A DNA stretch of 49,242 nucleotides. It comes from an uncultured Omnitrophica bacterium (lineage in GTDB: Bacteria; Omnitrophota; Gorgyraeia; JACQQV01). The DNA lies in assembly GCA_947085655.1 (NCBI GenBank), contig CAMTXH010000004.1, forward strand, positions 1-49,242, given 5' to 3'. Within the stretch, counting starts at the first letter, position 1. Each line of letters starts with the position of its first letter. Made by a program: the position numbers and the translations under genes. A model generated the notes under the pieces. That model had not been told where the DNA came from, did no database searches, and saw only the letters and a program-made list of their open reading frames with translations. Of this stretch, positions 1 through 49,242 are shown one piece after another.

Positions 1-47
1 CTAGTATCTAGCATCCGCCTTATTTTGCATTGTAGCATCTAGCATCC
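1..47. repeat. Short heptamer repeats (CTAGCAT-like), two tandem pairs
   Basis: ctagtat-ctagcat at 1-14 and gtagcat-ctagcat at 32-45; may be truncated by the window edge. Confidence 0.4.
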
Positions 48-58
48 CCTGATATAAT
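30..58 (+). promoter_or_regulatory. Sigma70-type promoter, probably giving a leaderless mRNA
   Basis: TTGTAG(30-35)-17 bp-TATAAT(53-58); ATG at 65 lies 6 nt after the -10 box. Confidence 0.55.
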
Positions 59-64
59 GGAGTT

Positions 65-229
65 ATGGAGTGCAAAATCTGCGGAGTTCACTTAGGCCGG
101 GAAAAGGAAGGATTCCAAAAGTCCGACGAATTCTACGACCGGGTCTGCTCCCGCTGTAACGGCCACGTCTGCAAAGCCCACCTCGTCATGGAAAGCCCTC
201 CCACCTGTACGGAATGTAGTGGGGACTAA
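65..229 (+). CDS. Small Cys-rich putative double zinc-finger protein, 54 aa (absent from the ORF track)
   Basis: Manual translation MECKICGVHLGREKEGFQKSDEFYDRVCSRCNGHVCKAHLVMESPPTCTECSGD*; CxxC-x21-CxxC-x4-CxxH-x8-CxxC; promoter directly upstream; stop abuts the convergent yjbQ stop. Confidence 0.75.
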   Translation: MECKICGVHLGREKEGFQKSDEFYDRVCSRCNGHVCKAHLVMESPPTCTECSGD

Positions 230-649
230 TTATTCTCCAACAATCGTAAAAATAACCTTGCGGTTTCTGGGTTGGGTGTCGAAGTCGAGTAAAACGACCT
301 GCTGCCAGGTGCCGAGTTTCAGTTTCCCGTCGAGGATGGGGATACTTACGGAAGGCCCTAAAAACGCAGCACGAAGGTGGGCATGGGCATTGTCATCGCC
401 CCAGTCCTCGGGATGTTTGTAGGGATAGTCGCGGGGAAAGAGCCGGTCAAACGCTTCCTTTAAATCCGCCACCGCCCCCTTCGCAAATTCCACCGTGGTC
501 ACCCCTGCCGTAGATCCCGGCACAAAAATAGTCGCAATCCCGGAGCGGATTTTGGATTTCGCCACCGCTTCAGCGACTGCATCGGTCAGGTTCAAGCAGT
601 CGTTATTTCCCTTGGTCTTGATTTCCTTGGTTTCGGAGTAGACAGGCAT
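230..649 (-). CDS. yjbQ: YjbQ/UPF0047 family protein (secondary thiamine-phosphate synthase)
   Basis: Motifs GSTAG, NAHAH, LGTWQ, DFD; start moved to ATG 649 (MPVYSET) because the longer ORF begins inside a repeat. Confidence 0.9.
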   Translation of the reverse strand: MPVYSETKEIKTKGNNDCLNLTDAVAEAVAKSKIRSGIATIFVPGSTAGVTTVEFAKGAVADLKEAFDRLFPRDYPYKHPEDWGDDNAHAHLRAAFLGPSVSIPILDGKLKLGTWQQVVLLDFDTQPRNRKVIFTIVGE

Positions 650-682
650 TTCTCGTAGGGGACGGTTTAAAGGATTAACTCT

Positions 683-738
683 TAGGGACAGTCCCCCCAC
701 AGAAGCGACTCAGAGAAGCGTATGGGGGACAGTCCCTA
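683..738. repeat. REP-like doublet GGGACAGTCCC x2
   Basis: gggacagtccc at 685-695 and 726-736 within an inverted tagggac...gtcccta frame; overlaps the nuoI stop codon. Confidence 0.75.
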
Positions 739-1251
739 TTCCGGATGGAGGAGCCGGTCCATGTCGTACCACATCTCTTCCCGGCTGTAGGCGGCGATGT
801 CCATAATCTGGGTGTCCATCCGGATCGCATCCTCCGGGCAGACCTCCACGCAGTAACCGCAATAGACACATTTCCCAAGGTCAATGTCAAAGCTCTTCGG
901 GACCTTTTCGATGTTCGGGTCCGGGTGTTCATCCGCAACGATATAAATACACCGGGCCGGACAGACCGTCTCGCACATCATGCAGGCGACGCATCGTGGA
1001 GAGCCGTCCTCCCTTTGCGTCAGGCGGTGGCGTGTCCTAAGACGGGAGGCGTAGGGACGGAGCTCTTCCGGATATTGAATGGTCACGGCGCCTTGAAGAT
1101 GTTTCAAAAGCCCGAAGCGATGGGCCGTGTGGATGAAAAGGTTCCTGAAGAAATGGCGGGAGGTAATCCAGAGTCCGCGGAGGACCTCCGGAACATACAT
1201 CCTCTCCCAGAAATTAAGCGGCCTGTGCTGGACGAGTTTGACCCCCATCAT
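736..1251 (-). CDS. nuoI: NADH-quinone oxidoreductase subunit I (copy 1)
   Basis: TIQYPEE; CVACMMCETVCP and CVYCGYCVEVCP 2x[4Fe-4S] motifs; operon context. Confidence 0.95.
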   Translation of the reverse strand: MMGVKLVQHRPLNFWERMYVPEVLRGLWITSRHFFRNLFIHTAHRFGLLKHLQGAVTIQYPEELRPYASRLRTRHRLTQREDGSPRCVACMMCETVCPARCIYIVADEHPDPNIEKVPKSFDIDLGKCVYCGYCVEVCPEDAIRMDTQIMDIAAYSREEMWYDMDRLLHPE

Positions 1252-2381
1252 TTGACCGTCAAGGTTTTGGTGAGCTGTGCGCCGTTATCTTTGGAGACAA
1301 TCTCAAAGTTGAGATTTTCCCTGGATAGCGACTCCTCGGTCCAGACCTTCTCCAGAAAGAAAATATAAGATTCGTAACAACTCGTGATGTCGAACTCCTG
1401 GATTTTCTGCGGAAGAATCAAAGGGCCCGGGGAGGAAGCGATGTAAGAAAGGTCTTTGCCGTTGATTCTGCAATTCAGGGAGACATTTCGAACCGGTTTG
1501 TCGCCGGTATTCCGGACACTCAAAACAAAAAGGGGCTTTCCCCCCTCCCCCGGGCCGATTCCCAGATCGACAAATGCATAAACCGTTCCGAAGTTTTCCT
1601 CCTCACGCCCTTTCAGATTCCGGTTGCAGGCAAAATCGATCCGGTTCCGGATCTCTCCTTCGCCCACCGTCACAGACGTGAGGAACTCTCCTGCATAATC
1701 ACCCGTATACACCGAAAAGTCGTTTTTCTCCGGATCCATATAGGGAAGTGCCGTATCCCAATAGGCGGTAACCCAGTATCTTCCCTTCGGGAGTGCCGGA
1801 ATTTGATACGGGACTGTCTTCCAGGCAATTTGATCCTTCGGGATCCGGATGTAAGCGGTCGGGTAAAGTTCGTTCACCATGACTGCGAAGAGATAGAGGT
1901 CACCCGTATCCTGCACCGGCGGAAGCGTCACAATTCCTTCGATGATTCCCTCCCCTTTCGGTTTGGGCGGCGGGGGCGGCAACTGTATAAATCCCCACTC
2001 CTGGTCCCGCACGCGCCACCGGTCGATGGTCCTTACAAGATAGACTGTTCCTTCCGATTTTCCGCCGTTCGGGTAATATCCCATGACCTTCAAAAAGGCA
2101 TTCTGCCCGCTAATTCTCTGGTTCAGGACCTCCACCTCGGGCGGAACAACCTGATGCATTTGAAGAATGGTGTTGGTAATCGCTTTTTCGTCATCGGCGA
2201 TCGATTCTTTCGGAAGCCAACGGGCGCGGACTTTTTCCATGTCAAGGTTCCGGAGGGCGGTGTGAAAAGCGTAATACGTCTCTTTTGGCTCCGACTCCAC
2301 CTGCCGGATGAATCCCTCTGCCGCCGGTGAAGCGGCCACACAGATCAAGGTCACGCTGAATGCGGCTGCCCACTTTTTCAT
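1248..2381 (-). CDS. Hypothetical exported multi-domain protein inside the nuo operon, 377 aa
   Basis: N-terminal signal peptide (MKKWAAAFSVTLICVAASPAAEG), poly-Pro linker, beta-rich C-terminal part; starts 3 bp after nuoH and overlaps the nuoI start by 4 bp. Confidence 0.8.
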   Translation of the reverse strand: MKKWAAAFSVTLICVAASPAAEGFIRQVESEPKETYYAFHTALRNLDMEKVRARWLPKESIADDEKAITNTILQMHQVVPPEVEVLNQRISGQNAFLKVMGYYPNGGKSEGTVYLVRTIDRWRVRDQEWGFIQLPPPPPKPKGEGIIEGIVTLPPVQDTGDLYLFAVMVNELYPTAYIRIPKDQIAWKTVPYQIPALPKGRYWVTAYWDTALPYMDPEKNDFSVYTGDYAGEFLTSVTVGEGEIRNRIDFACNRNLKGREEENFGTVYAFVDLGIGPGEGGKPLFVLSVRNTGDKPVRNVSLNCRINGKDLSYIASSPGPLILPQKIQEFDITSCYESYIFFLEKVWTEESLSRENLNFEIVSKDNGAQLTKTLTVK

Positions 2382-2384
2382 GGA

Positions 2385-3464
2385 TTAGATCAAAAGAACA
2401 AGGCCCGTTACCACGATATTCGCCAGCGAAAGCGGAAGAATCATCTTCCACCCAAGCCGCATCAGCTGGTCGTACCGGAATCGGGGGAGGGTCCAGCGAA
2501 TCGTCATGAGAAGCCAGCAAAAAAATATGACCTTAAATGTAAATGCCCCAACTCCCAAAAGCACCACCGGAAAATGCGGCAAGGAAATGACCGTTCCCCA
2601 TGGAAAATGAAACCCGCTTGGATAAAGATATGGAATCTGCCAGCCGCCGAAAAAAAGAGTCGTCATCAAACAGGCCAGAAGAACCGTTTCGATAAAATCG
2701 GCAAGGAAAAACATCCCGAATTTCATTCCGCTATATTCGACAAAATAGCCGATGATCTCCGATTCCCCCTCCGGAAGATCAAAGGGGATCCGTTTGGTTT
2801 CCGCCATCGCCGCGACAAAGAAAAGGAGCGCGGCAAGCGGCTGGACCACCACCCCCCATTTCGGAAGCCAGCCCCAGAAATAAGCGCCCTGTCCCCGGAC
2901 AATCGCCTGCGGGCTCATCGATTCAAAGACCATTACGACACCGAGAAGTGCCACTCCCATCGTCACCTCATACGAAATCATCTGGCTTGAGGCGCGAAGC
3001 CCGCCGAGAAAAGAGTAGTTATTGTTCGAGGAGATGCCGGCCAGGACAACACCATAGACCCCCATCGAGGTCATCGCAAAAATATAGAGGAGTCCCACCG
3101 GAAGGTCGGCCACCTGAAGTTCGATGGCCCGTCCGCCGATCCGGAGCGCGTCTCCGAAGGGAATTGTGGCAAAGGCGGGAAGAGCAAAAAAGACCGATAG
3201 AAAAGGCGCAAGCGTATAAAGGACCTTGTCCGCACCCCTTGGGACGAAATCCTCCTTTGTCAGCATCTTTAGAACATCCGCAAGAGGATGAAAAAGCCCC
3301 AGAATCCGGATGCCGAAGATGGAGGCGCGGTTTGCGCCGATCCGGTCCTGCATGACGGCACTTTGTTTCCGCTCCACCCAGGTCAGGAGTCCCGAAAGAT
3401 TCAGTACTCCCAGGAGCATAATAACTGCAAGAACTGCTTTAATTCCTATCTCAACCCCCATCAT
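2385..3464 (-). CDS. nuoH: NADH-quinone oxidoreductase subunit H (copy 1)
   Basis: ERK...QDRIGANR, KEDFVP, SYEV, AETKRIPFDLPEGESE, RWTLPRFRYDQLM. Confidence 0.96.
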   Translation of the reverse strand: MMGVEIGIKAVLAVIMLLGVLNLSGLLTWVERKQSAVMQDRIGANRASIFGIRILGLFHPLADVLKMLTKEDFVPRGADKVLYTLAPFLSVFFALPAFATIPFGDALRIGGRAIELQVADLPVGLLYIFAMTSMGVYGVVLAGISSNNNYSFLGGLRASSQMISYEVTMGVALLGVVMVFESMSPQAIVRGQGAYFWGWLPKWGVVVQPLAALLFFVAAMAETKRIPFDLPEGESEIIGYFVEYSGMKFGMFFLADFIETVLLACLMTTLFFGGWQIPYLYPSGFHFPWGTVISLPHFPVVLLGVGAFTFKVIFFCWLLMTIRWTLPRFRYDQLMRLGWKMILPLSLANIVVTGLVLLI

Positions 3465-3479
3465 CCCTCTTTATGAATG

Positions 3480-3595
3480 TAGACGCTTTACGAAACTTAT
3501 TTAATAACAAGATATTAGAAATAAATCCTGACACCTCCTCACACACAAATTTATTTTTAACTATTTTCATCATAAATAGTTACGTAAAGCGTCTA
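3480..3595. mobile_element. MITE-like element, copy 1
   Basis: 13-bp perfect terminal IR TAGACGCTTTACG (3480-3492) / CGTAAAGCGTCTA (3583-3595) around an AT-rich core; second copy at 30727-30853. Confidence 0.75.
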
Positions 3596-5140
3596 TATTT
3601 TTATTCCTTCCTTGCCAAGGGTTTCGTAGGAGAGGCCGCGGAAGGCCGGGATAGCGCCTGCAAGGGCCGAAAAAATCGACTCCGGAGTCCCGGCCGCGAC
3701 CGGTTTCCCCATTTTCTCCGAAAGCCGCCTCAGGATCTCTGCATCCGGCAAAGATGCCCCAAGCGGCTCGAGTGCTTTCCAGAACCGCTGAACCCTTCCG
3801 GCATGATTCGTAAAGGTTCCCTCTTTCTCCGCATAGGTGGCGCTCGGAAGGACAAAGTGTGCTTTGGAGACAGTGCTATTACGGTTACTTCCCTGGAAAA
3901 TAAGAAGTTCGAGTTTATCCGTAAGATTTTTTCCGTTGAAAAGGGCCTCCACATCCTGCCCGAAGGCGTACATGCCTTTAATGGTTCTCTTTTCGATTCC
4001 TTCCATTAATTTTTGGGGTGAGATTTTCGAAAAACCGATTGCCTCCGCTCCGCGGGTATTCGGATTCTTGTCCGATTTGATCAGGAAGTCATCCTCATCC
4101 CCGGGCGGATTGGGACTTAAAAGGGCGACCTGCCTCAATCCGAGGGACTCAAAAAATTTCTTCGCAACAAATAGTTCCTCATTGGCGAGTTGAGGCGAAA
4201 CTAAAACCGAAAAAGCCTCTTTTCCCCGTTTTTCAAAGAAGGCGTTAAGAGCGCCGGCCGTCTGCCCGAGGAGATCTTCCCAATCCGCCTCGAGGAGTCT
4301 CTCTCTATCAATGAATTTGTAACCGTAGCGGCCGGCATCGCACATCCACCACTGGTTCACCTCTTTGTTGAAACGGGGCTTGAGGCGCATCACCCGCTCC
4401 CCCTTCGCATGATGCGGACGGTCCTTGTTCACATGAATCTGGATGTTGCACCCCTGACTGCAGCCGTTACAGACCGAATCGGCCGATTCCAGATACCAGA
4501 CCCGGCATTTGAACCGGAAATCCCGGTCGGTGAGCGCCCCCACCGGGCAGATATCCACCACATTTCCGGAATAGGGGTTGTCGAATTCCTTGCCCGGATA
4601 AATCCCGATTTCGGAATGATCCCCACGGTCAAAAATCCCGAGTTCGTGCGATTTTGAAATCTCGTCGGTGAAGCGGACGCAGCGGGAGCAGAGAATGCAC
4701 CGTTCGGAATCGAGCGCCACATTCGGGCCGATCGGTGCCGCCTTGAAATGCTTTTTGACTTTTTGTTCGTTGAATTTCGGGTTGTAGAGCCCGTACTCCA
4801 TGTAGTAATCCTGGAGCCAGCACTCCCCCGCCTGATCGCAGACCGGACAATCGAGGGGATGATTGATCAAAAGAAATTCAAGAACCGCCTCGCGGAGCTT
4901 TCCGACCTCTTCGCTTGAGGCATCAATAACCATCCCGTCCTGACAAAGGGTTTGGCAGGCGATAATCGGCTTCGGGGACTTTTCCATCTTCACCAGACAC
5001 ATCCGGCAGTTCCCGGCGATCGAGAGGCCCGGGTGGTAGCAATAATAAGGAATGGCGATGCCGAGTTTTTCGGCTGCCTGGATGAGGTTGGTGCCCGGTT
5101 CTACCGTAATACTTTTTCCGTCAATCGTAAGTGTTGGCAT
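3593..5140 (-). CDS. nuoG: NADH-quinone oxidoreductase subunit G, short 515-aa form
   Basis: CYHPGLSIAGNCRMC, HPLDCPVCDQAGEC, CILCSRC...CPVGAL, CNGCSQGC...C; start at ATG 5140 (MPTLTIDG) with AGAGGA upstream. Confidence 0.93.
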   Translation of the reverse strand: MPTLTIDGKSITVEPGTNLIQAAEKLGIAIPYYCYHPGLSIAGNCRMCLVKMEKSPKPIIACQTLCQDGMVIDASSEEVGKLREAVLEFLLINHPLDCPVCDQAGECWLQDYYMEYGLYNPKFNEQKVKKHFKAAPIGPNVALDSERCILCSRCVRFTDEISKSHELGIFDRGDHSEIGIYPGKEFDNPYSGNVVDICPVGALTDRDFRFKCRVWYLESADSVCNGCSQGCNIQIHVNKDRPHHAKGERVMRLKPRFNKEVNQWWMCDAGRYGYKFIDRERLLEADWEDLLGQTAGALNAFFEKRGKEAFSVLVSPQLANEELFVAKKFFESLGLRQVALLSPNPPGDEDDFLIKSDKNPNTRGAEAIGFSKISPQKLMEGIEKRTIKGMYAFGQDVEALFNGKNLTDKLELLIFQGSNRNSTVSKAHFVLPSATYAEKEGTFTNHAGRVQRFWKALEPLGASLPDAEILRRLSEKMGKPVAAGTPESIFSALAGAIPAFRGLSYETLGKEGIKI

Positions 5141-5152
5141 TGTACGTCCTCT

Positions 5153-5240
5153 GCCTCGGGGTCCTGCCGCGGCGACTTTCCCGCCATGCTCGCTCCCGCT
5201 GCGCCTGGCGGGAGCCCTTGTCGCCGCGTCACCCCTCGGC
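5153..5240 (-). ncRNA. Conserved structured element (putative RNA), copy 1
   Basis: GCCGAGGGGTGAC...AGGGCTCCC...GGGA...GGCAGGACCCCGAGGC shared with 47250-47342; inner stems covary between copies. Confidence 0.6.
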
Positions 5241-7037
5241 AAATACCGATTGAGTGCTCTTCAGCTCACATCTACCTGATTCGATATGATGTACAAATTC
5301 TTCCCGGAATTTAACCGGGTAGCTGGAAAAGGGCATCGCTGCGCCGTCGGCAAAGGCACAGATGGTGTTTCCGGCCATGTTGGAGGCGATGTGGAGGAGT
5401 GTGTCCAGATCCTCCATCCTCCCTTTTCCCTCGTAAATCCGCTTGACCACTTTATAGTACCAGCCGGTCCCCTCCCGGCAGGGAGAACATTGACCGCATG
5501 ACTCATGCGCAAAAAAGCGGGCCGTCACCAAAAGAGCCTCCACCATGCAGACCGTCTCATCCATCACGATGATGCCGGCCGAGCCAAGCATCGTCTTTAC
5601 CTTCTTAAGCGACTCGTAATCAAGGCCGACCTCAATCTCATCCGCTTTTAGGACCGCGGCCGACATCCCTCCCGGCACCACCGCCTTCAAAAGCCGCCCT
5701 TCCCGAATGCCCCCCGCATATCGGAAAATAAGATCCTTAAGGGAAGTTCCCATCGGGAGTTCATAAATCCCCGGACGTCCCACGTGGCCGCTGACGCTAT
5801 AAAGATGCGTTCCCCCGTTTTTCTCGCACCCCAAATCCGAAAAAAACTTCCCTCCCTTTTCAACGATGGTCGGAAGACAGGCAAGCGTCTCGACATTGTT
5901 GATAATCGTGGGGCACTGAAAAAGACCCACAATCGCCGGAAAAGGAGGCTTGAGGCGCGGGAACCCTTTCTTTCCTTCCAGGGATTCAAGGAGCGCTGTC
6001 TCTTCCCCGCAGATATAGGCCCCGGCGCCGAGGTGGATGAGGATCTCCAGGTCAAAACCGGTTCCAAAAATATTTTTTCCCAAAACCCCTTTCGAATACG
6101 CCTCATCCACCGCCTGTTGAAGAATCCGGGCCGGCTGCACATACTCCCCCCGGATATAAACATACGCCTTATGGCTTTGAATCGCATAACAGGTGATTAA
6201 AATTCCTTCGATTAAAAGGTGCGGGTCCCGCTCAAGAATATACCGGTCTTTAAAAGTCCCCGGCTCACCCTCATCTGCATTCACGGCAAGATAAACCGGT
6301 TTTTTTCGATCCTTCGGGAGGAATCCCCATTTCATTCCGGCCGGGAACCCGGCGCCGCCGAACCCCCGGAGGTTGGAGGTCTTTACCTCCTCCACAATTT
6401 GTTCCGGCTTCATGGTTTTGAGTGCCTTCTCTGCCGCTTTGTAACCGCCTCCCTTTAAGTAGGTCTCGATTTTGATAGAATCTTTCACCCGGAACCGTTT
6501 GGAAAGAATCGGCTCGCGAAGGGGGCTTTCAATCGCCGCCTCATCCGGTTCCCCCACCCGCTTCCCGGTGTATTGATCCAAAATTTGATCCACTTTCTCC
6601 TTCGTGAGGAATCCGTAATAGTCATCCCCCACTTGCATCATCGGGGCAATTTCACAGGCGCAGAGACACTCAACGCTATCCAGACGGAACTTCCCGTCTG
6701 GCGTACTTTCTCCGACGTCGATTCCGAGTTTCTCTTTGACGTAATCGAGGATTCCGTCTCCGCCGAGGAGATTGCAACTTAAGTTCCGGCAGGCCCGGAT
6801 CGGGGTCTTGCCGCACGGTTTTTTTTCGTAAAGGGTGTAGAAACTTGTCGCCTCCCGAACCTTTACAATCGGAAGGTCGAGCGCTTCTGCAACCGTCTCC
6901 TCGACATCGGGTGAGATGTAACCGTTCTGCTCCTGGGCAAGATGGAGCACCGGAAGCATCGCCGCCTGCCGGGTCTCATACTGTTTGAGAATCTCTTTGA
7001 TTTTTTTCTGGTTTTCGGTGCTGAAGACAAACGGCAT
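5229..7037 (-). CDS. nuoEF: Fused NADH-quinone oxidoreductase subunits E and F
   Basis: N-terminal NuoE (CRNLSC...CLCAC...APMM) is continuous with NuoF (NADEGEPGTFKDR, GAGAYICGEETAL, ESCGQCSPCREG, TICAF); start at ATG 7037, just after the nuoD stop. Confidence 0.93.
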   Translation of the reverse strand: MPFVFSTENQKKIKEILKQYETRQAAMLPVLHLAQEQNGYISPDVEETVAEALDLPIVKVREATSFYTLYEKKPCGKTPIRACRNLSCNLLGGDGILDYVKEKLGIDVGESTPDGKFRLDSVECLCACEIAPMMQVGDDYYGFLTKEKVDQILDQYTGKRVGEPDEAAIESPLREPILSKRFRVKDSIKIETYLKGGGYKAAEKALKTMKPEQIVEEVKTSNLRGFGGAGFPAGMKWGFLPKDRKKPVYLAVNADEGEPGTFKDRYILERDPHLLIEGILITCYAIQSHKAYVYIRGEYVQPARILQQAVDEAYSKGVLGKNIFGTGFDLEILIHLGAGAYICGEETALLESLEGKKGFPRLKPPFPAIVGLFQCPTIINNVETLACLPTIVEKGGKFFSDLGCEKNGGTHLYSVSGHVGRPGIYELPMGTSLKDLIFRYAGGIREGRLLKAVVPGGMSAAVLKADEIEVGLDYESLKKVKTMLGSAGIIVMDETVCMVEALLVTARFFAHESCGQCSPCREGTGWYYKVVKRIYEGKGRMEDLDTLLHIASNMAGNTICAFADGAAMPFSSYPVKFREEFVHHIESGRCELKSTQSVFAEG

Positions 7038-7038
7038 T

Positions 7039-8397
7039 TTAGCGGTCGAGTTCTCCTGCAATCATGTTGACAGAGCCAAAGGTTGGGACAATATCGGCCA
7101 TCATACCGCCGATAAGGAGGGCCGGGAGGGCGTTCATGATCGGAAAACAGGGCGGGCGGACCCGGACGCGGTAGGGTCGGTCCGAACCGTTACTCACCAC
7201 ATAAAAGCCAAGTTCCCCGTTCGCCCCTTCCACCGCCTGATACGCTTCTCCTTTGGGCGGCCGGATCCCATGCCCCACCATCACCAATTTGAAATGGTCC
7301 ATCAGTCCCTCGATATTGCCGTAGGTGTCTTCCTTCGGGGGGAGAACAATCTTTTTCTCCGGCGCATTGATAAGAGGATGGCGGTCTCCGCTTGTTCCCT
7401 CAAGCGTCGGGTCCATCCGGACCGTTTTCTGTTTGAATCCGGCGGTCCGGCCCATCTTTGCTTCATCCACCATGAAATCGGCCGGAATTTCATTGCCCCG
7501 CTCGTCCACCATGACCGCCCCGCCCGGGATCTTGGAGAATGCCTGTTCCACAATCCGCATACTCTGCTCCATCTCCTCCATCCGGACCAGGTACCGGTCG
7601 AGATTATCCCCTCCCTCGGCGATCGGGATATCAAAATCGAATTGGTCATAGACAAGATACGGCTGACTCCTCCGGACATCGTAATCCACCCCGGTCGCCC
7701 GGAGGAAAGGACCCGTGATCCCGTACGAGACGGCATCCTCTTTGGAAATGACCCCAACCCCTTTCATCCGGTCGACGAAAATCCGGTTCCGGGTGAGGAG
7801 TTTGTCCACTTCTTTCAAAATGCTCCGGACTTCTTTAAAGGTTGGGGCGACTTTTTCCTTGAACCCCTCTGGCAAATCCGCCTTCACTCCTCCGACCCGG
7901 CTATAGGAGATGGTGAGTCGCGCGCCTGTGACCGCTTCTACCAGCTCCCACAAAAACTCCCGCGCCTTGATCATATAAAGGAAGACGGTAAAAGCACCCA
8001 GTTCCATGGCGGAAGCGCCGATACAGGTCAGGTGGTCCGTGATCCGGGAGATTTCGCTCATGATGACGCGTATATAGTCGCACCGCTCCGTCGTTTCGAT
8101 GCCGAGAAGTTTTTCAACCGCCATGCAGTAGCCGACATTGTTGATAAGAGGGGAAACATAATTGAGCCGGTCGGTATAAGGAATGGCATTGTTGTAGGGA
8201 CCGACCTCGCACATCTTCTCGAATCCGCGGTGGAGGTATCCGATCTCCGCATCCGCGCCGGTGACCGTTTCCCCGTCGAGTTCCACGACGATCCGGATGA
8301 CGCCATGCATCGCCGGATGACTCGGACCGACGTTTAAAAGAAGGGTGCGTGTCTCGGCTTTTCCTGTTCTCTGAATTTCTTCCGCTAATTTTTCCAT
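7039..8397 (-). CDS. nuoD: NADH-quinone oxidoreductase subunit D (copy 1)
   Basis: GPSHPAMHG, GYLHRGFEK, DRLNY, C-terminal GELDR; no NiFe CxxC motifs. Confidence 0.96.
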   Translation of the reverse strand: MEKLAEEIQRTGKAETRTLLLNVGPSHPAMHGVIRIVVELDGETVTGADAEIGYLHRGFEKMCEVGPYNNAIPYTDRLNYVSPLINNVGYCMAVEKLLGIETTERCDYIRVIMSEISRITDHLTCIGASAMELGAFTVFLYMIKAREFLWELVEAVTGARLTISYSRVGGVKADLPEGFKEKVAPTFKEVRSILKEVDKLLTRNRIFVDRMKGVGVISKEDAVSYGITGPFLRATGVDYDVRRSQPYLVYDQFDFDIPIAEGGDNLDRYLVRMEEMEQSMRIVEQAFSKIPGGAVMVDERGNEIPADFMVDEAKMGRTAGFKQKTVRMDPTLEGTSGDRHPLINAPEKKIVLPPKEDTYGNIEGLMDHFKLVMVGHGIRPPKGEAYQAVEGANGELGFYVVSNGSDRPYRVRVRPPCFPIMNALPALLIGGMMADIVPTFGSVNMIAGELDR

Positions 8398-8981
8398 CAG
8401 TTAATCGGCCCAATGAGAGGTTGGCGCTTGTTCACCGGGTAATCCTTCCGGAGCGGATGCCCCTCAAATGGTTCATACATCAGAATTCGCTTCAAATTCG
8501 GATGTCCCTTGAACCGGATGCCGAACATGTCCCAGACCTCCCGCTCAAACCAGTCCGCCCCTTTCCAGAGCGACACAAGCGAATCGACTTCCGCCCCTTT
8601 CTCTTCAACCGGCACTTTCAGCCGGAGCCGGTGGTGTTTGGAATGGGAATAAAAGTGATAGGCCACTTCAAACCGCGTTCTTGCCTCTTCAGGGCGTTCC
8701 CATTTTTCCCCTTTAGGGTCCTTTTTCGGTTTCATATAAAAAGGAAGGGGCGATGGTGTAAACGTGGTAGGGGCACTGGCAGGAACCTGGTCAAATTTCA
8801 GATAATCAACGCAGGTCAGGTCCATCAGGAAATTGAAATCAAGTTCCGGGTCCTCCTTTAAGGCCCGGGCCATCTCAAAGAGTCCCTCTTTTTTTAGAAT
8901 GACCGTGTCATCCCCCCGATATTGATGGGTGGCAATGACAATTTTCGGAAAGCGGTTTTTGAGGATTTCGGAGATCATCAT
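8397..8981 (-). CDS. nuoC: NADH-quinone oxidoreductase subunit C (copy 1)
   Basis: DLTCVDY, EREVWDMFGI.F.GHPNLKRILM, GHPLRKDYP. Confidence 0.95.
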   Translation of the reverse strand: MMISEILKNRFPKIVIATHQYRGDDTVILKKEGLFEMARALKEDPELDFNFLMDLTCVDYLKFDQVPASAPTTFTPSPLPFYMKPKKDPKGEKWERPEEARTRFEVAYHFYSHSKHHRLRLKVPVEEKGAEVDSLVSLWKGADWFEREVWDMFGIRFKGHPNLKRILMYEPFEGHPLRKDYPVNKRQPLIGPIN

Positions 8982-9478
8982 GAGGGTTTTGGATGGACAA
9001 AAAGCTTGGTCTGTTTTTCGCCCTTTTCAATCTTCACCTGGAGTTTGATGAGCCCGTCGAGGACATTCTCGGGCCGCGGGGGGCAGCCCGGAATATAGAC
9101 ATCCACCGGAATGATCGTGTCAATACCCATCACGGTGGCGTAGTTATCGTAGAAACCGCCGGTGCAGGTGCAGACGCCGAAGGCAACCACCCACTTCGGC
9201 TCGGTCATCTGGTCATAAACCTGCTTCAAAACAGGCGCGATTTTATGGCTGATCGTTCCGACGACAAAGAGGACATCCGCCTGGCGCGGCGAAAAACGGG
9301 GCAGCCCCGCCCCGAACCGGTCTACATCATAATGGGAGCAGGCGGTCGCCATATATTCCATCCCGCAGCAGGCAGTGACAAAAGGATACTGGAAAATTGA
9401 AAACTTCCGTGCCCAGCCGATCGCGGCATCGAGTTTGGTGGTGAAAAAATCAAGTTTCGTAATATCTACCGTTCCCAC
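8978..9478 (-). CDS. nuoB: NADH-quinone oxidoreductase subunit B (copy 1)
   Basis: [23 protein letters not shown]. Confidence 0.96.
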   Translation of the reverse strand: MGTVDITKLDFFTTKLDAAIGWARKFSIFQYPFVTACCGMEYMATACSHYDVDRFGAGLPRFSPRQADVLFVVGTISHKIAPVLKQVYDQMTEPKWVVAFGVCTCTGGFYDNYATVMGIDTIIPVDVYIPGCPPRPENVLDGLIKLQVKIEKGEKQTKLFVHPKPS

Positions 9479-9825
9479 TCAAGCGCCCCTTTTTTCCATG
9501 CATAAAAAAGTCCGACCGCCAGCACAAAAAGGAAACTCGCCATTTCAATAAACCCGAAAAGTCCGAGTTTCCGGTAAAGGACCGCCCAGGGAAAAAGAAA
9601 GATGATTTCAATATCGAAAATAATAAAGAGCATAGCCACAAGGTAAAACTTGACTGAGAACCGGCCCATCGGCTGCCTGAACTGCTCCTGGCCGCACTCA
9701 AAAGGTGTTTCCTTCTCGGGGGTCGGCTGCGGACGCCCAAGGAGCCGATGTCCAATCACCATCGCCCCCGCAATCATTGCAGACAGAATTGTCAGAATCA
9801 ATATGCCAACATATTCTACCGCCAT
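9466..9825 (-). CDS. nuoA: NADH-quinone oxidoreductase subunit A (copy 1)
   Basis: PFECG, FDIEIIFLFPWA, KKGALEW. Confidence 0.96.
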   Translation of the reverse strand: MAVEYVGILILTILSAMIAGAMVIGHRLLGRPQPTPEKETPFECGQEQFRQPMGRFSVKFYLVAMLFIIFDIEIIFLFPWAVLYRKLGLFGFIEMASFLFVLAVGLFYAWKKGALEWER

Positions 9826-9848
9826 CGGTTTATCCTTATTAACCCTTT

Positions 9849-9877
9849 ATTATAGCCAAAAGTTTTTGGCTTGTCTA
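9849..9877 (-). promoter_or_regulatory. Sigma70 promoter of the left nuo operon
   Basis: Minus strand TAGACA-17 bp-TATAAT, followed by AAGGA upstream of nuoA ATG 9825. Confidence 0.65.
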
Positions 9878-9900
9878 CAAGCCAGCGCTATTTTTCCCTC

Positions 9901-9928
9901 TTGACTGTTACTCCTTCTGTTGTATGAT
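9901..9928 (+). promoter_or_regulatory. Sigma70 promoter for the FNR-like gene
   Basis: TTGACT-16 bp-TATGAT, 12 nt upstream of ATG 9941. Confidence 0.5.
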
Positions 9929-9940
9929 GATAAGAAAACC

Positions 9941-10651
9941 ATGCCAAGAAAGGAAATCTTCCAAACCACCTTTGAATCCTCCTATGACATGGGGGCCCAG
10001 ACTAAACATTTCCGGTTCAAACTCCACAATCCCTTCTCGTTTCAGGCGGGCCAGTTTGTGATGGTGTACGCTTTGAATGAGCCGGAAAACCGGAAGCGTC
10101 CCTATTCGATTGCCTCTCCCCCTTCCCTTCAAGGAGCGCTTGAATTCTGCTTGAACCGTGTTGAGGGCGGTTTCATGTCCAATTACCTCTGCGATTTAAA
10201 AGGGGGGGAGACGGTCCCGATGGAAGGGCCGTACGGAAAGTTCACCATCCGGGAGCCGATGGAGAAAGGAGTGCTTTTTGTTGCAACCGGAACCGGCATC
10301 GCCCCTTTCCGGAGTCAAATTAACGACCTCTTCGAAACCAGAAAAGCGCAGGATAAGGAAATCTGGTTGGTCTACGGCATCCGGTATGAAACCGATATCC
10401 TCTATAAGGAAGAATGGGAGAAACTGGCGGCTGCAAGACCGAATTTTCATTATATTCAAACCATCTCCCGTCCCAAAACCTGGACGGGTGAGAAGGGATA
10501 CGTCCAGGAAAAAATCAAAAAGTTTATCCAGGATCCTCAAGGGCTCGACGTTTATATCTGCGGTCTGCCGGCCATGGTGGAGGATGTCCAAAAGACCTGC
10601 GCCGAGATAGGATTTCCAAAGGAAAAAGTTCATTTTGAAAAATATGTCTAA
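9941..10651 (+). CDS. FNR-like FAD/NAD(P)-binding oxidoreductase without an Fe-S domain
   Basis: RPYSIAS, GGFMSNYL, GPYG, ATGTGIAPF, YICG...MV, C-terminal FEKY. Confidence 0.9.
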   Translation: MPRKEIFQTTFESSYDMGAQTKHFRFKLHNPFSFQAGQFVMVYALNEPENRKRPYSIASPPSLQGALEFCLNRVEGGFMSNYLCDLKGGETVPMEGPYGKFTIREPMEKGVLFVATGTGIAPFRSQINDLFETRKAQDKEIWLVYGIRYETDILYKEEWEKLAAARPNFHYIQTISRPKTWTGEKGYVQEKIKKFIQDPQGLDVYICGLPAMVEDVQKTCAEIGFPKEKVHFEKYV

Positions 10652-11037
10652 TGAAGCCGAGACTTGCGGAGCGTCAGCGAACGCAAGTCTCTGGCTGAAT
10701 TAGACCCCGCCCTTTTGGCGAAAGTAGATATGTATTATGTTTATGTGATACACTCTGGAGAGAATAATAGCATTTATATTGGAAGTACAAGCAATTTAGA
10801 TCGGAGACTCTCACAACATAAGTGTCGAGGTCCGTTTAAATTAGTATACTACGAGGCATACTTACACAGAACGGATGCTTTAAATCGCGAACGCAAATTG
10901 AAACATCATGGAAGTGGTATTGGCCATCTTAAGAAACGGCTCGTTAACAGTTTGTCGAGTTAATCCGCCAAAAGGGCGGGGTTTAATTCGGCCGTACAAC
11001 TTACGTCGCCCATGGCTCCGTAAGTTGTGGCCTCATT
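10650..11037. mobile_element. GIY-YIG gene cassette bounded by ~70-bp imperfect inverted repeats
   Basis: Inner IR 10693-10720 / 10966-10993 (26 of 28 complementary); homologous outer hairpins; termini AATGAAGCC...GGCCTCATT. Confidence 0.7.
10730..10963 (+). CDS. Small stand-alone GIY-YIG nuclease family protein, 77 aa
   Basis: YYVYVI...IYIGST...RRL..H...YEAY...A..RE..LK; start at ATG 10730; AT-richer than its neighbours. Confidence 0.88.
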   Translation: MYYVYVIHSGENNSIYIGSTSNLDRRLSQHKCRGPFKLVYYEAYLHRTDALNRERKLKHHGSGIGHLKKRLVNSLSS

Positions 11038-11041
11038 GAAA

Positions 11042-12442
11042 ATGCACGGCGATTCTTACATTACTCCCCCAAAACTACTCTGGTGTGCCGGTATCACAAC
11101 CGTCCTGACCTGGCTTTCCTCTCTCCTTGGCCTTGACTCAAGACAACTCACCGCAACCGGCGTTTTCCTGTTTATTGTGGTCGCCACCCTTTTTTTCTGG
11201 AAGATGCGTCTTTCCTTCGGGCTGATCGGCCTCACCGTGCTCATGCTCTTCGGCCTCCTCGACACTCCCCACCTCATCGAGTTTGCGAGTCTTGACGTTG
11301 TCCTTTTTCTGGTCGGGATGATGCTTGTCGTCGGGTTTCTGGAGGAGCGGAAGTTTTTCGAATATGTGATTGAAAAGACCCTCCGCCTCATCGGAAAAGA
11401 CGCCAATAAGCTCCTCATCGTGATGCTCGTTGCCTCCTTTATCTCGGCGGCACTTGTGGATGAAGTGACCTCTATCCTTTTTATGTGTTCCACGATGCTA
11501 CAACTGACCCGCCGCTACAAACTCGACCCGAAGCCCTTTATCTTGATGCTTGTTTTTTGCACCAACCTCGGCTCCAGCGCCACCGTGGTCGGGAATCCGA
11601 TCGGGGTGTTGATTGCGATGCGCGGGGGGTTCACCTTTCTTGATTTTTTGAGATGGTCTGCTCCTGTTGCCCTGGTCGCACTCACCATTGTCATTGTCTT
11701 TTCTTTCATCTTCTTCCGGAAAAGCATTCAGGAACTCCGGAAGGCGATGAAGGGGGAAAAAGAAAGTCCGGTTCATCTTGAGTCCATCTCCCAAAAGGAC
11801 CTCTGGGCCTGCTGGGCCCTTTTTTTGGTCACCGTTGCCCTCCTTGTCTCTCATCACCACCTGGAGGAACTCCTCCACCTTGAAAAAAATACCCTCCTTT
11901 TGGGCGTGCCGTTTGCCGCGGGGGGTGTTGCCCTCTTTTTGAGCGGTGAAAACGCAAGAGACCTAGCCGAAAAACGGGTCGACTGGTGGACCCTTGCTTT
12001 CTTCATCGCCCTTTTTGCCAAAGTCGGAACGCTCAAATATACCGGCGTCACCGGAGTCATTGCGAACCGTCTCGCCGAGGTTGCACATGGAAATTACGGG
12101 CTCCTTTTTGCCGGTGTCACCTGGTCCTCGGGACTCTTGAGCGCATTTCTGGATAACATCCTTGCGGTTGCCATGTACGCCCCTGTGCTCGCCGATCTTC
12201 AAACCCTCGGCTTCTACATCATTCCCCTCTGGTGGGGGATGCTGGTCGGATGCGCCTACGGCGGAAACCTCACTATGATCGGCTCAACCGCCAATATTGT
12301 GGCCGCAGGGGTCATTGAACGACGGAAAGAGGGGCACTTTTCCTTTATGGAGTGGTTCATCCCCGGGTTATGGGTAGTCCTTGCCACGCTGATTCCCGCC
12401 ACCCTCCTGATCTTTATCCAGATCGGCCTCATGCCTAAGTAA
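11042..12442 (+). CDS. ArsB/NhaD/SLC13-type ion-transporter superfamily permease
   Basis: Many TM helices; SAALVDEVTSI, TVVGNPIG, SAFLDNI, GGNLTMIGSTANIV; substrate cannot be read from sequence. Confidence 0.85.
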   Translation: MHGDSYITPPKLLWCAGITTVLTWLSSLLGLDSRQLTATGVFLFIVVATLFFWKMRLSFGLIGLTVLMLFGLLDTPHLIEFASLDVVLFLVGMMLVVGFLEERKFFEYVIEKTLRLIGKDANKLLIVMLVASFISAALVDEVTSILFMCSTMLQLTRRYKLDPKPFILMLVFCTNLGSSATVVGNPIGVLIAMRGGFTFLDFLRWSAPVALVALTIVIVFSFIFFRKSIQELRKAMKGEKESPVHLESISQKDLWACWALFLVTVALLVSHHHLEELLHLEKNTLLLGVPFAAGGVALFLSGENARDLAEKRVDWWTLAFFIALFAKVGTLKYTGVTGVIANRLAEVAHGNYGLLFAGVTWSSGLLSAFLDNILAVAMYAPVLADLQTLGFYIIPLWWGMLVGCAYGGNLTMIGSTANIVAAGVIERRKEGHFSFMEWFIPGLWVVLATLIPATLLIFIQIGLMPK

Positions 12443-12448
12443 GCCCCG

Positions 12449-12476
12449 TTGACTTTTTCCAACAAGTTGGTACAAT
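12449..12476 (+). promoter_or_regulatory. Sigma70 promoter of the 2M nuo operon
   Basis: TTGACT-16 bp-TACAAT with a TG extension; palindrome CCAAC-AA-GTTGG (12459-12470) in the spacer. Confidence 0.6.
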
Positions 12477-12529
12477 AGAAGTTATGAAGTGATTATGGCT
12501 TTCCACAGTCATCCAAAATTTACATAGCT

Positions 12530-12898
12530 ATGCTTGATAATTATAGTTACAACTATCTTTTCATTGCAATCTTTACCGCTGTCGCGGTTATTTTCCCGCT
12601 TCTCCCCATCCTTCTCGCCCGCTTTGTCGCCCCCAAAAAGCCGAATCCGATTAAAAACGATACGTACGAATGCGGTGTCGAGACGGTCGGAGAAACCTGG
12701 GTCCAGTTCCGCGTCCAGTATTACCTTTTCGCCCTCATTTTTGTGATTTTCGATATTGAGGCGATCTTTGTCCTCCCGTGGGCGGTCGCCTTTAACAAAC
12801 TCGGCCTCTATGCGTTTGTGGAGATGCTGATTTTCCTTGCGATCCTTGCCGGCGGCTGGGCCTACGCCTGGAAAAAGGGTGTTTTAGAGTGGATCTAG
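12530..12898 (+). CDS. nuoA: NADH-quinone oxidoreductase subunit A (copy 2)
   Basis: [24 protein letters not shown]. Confidence 0.96.
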
Positions 12899-12900
12899 AG

Positions 12901-12991
12901 TAGGGACGTTTCTAGTTCTGGCCCCAATGTGTCCCCTGTCCTCATTTTTAAACAAAAGGGACAGGTCGGAGCCAGGTGTAGAAACGTCCCT
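12901..12991. repeat. REP-like inverted repeat (GGGACGTTT family)
   Basis: agggacgtttcta 12902-12914 / tagaaacgtccct 12979-12991; first 22 nt identical to 40983-41004. Confidence 0.8.
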
Positions 12992-13001
12992 GGGAGTGGA
13001 C

Positions 13002-13655
13002 ATGACCATTGATGAAGGACTGAAGAGCGAACTCCAAAAACAGGGAATCTTCCTGACAAGTCTCCAGGATCTTTACAACTGGGGCCGTCGCTCCTCGATC
13101 TGGCCGATGCAGTTCGGGCTCGCCTGCTGCGCGATTGAGATGATTGCCACCGCCTGCGCCCGTTATGATATCGCCCGGTTCGGTGCAGAACTCTTCCGCG
13201 CCTCCCCCCGTCAGGCAGACCTCATGATTGTGGCCGGCACCGTCACCAAAAAAATGACCCCTCAAATTGTCCGTCTCTACAATCAAATGGCGGAACCGAA
13301 ATATGTCATTACGATGGGGGCCTGTTCCATCTCAGGCGGGCCTTTCCGGGAAGGATATAATGTCCTGCAGGGGCTTGACCGGTACCTGCCGATAGACGTG
13401 CATATCCCGGGTTGCCCTCCCCGCCCCGAAGCCCTTCTTGAAGGGATCATGAAACTCCAGAAAAAAATCGATGAGCAGAAACTCTGGCAGCTGGAATGGT
13501 ATCAGAAAGGAATCCGGCGTGAATTTCCGGTGCCGGCATTCGGTCCGCACGGTCTTGTTCCCCGGTACAATGCGGAGGTTTTTGATCCCTTGAAAGGAAA
13601 TATCGGAACCGTCAAACCGGAAAAGGAGCCGGAATTCAGTCATGGAACCGCTTGA
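13002..13655 (+). CDS. nuoB: NADH-quinone oxidoreductase subunit B (copy 2)
   Basis: [24 protein letters not shown]; start at ATG 13002 after GGAG, since the longer ORF start lies in the repeat. Confidence 0.95.
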
Positions 13656-14136
13656 GGCGATCCAAAAACAACTGGAAGAAAAAATTCCGGGGCTAAAACT
13701 GACGCCGGAGGGAGCCGGTTTTCTGGTTGACCGGAAGGATCTTCTGACGGTGGCCCGCTTTCTCAAGGAAAACGAGCCGTACAAAATGGATTATGTCTCG
13801 AATCTCTGCGGGGTGGATTATAAGGAATATCTGGAATCGGTTGCTTATCTTTATTCGATGGAGAAAAAAGAGGGCCCTATCCTCCTCAAGGTTCGCGTGA
13901 GCCGGGAAGATCCGAAGGTGCCTTCCCTCACCCCCCTTTTCCGGGGAGCCGAATATCAGGAACGGGAGGCCTACGATATGTTCGGGATTATTTATGAAGG
14001 ACATCCGGACCTTCGGCGGATTCTGATGTGGGAGGAATTCGTACACTATCCCCTCCGGAAAGACTACAAACCGGAAGACCAGGATCTGCTCGAAGATGAA
14101 AAACAGCCGCCCGAAGCGATTCAGGGGGGCAAGTGA
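13642..14136 (+). CDS. nuoC: NADH-quinone oxidoreductase subunit C (copy 2)
   Basis: [29 protein letters not shown]. Confidence 0.95.
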
Positions 14137-15275
14137 TGGAAAAAGCGGCATCGGCGCTTGAGACCCAGATGCTTCAGGTGAATATCGGGCCGCAGCATCC
14201 TTCCACCCACGGCGTTTTCCGGATGAATGTGACCCTTGACGGAGAGACGGTCGTCCGGCTCAAGCCGGTCATGGGGTATCTCCACCGGAATCACGAAAAG
14301 ATTGCGGAAGGGGCGAGTTATCTGGCGAGCATGCCTTTTACCGACCGGCTCGATTATATCTGCTCAATGACCAATAATCTCGGCTATGCGATAGCCGTCG
14401 AGAAACTCGCCGGGATCGAGGTGCCGGAGCGGGCCGAGTATATCCGTGTCATCATGGCGGAGTTGACCCGTCTGGTGAACCATACCCTCCTCGTCGGGTT
14501 TCTTCTGAATGACCTGGGTGCTTTCTTCACCCCGACCCTTTACGCCTTCCGGGAGCGGGAAAAGATTCTGGATCTGTTTGAGGCGGCTTCCGGTGCGCGC
14601 ATGATGTGCAATTATATGCGGTTCGGCGGCGTCAAAAATGACTTCCCCACCGGCTTCATGGAAAAACTGAAGGAGGTCATCGCGAACTATCCACGCTTTC
14701 TGGATGAGTTCGAGCGGCTCCTTACCGAAAATGAAATTTTGATGGGCCGGTGCCAGAATGTCGGCATCCTCCCAAGGAAACTGGCGGTCAATGCGAGTGT
14801 CACAGGCCCGATGCTTCGTGCCTCCGGTGTGGACTATGATATCCGGAAGGTGGACGGCTACTCGATTTATCCCCGTTTCAAGTTCCGCGTGCCGCTCGGC
14901 ACCGTGGGCGATGTCTATGACCGATACTACGTCCGTATCCTTGAAATGCGCGAATCGGTTAAAATCCTTGAGCAGGCGGTCAAAGAAATGCCGGAGGGAG
15001 AGGTGTTGAGCGCCAAGGCGAAAACGGGAGCCAAGTCCCCCCGGACGTTCCGTCCGCCGAAGGGGGATGCGTACGGCCGGATTGAGTCCCCCAAGGGGGA
15101 ACTCGGCTTTTATCTGGTAAGCGACGGAACGCCGAATCCCTACCGGTACCATGTCCGCCCGCCGAGCTTTGTGAATTTGACGATTCTGGAGGATATGTGC
15201 CTCGGACTCAAGGTCGCCGATGCCATCATTATCCTCGGAAGCATTGACATTGTATTGGGAGAAGTAGACCGATGA
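14133..15275 (+). CDS. nuoD: NADH-quinone oxidoreductase subunit D (copy 2)
   Basis: [28 protein letters not shown]. Confidence 0.96.
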
Positions 15276-15276
15276 A

Positions 15277-15331
15277 TAGGGACTGTCCCCCGCACACTTC
15301 CATGAATCGCATGCAAGTGGGACTGTCCCTA
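15277..15331. repeat. REP-like doublet GGGACTGTCCC x2
   Basis: tagggactgtcccc 15277-15290 and gggactgtcccta 15319-15331; reverse-orientation equivalent of 683-738. Confidence 0.75.
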
Positions 15332-15345
15332 GGGTGGGGGCACTT

Positions 15346-15885
15346 ATGTTAGGACCGGGCCTTTTAAAAGGGATGGCGGTGACACTCAAACAGTTCGTGG
15401 AAAGTTACACGAAGAAAGGGAGTATCTTCACCATCCAGTATCCGGAAGAGCGGCGGGAGATGCCGGAGGCCTTCCGGAACTTTCCGATCCTGGTTTACGA
15501 CGAGGATCCGGAAAATCCCCGCTGCGTCTCCTGCGATATCTGCGCGAAGGAATGTCCGCCAAGGTGCATCACCATCGTCCGGGACCGGGATCCGAACGGC
15601 GCGGGTCTCAAAAAGCCGAAAGTTTTTGACATCGATGTCTCCGTCTGCATGTCCTGCGGCATCTGCGAAGAGGTCTGCCCTTTTGACGCCATCTTCATGG
15701 ATAAGGATTTCGAACTCTCCGCCTACGACCGGATGGAATCCTTGAACTTCCACAAAGAAAAACTCCTCCGTCCGAACTCCTACTTCCACAAAATCCGCCC
15801 GACCGACGCCGCCCGGATTGACGCCAACTTAAAGGCCAAACAGGAAAAACAAGCCCCGACGCCGCCTTCCGGAACGACAACTTGA
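15346..15885 (+). CDS. nuoI: NADH-quinone oxidoreductase subunit I (copy 2)
   Basis: TIQYPEE, CVSCDICAKECP, CMSCGICEEVCP; precedes nuoH. Confidence 0.94.
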   Translation: MLGPGLLKGMAVTLKQFVESYTKKGSIFTIQYPEERREMPEAFRNFPILVYDEDPENPRCVSCDICAKECPPRCITIVRDRDPNGAGLKKPKVFDIDVSVCMSCGICEEVCPFDAIFMDKDFELSAYDRMESLNFHKEKLLRPNSYFHKIRPTDAARIDANLKAKQEKQAPTPPSGTTT

Positions 15886-17045
15886 TGGAAACGCTCGACC
15901 AACTCTTCGTACTTCTCAAAGAGGGGATTCTCCAAATTGCGGAAGCGTTCCTTCCTTCGGGTCTCCTTCCTTTTGTTTCAATCCTTGTCAGCATCACCGC
16001 CATCGCCATTTTCGCCCCGGCCGTCATGATGTATCTCACTTGGCTTGAGCGGAAAGTCATCGGACGGATGCAGAACCGCTACGGGCCGAACCGGGTCGGG
16101 AAATTCGGACTCCTCCAGCCGATTGCAGACGGCATCAAGATGCTCACCAAGGAGGATATTGTTCCCGCAAAAGCGGACCGTTTCGGACATTTCCTGGCAC
16201 CGGTGGCGGTGGTGGTCCCGAGTCTCCTTCTTTTTTCAGTGCTTCCCTTCGGGAGGAATATGATTGCGGCCGACCTGGAAATCGGCCTTCTTTTCTTTCT
16301 CGCCATTTCGTCCGTCGGGACACTCGCCATTTTTATCGGCGGGTGGGGCTCGCGGAATAAATTTTCCCTTCTCGGTGCCATGCGGGCCCTGGCACAGATG
16401 GTTTCGTATGAAGTGCCGCTTGTTCTTTCCATTGTCACGGTGGTCATGATGGTGGGAAGTCTTTCCACAATGGATATTGTGGAGGCGCAGTCTGGATGGA
16501 ACGGTTTTCGCTGGTTCATCTTCACCCCCTGGGGGTTTTTCGGGTTTTTGATTTTTTTTATCGGAAGCGTGGCGGAGGTCAACCGGACCCCCTTTGACAT
16601 TCCCGAGGGGGAATCGGAGATTGTCGCCGGCTTCCACACCGAATATTCCGGCATGAAATTCGCCCTCTTCTATATGGCCGAATTCCTCGGTGCTTTTGCC
16701 TTTGCCGCCCTCGGGGCAACGCTTTTTTTCGGCGGCTGGCAGGGGCCGTTTCTCCCTTCCTGGCTCTGGTTCGGACTGAAAACCTTTGTTCTGGTATTTG
16801 TCATTATCTGGCTGCGGGGAACGTTTCCCCGGCTACGGGTCGACCAACTGATGGGTTACGCCTGGAAGTTTCTCCTTCCGATGGCACTCGTCAACATCCT
16901 TGCCGCCGGCGTCTGGTATTACCTCTCCCAGCCGCTTGCTTCCTTTGCCTCGGCCGCTCTTTTGGTGGCAAGTTACCTCCTCCTTTCCAGACTCTCCCCG
17001 ACCGGGACCCGTCTGGAAAAGCGGACTTACCGGTACGCGGAATAA
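15885..17045 (+). CDS. nuoH: NADH-quinone oxidoreductase subunit H (copy 2)
   Basis: ERKVIGRMQNRYGPNR, KEDIVP, EVNRTPFDIPEGESE, PRLRVDQLM. Confidence 0.96.
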   Translation: METLDQLFVLLKEGILQIAEAFLPSGLLPFVSILVSITAIAIFAPAVMMYLTWLERKVIGRMQNRYGPNRVGKFGLLQPIADGIKMLTKEDIVPAKADRFGHFLAPVAVVVPSLLLFSVLPFGRNMIAADLEIGLLFFLAISSVGTLAIFIGGWGSRNKFSLLGAMRALAQMVSYEVPLVLSIVTVVMMVGSLSTMDIVEAQSGWNGFRWFIFTPWGFFGFLIFFIGSVAEVNRTPFDIPEGESEIVAGFHTEYSGMKFALFYMAEFLGAFAFAALGATLFFGGWQGPFLPSWLWFGLKTFVLVFVIIWLRGTFPRLRVDQLMGYAWKFLLPMALVNILAAGVWYYLSQPLASFASAALLVASYLLLSRLSPTGTRLEKRTYRYAE

Positions 17046-17545
17046 TGGGACTTTTCTTTGTCGTGCTTTCATTGATGACCCTTCTCGGCGCTTTGGGGGC
17101 AATGCTCCTTAAAAATTTGGTGCATTGCGCCATCGGGCTTGTCCTTTTTTTCATCGGGATTGCCGGGTTTTATCTTCTTCTCCAGGCCGAGTTTATCGCC
17201 GCAGTCCAGATCCTGATCTATGTGGGGGCGGTGGCAACCTTGATCCTTTTTGCGGTGATGCTGACCGAGAATGTCATCGGTGAGACAACCTTGAAAGGGC
17301 TCGGCCGGAACCGCTGGGCGGCGCTCATCCTTTCTTTGGTGGTGGGAGGCGTTTTAATCAAAGCGATCGGGCATCAGACCTTTTCCGCCGCACAAGTAGC
17401 GGAACGGGTTTCGACACGGGAGATCGGCCGCTCGCTTTTGACCACCTATGTGCTTCCTTTTGAGGTCATTTCGATTCTTTTGGTCGCCGCCATGATCGGC
17501 GCCATTGTGATTGCCATGGAACGAAACAAGAGAATGGGAGAGTGA
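17045..17545 (+). CDS. nuoJ: NADH-quinone oxidoreductase subunit J
   Basis: AEFIAAVQILIYVGAV, PFEVISILL. Confidence 0.94.
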   Translation: MGLFFVVLSLMTLLGALGAMLLKNLVHCAIGLVLFFIGIAGFYLLLQAEFIAAVQILIYVGAVATLILFAVMLTENVIGETTLKGLGRNRWAALILSLVVGGVLIKAIGHQTFSAAQVAERVSTREIGRSLLTTYVLPFEVISILLVAAMIGAIVIAMERNKRMGE

Positions 17546-17612
17546 GTGAATGGGTGAATGGGTGACAGTCAAAAAAATGCTCACGCGCTCACACACTCAC
17601 ACACTCACCACC
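17535..17612. repeat. Octamer tandem repeats in inverted arrangement
   Basis: gagtga-gtgaatgg-gtgaatgg-gtga followed by ctcacgcg-ctcacaca-ctcacaca-ctcac, between nuoJ and nuoK. Confidence 0.6.
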
Positions 17613-17614
17613 CC

Positions 17615-17923
17615 ATGATACCTTTATCTTGGTACTTAACACTGGCAGCGGTCCTCTTCACCATCGGGCTCTACGGTGTCCTGGCCCGGAAAAATGCAGT
17701 GATCGTTCTCATGGGGATTGAAATTATGATGAACGCCGCCAATCTCAATTTGATTGTTTTCTCCCGTTTCCTCCCCCAGACCCGTCTTTCGGCGCAGGTT
17801 TTTTCTCTTTTCGGCATCACGATTGCGGCCGCCGAGGTGGCGGTCGGGCTGGCGCTTGTGATTGCAATTTTCAAAATGATGAAGACGATCGAGGTGGAAA
17901 AAATTGAGCAACTTAAAGGGTAA
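17615..17923 (+). CDS. nuoK: NADH-quinone oxidoreductase subunit K
   Basis: LMGIEIMMNAANL, AAAEVAVGLAL; start at ATG 17615. Confidence 0.94.
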   Translation: MIPLSWYLTLAAVLFTIGLYGVLARKNAVIVLMGIEIMMNAANLNLIVFSRFLPQTRLSAQVFSLFGITIAAAEVAVGLALVIAIFKMMKTIEVEKIEQLKG

Positions 17924-17926
17924 CCG

Positions 17927-19927
17927 ATGAAGTGGCTTATAGGACATCTTTGGCTTATTCCTTTTTTCCCGCTTGTCGCAGCCGCGGTCATTGCCTTCAT
18001 GAAAAAGGAAAAACGGGAGGCCGCTCCTTTTTTTGCCATCGGGGCGATTCTGGTTTCCTTTGTTCTCTCTTGTCTTCTCTTTCTCGCATTCATCGGCATC
18101 CAGAAAACTCCGTACGGACATGGACTTTCCGTTCATCTTAGCCATTACCTCTGGTTTGTAACCGGCACAACCCCTGAAATCGTCAGTCTCATCCTGGATC
18201 CTCTCACCCTCACGATGCTTTTTGTGGTCACGATTGTCAGCAGTCTCGTTTTTATCTATTCCCTCGGCTATATGCACGAGGATCCGAACATTGTCCGGTT
18301 CTTCTGTTTCCTATCCCTTTTTGCAGCGAGCATGCTTGGACTTGTCATTTCCAACCATCTCCTCATTCTTTTCATGTGCTGGGAACTGGTGGGCGTCTCT
18401 TCGTATCTTTTGATCGGGTTCTGGTACGAGAAACCGGAGGCGGCCGCCGCCGCAAAAAAGGCCTTTATTGTAACCCGGGTGGGAGACATCGGCTTTTTCA
18501 TCGGGCTTCTGCTCCTTTACCAAAAAACAGGGACTTTGCTTCTTTACGGAGGAAGTTATCCGGCAATCTTTTCACACGAAACCCTCGACCTTCTGAAAAT
18601 AAACGCGGTGACCCTTCCTCTCTTCGGCGGGGTCATTTTGACGACGATTCTTGGGGTGTTGCTTTTCTTCGGGGCGATGGGAAAGTCGGCCCAGTTTCCG
18701 TTCCATGTCTGGCTTCCGGATGCAATGGAAGGTCCCACGCCGGTTTCGGCGCTCATTCATGCCGCCACGATGGTGGCGGCGGGCGTCTTTTTGGTCGGGA
18801 GGATGTTTCCCCTTTTGGAGGGAAGCGGTGCCATGCCGGTCATCGCCTGGATTGGCGGCATCACCGCACTTTTTGCGGCGACGATCGCCGTCGCCCAGTT
18901 CGATATCAAACGGCTCCTTGCCTATTCCACCATCAGTCAGCTCGGCTACATGATGATGGGATTGGGACTCGGCGGGTATGTCGCAGGGATCTTTCATTTG
19001 ATGACCCACGCCTTCTTCAAAGCGCTTCTTTTTCTCGGTTCAGGGAGTGTGATTCACGGCTGTCACGGCGAGCAGGACATGCGGCATATGGGAGGGCTCC
19101 GGAAGGCGATGCCGGTCACCTTCTGGACCTATCTTGCAGGAACGCTCGCCCTCGCCGGTATCTTTCCCCTTTCCGGCTTCTGGAGTAAGGACGAGATTCT
19201 TCTTGAAGCGTATCTCCATCACAGACCCCTTTACTGGATCGGAACCTCTGTCGCATTCCTCACCGCTTTTTACATGTTCCGCCAGATCTTTATGGTCTTC
19301 TTCGGGAGCTGGCGGGGCCACGGCCAAGCGCATGAAAGTCCCCAGACGATGCTCTGGCCGCTTCGGATTCTGGCAATTTTGGCTGTTTTCGCGGGACTGA
19401 TCGGAACACCGTTTCTCTTCGGGAACCCTTTCCGCCATTTCCTGGCACCGGGCCATCATGCGCCGGATCCGTCGTTTTTCGTGATGGCCGTTTCGACGGG
19501 AGTGGCGCTTTTCGGGATTTTTGTTGCCTATCTTCTCTACGGCCGGAAACCGCTCACCGGAGAGGATCCACTCCTTTCATACTTAAAAGGAATTTTTATA
19601 CTCCTCCAGAGAAAATATTATATGGACGAACTCTACCAAAACACCTTTGTGAAAGGAGCGAATGGCCTGGCCCGGTTTTTCCGGGAAGTGGATGAACTTG
19701 TTATTGATGGATTTCTCTCAAGGACCGGATGGGCGACATTGGTGCTTTCCCGTTTCAACCAATGGTGCGACAACTTTTTCTTAAACGGCGGATTTGACCG
19801 GGCCTGCGACGGGATTAAAGGGAGCGGCGGACAGCTTCGCCGGGTCCAAACCGGCCGGGCGCAGGATTATCTTTTGATTGCCGCAGTCGGTGCGGTGGTT
19901 CTTTACTTTTTATCAAGGATATTGTAG
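17927..19927 (+). CDS. nuoL: NADH-quinone oxidoreductase subunit L with extended amphipathic helix
   Basis: WELVG..SYLLIGFW, KSAQFPFHVWLPDAMEGPTPVSALIHAATMV, HAFFKA, C-terminal QTG. Confidence 0.96.
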   Translation: MKWLIGHLWLIPFFPLVAAAVIAFMKKEKREAAPFFAIGAILVSFVLSCLLFLAFIGIQKTPYGHGLSVHLSHYLWFVTGTTPEIVSLILDPLTLTMLFVVTIVSSLVFIYSLGYMHEDPNIVRFFCFLSLFAASMLGLVISNHLLILFMCWELVGVSSYLLIGFWYEKPEAAAAAKKAFIVTRVGDIGFFIGLLLLYQKTGTLLLYGGSYPAIFSHETLDLLKINAVTLPLFGGVILTTILGVLLFFGAMGKSAQFPFHVWLPDAMEGPTPVSALIHAATMVAAGVFLVGRMFPLLEGSGAMPVIAWIGGITALFAATIAVAQFDIKRLLAYSTISQLGYMMMGLGLGGYVAGIFHLMTHAFFKALLFLGSGSVIHGCHGEQDMRHMGGLRKAMPVTFWTYLAGTLALAGIFPLSGFWSKDEILLEAYLHHRPLYWIGTSVAFLTAFYMFRQIFMVFFGSWRGHGQAHESPQTMLWPLRILAILAVFAGLIGTPFLFGNPFRHFLAPGHHAPDPSFFVMAVSTGVALFGIFVAYLLYGRKPLTGEDPLLSYLKGIFILLQRKYYMDELYQNTFVKGANGLARFFREVDELVIDGFLSRTGWATLVLSRFNQWCDNFFLNGGFDRACDGIKGSGGQLRRVQTGRAQDYLLIAAVGAVVLYFLSRIL

Positions 19928-19933
19928 AAACCG

Positions 19934-21469
19934 ATGGATTTTCCGATACTGAGTCTCATGCATCTTTTTCCCCTTCTGGCGGGGCTTTGTTATCTTTTCC
20001 TTCCCTCCGATAATAAGCCGCTCTTGCGTTGGGGCGCCTTCGGCATTACGCTCATCCCTTTTCTGTTCTCATTTTCGCTCCTGAAACATTTCAATTCCCA
20101 GAACCCTGGGTTTCAATTCGTCGAAAAAATGCCCTGGATACCGGCCATCCGGGTCGAGTATTTTTTGGGGGTGGACGGGTTGAGTCTCACAATGGTCTTC
20201 CTCACAACGCTCCTTGTGCCGCTTGCGGTGTTGGCCTCTTTTTCGATTGAGAAAAACATCAAGACCTACATGTTTCTTTTCCTTCTCCTTGAAACAGGGA
20301 CACTCGGGGTTTTTCTCGCGCTCAATTTCTTCCACTTTTTCCTCTTCTGGGAAATGGGGCTCATCCCGATGTTTTTCCTGATTAAAATCTGGGGTTCCGA
20401 AGACCGGGACGCTGCCGCATTCAAGTTTTTCTTGTATACGCTTTTCGGAAGTGTGATGATGCTCCTCGCCTTTCAGGTTCTTTTTCTTGCGACAAAAACA
20501 TTCGACTTTACGGAACTGGTGATTTTAAGCCGTTCGGGACTTTTGAAGGTAAGTCTGCTCTTTTGGGCCAAGCGGGTGGGTCTTCCCTTCACACCCGAAG
20601 TCATGACGACTATTGCCTTCTTTTTAATCTCAGTCGCTTTTGCGATCAAGGTGCCGATCTGGCCGTTCCACACCTGGCTCCCGGATGCGCATACCCAGGC
20701 ACCGACCGCAGGGAGCATGATTCTGGCGGGACTCTTATTGAAGATGGGGGTGTACGGCTTCCTGAGAATTTCCCTTCCCCTGTTTCCGGACGTTGTCCGG
20801 ACTTTTGCGCCCTTTCTGGCAATCCTTGCACTTGCCAGTATCCTCTTCGGCGCCTTTGCCGCCATGGCGCAGACCGACCTCAAGCGGATGATTGCCTATT
20901 CCTCCGTCAATCATATGGGATACTGCATGCTCGGCATCTTTGCGGTATCCGCCTCAGGGGGACTGGAAGCAAAGGCCTCCGCCTTAAACGGGGTGCTTCT
21001 CCAGATGTTCAATCACGGTATCACCTCAGCCGCCCTCTTTTTTATGGTAGGGGTTTTGTATGACCGGGCCCATACACGGGATCTTTCCCGGTTCGGGGGC
21101 TTAAGGAAAATCATGCCGATCTTTGCGGGGCTGATGGGCATTTCCGCATTTTCTTCCCTCGGCCTTCCGGGATTGAACGGCTTTGTCAGTGAATTCCTGA
21201 TTTTCCGTGGATCTTTTTCCCTTATGACGCCCCTGACCCTTTTGGCAACGATCGGGCTTTTGGTCACCGCCATCTACCTTTTGTCGATGCTTCAACTCCT
21301 TTTTCACGGCCCCCTCGGAGAGTATGCGTCTTTTTCGGATGTCACCGGCCGGGAGATCGCCGTCGCTGCTCCTTTGATTTTCTTCATGTTTTTTGTCGGA
21401 ATTCACCCTTCTCCTCTTATTGAGCTGACGAACGAAGCGGTGGTTCACCTTTTAAAGGTCTTCTCATGA
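19934..21469 (+). CDS. nuoM: NADH-quinone oxidoreductase subunit M (M1)
   Basis: FWEMGLIPM, FAIKVPIWPFHTWLPDAH, LLKMG, LPGLNGFVSE. Confidence 0.95.
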   Translation: MDFPILSLMHLFPLLAGLCYLFLPSDNKPLLRWGAFGITLIPFLFSFSLLKHFNSQNPGFQFVEKMPWIPAIRVEYFLGVDGLSLTMVFLTTLLVPLAVLASFSIEKNIKTYMFLFLLLETGTLGVFLALNFFHFFLFWEMGLIPMFFLIKIWGSEDRDAAAFKFFLYTLFGSVMMLLAFQVLFLATKTFDFTELVILSRSGLLKVSLLFWAKRVGLPFTPEVMTTIAFFLISVAFAIKVPIWPFHTWLPDAHTQAPTAGSMILAGLLLKMGVYGFLRISLPLFPDVVRTFAPFLAILALASILFGAFAAMAQTDLKRMIAYSSVNHMGYCMLGIFAVSASGGLEAKASALNGVLLQMFNHGITSAALFFMVGVLYDRAHTRDLSRFGGLRKIMPIFAGLMGISAFSSLGLPGLNGFVSEFLIFRGSFSLMTPLTLLATIGLLVTAIYLLSMLQLLFHGPLGEYASFSDVTGREIAVAAPLIFFMFFVGIHPSPLIELTNEAVVHLLKVFS

Positions 21470-22926
21470 ATATCCTAACGCTTATTTTTTGGACGAGTCT
21501 TCTGGGCGCGGCCGTGATTTTCTGTCTGAAACCGGATGCCCAGCGGTCCATCAAGCGGGTCGCGGCAACGACGGGGCTGATCTGCCTTTTTCTTTCCCTC
21601 GTTGCCTTCCTCGGGTATGACCTCCGGATGGGCGGCATGCAGTTTTTGTTAAAAAGACCCTGGATCCCGCAGCTTGGGATTAGTCTTCATGTTGGGGCGG
21701 ACGGGATCAGTCTTCCCCTTGTCCTCCTCACCGGTTTCATCCTCTATACCGGTGTTTTGATTTCATACAATGTCAATGACCGCCCGAAGGAATTCTTTTG
21801 TCTTTTTCTGATCCTGGTCACCGGCGTCTTTGGTGTCTTTGTCTCGATGGACCTTTTTCTCCTTTTTGTCTTTTATGAACTTGCGGTCCTCCCGATGTAC
21901 CTTTTGATCGGTGTTTGGGGTTCCACCCGGAAGGAATATGGGGCGATGAAATTGACGCTCTATCTTTTGGTCGGAAGTGCTCTCGTCTTTATCGGGATGC
22001 TTGCGCTCTATTTTGCCTCGGGGCTCAATACCTTTGATTTAATCGCCCTCTCCCAGGTCGATTTCCCGCTCCCATTCCAAAAGACTGTTTTTCCCCTTCT
22101 TTTTATCGGATTCGCCGTTTTAGGGGGTCTTTGGCCGCTTCACACCTGGAGCCCGGTCGGTCATGTTGCGGCACCGACTTCGGTCAGCATGCTCCATGCG
22201 GGTGTTCTCATGAAACTCGGCGCCTACAGCTGCTTCCGTGTTGCTGTGATGCTCCTTCCGGAAGGGGCCAGGTTCTGGCTTCCGGCGATTGCGGTCTTGG
22301 CGACCGTCAATATCGTCTATGGGGCGATGGTCGCGATGGTCCAGCGGGACTTTAAATTTGTGATCGGCTATTCGAGCGTAAGTCACATGGGATTCGTGCT
22401 GCTCGGTCTTGCCAGCATGGACACGGTCGGGGTGAGCGGGGCGGTGCTCCAGATGTTCTCCCACGGAATTATGACGGGACTTTTCTTTGCGATTGTGGGG
22501 CGGATGGTCTATGATCGGACACATACCAGGGACCTTGAAGAACTCGGGGGGCTTTCCAAACCGCTCCCCTTTGCCGGTTTCGCTTTCATCATGGGGGGGC
22601 TTGCCTCCATGGGGCTTCCCGGTCTAAGCGGATTCATTGCGGAACTTCAGATTCTGATCGGCGTCTGGAACCGGTATCCGCTTTTGGCGGCCCTCACCGG
22701 TCTTGGGATCGTTGTGACGGCTGCTTACATCCTCCGGGTCCTCCACAAGGTCTTCTACGGACAGATGAGCACGAAAATTCACCATTTTGAACCGATCACC
22801 CCGCTTGAAAAACTGGCAGGGATTATTCTTATCGTGAATCTGGTTTTAATCGGTCTTTTCCCGTCGGTGATGGTGACCATGATTTATGTGTCGGTTGCGC
22901 CGCTTATTCGGGGGCTTTTTGGATGA
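21466..22926 (+). CDS. nuoM: NADH-quinone oxidoreductase subunit M (second, divergent M2)
   Basis: FYELAVLPMY, PLHTWSPVGH, MKLG, YSSVSHMG, LPGLSGFIAE. Confidence 0.92.
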   Translation: MNILTLIFWTSLLGAAVIFCLKPDAQRSIKRVAATTGLICLFLSLVAFLGYDLRMGGMQFLLKRPWIPQLGISLHVGADGISLPLVLLTGFILYTGVLISYNVNDRPKEFFCLFLILVTGVFGVFVSMDLFLLFVFYELAVLPMYLLIGVWGSTRKEYGAMKLTLYLLVGSALVFIGMLALYFASGLNTFDLIALSQVDFPLPFQKTVFPLLFIGFAVLGGLWPLHTWSPVGHVAAPTSVSMLHAGVLMKLGAYSCFRVAVMLLPEGARFWLPAIAVLATVNIVYGAMVAMVQRDFKFVIGYSSVSHMGFVLLGLASMDTVGVSGAVLQMFSHGIMTGLFFAIVGRMVYDRTHTRDLEELGGLSKPLPFAGFAFIMGGLASMGLPGLSGFIAELQILIGVWNRYPLLAALTGLGIVVTAAYILRVLHKVFYGQMSTKIHHFEPITPLEKLAGIILIVNLVLIGLFPSVMVTMIYVSVAPLIRGLFG

Positions 22927-24416
22927 TGCTGATTCTTTCCTTTCTGACTGAAATCATTCTTTTGTCTGCCATCTTTTCTCTCCTTGCGGTCGATCTTTTC
23001 TTTTTGAGGAAAAAAGAGGATGTACTCCGTCTCAGACTCATCGGGACCCTGGCCGCCCTTTCGGCCGTCGCGGCCGCTTTCCCTCTTCTTTTGAACTCCT
23101 CCCAGAAATTCTATGCCTTAAGCGGGATGTGGGTTTTGGATCCCCTTGTGATTTTTGCAAAACTGGCTATCCTCGTTATCACGTTTGTCACGATTCTCCT
23201 TTCCATGGAAACTCCTTACACGCCGCATATCTCAGAATATTTCGCTTTGATTCTCTCCGCAGCTCTCGGGATGCTTTTTCTGGTGAGCGCCGAGGAGCTT
23301 TTGATGATTTTTGTGGCGTTGGAGCTTTTGAGTGTATCCCTTTACCTCCTCACCGCATTCCACTACCGCGTAGAGCGCTCCTCAGAGGGGGCGGTGAAAT
23401 ATTTCCTCTTCGGAGCCCTTTCTTCGAGCTTCCTCTACTTTGGCTTGAGTTACCTGATCGGCCTCTCCGGCACAACGAATCTCTCCCTCATCGGGGAGTA
23501 TCTCCGGTCTCTCCCGCATATCACCAGCGAACCGCTTTTGTGGGTATCGGCCGCTTTTATCCTGGTCGGTCTCGGCTTCAAACTTGCCGTCGTTCCCTTC
23601 CACCTTTGGGCGCCGGATGCGTATGAAGGCGCCCCAACGCCGGTCGCCGCCTATATCTCGACCGGCTCAAAGCTTGCCAGTTTCTTTATTTTGATTAAAA
23701 TTCTTTTTGTCGCCTTTGAACCGGTGGCGGGAAGCCCCCTTCACACCGCTTTTGTGAGCGGCTGGCAGCCGCTTCTTGCGATTATCGCCTGTTTCTCCAT
23801 GACCTTTGGAAATTTGGTGGCGATGGCCCAGAAAAATCTGAAGCGGCTTTTGGCCTACTCCAGCATTGCCCATGCCGGTTATATCCTCGTTGGTGTGGTG
23901 GCGGCGACCCAACTTGGAATCAGTTCTGTCTTGTACTACCTTGCGATTTACGCCTTCACAAACCTCGGGGCGTTCGGCGTGATTGTCGCGGTCAGTTCAA
24001 AAACCGGGGGGGACGATATCGGCGATTTCGCGGGATTGGGCAGGCGGAGTCCCCTCCTTGCGTTTTTCATGATTCTATTTATCCTTTCGCTTGCCGGGAT
24101 TCCACCCTTGGCAGGGTTTTTCGGGAAGTTCTATCTCTTTTTATCTGCGGTGGGCCGCGATACGGAACAGTACGGCCTCATGTGGCTTGTGGTAGTGGGA
24201 GTGGTCAATAGCGCCGTTTCTCTTTACTACTACTTGAAGATTTTGAAGCAGATATACATGATCGAACCGACCGACCCCTCGCCGATCCGGGCCTCGCGCC
24301 CTGTGGTGTTTGCCCTTCTCCTTGCAGCACTTTTTGTGGCAGGACTTGGGATCTATCCGACCCCGCTTCTGACCCGGTTGGATATCCTCATCAGCTACCT
24401 CCCCCCGATTCCCTGA
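22923..24416 (+). CDS. nuoN: NADH-quinone oxidoreductase subunit N
   Basis: EGAVKYF, FKLAVVPFHLWAPDAYEGAP, AYSSIAHAGY, SLAGIPPLAGFFGK. Confidence 0.96.
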   Translation: MMLILSFLTEIILLSAIFSLLAVDLFFLRKKEDVLRLRLIGTLAALSAVAAAFPLLLNSSQKFYALSGMWVLDPLVIFAKLAILVITFVTILLSMETPYTPHISEYFALILSAALGMLFLVSAEELLMIFVALELLSVSLYLLTAFHYRVERSSEGAVKYFLFGALSSSFLYFGLSYLIGLSGTTNLSLIGEYLRSLPHITSEPLLWVSAAFILVGLGFKLAVVPFHLWAPDAYEGAPTPVAAYISTGSKLASFFILIKILFVAFEPVAGSPLHTAFVSGWQPLLAIIACFSMTFGNLVAMAQKNLKRLLAYSSIAHAGYILVGVVAATQLGISSVLYYLAIYAFTNLGAFGVIVAVSSKTGGDDIGDFAGLGRRSPLLAFFMILFILSLAGIPPLAGFFGKFYLFLSAVGRDTEQYGLMWLVVVGVVNSAVSLYYYLKILKQIYMIEPTDPSPIRASRPVVFALLLAALFVAGLGIYPTPLLTRLDILISYLPPIP

Positions 24417-24422
24417 GTTTTT

Positions 24423-24926
24423 CTAATTCATCAAAGACTGGAGCCGTTTGAGACTCGTCCGGGCAAGGGTGTAGTCGGGATTTGCCTTGAGCGCATTTTC
24501 ATAACAAGTAAGCGCCTTTAAATACGCCCCCTTCTTCTCCCAGACTCTCCCAAGATTCAGGTGCGGAAAGCAGTAACTATCGTAACGTTTCGCTTGAATC
24601 GCTTTTTCAAGCCAGGGGACCGCCTCGTCGTATTTCCCGAGTTCGATGAGATACGCACCGATATCGTTATAAGGATTCCCGAGATCAGGGTCGGCTTCGA
24701 TCGCCTTGCGGCATTCGGCAATCGCCTCTTCGTATTTTCCCATGAAACTGTACGTCCAGCCGCGGAAGGTGTAGGCCTCGGCGGTCGGATAGCATTCGAT
24801 AGACTGGGTATAGAGAACGATTGCCTCGTTCAGTTCGCCCGCCATCTGTCTTTCGTACGCCTTTTTGAAATAGTCAACGGCGAGTTTCTGAAGTTTCTGT
24901 TTTTCCGACTTGGCTTTCTCTTCCAT
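24423..24926 (-). CDS. Tetratricopeptide repeat protein
   Basis: Repeated TPR-like helices (AYTFRGW..., PYNDIG..., PHLNLG...). Confidence 0.85.
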   Translation of the reverse strand: MEEKAKSEKQKLQKLAVDYFKKAYERQMAGELNEAIVLYTQSIECYPTAEAYTFRGWTYSFMGKYEEAIAECRKAIEADPDLGNPYNDIGAYLIELGKYDEAVPWLEKAIQAKRYDSYCFPHLNLGRVWEKKGAYLKALTCYENALKANPDYTLARTSLKRLQSLMN

Positions 24927-25881
24927 CTTGCTTCCTCTTCAGATTCTCAAAAACGATTGCGGCATTTCGCATGAGCCCTTCCCGCTTGGGACGTGTAAGC
25001 GGAGTCCCCCCAAACCGATTTCGAAAGGCCTCTTCATCCTCAAGCGCCAGAATCGGCTCAAGCGGTACCGACGCCCCCACCCCATCCTGCTTCAATTCCT
25101 CCCAGAGAGTCTCAAGGGGCCGGCTGTTATAGGGACAGACATCGATGCAGATATCGCACCCGAAAAGCCACTCGCCGATTTTCGGCTTTAGCTCCGCCTC
25201 AATTTCACCCCGGTGTTCAATCGTCAAATAGGAAATACAGCGTCTTGCATCCACCGTAAACGGCTCCCGGATCGCCTCCGTCGGACAGGCGTCGATGCAG
25301 AGGGTGCAGTGACCGCATCCGTCAAAAGGTTCTTCCCTATCATATTCCAGTTCGAGATCCGTAACAAGTTCCGCAAGGAAAAAGTAGGAACCGGCCGGCG
25401 TGATAAGGGTGGTGTTTTTTCCGATGAAGCCGAGGCCGGCGTGCTTTGCCAATTTTCTCTCGAGAATAGGTCCTGTATCGACAAAATATCGGAGGGTTGC
25501 CTCTCCCGCCTCTTCTCGGATCCTTTTTGAAAGGAGTTTCAGTTTCTTCTTGAGGGCTTTGTGGTAATCTTTTCCCCAGGCGTATCGGGCTACACGCCCT
25601 GAAGGTTCTCCGGTCGGCTGGTGGGCCTCTTCCGGCTGATAGTAACTTGCCGTCAGCACAATGACACTTTTTGCCGAGGGAAAACTGGTGCGGAGCCGCT
25701 CAAGCCGCTCTCCGAACTTTTGCATATAGGTCATGGTGCCGGCATATCCTTTCCGGTTCCATGCCGAAAGTAAAGGCTCCTCCTCAAAAAGAATGGCGGC
25801 AGGGACAATCCCGGTTGAATAGAAACCAAGCTCCTTTGCCCACGTCTTAATTTGAACGCTTAAGGAGGCAGGTATTCCCAT
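24874..25881 (-). CDS. queG: tRNA epoxyqueuosine(34) reductase
   Basis: ARYAWGKDYH, VDTGPILER, CGHCTLCIDACP, CISYLTIE, GCDICIDVCP. Confidence 0.95.
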   Translation of the reverse strand: MGIPASLSVQIKTWAKELGFYSTGIVPAAILFEEEPLLSAWNRKGYAGTMTYMQKFGERLERLRTSFPSAKSVIVLTASYYQPEEAHQPTGEPSGRVARYAWGKDYHKALKKKLKLLSKRIREEAGEATLRYFVDTGPILERKLAKHAGLGFIGKNTTLITPAGSYFFLAELVTDLELEYDREEPFDGCGHCTLCIDACPTEAIREPFTVDARRCISYLTIEHRGEIEAELKPKIGEWLFGCDICIDVCPYNSRPLETLWEELKQDGVGASVPLEPILALEDEEAFRNRFGGTPLTRPKREGLMRNAAIVFENLKRKQDGRESQVGKTETSETRR

Positions 25882-25905
25882 TCAAACTCCGACGATCCGA
25901 TGCGG

Positions 25906-26508
25906 CTACGCGGAAACCGCTTCTGCGACACGGCCGACGAGTTTGGCTCCCGGCTTCAGAGTCTTTTTCCCTTCGCTCCAGTTGGCCGGGCAGGCCTCCT
26001 CCGGATGGGAACTCAAGTAGGCATTGGCCTGCATTTTCCGAAGCAGTTCTTCCGCATTTCGGCCGACGTTGTAGAAATTAATCTCGGTGCCGGTCAATTT
26101 TCCTTCCGGACTGATGATGAAAGTGCCGCGGAGAGCGAGTCCGGTCGCCTCATCATACACCCCGAAGAGGCGCGAGACCTTGCCGGTCGGATCGGCCCCC
26201 ATCGAATATTTCACGTTTTTGAGGAGTTTTTCCTCGCGCTGCCAGGCGAGATGAACGAATTTGGTATCGGTCGAAACCGAAACCACCTCTGCCCCCGCTT
26301 TTTTGATTCCATCATATTGGTTCGCAAGGTCCGAAAGCTCCGTCGGGCAGACAAAGGTATAATCCGCCGGATAGAAAACAAGGACGGTCCATTTTCTCTG
26401 CCGTTTCAGATCCTCAAGTGAAATTTTTCCGAAGTCCCCTTTTCCGGGATCAAAGGTTTCCATTTCAAAGTTCGGCACCACCTGTCCCACTTGCACTTGT
26501 TCTGTCAT
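25906..26508 (-). CDS. 2-Cys peroxiredoxin (AhpC/Prx1)
   Basis: FYPADYTFVCPTE, RGTFII, ACPANW. Confidence 0.92.
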   Translation of the reverse strand: MTEQVQVGQVVPNFEMETFDPGKGDFGKISLEDLKRQRKWTVLVFYPADYTFVCPTELSDLANQYDGIKKAGAEVVSVSTDTKFVHLAWQREEKLLKNVKYSMGADPTGKVSRLFGVYDEATGLALRGTFIISPEGKLTGTEINFYNVGRNAEELLRKMQANAYLSSHPEEACPANWSEGKKTLKPGAKLVGRVAEAVSA

Positions 26509-26532
26509 ATTTTGCTCCTTTCTTTGTTTTCG

Positions 26533-26901
26533 TTACTTCCTTTGTTTTCTCTTCTCGTAAGTTGCCGTCACCATGGTGTGAATCCCGCCCCGCACGAAAA
26601 AATCTCCTTCTATCTGCATGCGCCGGGGCTTTGTGGCTTTCACCAGATCATCGAGAATTTGGTTTGTGACCTTCTCGTGGAAGGCCCCTTCATTCCGGTA
26701 GGACCAAAGGTAAAGTTTCAACGATTTAAGTTCGACGCAAAGTCTGTCAGGCGTGTAGCGGATTCGGACCGTCGCAAAATCGGGCTGGCCCGTCCTTGGA
26801 CAAAGGCATGTAAATTCGGGGCACTCAAACTGAATTTCGTAATCCCGATCCGGCTTTGGGTTGGGAAAAACATCAAGTTTTTTTGACGGCTCTGTCGGCA
26901 T
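26533..26901 (-). CDS. queF: NADPH-dependent preQ0 reductase, unimodular type
   Basis: [32 protein letters not shown]; start at ATG 26901. Confidence 0.95.
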
Positions 26902-26933
26902 TGAAGGATGCCACCCATGACTCCTGGCATAAG

Positions 26934-26969
26934 GAACACCCTCCCCCAAAAACAAGGAGGAGGGTGCTC
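26934..26969 (-). terminator. Strong hairpin upstream of queF (possible terminator or attenuator)
   Basis: Minus strand gagcaccctcctcc...gggggagggtgttc; no clear U-tract. Confidence 0.35.
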
Positions 26970-27027
26970 AGAATCAACCCCCCAAAGCGGATCCTCTACG
27001 AAAGATTTTCAGCGGGGCAAATCGGGG

Positions 27028-27426
27028 TTATCGACGGCCTTGTGAGGCCTCAATGCCTGCTTTGTAGCCGGCGCTGTATCCGTCTTCCCAGCCATCCCGG
27101 TACCCTTGGCTGTACGGATCGGTTGTCTCTGCGACCTGCGGCTGTGTCCGGGTTTGGGGTACCGATGGCGCCACACCGCCACCCTGAATACCCCCCTTCA
27201 GAATCGGCTTCACGATCGCTTCACGGCCGAGTGCGGTGCCTGCTCCGATTAAAGCTCCTTTGCCGGCCTTCCCGCCGCTTGCCTCACCGACAATGGCTCC
27301 TTCTCCTGCACCTAAAAGCGCATCGATCAGGAAGTCGCCCGCTGCCTTATCCCCTGCCGGGGCCGGTGTGACCATGGCCGCCACAAAAAGACCCCCTACG
27401 ATGCCGATCAAACTCCACCTTTTCAT
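27028..27426 (-). CDS. Hypothetical exported glycine-zipper protein
   Basis: GGAGG RBS before ATG 27426; signal peptide; GAGEGAIVG...GALIGAG; C-terminal GYRDGWEDGYSAGYKAG. Confidence 0.75.
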   Translation of the reverse strand: MKRWSLIGIVGGLFVAAMVTPAPAGDKAAGDFLIDALLGAGEGAIVGEASGGKAGKGALIGAGTALGREAIVKPILKGGIQGGGVAPSVPQTRTQPQVAETTDPYSQGYRDGWEDGYSAGYKAGIEASQGRR

Positions 27427-27518
27427 GCTTTCCTCCTTTTTCAGTGCACCTTTCAATTATACCATAAAGGGGGTGTCAAGTCTCCCCCCTATATAGATGC
27501 AAAAAGGGAGCAAAAGGT

Positions 27519-29201
27519 TTAACAGACCGCTCCGAGCGACGCAGATGACACGAGCCGCGCGTACTTGGCCATCACCCCGGTTGTGTAGCGGGGTGGAGGC
27601 GGTTTCCAACCCTTGAGCCGATTTTTGAGCTCTTGGTCCGAAAGTTCCACCTGAAGCTTCCGCTTGGCCACATCAAAGACGATCGTATCCCCTTCCCGTA
27701 GGGCTGCAATCGGCCCTCCCACAGCCGCCTCCGGCGCCACATGTCCCGCCATCAGGCCGTGCGTGGCGCCGGAGAAACGTCCGTCGGTGAGGAGCGCCAC
27801 AGACTCGCCGAGCCCTTCTCCAACGAGCGCAGCAGTCACCCCGAGCATCTCACGCATCCCTGGGCCTCCTTTTGGTCCTTCATAGCGGATCACCACCACG
27901 TCGCCCTTTTTAATTTTTTTCTGGCGGACTGCGACGAATGCATCCTCCTCACAGTCAAATACCCGAGCAGGACCCTGGTGGGAAAGATGTTTGATATGCG
28001 CAATCTTCACCACACAACCCTCCGGCGCAAGGTTTCCCCTCAAGATCGCAAGCCCCCCGTTCGGCTGAATCGGTTTGGAAAGTGGACGGATGACCGCCTG
28101 TCCTTTTGTCTCTTTTGCTTTTTTGGCCTCTTCTCCGATGGTCCGGCCAGTCACGGTCATCTCGTTGGGGTTTAAAATACCCGCCTCAAGGAGGCGGCTT
28201 GCAATCACCGGAATCCCTCCGGCGCGGTAGGTATCATTGGCCACAAAACGGCCGGCCGGCTTCAGGTCCGCCAAAAGCGGTGTTTTTGCGCTGATTTTGT
28301 CAAAGTCATCGATGGAAAGAGAAATTTTCGCCTCAGTTGCAATCGCTAAAAGATGGAGCACTGCATTCGTCGAGCCGCCGGTCACGGCAACGGAAGCAAT
28401 CGCATTTTCGATCGATTTCCGCGTCACGATTTTTTTTGGACGGAGATCTTTCTTGAGAAGTTCCATCACAAGTCGCCCCGTCTCAAATGCAACACGATCT
28501 TTTTCCTTATTCATCGCCGGAACGCCGTTAAATCCCATCGGTGAAATTCCGAGGATCTCAAAGACGGTCGCCATCGTGTTTGCGGTAAACTGCCCGCCGC
28601 AGGCCCCGGGTCCGGGACAGGCATGGTCTTCCAATGTTTTCAATTCTTTTTCCGTCATCTTCCCGGCATCGCATTTCCCGATTCCTTCATATACATCCTG
28701 GATGGTAACATCCTTTCCGGCATATTTTCCGGGATCAATGGTCCCTCCATAGAGCATCACAGAGGGAAGGTCAAGGCGGATGAGTCCCATCACCGTCCCG
28801 GGAATCGTTTTGTCGCATCCCGAAAGGGCCACCACCGCATCAAACAGATGCCCCCGCGCCACCAATTCCACAGAGTCTGCCACCAGTTCCCGGCTCACCA
28901 GGGAACATTTCATCCCCTCGGTCCCCATCGCAATCCCGTCAGAAACAGCGACGGTATTGAATTCAATCGGTGTGCCGCCTGCGGCACGGATTCCTTCCTT
29001 CACCTTCTCGGAAAGCCGCCGGAGGTGATAATTACACGGCATCACCTCGATCCAGGTATTCGCAACGCCGATGAGCGGTTTCGAGATGTCCTCATCCTTG
29101 AACCCGACCGCCTTCAGCATCGCCCGGGCTCCGGCCCGGGAAAGTCCCTCGGTCAAAGCGGCGCTTTTATGCTTTAAGTTGGAGCTCTTTTTTGAAGACA
29201 T
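27519..29201 (-). CDS. ilvD: Dihydroxy-acid dehydratase
   Basis: [39 protein letters not shown]. Confidence 0.97.
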
Positions 29202-30018
29202 GGTCAGGGATGACTCCTTGAGGAATCAGTTTCTTTTCTTCGGCTTTCCGAAAGAGAAGTGCGATCGCTTCTTTTCCCCGATCGCCGTAATCGAGGGTGT
29301 CCTGATTGACATACATGCCGATAAAGCAAACCGCTTTGTTTTTTTCGATGCCCCGTCCGAAAGGAAGGGCGTATTGAACCGCCTCCTCGCGGTGGGTCAG
29401 ACTGTATTCGATGCTTCTCCGGAAGAGATGATCGAACGATTCGGCGATTTCATCGGGAATATCCTTCCGGATCGCATCCACCCCCAAAGGAAGCGGAAGC
29501 CTGGTCTTTTCCTTCCACCACTCCCCTAGATCGACGATCTTTTTGAGGCCCAAATCGGAATAGGTGATTTGTCGTTCGTGGATGAGAAGACCTGCATCCA
29601 CTTTTCCGGACTGAATTGCAGGAATGATCTGATCAAAGGGAAGAAATTCTTCGATGAATCCTTCACCAAAAAGTTTTAAGACGAGATACGCGGTTGTGAA
29701 CCTCCCGGGTATTGCAATTTTTTTACCATGAAGAACATCACCCGAAAAAAATTCCCTCGAAACCAACACAGGGCCGTAGCCGTCGCCGATACTGGCGCCG
29801 GAAGTGAGAAGCCGGTATTTGTCGGCGCAAAAGGCATAGGCATGGACGGAAAGTGCCGTCACTTCCAGCTCGCCCTTCATCGCGCGCTGGTTCAGTTTCT
29901 CGATTTCCTCAACGACATGTTCGATCATGAAAGGGTCGGTCCAGATTTTTCCCTTTGCAATCGCATAAAACATGAAGGCATCGTCAGGATCGGGGCTATG
30001 TCCAAATCGGATTCTCAC
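29167..30018 (-). CDS. mqnD: 1,4-dihydroxy-6-naphthoate synthase (futalosine menaquinone pathway)
   Basis: [26 protein letters not shown]...LPLPLG, YVN. Confidence 0.9.
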
Positions 30019-30716
30019 GGCCTTCCCTTCAAAATCGCTTTCTTGACCTCCCCGATCGCCCGGGTCACTTCGATCCCGCGCGGACAGGCCTCGGTGCAGT
30101 TAAAAATGGTCCGGCAGCGCCAGACCCCTTGATTGTCGTTTAAAATCTTAAGACGCTCGAGAGCCCCCTGATCGCGACTATCAAAGATAAACCGGTGCGC
30201 CTGGACAATCGAGGCCGGGCCGATGAAACTCGTATTCGGCCAGAAAGAGGGGCACGAAGTGGTGCAGGCGGCGCAGAGGATGCATTTCGTCGTATCGTCG
30301 TACCGCTCCCCCTCCTCCGGGCTTTGGAGCCGCTCTTTCTGGGGCGGGGGGTCGTTGTTGACGAGATACGGAAGAATTTTCCGGTATTTTTCAAAAAAAG
30401 GTCCCATATCCACGACAAGGTCTTTTTTCACGGTAAAGCCCAAAAGCGGCTCCACCGTAATTGGCTCCTTGAGATCTTTAATCAACACTTTGCAGGCCAA
30501 ATAATTCCGTCCGTTAATCCGCATCGCATCCGACCCGCATATCCCGTGGCCGCAGGAGCGCCGGAGCGCCAGTGTCCCGTCATGCTGCCACTTAATGGCA
30601 TGAAGCGCATCCAGTACCCGGTCTGTCGGCTCCGCGTCGACTTCATAGGTCGCAAAGCGAGGTGTATTGTCCTTCTCCGGATTGAATTTTTTAATTCTAA
30701 AGGTAACTTTCATCAC
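30015..30716 (-). CDS. sdhB: Succinate dehydrogenase iron-sulfur subunit
   Basis: SCGHGICGSD, CILCAACTTSCP, CRTIFNCTEACP. Confidence 0.96.
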   Translation of the reverse strand: MMKVTFRIKKFNPEKDNTPRFATYEVDAEPTDRVLDALHAIKWQHDGTLALRRSCGHGICGSDAMRINGRNYLACKVLIKDLKEPITVEPLLGFTVKKDLVVDMGPFFEKYRKILPYLVNNDPPPQKERLQSPEEGERYDDTTKCILCAACTTSCPSFWPNTSFIGPASIVQAHRFIFDSRDQGALERLKILNDNQGVWRCRTIFNCTEACPRGIEVTRAIGEVKKAILKGRP

Positions 30717-30726
30717 TTCAAAAGTG

Positions 30727-30853
30727 TAGACGCTTTACGAAACTAGTTCATATTGAATAAGTTATGGAGAAATACCGGGTCTCACCACTTACAATACTTC
30801 AAAAGAATTTATTTATAACCTAATATAAAATAATAGGTTGCGTAAAGCGTCTA
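30727..30853. mobile_element. MITE-like element, copy 2
   Basis: Same 13-bp terminal IR as 3480-3595 (30727-30739 / 30841-30853); AT-rich core. Confidence 0.75.
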
Positions 30854-30856
30854 CTA

Positions 30857-32602
30857 CTAATATTTTCTTTCCTGAGGTTGAAACCGGGTAATGGTCACCG
30901 GCTTATACTTCAATTCTAACGCATCCTCCCTTCGATAACAAAAGGTATGCTTGAGCCACTCTGCATCGCTCCGTTTCGGGAAGTCCTCACGGAAATGTGC
31001 GCCGCGGCTTTCCCTCCGCGCCAAGGCCCCTGCCACAATCGCCTCCGACAACTCAATAAGGTATCCGAGCTCGAACGCCTCGTAAAGATCGGTGTTATAG
31101 GCATCGCCGGCGTCGGCAATCCGGACATCCCGGAAGCGTTGTTTAAGTTCTTTTAATTTCTCCTGCATCGCCCTCAGACTCGATTCGGTCCGGAAGACGG
31201 AGGCATGGTCCATCATCGCCTTCTGAAGTTCGGTACGGATCGCTCCGGAATTTTCCCTGCTCTTCCCGTTTTTAAGCCGTGTGATCTCTTTTTCGATGAA
31301 TGAAGCGCCGTCGCTCGGCCATTTCGGAAAGTCGGCTCCTTTGGCAAACTGGGCCATGTGCCGTCCTCCGCGCCGCCCGAAAACAATAATGTCGATCAGG
31401 GAGTTTGTCCCCAGCCGGTTTGCCCCGTGGACCGAGACACAGGCGGTCTCTCCGGCCGCATAAAGACCGGGGAGGATAATGTTTTTTTCATCCACCACCC
31501 GGCCTTCCACATCGGTCGGAATCCCCCCCATTGCATAATGGGCGGTCGGCTGGACCGGGATCGGTTCCTTTCTCGGATCAAGGCCGAGGTATGTTTCCAC
31601 AAAGTCGGTGATATCCGGAAGCTTTTTCTCAATCACCTCCTTATCCAGGTGGGTCAAATCCAAATGCACATAGTCTTTCCCGCCGACTCCCCTTCCTTCC
31701 CGGATTTCAAGGAAAATAGCGCGGGAAATCATATCCCGCGGTGCAAGATCCAAGAGGGTCGGGGCGTATCGCTCCATAAAACGCTCCCCTTTGCCGTTTC
31801 GGAGGATCCCCCCTTCCCCCCTCGCCCCTTCCGTAATCAAAATACCCATCTTGTAAATCCCGGTCGGGTGGAATTGGAAAAACTCCATATCCTCAAGCGG
31901 GATCCCTCGCCGGAAGCAGATCCCCATTCCGTCTCCGGTCAGGGTATGGGCATTGGAGGTAATCTGGTACATCTTGCCGCACCCGCCGGTGGCAAATAGC
32001 ACCCCTTTCACATGAAAGGTGTGTATCGCGCCTGTTTCAAGGGAAACGGACACCACTCCTGCGGTCCTTCCTTCGGAGAGAACCAGGTCATACACATGAT
32101 ACTCGTCGAAGAATTCAACCCCCTGTTTGATGCATTGCTGATAAAGGGTCTGGAGAATCATATGGCCGGTCCGGTCCGCGGCATAGCAGGCCCGCTTGAT
32201 GGGGCCCTTGCCGAATTCCTTCGTATGGCCTCCGAAATTCCGTTGGGCAATCCGCCCATCGGGGAGCCGGTTAAACGGAAGGCCCATATGCTCCAGTTCA
32301 TAAATCAGATCGACCGCCTCCCGGCAGAGGATCTCAACTGCATCTTGGTCCGCCAGGTAATCGCTTCCCTTCACCGTATCAAACATGTGCCATTCCCATG
32401 AATCGGGCTCCACATTTCCGAGTGCGGCACAGATCCCTCCCTGGGCGGTTCCGGTATGGGAACGGGTCGGGTAGAGTTTGCTGACCACCGCCACCCGAAC
32501 GCCCGGAATTTTTGAGGCCTCAAGGGCCGCCATGAGCCCCGCCCCGCCGGCGCCCACAATGACCGCATCGTATTGGTGATGGACGATGTCGTTATGGGCC
32601 AT
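30857..32602 (-). CDS. sdhA: Succinate dehydrogenase flavoprotein subunit
   Basis: GAGGAG, RSHTGTAQGG, QFHPTG, HYAMGG, HGANRLG, ESRGAH; start at ATG 32602. Confidence 0.96.
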   Translation of the reverse strand: MAHNDIVHHQYDAVIVGAGGAGLMAALEASKIPGVRVAVVSKLYPTRSHTGTAQGGICAALGNVEPDSWEWHMFDTVKGSDYLADQDAVEILCREAVDLIYELEHMGLPFNRLPDGRIAQRNFGGHTKEFGKGPIKRACYAADRTGHMILQTLYQQCIKQGVEFFDEYHVYDLVLSEGRTAGVVSVSLETGAIHTFHVKGVLFATGGCGKMYQITSNAHTLTGDGMGICFRRGIPLEDMEFFQFHPTGIYKMGILITEGARGEGGILRNGKGERFMERYAPTLLDLAPRDMISRAIFLEIREGRGVGGKDYVHLDLTHLDKEVIEKKLPDITDFVETYLGLDPRKEPIPVQPTAHYAMGGIPTDVEGRVVDEKNIILPGLYAAGETACVSVHGANRLGTNSLIDIIVFGRRGGRHMAQFAKGADFPKWPSDGASFIEKEITRLKNGKSRENSGAIRTELQKAMMDHASVFRTESSLRAMQEKLKELKQRFRDVRIADAGDAYNTDLYEAFELGYLIELSEAIVAGALARRESRGAHFREDFPKRSDAEWLKHTFCYRREDALELKYKPVTITRFQPQERKY

Positions 32603-32981
32603 GGCCGTGAACCGGTTGAAAGACGAGAATGACAATCGTCCCAAGAACCATAAAGAAAACCCCCACAATCCTGAGGACCCAGAGCAAACGGTGATGCCAG
32701 CGTTCCGATCGGACGTAATCATCGATTAAAATCCGGACGCCGTTTAAACCGTGCAGCATCGCCAATAAAAGGAGCGACATATCGTAAAACCGCCAGCCGA
32801 AAAACCGGTAGCGGCCCGCCACAAAATCGTAACTCAACTCCTCAATCGGGTGAACCAGGTGCATGATGGCAAAATGCCCGAGCGCCAGAACTAAAAGCGC
32901 AATCCCCGAAAGCCGCATGAAAAGCCAGCTCCAAAGTTCAAATCCCCCCAAAGGTTTCTCGTGTGAAGAAGCGGCTGACAT
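32592..32981 (-). CDS. sdhD: Succinate dehydrogenase hydrophobic anchor subunit
   Basis: WLFMRLSG..L..LALGH, HGLNGVR..IDDY; operon context. Confidence 0.88.
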   Translation of the reverse strand: MSAASSHEKPLGGFELWSWLFMRLSGIALLVLALGHFAIMHLVHPIEELSYDFVAGRYRFFGWRFYDMSLLLLAMLHGLNGVRILIDDYVRSERWHHRLLWVLRIVGVFFMVLGTIVILVFQPVHGHGP

Positions 32982-32984
32982 GGC

Positions 32985-33332
32985 TTAAAAAAGGGGTTTC
33001 ATCATGATGAAAGAGGCAGGGAAAAAAAGCGCCGCAAACAAAGCCAAAACCGCGTAAAACAAAAGGTGCTGATACCGGTCGAGTCCCGGCCAGAAGTCAA
33101 TCACGCAGATCCGGAGACCGTTTAAGGAATGATAAAGGAGTGCCGCAAGAAGCGCCACCTCCATCGGCCGGAAAAAGGGCTGTTTATAAAGGGCGATCAT
33201 GTGATGATACGCTTCGGGTCCGAAGAGGATGAAGGCCGTGTCCACGATATGGATGAAAAGGAAAAAAAGAACCCCGACGCCGGTGACCCGGTGAAAAATC
33301 CAGGACCACATGCCGGTTCTCCCCTGATACAT
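32985..33332 (-). CDS. sdhC: Succinate dehydrogenase cytochrome b subunit
   Basis: HRVTG, HIVDT, YHSLNGLR; operon context. Confidence 0.9.
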   Translation of the reverse strand: MYQGRTGMWSWIFHRVTGVGVLFFLFIHIVDTAFILFGPEAYHHMIALYKQPFFRPMEVALLAALLYHSLNGLRICVIDFWPGLDRYQHLLFYAVLALFAALFFPASFIMMKPLF

Positions 33333-33334
33333 GG

Positions 33335-33994
33335 TCAGACCCTCCCTCCCGCAGCCGAAGGCTTGGTGATTTCCTTCGGCGTCAAAATGCCGCCCGAGAC
33401 GACGATTTTAACCGCCTCTTCAATCGTCAGGTTTGTTTCCATCGCATCCTCCTCCGGCACATAGACGATGTTGCCGGTGGCCGGATTCGGCGGGTTTGAG
33501 ACCATCACGCTCAAGAGTTTCTTTCCCTCCGGCGAAAGCGTCGATCCTGTGACAAATCCGATTGCGTAAATCCCTTTCCGGGGATACTCCACAAGGATCA
33601 CCCTCTTGAATTTCTGTTTCCCGGGAAAAGAGAGGATTCCCACCGTCTCTTTGATAGTGGCGTAGACATTTTTCACAAGCGGTGCGCGAAGCAAGAGTCC
33701 CTCAAACCATTTTAAAAGCGACCGCCCGAAGACATTCGCGGCAAAAACGCCCAGAACATAAAGCAGAAGAAACGTCAGCACAAACCCGACACCGCCGACG
33801 CGATGGCCAACGATGGATTTCACGACCGGTTGGGAAAGTCCGTCGATATAAAGAAAAAGAAACCGGATGATGTGGTAGGTGGCGTAAAACGGCACCACGA
33901 CCAATACACCGGCAACAATGGTCTTCCAGAGGTGGTTGAACATGTGGCGGAGGACACCGTCCTTTTTCTTTTCCAAAGTTCCCTCCCTCTCCAT
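33335..33994 (-). CDS. DUF502 family membrane protein
   Basis: P.VK.VY, VEYPRKG.YAIGFVT, PNPATG, VSGG; TAATG coupling to the upstream gene. Confidence 0.85.
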   Translation of the reverse strand: MEREGTLEKKKDGVLRHMFNHLWKTIVAGVLVVVPFYATYHIIRFLFLYIDGLSQPVVKSIVGHRVGGVGFVLTFLLLYVLGVFAANVFGRSLLKWFEGLLLRAPLVKNVYATIKETVGILSFPGKQKFKRVILVEYPRKGIYAIGFVTGSTLSPEGKKLLSVMVSNPPNPATGNIVYVPEEDAMETNLTIEEAVKIVVSGGILTPKEITKPSAAGGRV

Positions 33995-35922
33995 TATGGT
34001 TTTCCCTCGGCGCAGACCCAGACGCGACAAGGGGCGTGTCTCAACACATAATCGACGGTGCTTCCCAAGGGAAAAGCGGTTCCGACGGTCCTTTTAATTT
34101 TCCGCCTGCCCTCTATCGCAGAACCGGCGAGGGAAGCCCCCATGATGATCAGGTCAAAGCTCCCGTCCTGGGCTGTCTCGCAGATCGCCTTGCCGGCGGA
34201 GCGGGATTGAAGGACCTGTGTCTTGGCCGGAATCCCGTATTCCCGGCAGATCGCCTGGCAGGCCTCAAGAACCGTGTCCGCCTTGAGCAGCCGGTCCGGA
34301 AAAAAGGTATCCAGCGGTAGTGAAATCGGGATCTCAATCACGTTCAGAATCGTGACGTGGGCATCGTTCGTCTTCGCCACCCCCGCCGCATACTGGATGA
34401 GGTTGAAATTCTCCCCGCGGGTCGGAATAAGGATTTTCCCGATTTTTTGCTCCTTGTATTCGGGAATATCGACCTTCTCAAGTTCAATCCGGCTTGTGGC
34501 GGGAAGCTCCTGCTTTTTTCGATAGAAAACATAAAAAGCAACACCGAGAAACATCCAAATAAACCCGAGGTTCCTTCCGGCGGGTTTCGTAATCACCACG
34601 TCGATCCAGACCGCCACCGTTCCGAGGAATCCGATGATGCCGGTGATCGGGATCCCGAGTTTTCCGATCGGCAGGTTCGGCCTAATCAAAAAATGCCTCG
34701 GGAGATCCGGCTGGCGGATCCGGAGGGCAATCAGCGAAAGATTGGCAAGGGCAAAAGCAAGCATCGCCCCGAAGTTGTAAAGTTCCGCGATAAAGACGAG
34801 TTTCTTGGCCACAAAGACCACGAGGGCCGCCAACACGGAGAAAACAATGAGTGAGATGTAAGGTGTCTTAAACCGCGGATGGAGCGCATAGAGAAATCGC
34901 GGGAGCTGAAAATGCTCTCCCATGGCAAAACAGAGCCGGGATGCGCCCACAAGTCCCGCGTTTGCCGCCACAAAAAGAATCGTGGCACCCAGAATCCCGA
35001 TCCAGGGGCCGAAATACTGGCTCCCAACCGGAAGGGCCACTGCGATCCCGGCGATCGGGTCCTCCAGATAGGTGGTGGAAAGCTCTCTGGGATGAATGGC
35101 GGAAAGGGCCACGGTCGAGATCCCGAAATAAATGACGAAGAGGGTGCCCATTGTCAGGAGCATGGACTGCGGCAGTTTCTTCTTAGCTGCCCGTGCTTCC
35201 CCGCCGAGCTCGGCAATCGATTCAATCCCGATGTAGGCGACCATTGCCATAGAAACCCCTTTGAAAAACTGGGGCCAGGTCGGCGACCAATCCACGTTGG
35301 GAATTCCCACCCGCATGTGATTGATGAGGTGGGGCAGGTTGAAAAGGAAGAAAGCACCGATGCTGATAATGGCAAGTTGCGTCAGGATATCAAAAACACA
35401 GAGGGTTAATGCCACCCGGCTCGATTCCTTAAGCCCGAACACATTGAGCGCTAAAAGGATCCCTAACACCATCAGGGTAAACGGCACATTGCCGTAAGGA
35501 GTCTTGAGAACCGGAAAGAAATAACTCAAATAAGGCCCGACCGTATAGGCGGAGATGGCGATCGTCACAATATAATCCAAAAGGAGGGCCCATCCCGCAA
35601 TAAAGGAGATGAGATCGTTGAAGGCGTGGCGGACATAAATAGCGGACCCTCCCACTTCCGAATAGGCGGAGGACATCTCCGCATAAGAAAGAACGGTGCA
35701 GAAAAAGACGATTCCGGCAAGGGCGAGAGCAAGCGGTGTGGCGCCCAGCGCATAAAGGGTCGTCACCCCCAGTGCATAATAAATGGAGGAACCGACGTCG
35801 CTGTAGCCGATGGCAAAGAGTTCTTTGACGCCGATGACCCGGTGGAGGGTTCCTTTGTCTAAGGTAGGGACCTTTCCGGAAGAGGGCTCAGAGACATCAA
35901 AACTGCGGAATTCTTTTGCCAT
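33994..35922 (-). CDS. APC-family permease with C-terminal universal stress protein domain
   Basis: DVGSSIYYALG, SYAE, YIGIESI, ~12 TM helices; C-terminal DLIIMG...GSTVDYVLRHAPCRV. Confidence 0.9.
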   Translation of the reverse strand: MAKEFRSFDVSEPSSGKVPTLDKGTLHRVIGVKELFAIGYSDVGSSIYYALGVTTLYALGATPLALALAGIVFFCTVLSYAEMSSAYSEVGGSAIYVRHAFNDLISFIAGWALLLDYIVTIAISAYTVGPYLSYFFPVLKTPYGNVPFTLMVLGILLALNVFGLKESSRVALTLCVFDILTQLAIISIGAFFLFNLPHLINHMRVGIPNVDWSPTWPQFFKGVSMAMVAYIGIESIAELGGEARAAKKKLPQSMLLTMGTLFVIYFGISTVALSAIHPRELSTTYLEDPIAGIAVALPVGSQYFGPWIGILGATILFVAANAGLVGASRLCFAMGEHFQLPRFLYALHPRFKTPYISLIVFSVLAALVVFVAKKLVFIAELYNFGAMLAFALANLSLIALRIRQPDLPRHFLIRPNLPIGKLGIPITGIIGFLGTVAVWIDVVITKPAGRNLGFIWMFLGVAFYVFYRKKQELPATSRIELEKVDIPEYKEQKIGKILIPTRGENFNLIQYAAGVAKTNDAHVTILNVIEIPISLPLDTFFPDRLLKADTVLEACQAICREYGIPAKTQVLQSRSAGKAICETAQDGSFDLIIMGASLAGSAIEGRRKIKRTVGTAFPLGSTVDYVLRHAPCRVWVCAEGKP

Positions 35923-35926
35923 CGCC

Positions 35927-36565
35927 TCAGAAGCCCCGCACCATCATGAGAAACCCCTCGAGAGACTGGATCTGAAGAAAGGGGTTGTACGCTTTTTCGT
36001 CTTTAAAGGTGGAAGTCGGACGGTCCGCGTAATTGTGCCCCGGATAAAGAACCGTCTCATCCGGAAGCCGGGAGAGCCGGGCAAGACTATGATACAACTG
36101 CTCCGTATCACCGCCCGGCAGGTCGGTCCTCCCGCAGGCATTGATGAAGAGGGTATCCCCTGAAATCAGTTTCCCCTGGACATGGAAACATTGGGAGCCG
36201 GGGGTATGGCCGGGAGTATGAATCAACTCCGCCTCGATCTGGCCGATTTTGATCCGGTCCCCGCTTGAAGTCGGATGAAGGTTTGATTTGGGAACTTTCA
36301 AAAAAGGGGTCTCCTCCTTCTGGAGATAGACTTTTGCATCGGTCTCGGAGAGGAGTTCATGGAGGACATTCACATGGTCAAAATGGGCATGGCTGACTAG
36401 GATGGAGGTAATCTTCATCCCATCCCGTTTGGCTTCAGCCAGAATTCTCCCGGAATCCCAGCCCGGGTCCACCACCGCCGCCTCTTTTGTCGTGGGACAG
36501 CCGACCAGATAGACAAAATTCTGCATCGGCCCGAGTTCCATCTGCTTGAGATAAAGAGATTCCAT
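35927..36565 (-). CDS. MBL-fold metallo-hydrolase (glyoxalase II-like)
   Basis: SHAHFDH, HTPGHTPGS, SGDTLF, GRTDLPGG, PGH. Confidence 0.92.
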   Translation of the reverse strand: MESLYLKQMELGPMQNFVYLVGCPTTKEAAVVDPGWDSGRILAEAKRDGMKITSILVSHAHFDHVNVLHELLSETDAKVYLQKEETPFLKVPKSNLHPTSSGDRIKIGQIEAELIHTPGHTPGSQCFHVQGKLISGDTLFINACGRTDLPGGDTEQLYHSLARLSRLPDETVLYPGHNYADRPTSTFKDEKAYNPFLQIQSLEGFLMMVRGF

Positions 36566-36571
36566 TGGGTC

Positions 36572-36580
36572 ATTATAGCA
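36572..36580 (-). promoter_or_regulatory. Extended -10 promoter, likely leaderless
   Basis: Minus strand TGcTATAAT, 6 nt before ATG 36565, no SD sequence. Confidence 0.55.
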
Positions 36581-36591
36581 TACAGAAGATG

Positions 36592-36627
36592 AAAGAAAAA
36601 ACCCCTGCCGGGGTAGTACGGCAGGGG
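36592..36627 (-). terminator. Rho-independent terminator after the oxidoreductase operon
   Basis: Minus strand cccctgccg-loop-cggcagggg followed by ttttttcttt. Confidence 0.8.
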
Positions 36628-36648
36628 GGCTTTCTACAGGAGGGGGAT

Positions 36649-37527
36649 TTAAACCAACGCTTCCTTCAATAGTTCAATATCGTCTTTGATCCGGCCGTTG
36701 AAGCCCTGTTTCACCAGAGGGCCCTGCTTCAGGACCGTGACCTGCTCCTCGTAGGTGGGGCGTCCTACCTCCTGATAAATCACGCCGATAGGGATCCTTT
36801 CTTCCCACTCCTGCGCTTTAAGCCAGGCCGCATGCCTATCCTGAGGGTTGTATCCTTTTTCCTCCTCCAGCCGGTAGGTTCTCTGCTTGTACCAGGCGTA
36901 GGTATTTTTCTTGTTGAAGGTGACGCACGGCTGGAGCACATCCACGAGGGCGTATCCTTTATGCTGAATCGCCTTGGCAATCACTTCCGTCATATGCTTG
37001 GGGTCTCCGGCGGAAGTGCGTGAGACAAAGGTGGCGCCGGCCGCAATCGCAAGGGCGATCGGGTTAATGGCAAACTCGATGGTTCCTTCGGGAGAAGTGG
37101 TCGTGATATAGCCGAGGTCGCTTGTCGGCGAATACTGTCCTTTGGTGAGGCCGTAGACCTGATTGTTTTCGGCGATATGCGTAATATCGGGGTTCCGACG
37201 GCAGGTATGGATGAAATGGTTTCCGCCGATGCCGTAGCCGTCCCCGTCGCCCGTGATGGAAATCACGGTATATTCATGATTCGCCAGTTTCAGACCGGTC
37301 GCCACCGGAAGCGCCCGGCCGTGGACACTGTTGAATTCATTCACCCGCATATAATGCGGGAGTTTGCTTCCGCATCCGATCCCGGAGGTCATCACAACTT
37401 GATGCGGTGCAATCCCGAGCTGGACGAGCGCCTCCTTCACCGATTTGAGAATCGGGAAGTCGCCGCAACCGGTGCACCAGGTTGAGGCCTCGATCCCCTG
37501 ATATTCCGAAAGGGAGACGTTAGACAT
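36649..37527 (-). CDS. 2-oxoacid:ferredoxin oxidoreductase beta subunit
   Basis: WCTGCGD, SGIGC, HGR, GDGDG..IG.NH, NNQVYGLTKGQ, PCVTF. Confidence 0.95.
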   Translation of the reverse strand: MSNVSLSEYQGIEASTWCTGCGDFPILKSVKEALVQLGIAPHQVVMTSGIGCGSKLPHYMRVNEFNSVHGRALPVATGLKLANHEYTVISITGDGDGYGIGGNHFIHTCRRNPDITHIAENNQVYGLTKGQYSPTSDLGYITTTSPEGTIEFAINPIALAIAAGATFVSRTSAGDPKHMTEVIAKAIQHKGYALVDVLQPCVTFNKKNTYAWYKQRTYRLEEEKGYNPQDRHAAWLKAQEWEERIPIGVIYQEVGRPTYEEQVTVLKQGPLVKQGFNGRIKDDIELLKEALV

Positions 37528-39280
37528 GCAACCTCACCTCATCTTTTAAATGCTCAAGAATGAATTTCGGAGAGACCGGCCGGCCGTCATACCTCAGAAC
37601 CCGCTTGTCCACCTGAATGCCGGTATAGGTCCGGATCATGTTGGCCAGTTGTCCCGTATAGTTCCCCTCCACGCAGACCATATATTTAGCTTCCTTTAAC
37701 AGCGGAGTGACCTTTTCCTCCGGAAACGGCCAGAGATCCATGAAATGGAGCATATTGGCCTGCATTCCCTCTTTGTTCAGCCGGTCCACCGTTTCCCGGA
37801 GCGCCCCGTAGGTAGAGCCCCATCCGATGAGCGTGATTTCCGCTTTCTTGGAACCGTAGACCTGGGGGGCGGACATCTCCTCGACGGCAAGATCGAGTTT
37901 CCGCATCCTTTTTTCCATCATCTTGTTCCGCGTCGCGGCATCCTCAATGATATGCCCCTGCTCATCATGCTCGTCGCTGGTGGTCATGAAGACTGCCTTT
38001 GGATGGCCCGGAATCGCCCGCGGGGAAATGCCCGACTCTGTTATCGCATGTCGTTTGTAGTCGGAGGCCAATTTATCGAGGGCCGCTTCATCCAGAAGGG
38101 TTCCCCTTTCAATCGGAATCTTTGTAAAATCAAACGCCTTCAATTCCACCGTCCGGACCGCTGCGGATTGATAAAGATCGGTCAACACAATGACCGGGCA
38201 TTGATACTTCTCGGCCAGATTGAACGCGCGCCAGCCCGCCTCAAAACATTGCTCAAGATTTCCGGGAGCCAGAATAATGCGCGGGAACTCTCCCTGAGAG
38301 GCGCGGAGGACAAATTCCAGATCCCCCTGTTCGGTCCGGGTCGGCAGTCCCGTGGAAGGGCCTGCCCGCTGGGCCTCCACCACGACAATGGGCGTTTCGG
38401 TACAACCGGCCATGCCGAGCGCTTCCACCATCAGACTGAAACCGCCGCCGGAAGTGGCCGTCATCGAGCGAACCCCTGCGTGTGCTGCGCCGATCGTCAT
38501 CAGGATCGCGGAAATTTCATCTTCGGTCTGTTTGGTGAGAACGCCGAACTGATTTCCATTTGCAGAGAGATACTCAATAATGGTGGAGGCGGGGGTCATC
38601 GGATAGCCGGCCATAAAGCGGCAGCCGCCCCCGATCGCCCCAAGACAGATCGCCTGATTCCCGTGAAGGACCATCCGCTTCGGCGCTCCGGAGATGCTGT
38701 TCAGTTTGAACTTGAAGGATTTGGCATATTTTTCCTTGGCGATATCATACGCCTGCCGGGCAAGTTTCAGGTTGTTCTCGACAACCTTCTCCCCCTTCCG
38801 CTTGAAATTCTCCCGGATCACATCCGCAATCCGCTCGAAGTCATACTCCGTCACGCCGACCGCCGCGCCGATCGCCGCGGTGTTGGCCATGATCCGGTCT
38901 GCCCCCGCTTCATACGCAAGCTTCACCAGCGGCATCGGGAAAAGCAGGATCCCTTTTGCCCGGAGGGAATCGGCATCGAATTTCAGATCCTCGTTATAAA
39001 TAACGGCGCCTCCCTTGACGAGTTCGCTTTTGTGTTCGGAGATCGCCTGGTCATTCAACGCCAAAAGAAGATGGAGTTCATCCGCATGACAAAAGAGCGG
39101 TTCGGAACTGGCCCGGATCTGATAAAAGTTGTAACCGCCCCGGATCCGGGACATGTAATCCGAATTCCCGAAGACAAAAACGCCTCCCCGGGAAAGGGCT
39201 TTCACGAACCCGAAGCCGCTCGATTCAACCCCCTGACCGGCCTCTCCTCCGATTTTAATGGTTACATCAAACGTCGCCAT
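37520..39280 (-). CDS. 2-oxoacid:ferredoxin oxidoreductase alpha subunit (gamma-alpha fusion)
   Basis: GGEAGQG, SRIRGG, YPMTP, EDE, TSGGG, GPSTGLPT. Confidence 0.95.
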   Translation of the reverse strand: MATFDVTIKIGGEAGQGVESSGFGFVKALSRGGVFVFGNSDYMSRIRGGYNFYQIRASSEPLFCHADELHLLLALNDQAISEHKSELVKGGAVIYNEDLKFDADSLRAKGILLFPMPLVKLAYEAGADRIMANTAAIGAAVGVTEYDFERIADVIRENFKRKGEKVVENNLKLARQAYDIAKEKYAKSFKFKLNSISGAPKRMVLHGNQAICLGAIGGGCRFMAGYPMTPASTIIEYLSANGNQFGVLTKQTEDEISAILMTIGAAHAGVRSMTATSGGGFSLMVEALGMAGCTETPIVVVEAQRAGPSTGLPTRTEQGDLEFVLRASQGEFPRIILAPGNLEQCFEAGWRAFNLAEKYQCPVIVLTDLYQSAAVRTVELKAFDFTKIPIERGTLLDEAALDKLASDYKRHAITESGISPRAIPGHPKAVFMTTSDEHDEQGHIIEDAATRNKMMEKRMRKLDLAVEEMSAPQVYGSKKAEITLIGWGSTYGALRETVDRLNKEGMQANMLHFMDLWPFPEEKVTPLLKEAKYMVCVEGNYTGQLANMIRTYTGIQVDKRVLRYDGRPVSPKFILEHLKDEVRLHV

Positions 39281-39297
39281 GGATGTTTCCTTGCGTT

Positions 39298-39364
39298 AGG
39301 GACGTTTTCAGCAAGTGTCCCTATCGTGAGCATGATACAAGGGACACTTTCTGAAAACGTCCCT
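39298..39364. repeat. REP-like inverted repeat (GGGACGTTT family)
   Basis: agggacgttttcag..aagtgtccct / agggacactt..ctgaaaacgtccct. Confidence 0.8.
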
Positions 39365-39404
39365 TTAACTATATAGTTTACTATACAATCGACAAAAATG
39401 CAAC

Positions 39405-40973
39405 TCAAATTACGCGATCGTAATCCTCGACGGGGAGTTTCCAGACCGGAACGCCGCAATACCGTTCTCCCTCGGGACAGAAGGGCTGTTTTCCCGCTTC
39501 TTGCCGGATCCAACAGGGAGCCCCGAGATATTTTCCGATATTCGGAAAGATTTTCTTCACCTGCATCACTTCCTCGTGGCAGCTTTTCCAGATTTCTTCC
39601 TGCGCGGTATAACAGAGCCGCTGCACCCATTTGTGATGGAAATTCAAAAGATCCCCCGACTCCTCAAACCGGATGGAAACCGCATTCGGAAGAAGATAAA
39701 ACGCGAATTCCTCCTTCACCCCGAGATTCAAAAGATCCTCGATCGCCTTCCAAACTGTCCGCATCGTCTTTTGATAATCGGAAAGGGCCTCCGGATTCAT
39801 CTCGATCAGTTGGGGAACAATGTAATCCGGCTTTGAGGGACGGATGTGGCGCGACAGGACCGGCCGGGAACCGGGCACCATCCGGTGGCGCTGGTCCTGG
39901 GAATCGGCTGTATGCGAGAGTTTCTTCCGGAAGGTAAAATGGGGATGGACCATCGTCCGGGTCAGTTTGCCAAGTGTCGTAAGCGTCAGCGCCTGGGGAA
40001 GATACGGATCTTTCCTGGGATCCAACACCCACGCAATCGCCTCTTCATCCGAAAGCCGCTCCCGGGGAAGTCCCAGGATCGAGCGGACCGCTTGGGCCAT
40101 CGTCTCTTCCCCTTTTACCTTATAGTCAATGAGTTTTGAGGTATAGGAGCCGAGCTCTTCGTCAAATTCCTTCAGGAATGACTCCGTAGAATCCCCTCCC
40201 TTCTGGAGTGTTTGGAAGGTCTGATATTCCAAAGTCTCCTCAAGGGGAATCACATCCTCGATGAATTTGAAAAACTCCGGATCGACCTGACTTACCGCCT
40301 CCACCATCTTTTCGACGACGATCCGGCTTTCATAAGGGGTATCATACTGCTCGCAGAGGCGGTGGTACCGGTGAAGCGTGATGCCGCTCACCGTATGGTA
40401 AAGATGGGCATGGGTCGCAATCGGAAGGACGTAGCGGGCCACTTCCAGTTTCTTCTTTTTAACGGCACTGGCCCATCGCTTTTCCGAGGGATCGCGGCTT
40501 GGAAAGATCTTTCGGTACTCGGTCTGCGTCGTCGGCTCCAATATGTCAATCAACCGGTGATAGGCGGCCATCTGGAAATCGAGGGTCTTCCGGTAAAGGG
40601 CTTTCGCCTTCGCCGTAAGAGGCGGGATGGTAAAATGCTCGGGCTTCACCTCGACATAGCGTTGTGAAACTTGTTCTGAATTGTAATAAGGATGTGAATG
40701 GAGAAAACTCCAGAGACACTGGCGGCTCACTTTGTCGAGGACAAACTGGAAGGTGGCATGTTGGAGGGTGGTGTGGTGGCCTGCCTTGTAGATGCTTTGG
40801 GCAATCGCATCCCGCCGCTCCCGCGCCGCCTCATCTTTGGAAACATCCTCCGCACTCACAACCTTTGAAGAGTAGCAGGTCCGGGCGGTGGCTACCGCAT
40901 TGTCATAAGCATCCTGGAAATAATTCTCCAGAATGACGACCGGCTCGTCGGAAAGGAAGCGTTTTTCCGTCAT
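39405..40973 (-). CDS. thyX: FAD-dependent thymidylate synthase with tandem ThyX domains, 522 aa
   Basis: ARTCYS, GH.TTLQH, EQVSQRY, EVARYVLP in the N-half; QRHR, YLLPNA, RLC..AQEEI in the C-half. Confidence 0.85.
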   Translation of the reverse strand: MTEKRFLSDEPVVILENYFQDAYDNAVATARTCYSSKVVSAEDVSKDEAARERRDAIAQSIYKAGHHTTLQHATFQFVLDKVSRQCLWSFLHSHPYYNSEQVSQRYVEVKPEHFTIPPLTAKAKALYRKTLDFQMAAYHRLIDILEPTTQTEYRKIFPSRDPSEKRWASAVKKKKLEVARYVLPIATHAHLYHTVSGITLHRYHRLCEQYDTPYESRIVVEKMVEAVSQVDPEFFKFIEDVIPLEETLEYQTFQTLQKGGDSTESFLKEFDEELGSYTSKLIDYKVKGEETMAQAVRSILGLPRERLSDEEAIAWVLDPRKDPYLPQALTLTTLGKLTRTMVHPHFTFRKKLSHTADSQDQRHRMVPGSRPVLSRHIRPSKPDYIVPQLIEMNPEALSDYQKTMRTVWKAIEDLLNLGVKEEFAFYLLPNAVSIRFEESGDLLNFHHKWVQRLCYTAQEEIWKSCHEEVMQVKKIFPNIGKYLGAPCWIRQEAGKQPFCPEGERYCGVPVWKLPVEDYDRVI

Positions 40974-40982
40974 ATCTCCACC

Positions 40983-41042
40983 TAGGGACGTTTCTAGTTC
41001 TGGCTCTAACCTGTCCCCAGTACCTTCTTGGGACAGTCCCTA
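40983..41042. repeat. REP-like hybrid element
   Basis: tagggacgtttctagttctggc (identical to 12901-12922) joined to gggacagtcccta. Confidence 0.8.
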
Positions 41043-42161
41043 TCATATCTCCAGGACCTTTGGAAAGCGGGTCAGGTTTTTGTTCCCGGTTTTGGTGACC
41101 ACCACCATATCTTCAATCCGGACCCCTCCCGCATCCAAATAATAAAGCCCCGGCTCGACCGTCACAACCTGCCGGGCGCAGATTTTCTGGCTGACGGAAG
41201 AGACCCGCGGCGGCTCATGAATTTCGAGTCCGACTCCGTGTCCGGTTCCATGAAAAAATCCCTGAATTCTTCCATTCAGGGTTCCTGTCTTAAATCCTTC
41301 TTTTTCAAAGTGTTGCAAAATTTTGGTGTGGACGCTTTTTCCGTCAACCCCGTCCTTCAACATTCCGAAAGCGATCTCCTGTCCTTCTTTGACCGCCCGG
41401 TACATCTTTTTCAGTTTTGGTTTGGCTTTTCCTCTCACAACGGTCCGGGTCATGTCGGCAAAGTAACCGCTCCGGCTGGAACGGGGGAAAACATCCATCA
41501 CAATCGCTTCATCGGCATAAAGGATGCCGGATCCCCAATTATGGGGATCCACCGTATCTTGCCCACAGGCGACAATCGTCTGCTCCGCCACGCAATCCCG
41601 TTCCATGAGCGCCACATGGATCCGCTTCCGGACCGCTTCGGAGGTCAGCGGTTTTCCGTTAGCATACAGTTTTCCGTTTGTGACCCGGGCATCCGCAATC
41701 ATCCGGATCGCCTCATGCACCGCCGCCTCAACCGCCCGCTGGGTCTCGATGATTTTGTTAATCTCTTCTTCGGTCTTAAAAAGCCGCTCCTCAAAAAAGG
41801 GTTCTTCCTTTGTCAAAAGCCGGTATCCCTTTTTCTTGAGTGCCTCGCCATAAAGGATGCTGAAATTCTCCGGAACGAGAATCGTTTTGACCTTTTTTTC
41901 CTGATAAAGGTTATCGATTAGATTGATGGGGGAGGGTCTTACCCCTTTTTTGAAAAGGGTCTTGGCGAGTCGGGAGGTGGAGAGGACTTGGTCTACTTTT
42001 GCCTGGGACTTGGCCCGGTCAAGTTCCAAGTCGCTCATGAGAAGATACTTTTTCCCACGGATTTCGGTGAAGATAAAGGGGTCTGGGGCGAGGAAGCGGG
42101 TTGCGTAGTAAAGGTTTGCATCCCTTGTACTTGCGGCGATAATCAGGATGGCATCATGCAT
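41043..42161 (-). CDS. Xaa-Pro aminopeptidase (M24B)
   Basis: PH, D...GYFADMTRT, HGTGHGVGLEIHE, TVEPGLY, GVRIED. Confidence 0.93.
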   Translation of the reverse strand: MHDAILIIAASTRDANLYYATRFLAPDPFIFTEIRGKKYLLMSDLELDRAKSQAKVDQVLSTSRLAKTLFKKGVRPSPINLIDNLYQEKKVKTILVPENFSILYGEALKKKGYRLLTKEEPFFEERLFKTEEEINKIIETQRAVEAAVHEAIRMIADARVTNGKLYANGKPLTSEAVRKRIHVALMERDCVAEQTIVACGQDTVDPHNWGSGILYADEAIVMDVFPRSSRSGYFADMTRTVVRGKAKPKLKKMYRAVKEGQEIAFGMLKDGVDGKSVHTKILQHFEKEGFKTGTLNGRIQGFFHGTGHGVGLEIHEPPRVSSVSQKICARQVVTVEPGLYYLDAGGVRIEDMVVVTKTGNKNLTRFPKVLEI

Positions 42162-42174
42162 TATGAGTCCTGTT

Positions 42175-42229
42175 GGGACGTTTTCGGAAGTGTCCCAAAA
42201 GAAAAAGGGACACTTCCTGAAAACGTCCC
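42175..42229. repeat. REP-like inverted repeat (GGGACGTTT family)
   Basis: gggacgttttc-ggaagtgtccc / gggacacttcc-tgaaaacgtccc. Confidence 0.8.
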
Positions 42230-42231
42230 TA

Positions 42232-43224
42232 TTACCAACGGACCAACGCGGAGCCCCAGGTAAACCCGGAGCCGAAAGCGGCGAGACAGACCAGATTCCC
42301 CTTTTTCAGTTTCCCTTCCTCCACCGCCTCCGACAAAGCAAGGGGAATGGAAGCGGCGGTGGTATTGCCATAGCGCTGAATATTATTATAGACTTTTTCC
42401 GGGGGAAGTTTCAGGTATTCCCGGACCGCCTCCGAAATCCGGAGATTCGCTTGATGAACCACCAAGAGATCAATTTCTTCTTTCCGCTTCCGGTTTGTCG
42501 TGAGCGCTTCATCAATGACGCTGATGAATTTGGTGACGGCATGTTTAAAAACTTCCCGGCCGTTCATCCTGGGGAAATGGCGGCCCTCTTCCAGATCCTC
42601 CGGAGAAAGGGGAACGATGCTTCCCGGTTTCTCCACCCAAAGTTCCTGGGCATAGCGACCGTCCGCATGAAGGTGTGTTGAAAGGATCCCTTCTTCCCCT
42701 TCCGTCTCTTTTGCCTCGATTAAAACCGCGCCCGCCCCATCTCCAAAAAGAACCGCCACATCCCGTCCGCGGGTGGTCAGGTCAAGTCCTGTGGAATGGA
42801 CTTCGCTTCCGACCAAAAGAATCCGGTTGTACTGTCCGGCCCGGATCATGCTGTCGGCTACCGAGAGACCATAGATGAATCCGGTGCACTGGGCTCGAAT
42901 GTCGAGCGCACCGATCGAATTGATCCCTAGTTTTTGCTGTAAAAGAACGCCGGAGCCGGGAAAAAAATAGTCCGGGCTTAATGTTGCAAGTATAATAAAA
43001 TCAATATCTTGTAAACTTTTCCCGCTTTTTTGAAGGAGCCGCTTTGTGGCTTCATAGGCCAAGTCTGCCGTCCCAACACCCTTCTCAACAAAGTGGCGCT
43101 TTTCAATGCCGGTCCGCTCCCGAATCCAGGCATCGCTTGTATCCATCACCTTGGAGAGATCGTCGTTCGTCACCACTTTGGGCGGGACGTAATGACCGAC
43201 TCCAATAATCCGACTCCGCCGCAT
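42232..43224 (-). CDS. fabH: Beta-ketoacyl-ACP synthase III
   Basis: AQCTGF, LFGDGAGA, HQANLRI, GNTTAAS, FGSGFTWG. Confidence 0.95.
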   Translation of the reverse strand: MRRSRIIGVGHYVPPKVVTNDDLSKVMDTSDAWIRERTGIEKRHFVEKGVGTADLAYEATKRLLQKSGKSLQDIDFIILATLSPDYFFPGSGVLLQQKLGINSIGALDIRAQCTGFIYGLSVADSMIRAGQYNRILLVGSEVHSTGLDLTTRGRDVAVLFGDGAGAVLIEAKETEGEEGILSTHLHADGRYAQELWVEKPGSIVPLSPEDLEEGRHFPRMNGREVFKHAVTKFISVIDEALTTNRKRKEEIDLLVVHQANLRISEAVREYLKLPPEKVYNNIQRYGNTTAASIPLALSEAVEEGKLKKGNLVCLAAFGSGFTWGSALVRW

Positions 43225-43349
43225 CTTGATTCCTCTATTGGATAATTTTTTATTATAACACAGACTTTGTCAGGTGACGTTTAAATTTTTTTCTTGCATT
43301 CCGGTTTGAACTGCGGGATAATCGGCTACGGTTCTTTGAGAGGATCGAC

Positions 43350-43493
43350 GGAAAAATCCATTCTCCTTCACGTAGCGTTTGAGGGCTTCGCGGATCGCTT
43401 CACTCCCCCGGACGGCAAAGCAGGGGCACCCTCGGGGCGCTGATTCGTGCAGACAAAAATGATTTTTCGATAAGGAATAGGTCGTTTTTCCAT
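43350..43493 (-). pseudogene. Frameshifted, truncated thioredoxin-like [2Fe-2S] ferredoxin
   Basis: MEKRPIPYRKIIFVCTNQRPEG in one frame continues as CFAVRGSEAIREALKRYVKENG in another; the downstream Cys pair is missing; TATAAT lies 9 nt upstream. Confidence 0.65.
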
Positions 43494-43574
43494 ATGTTTC
43501 TTATTATACAGGGTTCTCCCCCCGTTGAAAACGTTCCCCCGAAAACGAAAAAAAGCCAAAGGGGAAGATTTTAC

Positions 43575-43603
43575 TTGACAATACAAGATGTTGTGTTATA
43601 ATA
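43575..43603 (+). promoter_or_regulatory. Consensus sigma70 promoter of nrdJ
   Basis: TTGACA(43575-43580)-17 bp-TATAAT(43598-43603). Confidence 0.85.
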
Positions 43604-43628
43604 AGGCGTAGATCACAAGATCTAGTAA
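43581..43628 (+). promoter_or_regulatory. Tandem NrdR boxes
   Basis: atacaagatgttgtgt (43581-43596) and tcacaagatctagtaa (43613-43628), 32 bp apart, resembling the consensus acaCwAtATaTwGtgt; upstream of an RNR gene. Confidence 0.8.
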
Positions 43629-43788
43629 TCGAGGTCGGGTCCATCGTGAGCAAAAAAGCCCCCAAAACGCGCCGAATCGCCTTTGTTTTCTCCCTCCCCA
43701 AACAAAAATACCTCCGATACACCCTAACATCCGAACCGACCTCAATTCAGAGCCGACACCGTAGCGGTCCAACGAAGTAGGAGGAGCC

Positions 43789-46700
43789 ATGTCTGACAAA
43801 CTCGCTCTGAAGGAAAAAATTTCCTCAAAAAAACCGGCCGCGCATCAACCAACCCCTATTAAAGGAAGAAAAACGACTTCTCCCGGCCTTTCACTTTCCC
43901 GGAAATTCACGCGGCCCGGTGTCAATCCCCTTGAGGAAGTGAAATATGTCAAGCGCTCCTCCGTAATTGCCAATCCGGACGGCTCGGTGGTCTTTGAGAT
44001 GAAGGAGGTGGAGGTTCCCGATTTCTGGTCACAGTTGGCAACCGATATTGCCGCCTCCAAATATTTCCGGAAGTGCGGTGTTCCGGAGGTAGGACGGGAA
44101 ACAAGTGTGCGTCAACTCGTGCACCGCGTGGCCCACACGCTCCGGCTGGGAGGGGAGTGGCTCGGCGGTTACTTCAAAACCAAGGAGGATGCGGAAACCT
44201 TTGAGGCGGAACTGGCCCATCTTCTCCTCCATCAGAAAGGGGCATTCAACTCCCCGGTCTGGTTCAACTGCGGACTCTGGCATTCCTACCAGATTACCGG
44301 AAGCGGGGGGAACTGGGTCTGGAACCCGAAGAGCGGCCAGATCGAGGAGACGAAAGACTCTTACAGCCGTCCCCAGTGCTCCGCCTGCTTTATCCAGTCG
44401 GTTGAGGATGACCTGATGTCGATTTTTAACCTGGTTAAAAGCGAGGCAAAACTCTTTAAATTCGGGTCGGGGACCGGTTCGAACTTCTCGCGGCTCAGGG
44501 GAAAGCAGGAAAAACTCTCCGGAGGAGGAACTTCTTCGGGGCTCATGTCCTTCCTGGAAGTCCTGGATAAAGGTGCCGGAGCCACCAAATCGGGCGGCAC
44601 CACCCGGCGGGCCGCCAAAATGGTCTGTCTGGACATGGACCACCCGGAGATCGTTGATTTTATCAACTGGAAGGTCAGGGAGGAGAAAAAAGCCAAAGCC
44701 CTGATCGAGGCCGGCTATCCGGCTGACTTTAACGGCGAGGCGTACAAAACGATCTCCGGGCAAAATTCCAACAATTCCGTCCGGGTGACGGATGCATTCA
44801 TGGAAGCGGTCCAAAAAGGCGATAAATGGGAGACCCGTTTCCGAACGACCGGCGAAGTCTGCGAAACCTTTGAGGCGCGGAATCTCTTCCGGCAGATTTC
44901 AGAGGCGGCCTGGAACTGTGCCGACCCGGGCATCCAGTACGATACCACCATCAACAACTGGCACAAGACTCCGAATACAGATCGGATTTATGCGTCTAAC
45001 CCGTGCTCGGAATTCATGTACATGGACGACACCGCCTGCAACCTCGCTTCAATCAATTTAATGAAATTCTTAAGGGAAGACGGGTCCTTTGACATCGAGG
45101 GGTACCGTCATGCCTGCCGGATTTTTATCATTGCCCAGGAGATCATCGTCGATTTCGCCTCCTATCCCACTAAAAAGATCGCCCAGAATAGCCACGATTA
45201 CCGCCCGCTCGGGCTTGGCTACGCCAATTTGGGAACGCTCCTCATGGTGAGCAGCATTCCTTATGATTCGGATCGGGCCCGTGCCATTTCAGAGGCGCTG
45301 ACCGCCATCATGTGCGGACAGGCGTACCGGACTTCCGCAGAAATCGCATTTCAAAAAGGACCCTTCCCCGGCTTTGCGAAAAACCGGGAACCGATGCTCA
45401 AAGTCATCGGGATGCACCGAGAGTGCGCTTACCGGATTAACCCCTCTGCCTGCCCGGAGGAACTGTTGAAGGCGGCGCGTCAGGATTGGGATGAGGCGCT
45501 TCGTCTGGGCAAACAGCATGGCTACCGGAACGCCCAGACCACGGTGATTGCCCCAACCGGGACTATCGGGCTTTTGATGGATTGCGATACCACCGGTGTG
45601 GAGCCCGATTTTGCCCTTGTCAAATTCAAAAAGCTTGCCGGAGGCGGGTATTTCAAAATCGTAAACCAATCGGTTCCAAAGGCACTCCAGCGGCTCCATT
45701 ATTCAGACGAGGAAATCCGGGACATCCTCACCTATGTCAACGGAACGCTGACGCTGGAAAAAGCCCCCTATGTCAACTCCCAGACCCTGAAAGCAAAGGG
45801 GCTGACGGACGAAGACCTTAACAAGATTGAGAAAACCCTTCCTTCGGTCTTTGAGCTCCCTTACGCGTTCACCGTTTGGACGTTGGGTGAGACGACGATG
45901 AAGCGTCTCGGGGTCCCGTCCGAAACGTACAACCGGTTCGACTTTAATCTCCTCAAATACCTTGGATTTTCCCTGGAGCAGATTGAGGCGGCCAACCAGG
46001 TCATCTGCGGGCGGATGACCGTGGAAGAGGCGCCCCACCTCCGGGAAGAACACCTGCCGGTCTTTGACTGCGCCAACCGGTGCGGGAAATACGGAAAGCG
46101 CTACATCGCCCCGATGGGTCATGTCAAAATGATGGCCTCTGTCCAAAAGTTCATCTGCGGGGCGATTTCCAAAACGGTGAATCTCCCGAGCCATGCCACC
46201 GTCGAGGACATTGAGCAAATTTACGTCGAGGGGTGGAAGCTGGGGCTCAAGGCGATCGCTCTTTACCGGGACGGGTGCAAATCCTCCCAGCCGCTCAACA
46301 CAAGCGGCGAAAGTCTCAAAGACGAGACAAAGAAAGAACCGAAAGGCGAGCCGTTTTCTCCCCAGCGAAAGCGTCTCCCGAAGAAACGGAGCGGCTGGAC
46401 CCAGGAAGCAAAGGTCGGCGGCCATAAGATCTATTTGAGAACCGGCGAGTACGAAGACGGAAAACTCGGCGAAATCTTTGTCGATATGCACAAAGAGGGG
46501 GCGACGCTCCGTTCCATCATGAACTGCTTTGCGATTGCGGTCTCTCTCGGGCTTCAGTACGGTGTGCCGCTGGAGGAGTACGTCAATATCTTCACCCACC
46601 AGAAGTTTGAGCCGCAGGGTCCGGTGGACCACCCGAACATCAAACATGCAACGAGTATCGTGGACTTTATGTTCCGGTTATTGGCCATGGAGTACCTTGA

Positions 46701-47007
46701 CCGGACCGATTTTGTCCATGTGAAGCCGGAGAAAAAGGAAATCCAAAAACCGGACGCCGAGAAAATAAAAGAGGAAGGAAACGGCAATCTCGAGGCCTTT
46801 GACAACGGACAGTTGACCGCACAAGATGCCGTCGAGGAACGGCTGCATGTCCGCGAAGAGGCTCTCCTTCCCGCTTCCGGCATGGAAGACCAGATGTCCC
46901 AACTGATGGGGGATGCGCCATTCTGCTCGGAATGCGGTCACCTCACCGTCCGGAATGGCGCATGTTACAAATGCTTAAACTGCGGCAACTCGATGGGGTG
47001 TTCGTAA
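43789..47007 (+). CDS. nrdJ: Adenosylcobalamin-dependent (class II) ribonucleotide reductase
   Basis: FNSPVWFN, CSACFI, ASNPCSE, ACNLAS, IAPTGTIG, GAISKTVN, C-terminal CxxC...CxxC...GCS; GGAGGAG RBS. Confidence 0.96.
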   Translation: MSDKLALKEKISSKKPAAHQPTPIKGRKTTSPGLSLSRKFTRPGVNPLEEVKYVKRSSVIANPDGSVVFEMKEVEVPDFWSQLATDIAASKYFRKCGVPEVGRETSVRQLVHRVAHTLRLGGEWLGGYFKTKEDAETFEAELAHLLLHQKGAFNSPVWFNCGLWHSYQITGSGGNWVWNPKSGQIEETKDSYSRPQCSACFIQSVEDDLMSIFNLVKSEAKLFKFGSGTGSNFSRLRGKQEKLSGGGTSSGLMSFLEVLDKGAGATKSGGTTRRAAKMVCLDMDHPEIVDFINWKVREEKKAKALIEAGYPADFNGEAYKTISGQNSNNSVRVTDAFMEAVQKGDKWETRFRTTGEVCETFEARNLFRQISEAAWNCADPGIQYDTTINNWHKTPNTDRIYASNPCSEFMYMDDTACNLASINLMKFLREDGSFDIEGYRHACRIFIIAQEIIVDFASYPTKKIAQNSHDYRPLGLGYANLGTLLMVSSIPYDSDRARAISEALTAIMCGQAYRTSAEIAFQKGPFPGFAKNREPMLKVIGMHRECAYRINPSACPEELLKAARQDWDEALRLGKQHGYRNAQTTVIAPTGTIGLLMDCDTTGVEPDFALVKFKKLAGGGYFKIVNQSVPKALQRLHYSDEEIRDILTYVNGTLTLEKAPYVNSQTLKAKGLTDEDLNKIEKTLPSVFELPYAFTVWTLGETTMKRLGVPSETYNRFDFNLLKYLGFSLEQIEAANQVICGRMTVEEAPHLREEHLPVFDCANRCGKYGKRYIAPMGHVKMMASVQKFICGAISKTVNLPSHATVEDIEQIYVEGWKLGLKAIALYRDGCKSSQPLNTSGESLKDETKKEPKGEPFSPQRKRLPKKRSGWTQEAKVGGHKIYLRTGEYEDGKLGEIFVDMHKEGATLRSIMNCFAIAVSLGLQYGVPLEEYVNIFTHQKFEPQGPVDHPNIKHATSIVDFMFRLLAMEYLDRTDFVHVKPEKKEIQKPDAEKIKEEGNGNLEAFDNGQLTAQDAVEERLHVREEALLPASGMEDQMSQLMGDAPFCSECGHLTVRNGACYKCLNCGNSMGCS

Positions 47008-47249
47008 TGGACACAGAAGATAAATTGAATGCCGTGTCTTAAGGAGATAGATGCAGAAAAGCGCTGTTTTCAAGAACGATTTTTTAAAGTATCTTACCAG
47101 GAAATAGAGCCTACTTTTCTCCATATTCAAAGTTTAGAAGAGAGATTCTTTTACCTCTACATAAAGAGTGGATCTGCCACTTCTACAACTCAGTAAGGTC
47201 AACGAGACCTAAGACCGAGTAGAAATAGCGGGTGTCGGAGGCGCCAGGG

Positions 47250-47342
47250 GCCGAGGGGTGACACGACCTAGGGCTCCCAAATACGCCTGCAGGCGAAAGC
47301 CGAAGCCGAATTTGGGATAAGGTCATGGCAGGACCCCGAGGC
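47250..47342 (+). ncRNA. Conserved structured element (putative RNA), copy 2
   Basis: Homologous to 5153-5240(-); additional outer stem gcgggt(47228-47233)/acccgc(47369-47374). Confidence 0.6.
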
Positions 47343-47534
47343 GAAAAGCACCCGAGTACCGAGATGGGACCCGCCAGCCCCAAAAAATTTTTTAAAATAA
47401 TTGCAAGAAATCACCGAGTTTTTACGTCATGTATATATGAAGACCATAAAATCTTCGCCTTTCAAAAGGAGGAAGATTTGTTTGAAGAGAGCGATAACTT
47501 CTGGTATGATAGAAAGATAGAGTACATTGACCTT

Positions 47535-48509
47535 ATGAAAAAGGGGGAGGAAAACAACAAAACTCACATATTTTGTAAGAGTTGCGAAAATATGTCGGAG
47601 GTCTCTCCTGATTCAATATCTCTTATCGTTACCTCCCCGCCCTATTGGAACGCAATTGACTACGACCAACACACACAAGATCCTTCAAAATGGTTCAGGA
47701 CACGCAAAGGTTCAGAATACGAGGGGTATCTTGACTGGCTCAAGGCCTGCTTTAGCGAATGTTTCAGAGTCTTGAAGCCTGCCGGTTTTTGTGCCGTTGT
47801 AATCGGCACGGTTCTTTTCAACAAAAGACACTACCCTCTACCTCATCATTTTATATCACTCATGGAAAAAATTGGATACGAATTTCACCAAGACATCATT
47901 TGGTCCAAAGTTACGGGTGGCGTGAAAAGAGCAGGTGTTACTATTCAGTCTCCTTATCCGGGATACTATTATCCGAACATTATGACAGAATACATTTTAA
48001 TTTTTAGAAGACCTTCTAAAGACAGTTGTTACAACGGACGGACTCAAAAAGAGAGGGATGAGAATAAAATTCCGATCGACGATCTATTCAAAAAAGAAGT
48101 AGCGAATAACATCTGGCATATCGCCCCTGTTCCTCCAAATCAGTATAATCACCCCTGTCCTTTCCCGGAAGAAATTCCGTTTCGGCTTATTTCGTTATTC
48201 ACTTATAAGGGAGATGCTGTATTAGATCCTTTTCTTGGAATAGGGTCGACGACAAAAGTCGCAAGGTGGCTTGAGAGAGATTATTACGGCTATGAGATTA
48301 AAGAGGAGTATGTAAGAATTGCGAAAAAACGCTTGAGTGAGCCTTTGAAATTGAGAGATCAGCTCATCGCTGAATATTCAAAATTAAATATAAACAAATC
48401 ATTGAGAATTCCACAAAAACTATTTGATGACATGCTTATAGCAGCCTCCCGCCAAACAACAAGATCGCACCAGAAACACGATCTTGCCCCGCAAGCGACG
48501 CCTAAATAG
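47535..48509 (+). CDS. Beta-class amino-DNA methyltransferase (probably m4C)
   Basis: TSPPY near the N-terminus, HPCPFP, VLDPFLGIGST, GYEI; likely start ATG 47535 because the longer ORF starts inside the structured element. Confidence 0.9.
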   Translation: MKKGEENNKTHIFCKSCENMSEVSPDSISLIVTSPPYWNAIDYDQHTQDPSKWFRTRKGSEYEGYLDWLKACFSECFRVLKPAGFCAVVIGTVLFNKRHYPLPHHFISLMEKIGYEFHQDIIWSKVTGGVKRAGVTIQSPYPGYYYPNIMTEYILIFRRPSKDSCYNGRTQKERDENKIPIDDLFKKEVANNIWHIAPVPPNQYNHPCPFPEEIPFRLISLFTYKGDAVLDPFLGIGSTTKVARWLERDYYGYEIKEEYVRIAKKRLSEPLKLRDQLIAEYSKLNINKSLRIPQKLFDDMLIAASRQTTRSHQKHDLAPQATPK

Positions 48510-48519
48510 GTTGGTTTAT

Positions 48520-49158
48520 TTACTCTAGTACGCGACGCCAATCTACAAATTTTTTGAGGATCCGAAACTGAATTCTACCAAGAATCTCTTTTGCAATCGC
48601 TTCGCTGGCCACTTTCGTCTTCTCGATATCGGCAGATTTGGGTGGAACGCGACAAGGTATGAGGTATTGTGGATTTTCTCTGAGAAAGTCGTCGAGAGGA
48701 GCACGTTTTAATACAAGTGCATCACCCATTGACGTTGTAGCACCTCTCAAAAGTTTTGGGTCAGCATAAGCAATTCCCACGTTAGACAAGATAAAGAGGG
48801 TAGACTCAGACCAAGTTCGAGTTGTGCTTTCACCTAAAGAATTAATGAGTCGAATAGCATCGCGCTTCCCTGTAAATGATCCCTTTACCGAAAAGCCTTC
48901 AACAAATGGTACCTGGATGTCGATACGAGGATTGTGAACACCGACATTCTTTGCTTCTATCCCAGCTGCGCGCATTGCGGCACCTAAAATATGTTCACAT
49001 GCTCCCCCCACAACAAATCTATTTTCATGAACGGTTGTGTCGTACTCCGATAAAAGAATCCCCAATGCTTCCTCTACCTCTTTTTGTAAGGTAGCATCAT
49101 TTTCTAATTTCTGCTTGAAGTTTTTGAAGATTTCGCGTTCACGCTTATATTTAGTCAT
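48520..49158 (-). CDS. Putative type II restriction endonuclease (PD-(D/E)xK-like)
   Basis: Convergent with the MTase; 212 aa; E...RID-x9-SVK arrangement; AT-richer; no family recognised. Confidence 0.55.
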   Translation of the reverse strand: MTKYKREREIFKNFKQKLENDATLQKEVEEALGILLSEYDTTVHENRFVVGGACEHILGAAMRAAGIEAKNVGVHNPRIDIQVPFVEGFSVKGSFTGKRDAIRLINSLGESTTRTWSESTLFILSNVGIAYADPKLLRGATTSMGDALVLKRAPLDDFLRENPQYLIPCRVPPKSADIEKTKVASEAIAKEILGRIQFRILKKFVDWRRVLE

Positions 49159-49242
49159 ATTTCTCTCTTCATACAAGATGATAGGACAACATAATATCAC
49201 AAAGACGCCCTATCAGCAAGATGGCAAGTACCCTACAAATGC

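Follow-up and report, generated by a model that had tools for sequence, protein, structure and literature searches.

Why does a very stable, GC-rich hairpin of about 90 nt sit exactly between the stop codon of a nuoEF fusion gene and the ribosome-binding site (RBS) of a nuoG-like gene in an uncultured Omnitrophota bacterium, and to what class of elements does it belong? The junction lies near one end of the window, by which we mean the whole stretch of 49,242 nt that was analysed, and the window is part of a genome of 1.57 Mb in 27 contigs with 53.5% G+C (G000). An earlier note, made from the sequence alone, had described the element as belonging to a family, either of structured RNAs or of mobile hairpins, that it could not place in any known class, with a second copy near the other end of the window and a base resembling a kink-turn. 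The features at the two loci, in window coordinates, are as follows.

5141-5152, minus strand: spacer AGAGGACGTACA between copy 1 and the ATG of the nuoG-like gene, with the RBS of that gene
5153-5240, minus strand: copy 1, a short form of 88 nt, an unbranched hairpin in sense orientation between the nuoEF fusion gene and the nuoG-like gene
5163-5165, minus strand: the 3-nt AGG bulge of copy 1, within GGC-AGG-ACCCC, its register set by covariation of the neighbouring pair
5229-5231, minus strand: TGA stop codon of the NuoE+NuoF fusion ORF, element-derived, inside GGGGTGAC
43789-47007, plus strand: class II ribonucleotide reductase gene, ending 242 nt upstream of copy 2 (context only)
47228-47375, plus strand: outer layer around copy 2, GCGGGUGUCGG...CCGAGAUGGGACCCGC, an older element of the GAGCGGGUGGCUCGG subtype, now decayed
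47250-47342, plus strand: copy 2, a hairpin of 93 nt, of the same subtype (type A) as copy 1
47325-48509, plus strand: DNA methyltransferase reading frame (PF01555), open from inside copy 2, with the Pfam domain starting at residue 98 (context only)
47330-47332, plus strand: AGG bulge of copy 2, as positioned in its sequence

Re-reading the sequence bears out the description of this pair. Both copies carry the blocks GCCGAGGGGTGAC, AGGGCTCCC, GGGA and GGCAGGACCCCGAGGC in this order from 5′ to 3′ (block forms also written GCCGAGGGGUGAC and AGGGCUCCC), and three inner stems change in compensatory fashion exactly as had been listed: GCGGCGAC:GTCGCCGC in copy 1 stands against GACCT:AGGTC in copy 2, TCCCGCCA:TGGCGGGA against TCCCAAAT:ATTTGGGA, and GC-GGGA-GC against GGC-GAAA-GCC, the third stem being flanked by GCA and GA. 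The predicted minimum free energy is −55.5 kcal/mol for copy 1 (z −5.46) and −41.6 kcal/mol for copy 2 (z −4.22), and for each copy all 200 shuffles folded less well. The complementary strands of copies 1 and 2 are stable too, with −50.8 and −43.9 kcal/mol, respectively. A 16-mer searched with up to three mismatches has four matches in the window against 0.64 expected, and both exact matches are copies 1 and 2. The covariance model used below, R1, was built from seven sequences and scores copy 1 at 59.7 bits (E 1.6e-10) and copy 2 at 94.9 bits (E 5e-19).

The gene context of copy 1 is equally as had been read. The ORF at 5229-7061 encodes a NuoE+NuoF fusion (PF01257 and PF01512) and is closed by the UGA inside GGGGUGAC, so that its final codons, GCC GAG GGG TGA (Ala-Glu-Gly-stop), are element sequence; AGAGGA follows directly 3′ of the element, and the NuoG-like ORF begins at 5140 (ATG 5140-5138, minus strand). 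In a related genome, G002, the nuoF|nuoG junction has no element and nuoF overlaps nuoG. On this comparison, nuoF of the window's genome lost its original terminus to the insertion and received Ala-Glu-Gly-stop from the element.

Copy 2 lies in quite different surroundings. When the region 47195-47395 is folded, positions 47228-47233 pair with 47370-47375, and the outer layer so closed resembles an element of another genome of the class, G001 (L126, plus strand). Copy 2 is a nested insertion: it occupies the tip of a decayed, older element belonging to a different subtype. An open frame for the methyltransferase extends from within copy 2, so the hairpin could belong to the leader of that gene or overlap its start. 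The methyltransferase (N6/N4) and a convergent ORF of 226 amino acids form a gene pair of lower GC content (47325-49200); the convergent ORF has no Pfam match and is possibly a restriction enzyme.

An intrinsic terminator was considered for both copies and set aside, since in neither is the hairpin followed at once by a U-run: copy 1 continues with AGAGGACG and copy 2 with GAAAAGC. A terminator scan of the plus strand over 46900-47600 found none, and among the 78 flank sets listed a U-run follows the hairpin directly at one locus only (L007).

Fold, covariation and the selected strand

More than 110 distinct sequences of the repeat were gathered. An exact two-block pattern is found at 14 sites in reference genomes and 67 sites in metagenome contigs, and has no match in viral contigs. 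Nine of the reference-genome sites are in Omnitrophota, with one each in Patescibacteria (a 784-kb contig), Saccharibacteria, Microthrixaceae (a 1.05-Mb contig), another bacterium and Acidimicrobiia, the last being a match without the fold and probably due to chance. The exact-pattern set comprises 68 distinct sequences in three architectures: in type A, that of the window, P3-P4 is followed by GCA, a hairpin and GA; in type B, P2 carries the motif CGGAG/CGCAG; and in type C the GCA/GA loop is in reversed orientation.

The comparison with Rfam that the earlier note had proposed finds none of the 4227 families of Rfam 15 at the element, and the models compared include ribozymes, the nuoG motif, SRP, 6S and tmRNA. 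The window has no match at gathering score; seven loci at E up to 10 gave only three chance-level snoRNA or lncRNA matches, elsewhere in the loci; and 20 metagenome loci at E up to 1 gave four matches, none at the element (two tRNAs and two matches far below the gathering scores of their families). Full-text literature searches on RNAs and repeats of Omnitrophota and Patescibacteria returned, in the portions of papers that they covered, no description of the repeat. The hairpin repeats are an undescribed family of real copies, multi-copy and patchily distributed, and the assignment to no known class stands.

The repeat unit is an unbranched rod of about 87–93 nt. Its conserved parts are the closing helix GGGU/ACCC; the pairs G-C, N.N and C-G, next to which AGG bulges out of the 3′ strand; a loop rich in G (AGGG) on the 5′ side; and a GCA/GA internal loop, which is found in either orientation. 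Between these parts the helices covary freely. A single hairpin is the predicted fold of 104 of the 116 distinct sense sequences, and the AGG bulge is invariant in all 116. The base 3′ of UG has as its partner the second base of GGCAGG, as A.G in 104 sequences, G.A in nine, and G-C, A-U and G.G in one each (n=116). Because this neighbouring pair covaries, the register of the bulge is G-C / N.N / C-G plus a 3-nt AGG, beyond which come U-A and then the Watson-Crick helix GGG/CCC. As a side observation, the CAGGA in the bulge may be compared, on its sequence, with a CsrA-type GGA site.

Covariation is strong in two alignments, both of which were fitted to the model, a procedure that favours structure, with slid controls and the raw sequences in agreement. 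In 73 distinct rows aligned to the model, standard pairs fill 93.4% of pair cells against 73.2% in shuffles, 26 of the 30 pairs are changed on both sides, and the covariation score is 0.436 against 0.128 in shuffles (none of 500 reached the observed value) and at most 0.075 in the slid controls. The 44 copies found with the model in five genomes, a set free of the bias of the exact pattern, give 92.6% standard pairs against 70.8% and a score of 0.534 against 0.137, and here the outer P1 pairs covary as well. Covariation support thus rises as homologs are added; its loss is what the earlier note had named as the outcome that would speak against its reading, and no such collapse is seen.

The mismatches that are kept within the helices differ between the two strands. 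In paired columns outside P1, there are 41 G.U against 17 A.C, and 72 G.A or A.G against four C.U or U.C, that is, 113 G.A plus G.U against 21 of the mirror types. Since the mismatches are strand-specific in this manner, the given strand is selected as a single strand. Selection on the fold of one strand fits RNA or single-stranded DNA and does not fit a symmetric duplex site.

Copies within and between genomes

A search of the window's genome with R1 finds three full copies. Copies elsewhere in this genome (strand not given) are the following.

C10:34217-34304: third copy, differing from copy 1 by 1 nt, between the ornithine carbamoyltransferase gene and argG
C15:16616-16754: variant copy of 139 nt, preceding the V-ATPase D gene
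C7: 5′ piece of a truncated copy

The third copy and copy 1 have unrelated flanks in spite of their single difference. A few further repeats were noticed at these loci. Inside the AGG bulge of the C15 copy there is a second repeat of about 51 nt (C15:16693-16743, equal to L004:1578-1628), which recurs in the same genome at C8:8609-8647 and C6:4487-4523; in copies of G001 (L166, L168) it is also found in opposite orientation, after the inner-loop GCCAG. At C7:31067-31144 there is a short tandem repeat with units GATCCCGAGGCCACACAGGCCGAGGGGTCAATGAGCCGAGAGGCGGA and the element-end-like motifs CCCGAGGC and GCCGAGGGGT.

Among the 121 genomes of the class, 13 have the element according to R1 (11 of the 96 of good quality). 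The number of copies per genome ranges from 1 to 18, with 18 in G080, nine in G001, nine in G049, seven in G002 and three in the window's genome; four of five other carrier genomes have one or two copies each. In the Microthrixaceae genome, which holds one of the exact-pattern sites (L015), R1 finds no copy at E up to 0.01. The copies of G000, G001 and G002 lie between different gene pairs, at loci that are not syntenic. At the argF|argG junction of G001, another hairpin, of 11 bp, takes the place of the element. A third junction was compared in eight genomes of the family of G080: the element is present in G080 only, one genome has a 0-nt spacer, and six have other palindromic inserts. These inserts in the six sister genomes (junction of L173-L179, upstream of the gene matched by L154:1327-2499) are long, and some have AT-rich arms of short tandem units with two inner hairpins of the form GUCGC-loop-GCGAC; several unrelated families of hairpin inserts seem to share one kind of site.

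In G080, seven of the 18 copies have 100% identical cores of 87 nt (GGGTGAC...GGCAGGACCC). The arms around these identical cores are unrelated to one another and complementary within each copy, over 6–19 bp; two pairs of copies share arms. The element ends are themselves complementary as part of the hairpin, and the flanks of identical cores, within provisional boundaries, are inverted complements of 6–19 bp and not direct repeats; a direct target-site duplication is not visible at the flanks examined. Nesting like that of copy 2 is seen in many metagenome copies, with the same outer motifs recurring, and palindromic local duplications occur within the AGG bulge at three loci (L008, L160, L168). 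Copies land at junctions of stop codon and RBS and at hairpin tips, including those of older copies of the family. Perfect hairpins with stems of at least 11 bp do exist (32 in G000, and four in 55 kb of G080 loci). Were such hairpins the targets, loop remnants might be looked for beside the cores; none are found there, and one sister junction has a 0-nt spacer.

The neighbours are varied housekeeping genes: 131 flanking ORFs were called and 101 assigned with Pfam, and among these 101 there is no transposase, integrase or reverse transcriptase. Over all 76 copies analysed, the orientation relative to neighbouring genes is ++ in 22, -- in 19, -+ in 10 and +- in 4, with 21 one-sided or without neighbours; for the 44 copies of the five genomes the counts are ++ 15, -- 11, -+ 4, +- 7 and one-sided or none 7. 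A family-wide bias towards the sense orientation is therefore absent (++ 22 vs -- 19, and ++ 15 vs -- 11 in the five genomes), although type A copies between co-directional genes lean to sense, about 16 vs 5 by hand count, a weak tendency. Some long forms have -10-like boxes 5–8 nt upstream of their AGCGGG 5′ end. In copy 1, in the C10 and C15 copies and at five other loci (L008, L050, L055, L070, L092), 10–20 nt separate the 3′ end from the start codon that follows. On two metagenome contigs, a pair of elements brackets one small ORF of unknown function (181 aa on L029:847-1723 and 217 aa on L056:501-1569); in one case the two elements are of different types and opposite orientation, and in the other they are identical direct copies.

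Mobile hairpin or functional RNA

Because the element multiplies within genomes and sits at differing loci in relatives, it looks like a small mobile element with an RNA-like fold. We propose, with a probability of roughly 55%, that it is an undescribed, non-autonomous mobile hairpin repeat, distributed in Omnitrophota and sporadic in Patescibacteria, Saccharibacteria and Actinomycetota, whose transcribed copies act passively as intercistronic stem-loops. The evidence that carries this reading is the spread of copy numbers in the richest of the 13 carrier genomes, the near identity of copy 1 and the C10 copy amid unrelated flanks, the empty nuoF|nuoG junction of G002 and the third junction occupied in one of eight genomes, and the identical 87-nt cores with unrelated arms, together with nesting, varied housekeeping neighbours, the other hairpin at the argF|argG junction of G001 and the lack of a family-wide sense bias. 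The strong pairing, the single-hairpin fold and the strand specificity of the mismatches also count in its favour.

As to mechanism, the repeat may move as a single-stranded hairpin, of DNA or possibly of RNA, and a factor supplied in trans would read the conserved AGG-bulge end. The complementary arms, which differ from copy to copy, could form during insertion or later, for example if template switching lengthens the palindrome. We favour this origin, and the palindromic duplications in the AGG bulge point the same way. At the nuo junction, the stem-loop of copy 1 (−55 kcal/mol) might serve passively as a barrier to 3′ exonucleases, as a processing site and as an uncoupler of the two cistrons, besides furnishing the last three codons and the stop of nuoEF. 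Against mobility it must be said that no mobilising enzyme was found for the repeat and no direct target-site duplication is visible, that the one or two copies of many genomes are few for a selfish repeat, that the ends are near-invariant across three phyla, that G.A and G.U mismatches are kept as in a functional RNA, and that type A copies lean to sense and some long forms have -10-like boxes.

Another reading, which we regard as possible rather than probable, is that the repeat is a functional structured RNA module, in which the AGG bulge, the G-rich loop and the GCA/GA loop form a putative site for a protein or the ribosome, the long forms being free-standing small RNA genes and the short forms in operons cis copies that tune stability or translation. 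Selection on one strand with retention of G.A and G.U, strong covariation around an unpaired AGG invariant in 116 of 116 sequences, and end motifs that Omnitrophota share, on long contigs, with Saccharibacteria and Microthrixaceae all fit such a module, as do the one or two copies per genome in four of five genomes tested, the boxes 5–8 nt upstream of AGCGGG, the sense lean of type A operon copies and the 3′ ends 10–20 nt before start codons. It is harder to reconcile with a patchy presence in 13 of 121 genomes beside unrelated genes, and with an antisense orientation to both neighbours that is about as frequent as sense, both family-wide and in G080. Identical cores with unrelated arms, self-nesting, and unrelated palindromic inserts at the same junction in sister genomes likewise speak against it. 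The two may also be combined, in that the conserved core could represent a new class of functional RNA device that propagates itself as a mobile element, its bulged AGG, G-rich loop and flippable GCA/GA loop forming a putative binding or catalytic site kept across at least three bacterial phyla. The long forms would then be independent small RNAs, and the copies in operons would bring the same activity in between cistrons; this too we hold only tentatively.

Could the mobile hairpin instead belong to the REP/REPIN family, moved by a RAYT (Y1) transposase? It has the size of a REPIN hairpin and lies outside genes, its strand-specific features are as for a single-stranded DNA substrate, and Y1 transposase genes are common in the class, being present in 96 of the 121 genomes and in four of the five element-rich ones. 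We nevertheless consider this improbable. The element ends are GCCGAGGGGTGAC...CCCCGAGGC with the core GGGTGAC...CAGGACCC, and the GTAG or CGTC tag is absent at either end. Carriers of the element show no co-occurrence with Y1 genes (nine of 13, by our own reading of the lists, vs 96 of 121 overall), the copy number is low, and in G049 and G080 the element does not closely flank the Y1 genes, the nearest copy being 0.4–1.5 kb away and on one side only. The only Y1_Tnp gene of the window's genome (229 aa, IS200-like/RAYT-like; L141:2115-2940, on C11) has a 49-nt inverted repeat starting AGTAGACGC. That gene is thus bracketed by an unrelated repeat, which has a REP signature of GTAG type and nothing in common with the element.

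Hammerhead and twister motifs are often carried by repeats, and a new self-cleaving ribozyme, with the variable outer stem as a putative sequence-free closing helix, would account for a multi-copy element with a conserved core, a free closing stem, and invariant unpaired purines in two internal loops on either side of a mismatch-holding helix. The lack of any match among the Rfam 15 ribozymes, the folding into a rod that lacks branches, junctions and predicted pseudoknots (104 of 116), and the occurrence in antisense as often as in sense make it very unlikely.

The kink-turn lead of the earlier note, with putative binding by an L7Ae-family protein, does not hold up. A kink-turn combines a 3-nt bulge with sheared G.A and A.G pairs that lie in tandem immediately 3′ of it (G1b.A1n, A2b.G2n), and the repeat does have a 3-nt bulge beside G and A residues as well as, in both window copies, a tandem G.A in the basal helix. 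The lead fails because covariation fixes a helix in which Watson-Crick A-U and C-G pairs, not tandem G.A/A.G, follow the AGG bulge; position 2b would be G instead of A, and the sole mismatch adjoining the bulge is on the side opposite to the one required and is a G-C or A-U pair in some sequences. The basal tandem G.A (P1) lies in a symmetric 2x2 loop that no bulge adjoins and is replaced by Watson-Crick pairs in the genomes G080 and G049 and at three loci (L007, L015, L024), which leaves a kink-turn hardly credible. The GNRA loops and basal G.A pairs that had been noted are indeed present in the window copies, but they are copy-specific and do not define the family (GNRA accounts for 16 of the 130 predicted loops in the 116 distinct sequences). 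Of the earlier reading as a whole, the family and its lack of a known class are retained, and the kink-turn with its L7Ae partner is dropped.

Whichever of the two leading explanations applies, the repeat has consequences for how these genomes are read. Omnitrophota and Patescibacteria have compact genomes, yet they tolerate very stable hairpins of about 90 nt exactly between a stop codon and the next RBS, and one of them rewrites the end of a complex I gene. Strong selection on an asymmetric fold of one strand, ends that are alike across phyla, and identical cores with unrelated arms do not, taken together, match a simple selfish palindrome, and an ordinary small RNA would not show them either. 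If the mover reads the folded single strand, there would be a mechanism of insertion at hairpin tips that is undescribed in the part of the literature our searches covered; if the core is an RNA device, it would be a new and widespread RNA class. In either case, a covariance model of the family would prevent its copies in metagenomes from being misannotated as riboswitches, terminators or small RNA genes.

Comparison with known systems

Several well-known RNAs were considered and rejected. The tmRNA idea arose from GCCGAGGGG and UUCGA-like flanks, but ARAGORN finds no tmRNA at 26 loci and a normal tmRNA lies on C8 of the window's genome; the RNase P RNA, similarly, sits on C22. Selenocysteine insertion or readthrough at the UGA is contradicted by UGG in 11 of 116 sequences and by the fact that most copies are out of frame with the upstream gene.

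The bacterial SRP (4.5S) RNA is present as one copy per genome and has in domain IV a tetraloop helix with an AGG / AGCA symmetric loop. The repeat has no domain IV motif, and the window's genome holds three to four copies of it. An SRP or 6S reading of the long form fails likewise, since that form lacks the domain IV motif and is multi-copy and patchy, and since the Microthrixaceae genome holds both the element and, elsewhere, a canonical SRP RNA (77 bits). The models RF00169, RF01854 and RF00013 have no match in the window's genome. As an observation apart, RF00169 matches none of 13 genomes of the class (G000 and its 12 relatives G001-G012), nor one Patescibacteria and three other Omnitrophota genomes (G401, G403-G405), whereas it does match the Microthrixaceae genome and 12 of 14 controls. 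G000 likewise yields nothing with the large SRP model or with a regular expression for domain IV. The SRP RNA of the class may be too divergent for the RF00169 model.

Integron attC sites have R″/R′ core sites (RYYYAAC ... GTTRRRY) and stand in a cassette array beside intI. In the repeat these core motifs are absent at both ends, the neighbours belong to housekeeping operons, and there is no integrase gene among the 101 flanking ORFs. The nuoG RNA motif of enterobacteria, an Rfam family located upstream of nuoG in the nuo operon, resembles copy 1 in being a conserved structure at this position. Unlike that motif, the repeat has no Rfam match and is also found before argG, the V-ATPase D gene, pyrD and many other genes.

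Further parallels are the Correia elements (CREE/NEMIS) of Neisseria, the ERIC/IRU of enterobacteria and the MITEs of bacteria, which are inserts of about 100–150 nt, co-transcribed as long RNA hairpins. Like them, the repeat inserts between genes and folds as a long hairpin. In contrast to them, it has no fixed terminal inverted repeat beyond GGGU/ACCC and shows no TA or other direct target duplication, its flanks being inverted complements instead of direct repeats.

Finally, the REP and REPIN sequences of E. coli and Pseudomonas, with their RAYTs, are short, non-coding, hairpin-forming repeats outside genes that have spread within the genome (PMC3337134, PMC3733652), and their palindrome carries the end tag GTAG or CGTC (PMC3733652). 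The repeat shares with them its position outside genes, its spread within the genome, strand-specific features and, once transcribed, a stem-loop in the mRNA. It differs in having no end tag and no linked RAYT, and 1–18 copies in place of hundreds. Where a REPIN is a simple doublet of palindromes, the repeat has an asymmetric core with the AGG bulge, the G-rich loop and the GCA/GA loop; its ends are conserved across phyla, and each copy has complementary arms of its own.

Follow-up and report, generated by a model that had tools for sequence, protein, structure and literature searches.

The question raised by positions 10650-11037 of the window (the whole stretch of 49,242 nucleotides that was analysed) is what kind of element can occupy the gap between two host genes while carrying little besides a very small nuclease gene and inverted hairpins, how it came to lie there, and by what means such a unit could multiply.

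Anatomy of the element and its insertion sites

The element spans 388 bp (10650..11037, plus strand) in the order arm, inner repeat, ORF, inner repeat and arm, and it is supported by the sequence itself, by a 12-nt junction in the related genome G002, by a second copy in the window's genome and by its fold as single-stranded DNA (ssDNA). The left outer arm (10650..10701, minus strand) is one inverted unit of a hairpin termed hpB and is matched by the covariance model R1 at 63.4 bits (E 4.7e-16), and the right outer arm (10985..11037, plus strand) is an hpB unit that runs from AATTCG to CTCATT and is matched by the same model at 68.9 bits (E 7.5e-18). The left half of the inner inverted repeat (10693..10720, plus strand) contains the core CCCCGCCCTTTTGGCG, which also borders homologous ORFs from other phyla; the right half (10966..10993, plus strand) is complementary to the left half at 26 of its 28 nt (93%, score 22). 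Between the two halves lies the ORF (10730..10963, plus strand), which encodes a single-domain GIY-YIG nuclease of 77 aa (Pfam PF01541, E 3.5e-13). All of the parts that had been described in the sequence-only reading, namely a 77-aa GIY-YIG ORF placed between inverted arms that bear hairpins, are present in the sequence. The same holds for the pairing of the inner repeat and for its two mismatches, which, read on the ORF strand, both belong to the G:T type, but the restriction of mismatches to the G:T type is private to the window copy.

Each arm has a hairpin of its own, as had been proposed. The stem of the left arm (10659-10668 / 10682-10691) is paired at 10 of 10 positions; the stem of the right arm is formed by ACAACTTACG (10996-11005) and CGTAAGTTGT (11019-11028), with an outer GGCC pairing (10990-10993 / 11029-11032). 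The termini of the element, AATGAAGCC and GGCCTCATT, are inverted, and the terminal 23 nt pair at 78%. Upon folding as ssDNA, the left arm reaches a z of -8.1 and the right arm a z of -5.7, with 0 of 200 shuffles as good in either case, and the whole element folds into a four-way junction with a z of -8.3 (0 of 100 shuffles as good). The non-coding part of the element amounts to only about 155 nt, and no sigma-70-like promoter for the GIY-YIG ORF was found within the element. The right half of the inner repeat, taken alone, forms a small hairpin that is followed by a T-rich run. In Rfam scans, the element region (E up to 10) matched no family and no intron, and four other copies (E up to 5) gave nothing that accounts for the arms; the sole real match among the copies scanned is a cobalamin riboswitch that adjoins the copy on contig C5. 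A group I intron with a homing endonuclease was rejected as an identity for the element, because no ribozyme core was detected around the ORF (Rfam, E up to 10).

Upstream of the element, the gene for a FAD/NAD-binding oxidoreductase (9920..10651, plus strand; Pfam PF00175 and PF00970) ends with a TAA (10649-10651) that shares the first two bases of the element. Downstream, the gene for a CitMHS/ArsB-type permease (11042..12442, plus strand; Pfam PF03600, E 1.3e-56) begins four bases past the end of the element when its start is taken as the ATG at 11042, an alternative GTG at 11027 being located inside the right arm. Orthologues of the permease are present in G002 (74% identity) and in G001 (71%). 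In G002, which belongs to the same family and has the same gene order, only 12 nt, which include a ribosome-binding site, separate the TAA from the ATG. A second copy of 260 nt (C3:93949-94208) is located between gcvT and gcvH in the window's genome (1.57 Mb, 27 contigs) and is 75% identical to the window element over positions 1-160 and 279-388 of the latter; it is internally deleted, the middle of the ORF having gone and both ORF ends being retained. In both G002 and G001, gcvT and gcvH overlap in an ATGA with nothing between them, and gcvT of the window's genome runs into the arm of the C3 copy and is extended by seven residues. At each of the two gene junctions, the unit as a whole has been inserted. 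The empty sites that the sequence-only reading had suggested looking for therefore exist, in G002 at the window junction and in G002 and G001 between gcvT and gcvH, and they bear out its description of a small transposase-less insertion that fills the intergenic gap.

Both insertion points lie directly 5′ of the Shine-Dalgarno sequence of the downstream gene, and no target-site duplication is visible at the window site or the C3 site. Metagenome contigs over the window locus carry the filled form only, with no excision or polymorphism seen among them. One metagenome joint between 10717 and 10967, with 19 other letters in between, was rejected as an empty allele: its sides extend over only 23 nt, and it is therefore assigned to another ORF-less hairpin locus.

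The outer arms as a repeat family

The arms do not belong to the nuclease alone and are a REP-like unit (repetitive extragenic palindrome). The arm is a hairpin unit of 51-55 nt with further copies in the genome, which were found by profile search. In an alignment of 32 units (23 from this genome and nine from Omnitrophota-titled loci), 97.7% of the cells are paired and 14 of 17 pairs are doubly changed, a level that 0 of 500 shuffles reach, so that conservation of the arms as hairpins, which had been proposed from the two window arms, extends over the whole set. The covariation is almost wholly from one Watson-Crick pair to another, with few pairs of the G:U type. The arms constitute a distinct family of repeats, whose covariation is of the Watson-Crick kind and which has no strand bias; no description of this family was found in the literature searched, which covered the main texts of open-access papers.

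In the window's genome, R1 detects 26 arm units at about 21 sites. Six of these sites carry inverted pairs of arms (the window, C3, C7:79950-80116, C14, C22:78359-78506 and C5:30319-30486), and the remaining sites are solo units with a variable GC-rich hairpin before each; solo arms and ORF-less copies, both of which had been named as things to look for, are present in this genome. As read by eye, a CCC(C)GC(C/G)C-TTTT repeat stands at the centre of five of the six paired sites, and a repeat of this central type is seen at about three of 15 solo sites. Several arm units stop just ahead of a ribosome-binding site, a -35/-10-like promoter sequence or a tRNA gene.

Matches to R1 are found in 45 of 60 relatives from the same class, and the counts per genome reach at least 95, as in G056 (89% complete), which has no GIY-YIG match with the window query. 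Nine relatives from the class have arms and no GIY-YIG match with this query, and seven have GIY-YIG matches and no arms. Because arms occur without the nuclease and the nuclease occurs without arms, the arms need no window-type nuclease in cis. An ORF between a paired minus-strand arm and plus-strand arm was found at 11 loci, all from Omnitrophota-titled records or relatives from the class, and no arm units were detected at any of the 64 searched loci (among L011-L081) from records that are not titled Omnitrophota. The expectation that homologs would keep the flanking arms therefore holds within the class but not outside it, where the inner repeat alone is kept.

The nuclease cassette and its nearest known counterparts

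The match of the window protein to PF01541 covers residues 1-60 and scores 50.1 bits against a cut-off of 22.6, and its Pfam matches are limited to three overlapping GIY-YIG-type models (PF01541, PF10544 and PF13455). All 22 invariant columns of the 16-sequence alignment A2 are kept, including Y3, Y5, Y16, G18, R26, H30 and E54; the tyrosines of the GIY and YIG motifs, the arginine and the metal-binding glutamate are presumably the catalytic residues. The conserved loop that follows His30 is shorter by eight residues. A natural subfamily with the same short loop length includes seven arm-flanked ORFs and four ORFs of Patescibacteria, and the deletion was therefore rejected as proof of a dead gene. 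The window protein otherwise groups with long-loop proteins, which means that its loop deletion is independent of the short-loop subfamily. Judged from these comparisons, the deletion does not clearly appear to be disabling; nevertheless, the window ORF, which is the sole full ORF of its kind in the genome, no further full GIY-YIG copy having been found there, may be inactive. Among solved structures, the UPF0213 protein 1zg2 matches best (E 2e-4) and Slx1 comes next; NCBIfam gives only weak sub-threshold matches, such as that to TIGR01453 (group I intron endonuclease; E 1.4e-4).

Relatives were obtained by tblastn against a species-genome collection, which yielded 248 confirmed relatives, and 80 loci were kept; a protein database contained 285 matches to the window ORF, mostly of 84-86 aa. 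A flanking inverted repeat scoring at least 10 is present at 68 of the 106 loci that had sufficient flanking sequence, versus 19 of 106 in a direct-orientation control, and a CCxxxC[AC]C core, which the window repeat also has, occurs in 53 of the 68 repeat-bearing loci. The core of the cassette repeat can be written as CCCxGCxC / GxGCxGGG, and the repeat mostly touches or overlaps the stop codon. An Rfam scan of 14 such loci places the ORF within a match to SSU or LSU rRNA at seven (L015, L020, L024, L033, L051, L066 and L077) and, at four others (L019, L027, L067 and L076), upstream of a tRNA at a distance of about 50-100 nt; RNase P RNA was suspected by eye at two loci, with no confirmation from Rfam. 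The cassette family extends across phyla, and its members in rRNA genes include some from Patescibacteria (CPR, candidate phyla radiation).

The type of repeat is inherited with the protein lineage. When the repeats are divided into 34 fine classes, 33 changes are required on the protein tree, which is the minimum, whereas shuffled classes require 47.4 on average and never fewer than 44; for eight coarse classes based on 5-mers, 17 changes are required, compared with an average of 36.8 after shuffling. Such figures are inflated by near-copies. In the main texts of the open-access papers searched, a GIY-YIG cassette bounded by such a repeat is undescribed, two related papers aside.

The association of this cassette with the outer arms is not strict. 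On the weakly resolved protein tree (102 ORFs and 87 columns, eight rows being excluded for their length or internal stops), the AU test rejects monophyly of the 12 arm-flanked ORFs (p 0.0105), and these 12 ORFs have five different repeat cores; arm-flanked ORFs derive from more than one protein lineage. In genome G043, five arm-flanked elements represent three cassette lineages. From the non-monophyly and the three lineages of G043, it follows that cassettes entered arm pairs, or were swapped within them, more than once. Within genomes, the assembled composite of arms and cassette is copied as a unit: with the arms included, two copies of G043 (L275 and L278) are 72% identical over 388 nt, and two others (L279 and L282) are 77% identical over 375 nt. 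Because copies within a genome are only 72-77% identical, no recent jump is documented.

The architecture had been thought to be unlike that of any described system, but a comparable arrangement, NTS-ssnA-NTS of the Ssn family, is known and is the nearest one described, and a further one exists by analogy in REPtrons. According to the main text on the Ssn family, its members are single-domain GIY-YIG proteins, such as the 94-aa SsnA of Neisseria meningitidis, that bind an NTS/SRM hairpin repeat and cut ssDNA beside it, and do not cut dsDNA or RNA; other characterised GIY-YIG members are described there as modular (Chenal 2025, PMC11893778). The same text reports that the NTS/SRM repeats occur in hundreds of copies and lie on both sides of the gene in 42% of the homologues, that the loop of the SsnA hairpin is dispensable and its stem can be split between two strands in vitro, and that NTS-ssnA-NTS can be likened to an insertion sequence and to RAYT/REP; the words Patescibacteria, Omnitrophota and rRNA are absent from it (PMC11893778). 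The window element resembles this system in that the protein is a single-domain GIY-YIG protein of less than 100 aa, in that the gene lies between inverted hairpin repeats of which numerous copies also occur elsewhere in the genome, and in that the stems are rich in CCCCGC/GCGGGG. For protein comparisons, SRM-flanked homologues of Sphingopyxis served as a stand-in for SsnA. The window protein is 38% identical to one of them (E 4e-12), and is nearer to it than to 1zg2 or to L261 (E 7e-4), which is the only small GIY-YIG protein of a Neisseria lactamica genome, looks UPF0213-like and has no adjacent NTS. Comparison with the Sphingopyxis proteins by hhalign gives a probability of 98.1% over columns 4-67 only, that is, over the catalytic core.

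The two systems also differ. The C-terminal third of the window protein is unlike that of the Sphingopyxis Ssn-type proteins, and the window gene occupies the loop of a hairpin whose stem is split, a second, distinct hairpin unit being placed outside this hairpin. The SRM pattern (HGTCWY...) has 0 matches in 10600-11100 and 11 in the genome, versus 11-17 in five shuffles, and gave three matches at the Sphingopyxis locus L264 as a positive control; 80 loci retrieved with the published NTS pattern contained no GIY-YIG ORF. On the protein comparisons, the cassette family would be the nearest relative found of the Ssn ssDNA nucleases.

GIY-YIG ORFs have also been reported in non-intron insertions of CPR rRNA genes, and the main text of that report describes no bounding repeat around them (Tsurumaki 2024, PMC11270868). 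They belong to the same protein family as the window ORF, which differs in its location at a junction of protein genes in another phylum and in its extra outer arms. In REPtrons, RAYT (Y1 transposase) genes lie between inverted REP/BIME repeats. There, as here, an enzyme gene is bracketed by an inverted palindromic repeat that is dispersed in the genome, and REP hairpins are recognised as ssDNA; however, the gene enclosed in the window is that of a GIY-YIG enzyme and not of a Y1 transposase, and the repeat is longer (51-55 nt) and modular. As a hydrolytic GIY-YIG nuclease is not an HUH/Y1 enzyme, no covalent cut-and-rejoin chemistry is expected of it.

Possible modes of spread and their meaning

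With moderate confidence, we regard the element as a selfish Ssn-like composite in which the cassette is copied together with the arms, its mechanism being modelled on that of SsnA. By this analogy, we infer hairpin-directed nicking of ssDNA followed by host-mediated copying. The hairpins would form when the DNA becomes single-stranded, during replication, repair or uptake; the small nuclease would then bind its cognate stem and nick the single strand beside the CCCCGCCC stem; repair or replication by the host would copy the cassette into other hairpin-bearing or otherwise permissive sites; and later decay of the ORF would leave gene-less hairpin copies. Recognition or cutting of the hairpins by the nuclease, as suggested earlier, would agree with the behaviour of the Ssn enzymes and would be accommodated in this scheme. 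We know of no strand transfer by a GIY-YIG domain; insertion must therefore fall to the host, and it is here that the model is weakest.

A different history, which we consider unlikely, is classical homing, in which the arm palindromes or gene-less hairpins would be the residents, and a free-standing GIY-YIG nuclease would cut double-stranded copies that lack the ORF, the arms of about 70 nt serving as homology. In its favour are the paired copies that lack the ORF and share the inner repeat (C7:79950-80116, C22:78359-78506 and C14), the polyphyly of the arm-flanked ORFs, the presence of three cassette lineages in the arms of G043, and the weak, sub-cut-off match to TIGR01453. Known GIY-YIG homing enzymes, however, carry a DNA-binding domain, and the window protein consists of the catalytic domain only. 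Moreover, the cassettes of Patescibacteria are found in unrelated surroundings, with no shared homology except in the cassette's own repeat, and at least two of the ORF-less copies look decayed, since C3 retains both ends of the ORF and the centre of C14 resembles, by eye, the C-terminal end of the ORF.

It is distinctly improbable that the stems act in the transcript, by excision of an RNase III type or as a REP-type stabiliser or insulator of mRNA, with the nuclease as a passenger. The intervening sequences of 23S rRNA, which are removed by RNase III, offer a parallel, in that a stem closes the inserted segment at helix tips and a small ORF is sometimes included; the window element differs from them in its location outside rRNA, in the absence of any sign of selection at the RNA level and in the nature of its ORF, which is that of a nuclease. 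Action in the transcript would suit an element that sits in an operon-like gene pair without a promoter of its own, relatives located at helices of rRNA genes whose function has to be preserved, arm units that end just before a ribosome-binding site, promoter-like sequence or tRNA gene, and a window stem of which both mismatches are G:U-compatible on the sense strand. The mismatches of the family as a whole argue otherwise: on the ORF strand, the inner repeats of loci with a flanking repeat contain 15 mismatches of G:T type, 10 of A:C type and 14 others, and the arm stems contain five of G:T type versus four of A:C type. The G:T type is not favoured over the A:C type, and there is no strand asymmetry, which points to hairpins or palindromes that function as DNA. 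The near-pure Watson-Crick covariation of the arms and the lack of an Rfam match also stand against an RNA-level role, as does the statement in the main text on SsnA that this enzyme does not bind RNA (PMC11893778). Of the proposal that the arms fold as RNA or ssDNA, the ssDNA folds are well supported by their z values and selection at the RNA level is not.

Least probable of all, and in our view very doubtful, is that a Y1 (RAYT-like) transposase moves the arms as ordinary repeats of the REP/BIME type, and that the GIY-YIG cassette simply came to lie in one of these repeats and its nuclease has no part in their spread, for, although the genome has one Y1_Tnp gene (C11:48167-48889; PF01797, E 1.3e-15) and arm counts far exceed GIY-YIG counts, to the point that nine relatives have arms with no GIY-YIG match, this sole PF01797 gene has a 12-nt inverted repeat of its own and no R1 match nearby, and the GTAG/CGTC tags described as typical of RAYT-associated REPs (PMC3733652) are not seen in the arm consensus.

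The selfish Ssn-like composite can also be put in a more far-reaching form, which we hold to be quite unlikely as it stands. Units of 300-390 bp would then be the smallest autonomous mobile elements of bacteria, and an Ssn-type nuclease of about 80 aa would read a split stem, one half of which would guide nicks at the other half and seed copying into hairpin tips. Since the halves of the SsnA stem can be on separate strands in vitro, one half might be usable as a DNA guide, and copying into hairpin tips would lead to the tips of rRNA helices, to tRNA-adjacent positions and to REP-like palindromes as sites across phyla. On this view, arms of the Omnitrophota type would extend the principle in a host-specific way.

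The element links three topics that have been separate: the Ssn nucleases and their hairpins, the GIY-YIG ORFs that ultra-small bacteria carry in their rRNA genes, and the abundant hairpin repeat of this class. For annotation, it means that units at operon junctions alter the ends of genes, as in gcvT with its seven added residues, break translational coupling and are easily overlooked. The composite is a candidate minimal selfish element for which one protein of 77-88 aa would suffice. Since repeat type and protein lineage go together, the family would also comprise many natural enzyme-hairpin pairs if the nuclease acts on the stem that encloses it, and such pairs are named by the authors of the Ssn work, in its main text, as a resource for ssDNA tools (PMC11893778).

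Arm-flanked elements and an ORF-less hairpin locus

In a metagenome contig from sequencing runs X1, X2 and X4, in which position 10717 of the window is joined to 10967, the CCCCGCCCTTTTGG stem is the same as in the element (10650-11037) and is closed by a 19-nt loop. This arrangement represents an ORF-less hairpin locus; the depth of the contig equals that of the genome. In G043, a relative of the same class, 11 GIY-YIG matches (loci L275-L285) and at least 95 matches to the arm covariance model were found. Five arm-flanked elements, from three cassette lineages, are present in this genome, and in two of the five the ORF is broken, by a stop in L279 and by truncation in L282.

Hairpin repeats beside tRNA genes

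Arm units, the hairpin repeats that form the outer arms of the element, directly adjoin tRNA genes at three loci, with a gap of 0-2 nt in two of them. The unit at L102:1564-1617 is followed by tRNA-Ser at 1618, that at L103:1500-1554 lies next to the end of tRNA-Lys at 1497, and that at L099:288-338 is located between tRNA-Arg (396-469) and tRNA-His (136-214). In L099, the 3′ end of tRNA-Arg is partly duplicated, and the second copy lies just past the arm unit. In the Zambryskibacteria/Nomurabacteria records L067 and L076 (region around 1400-1900), multiple copies of a long hairpin (CCCCTCACATGGA...) flank the GIY-YIG ORF, accompanied by incomplete duplicates of the 5′ end of the downstream tRNA gene.

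Other neighbors and promoter-like termini

The sole Y1_Tnp (PF01797) gene of the own genome (G000 C11:48167-48889) lies in an AT-rich pocket with a 12-nt inverted repeat (GTAGACGCTTTA) at both sides, and showed no association with arm units. The locus of the element sits between two separate nuoA/nuoB-like gene sets on opposite strands (window 8397-9825, minus; 12530-13655, plus), which are assigned from ORF translations only. A cobalamin riboswitch (87.6 bits) at L003:1202-1429, on C5 of the own genome, neighbors the solo arm unit C5:15777-15829 at a distance of approximately 70 nt and is encoded on the other strand.

Three solo arm units of the own genome that end in CTCATTGACA (C7:31145-31196, C5:30434-30486 and C2:17824-17877; loci L094, L095 and L104) carry TTGACA at this end, with TATACT or TAAAAT 17 nt on. 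These hexamers read as a putative −35/−10 promoter that would start within the terminus of the arm repeat.
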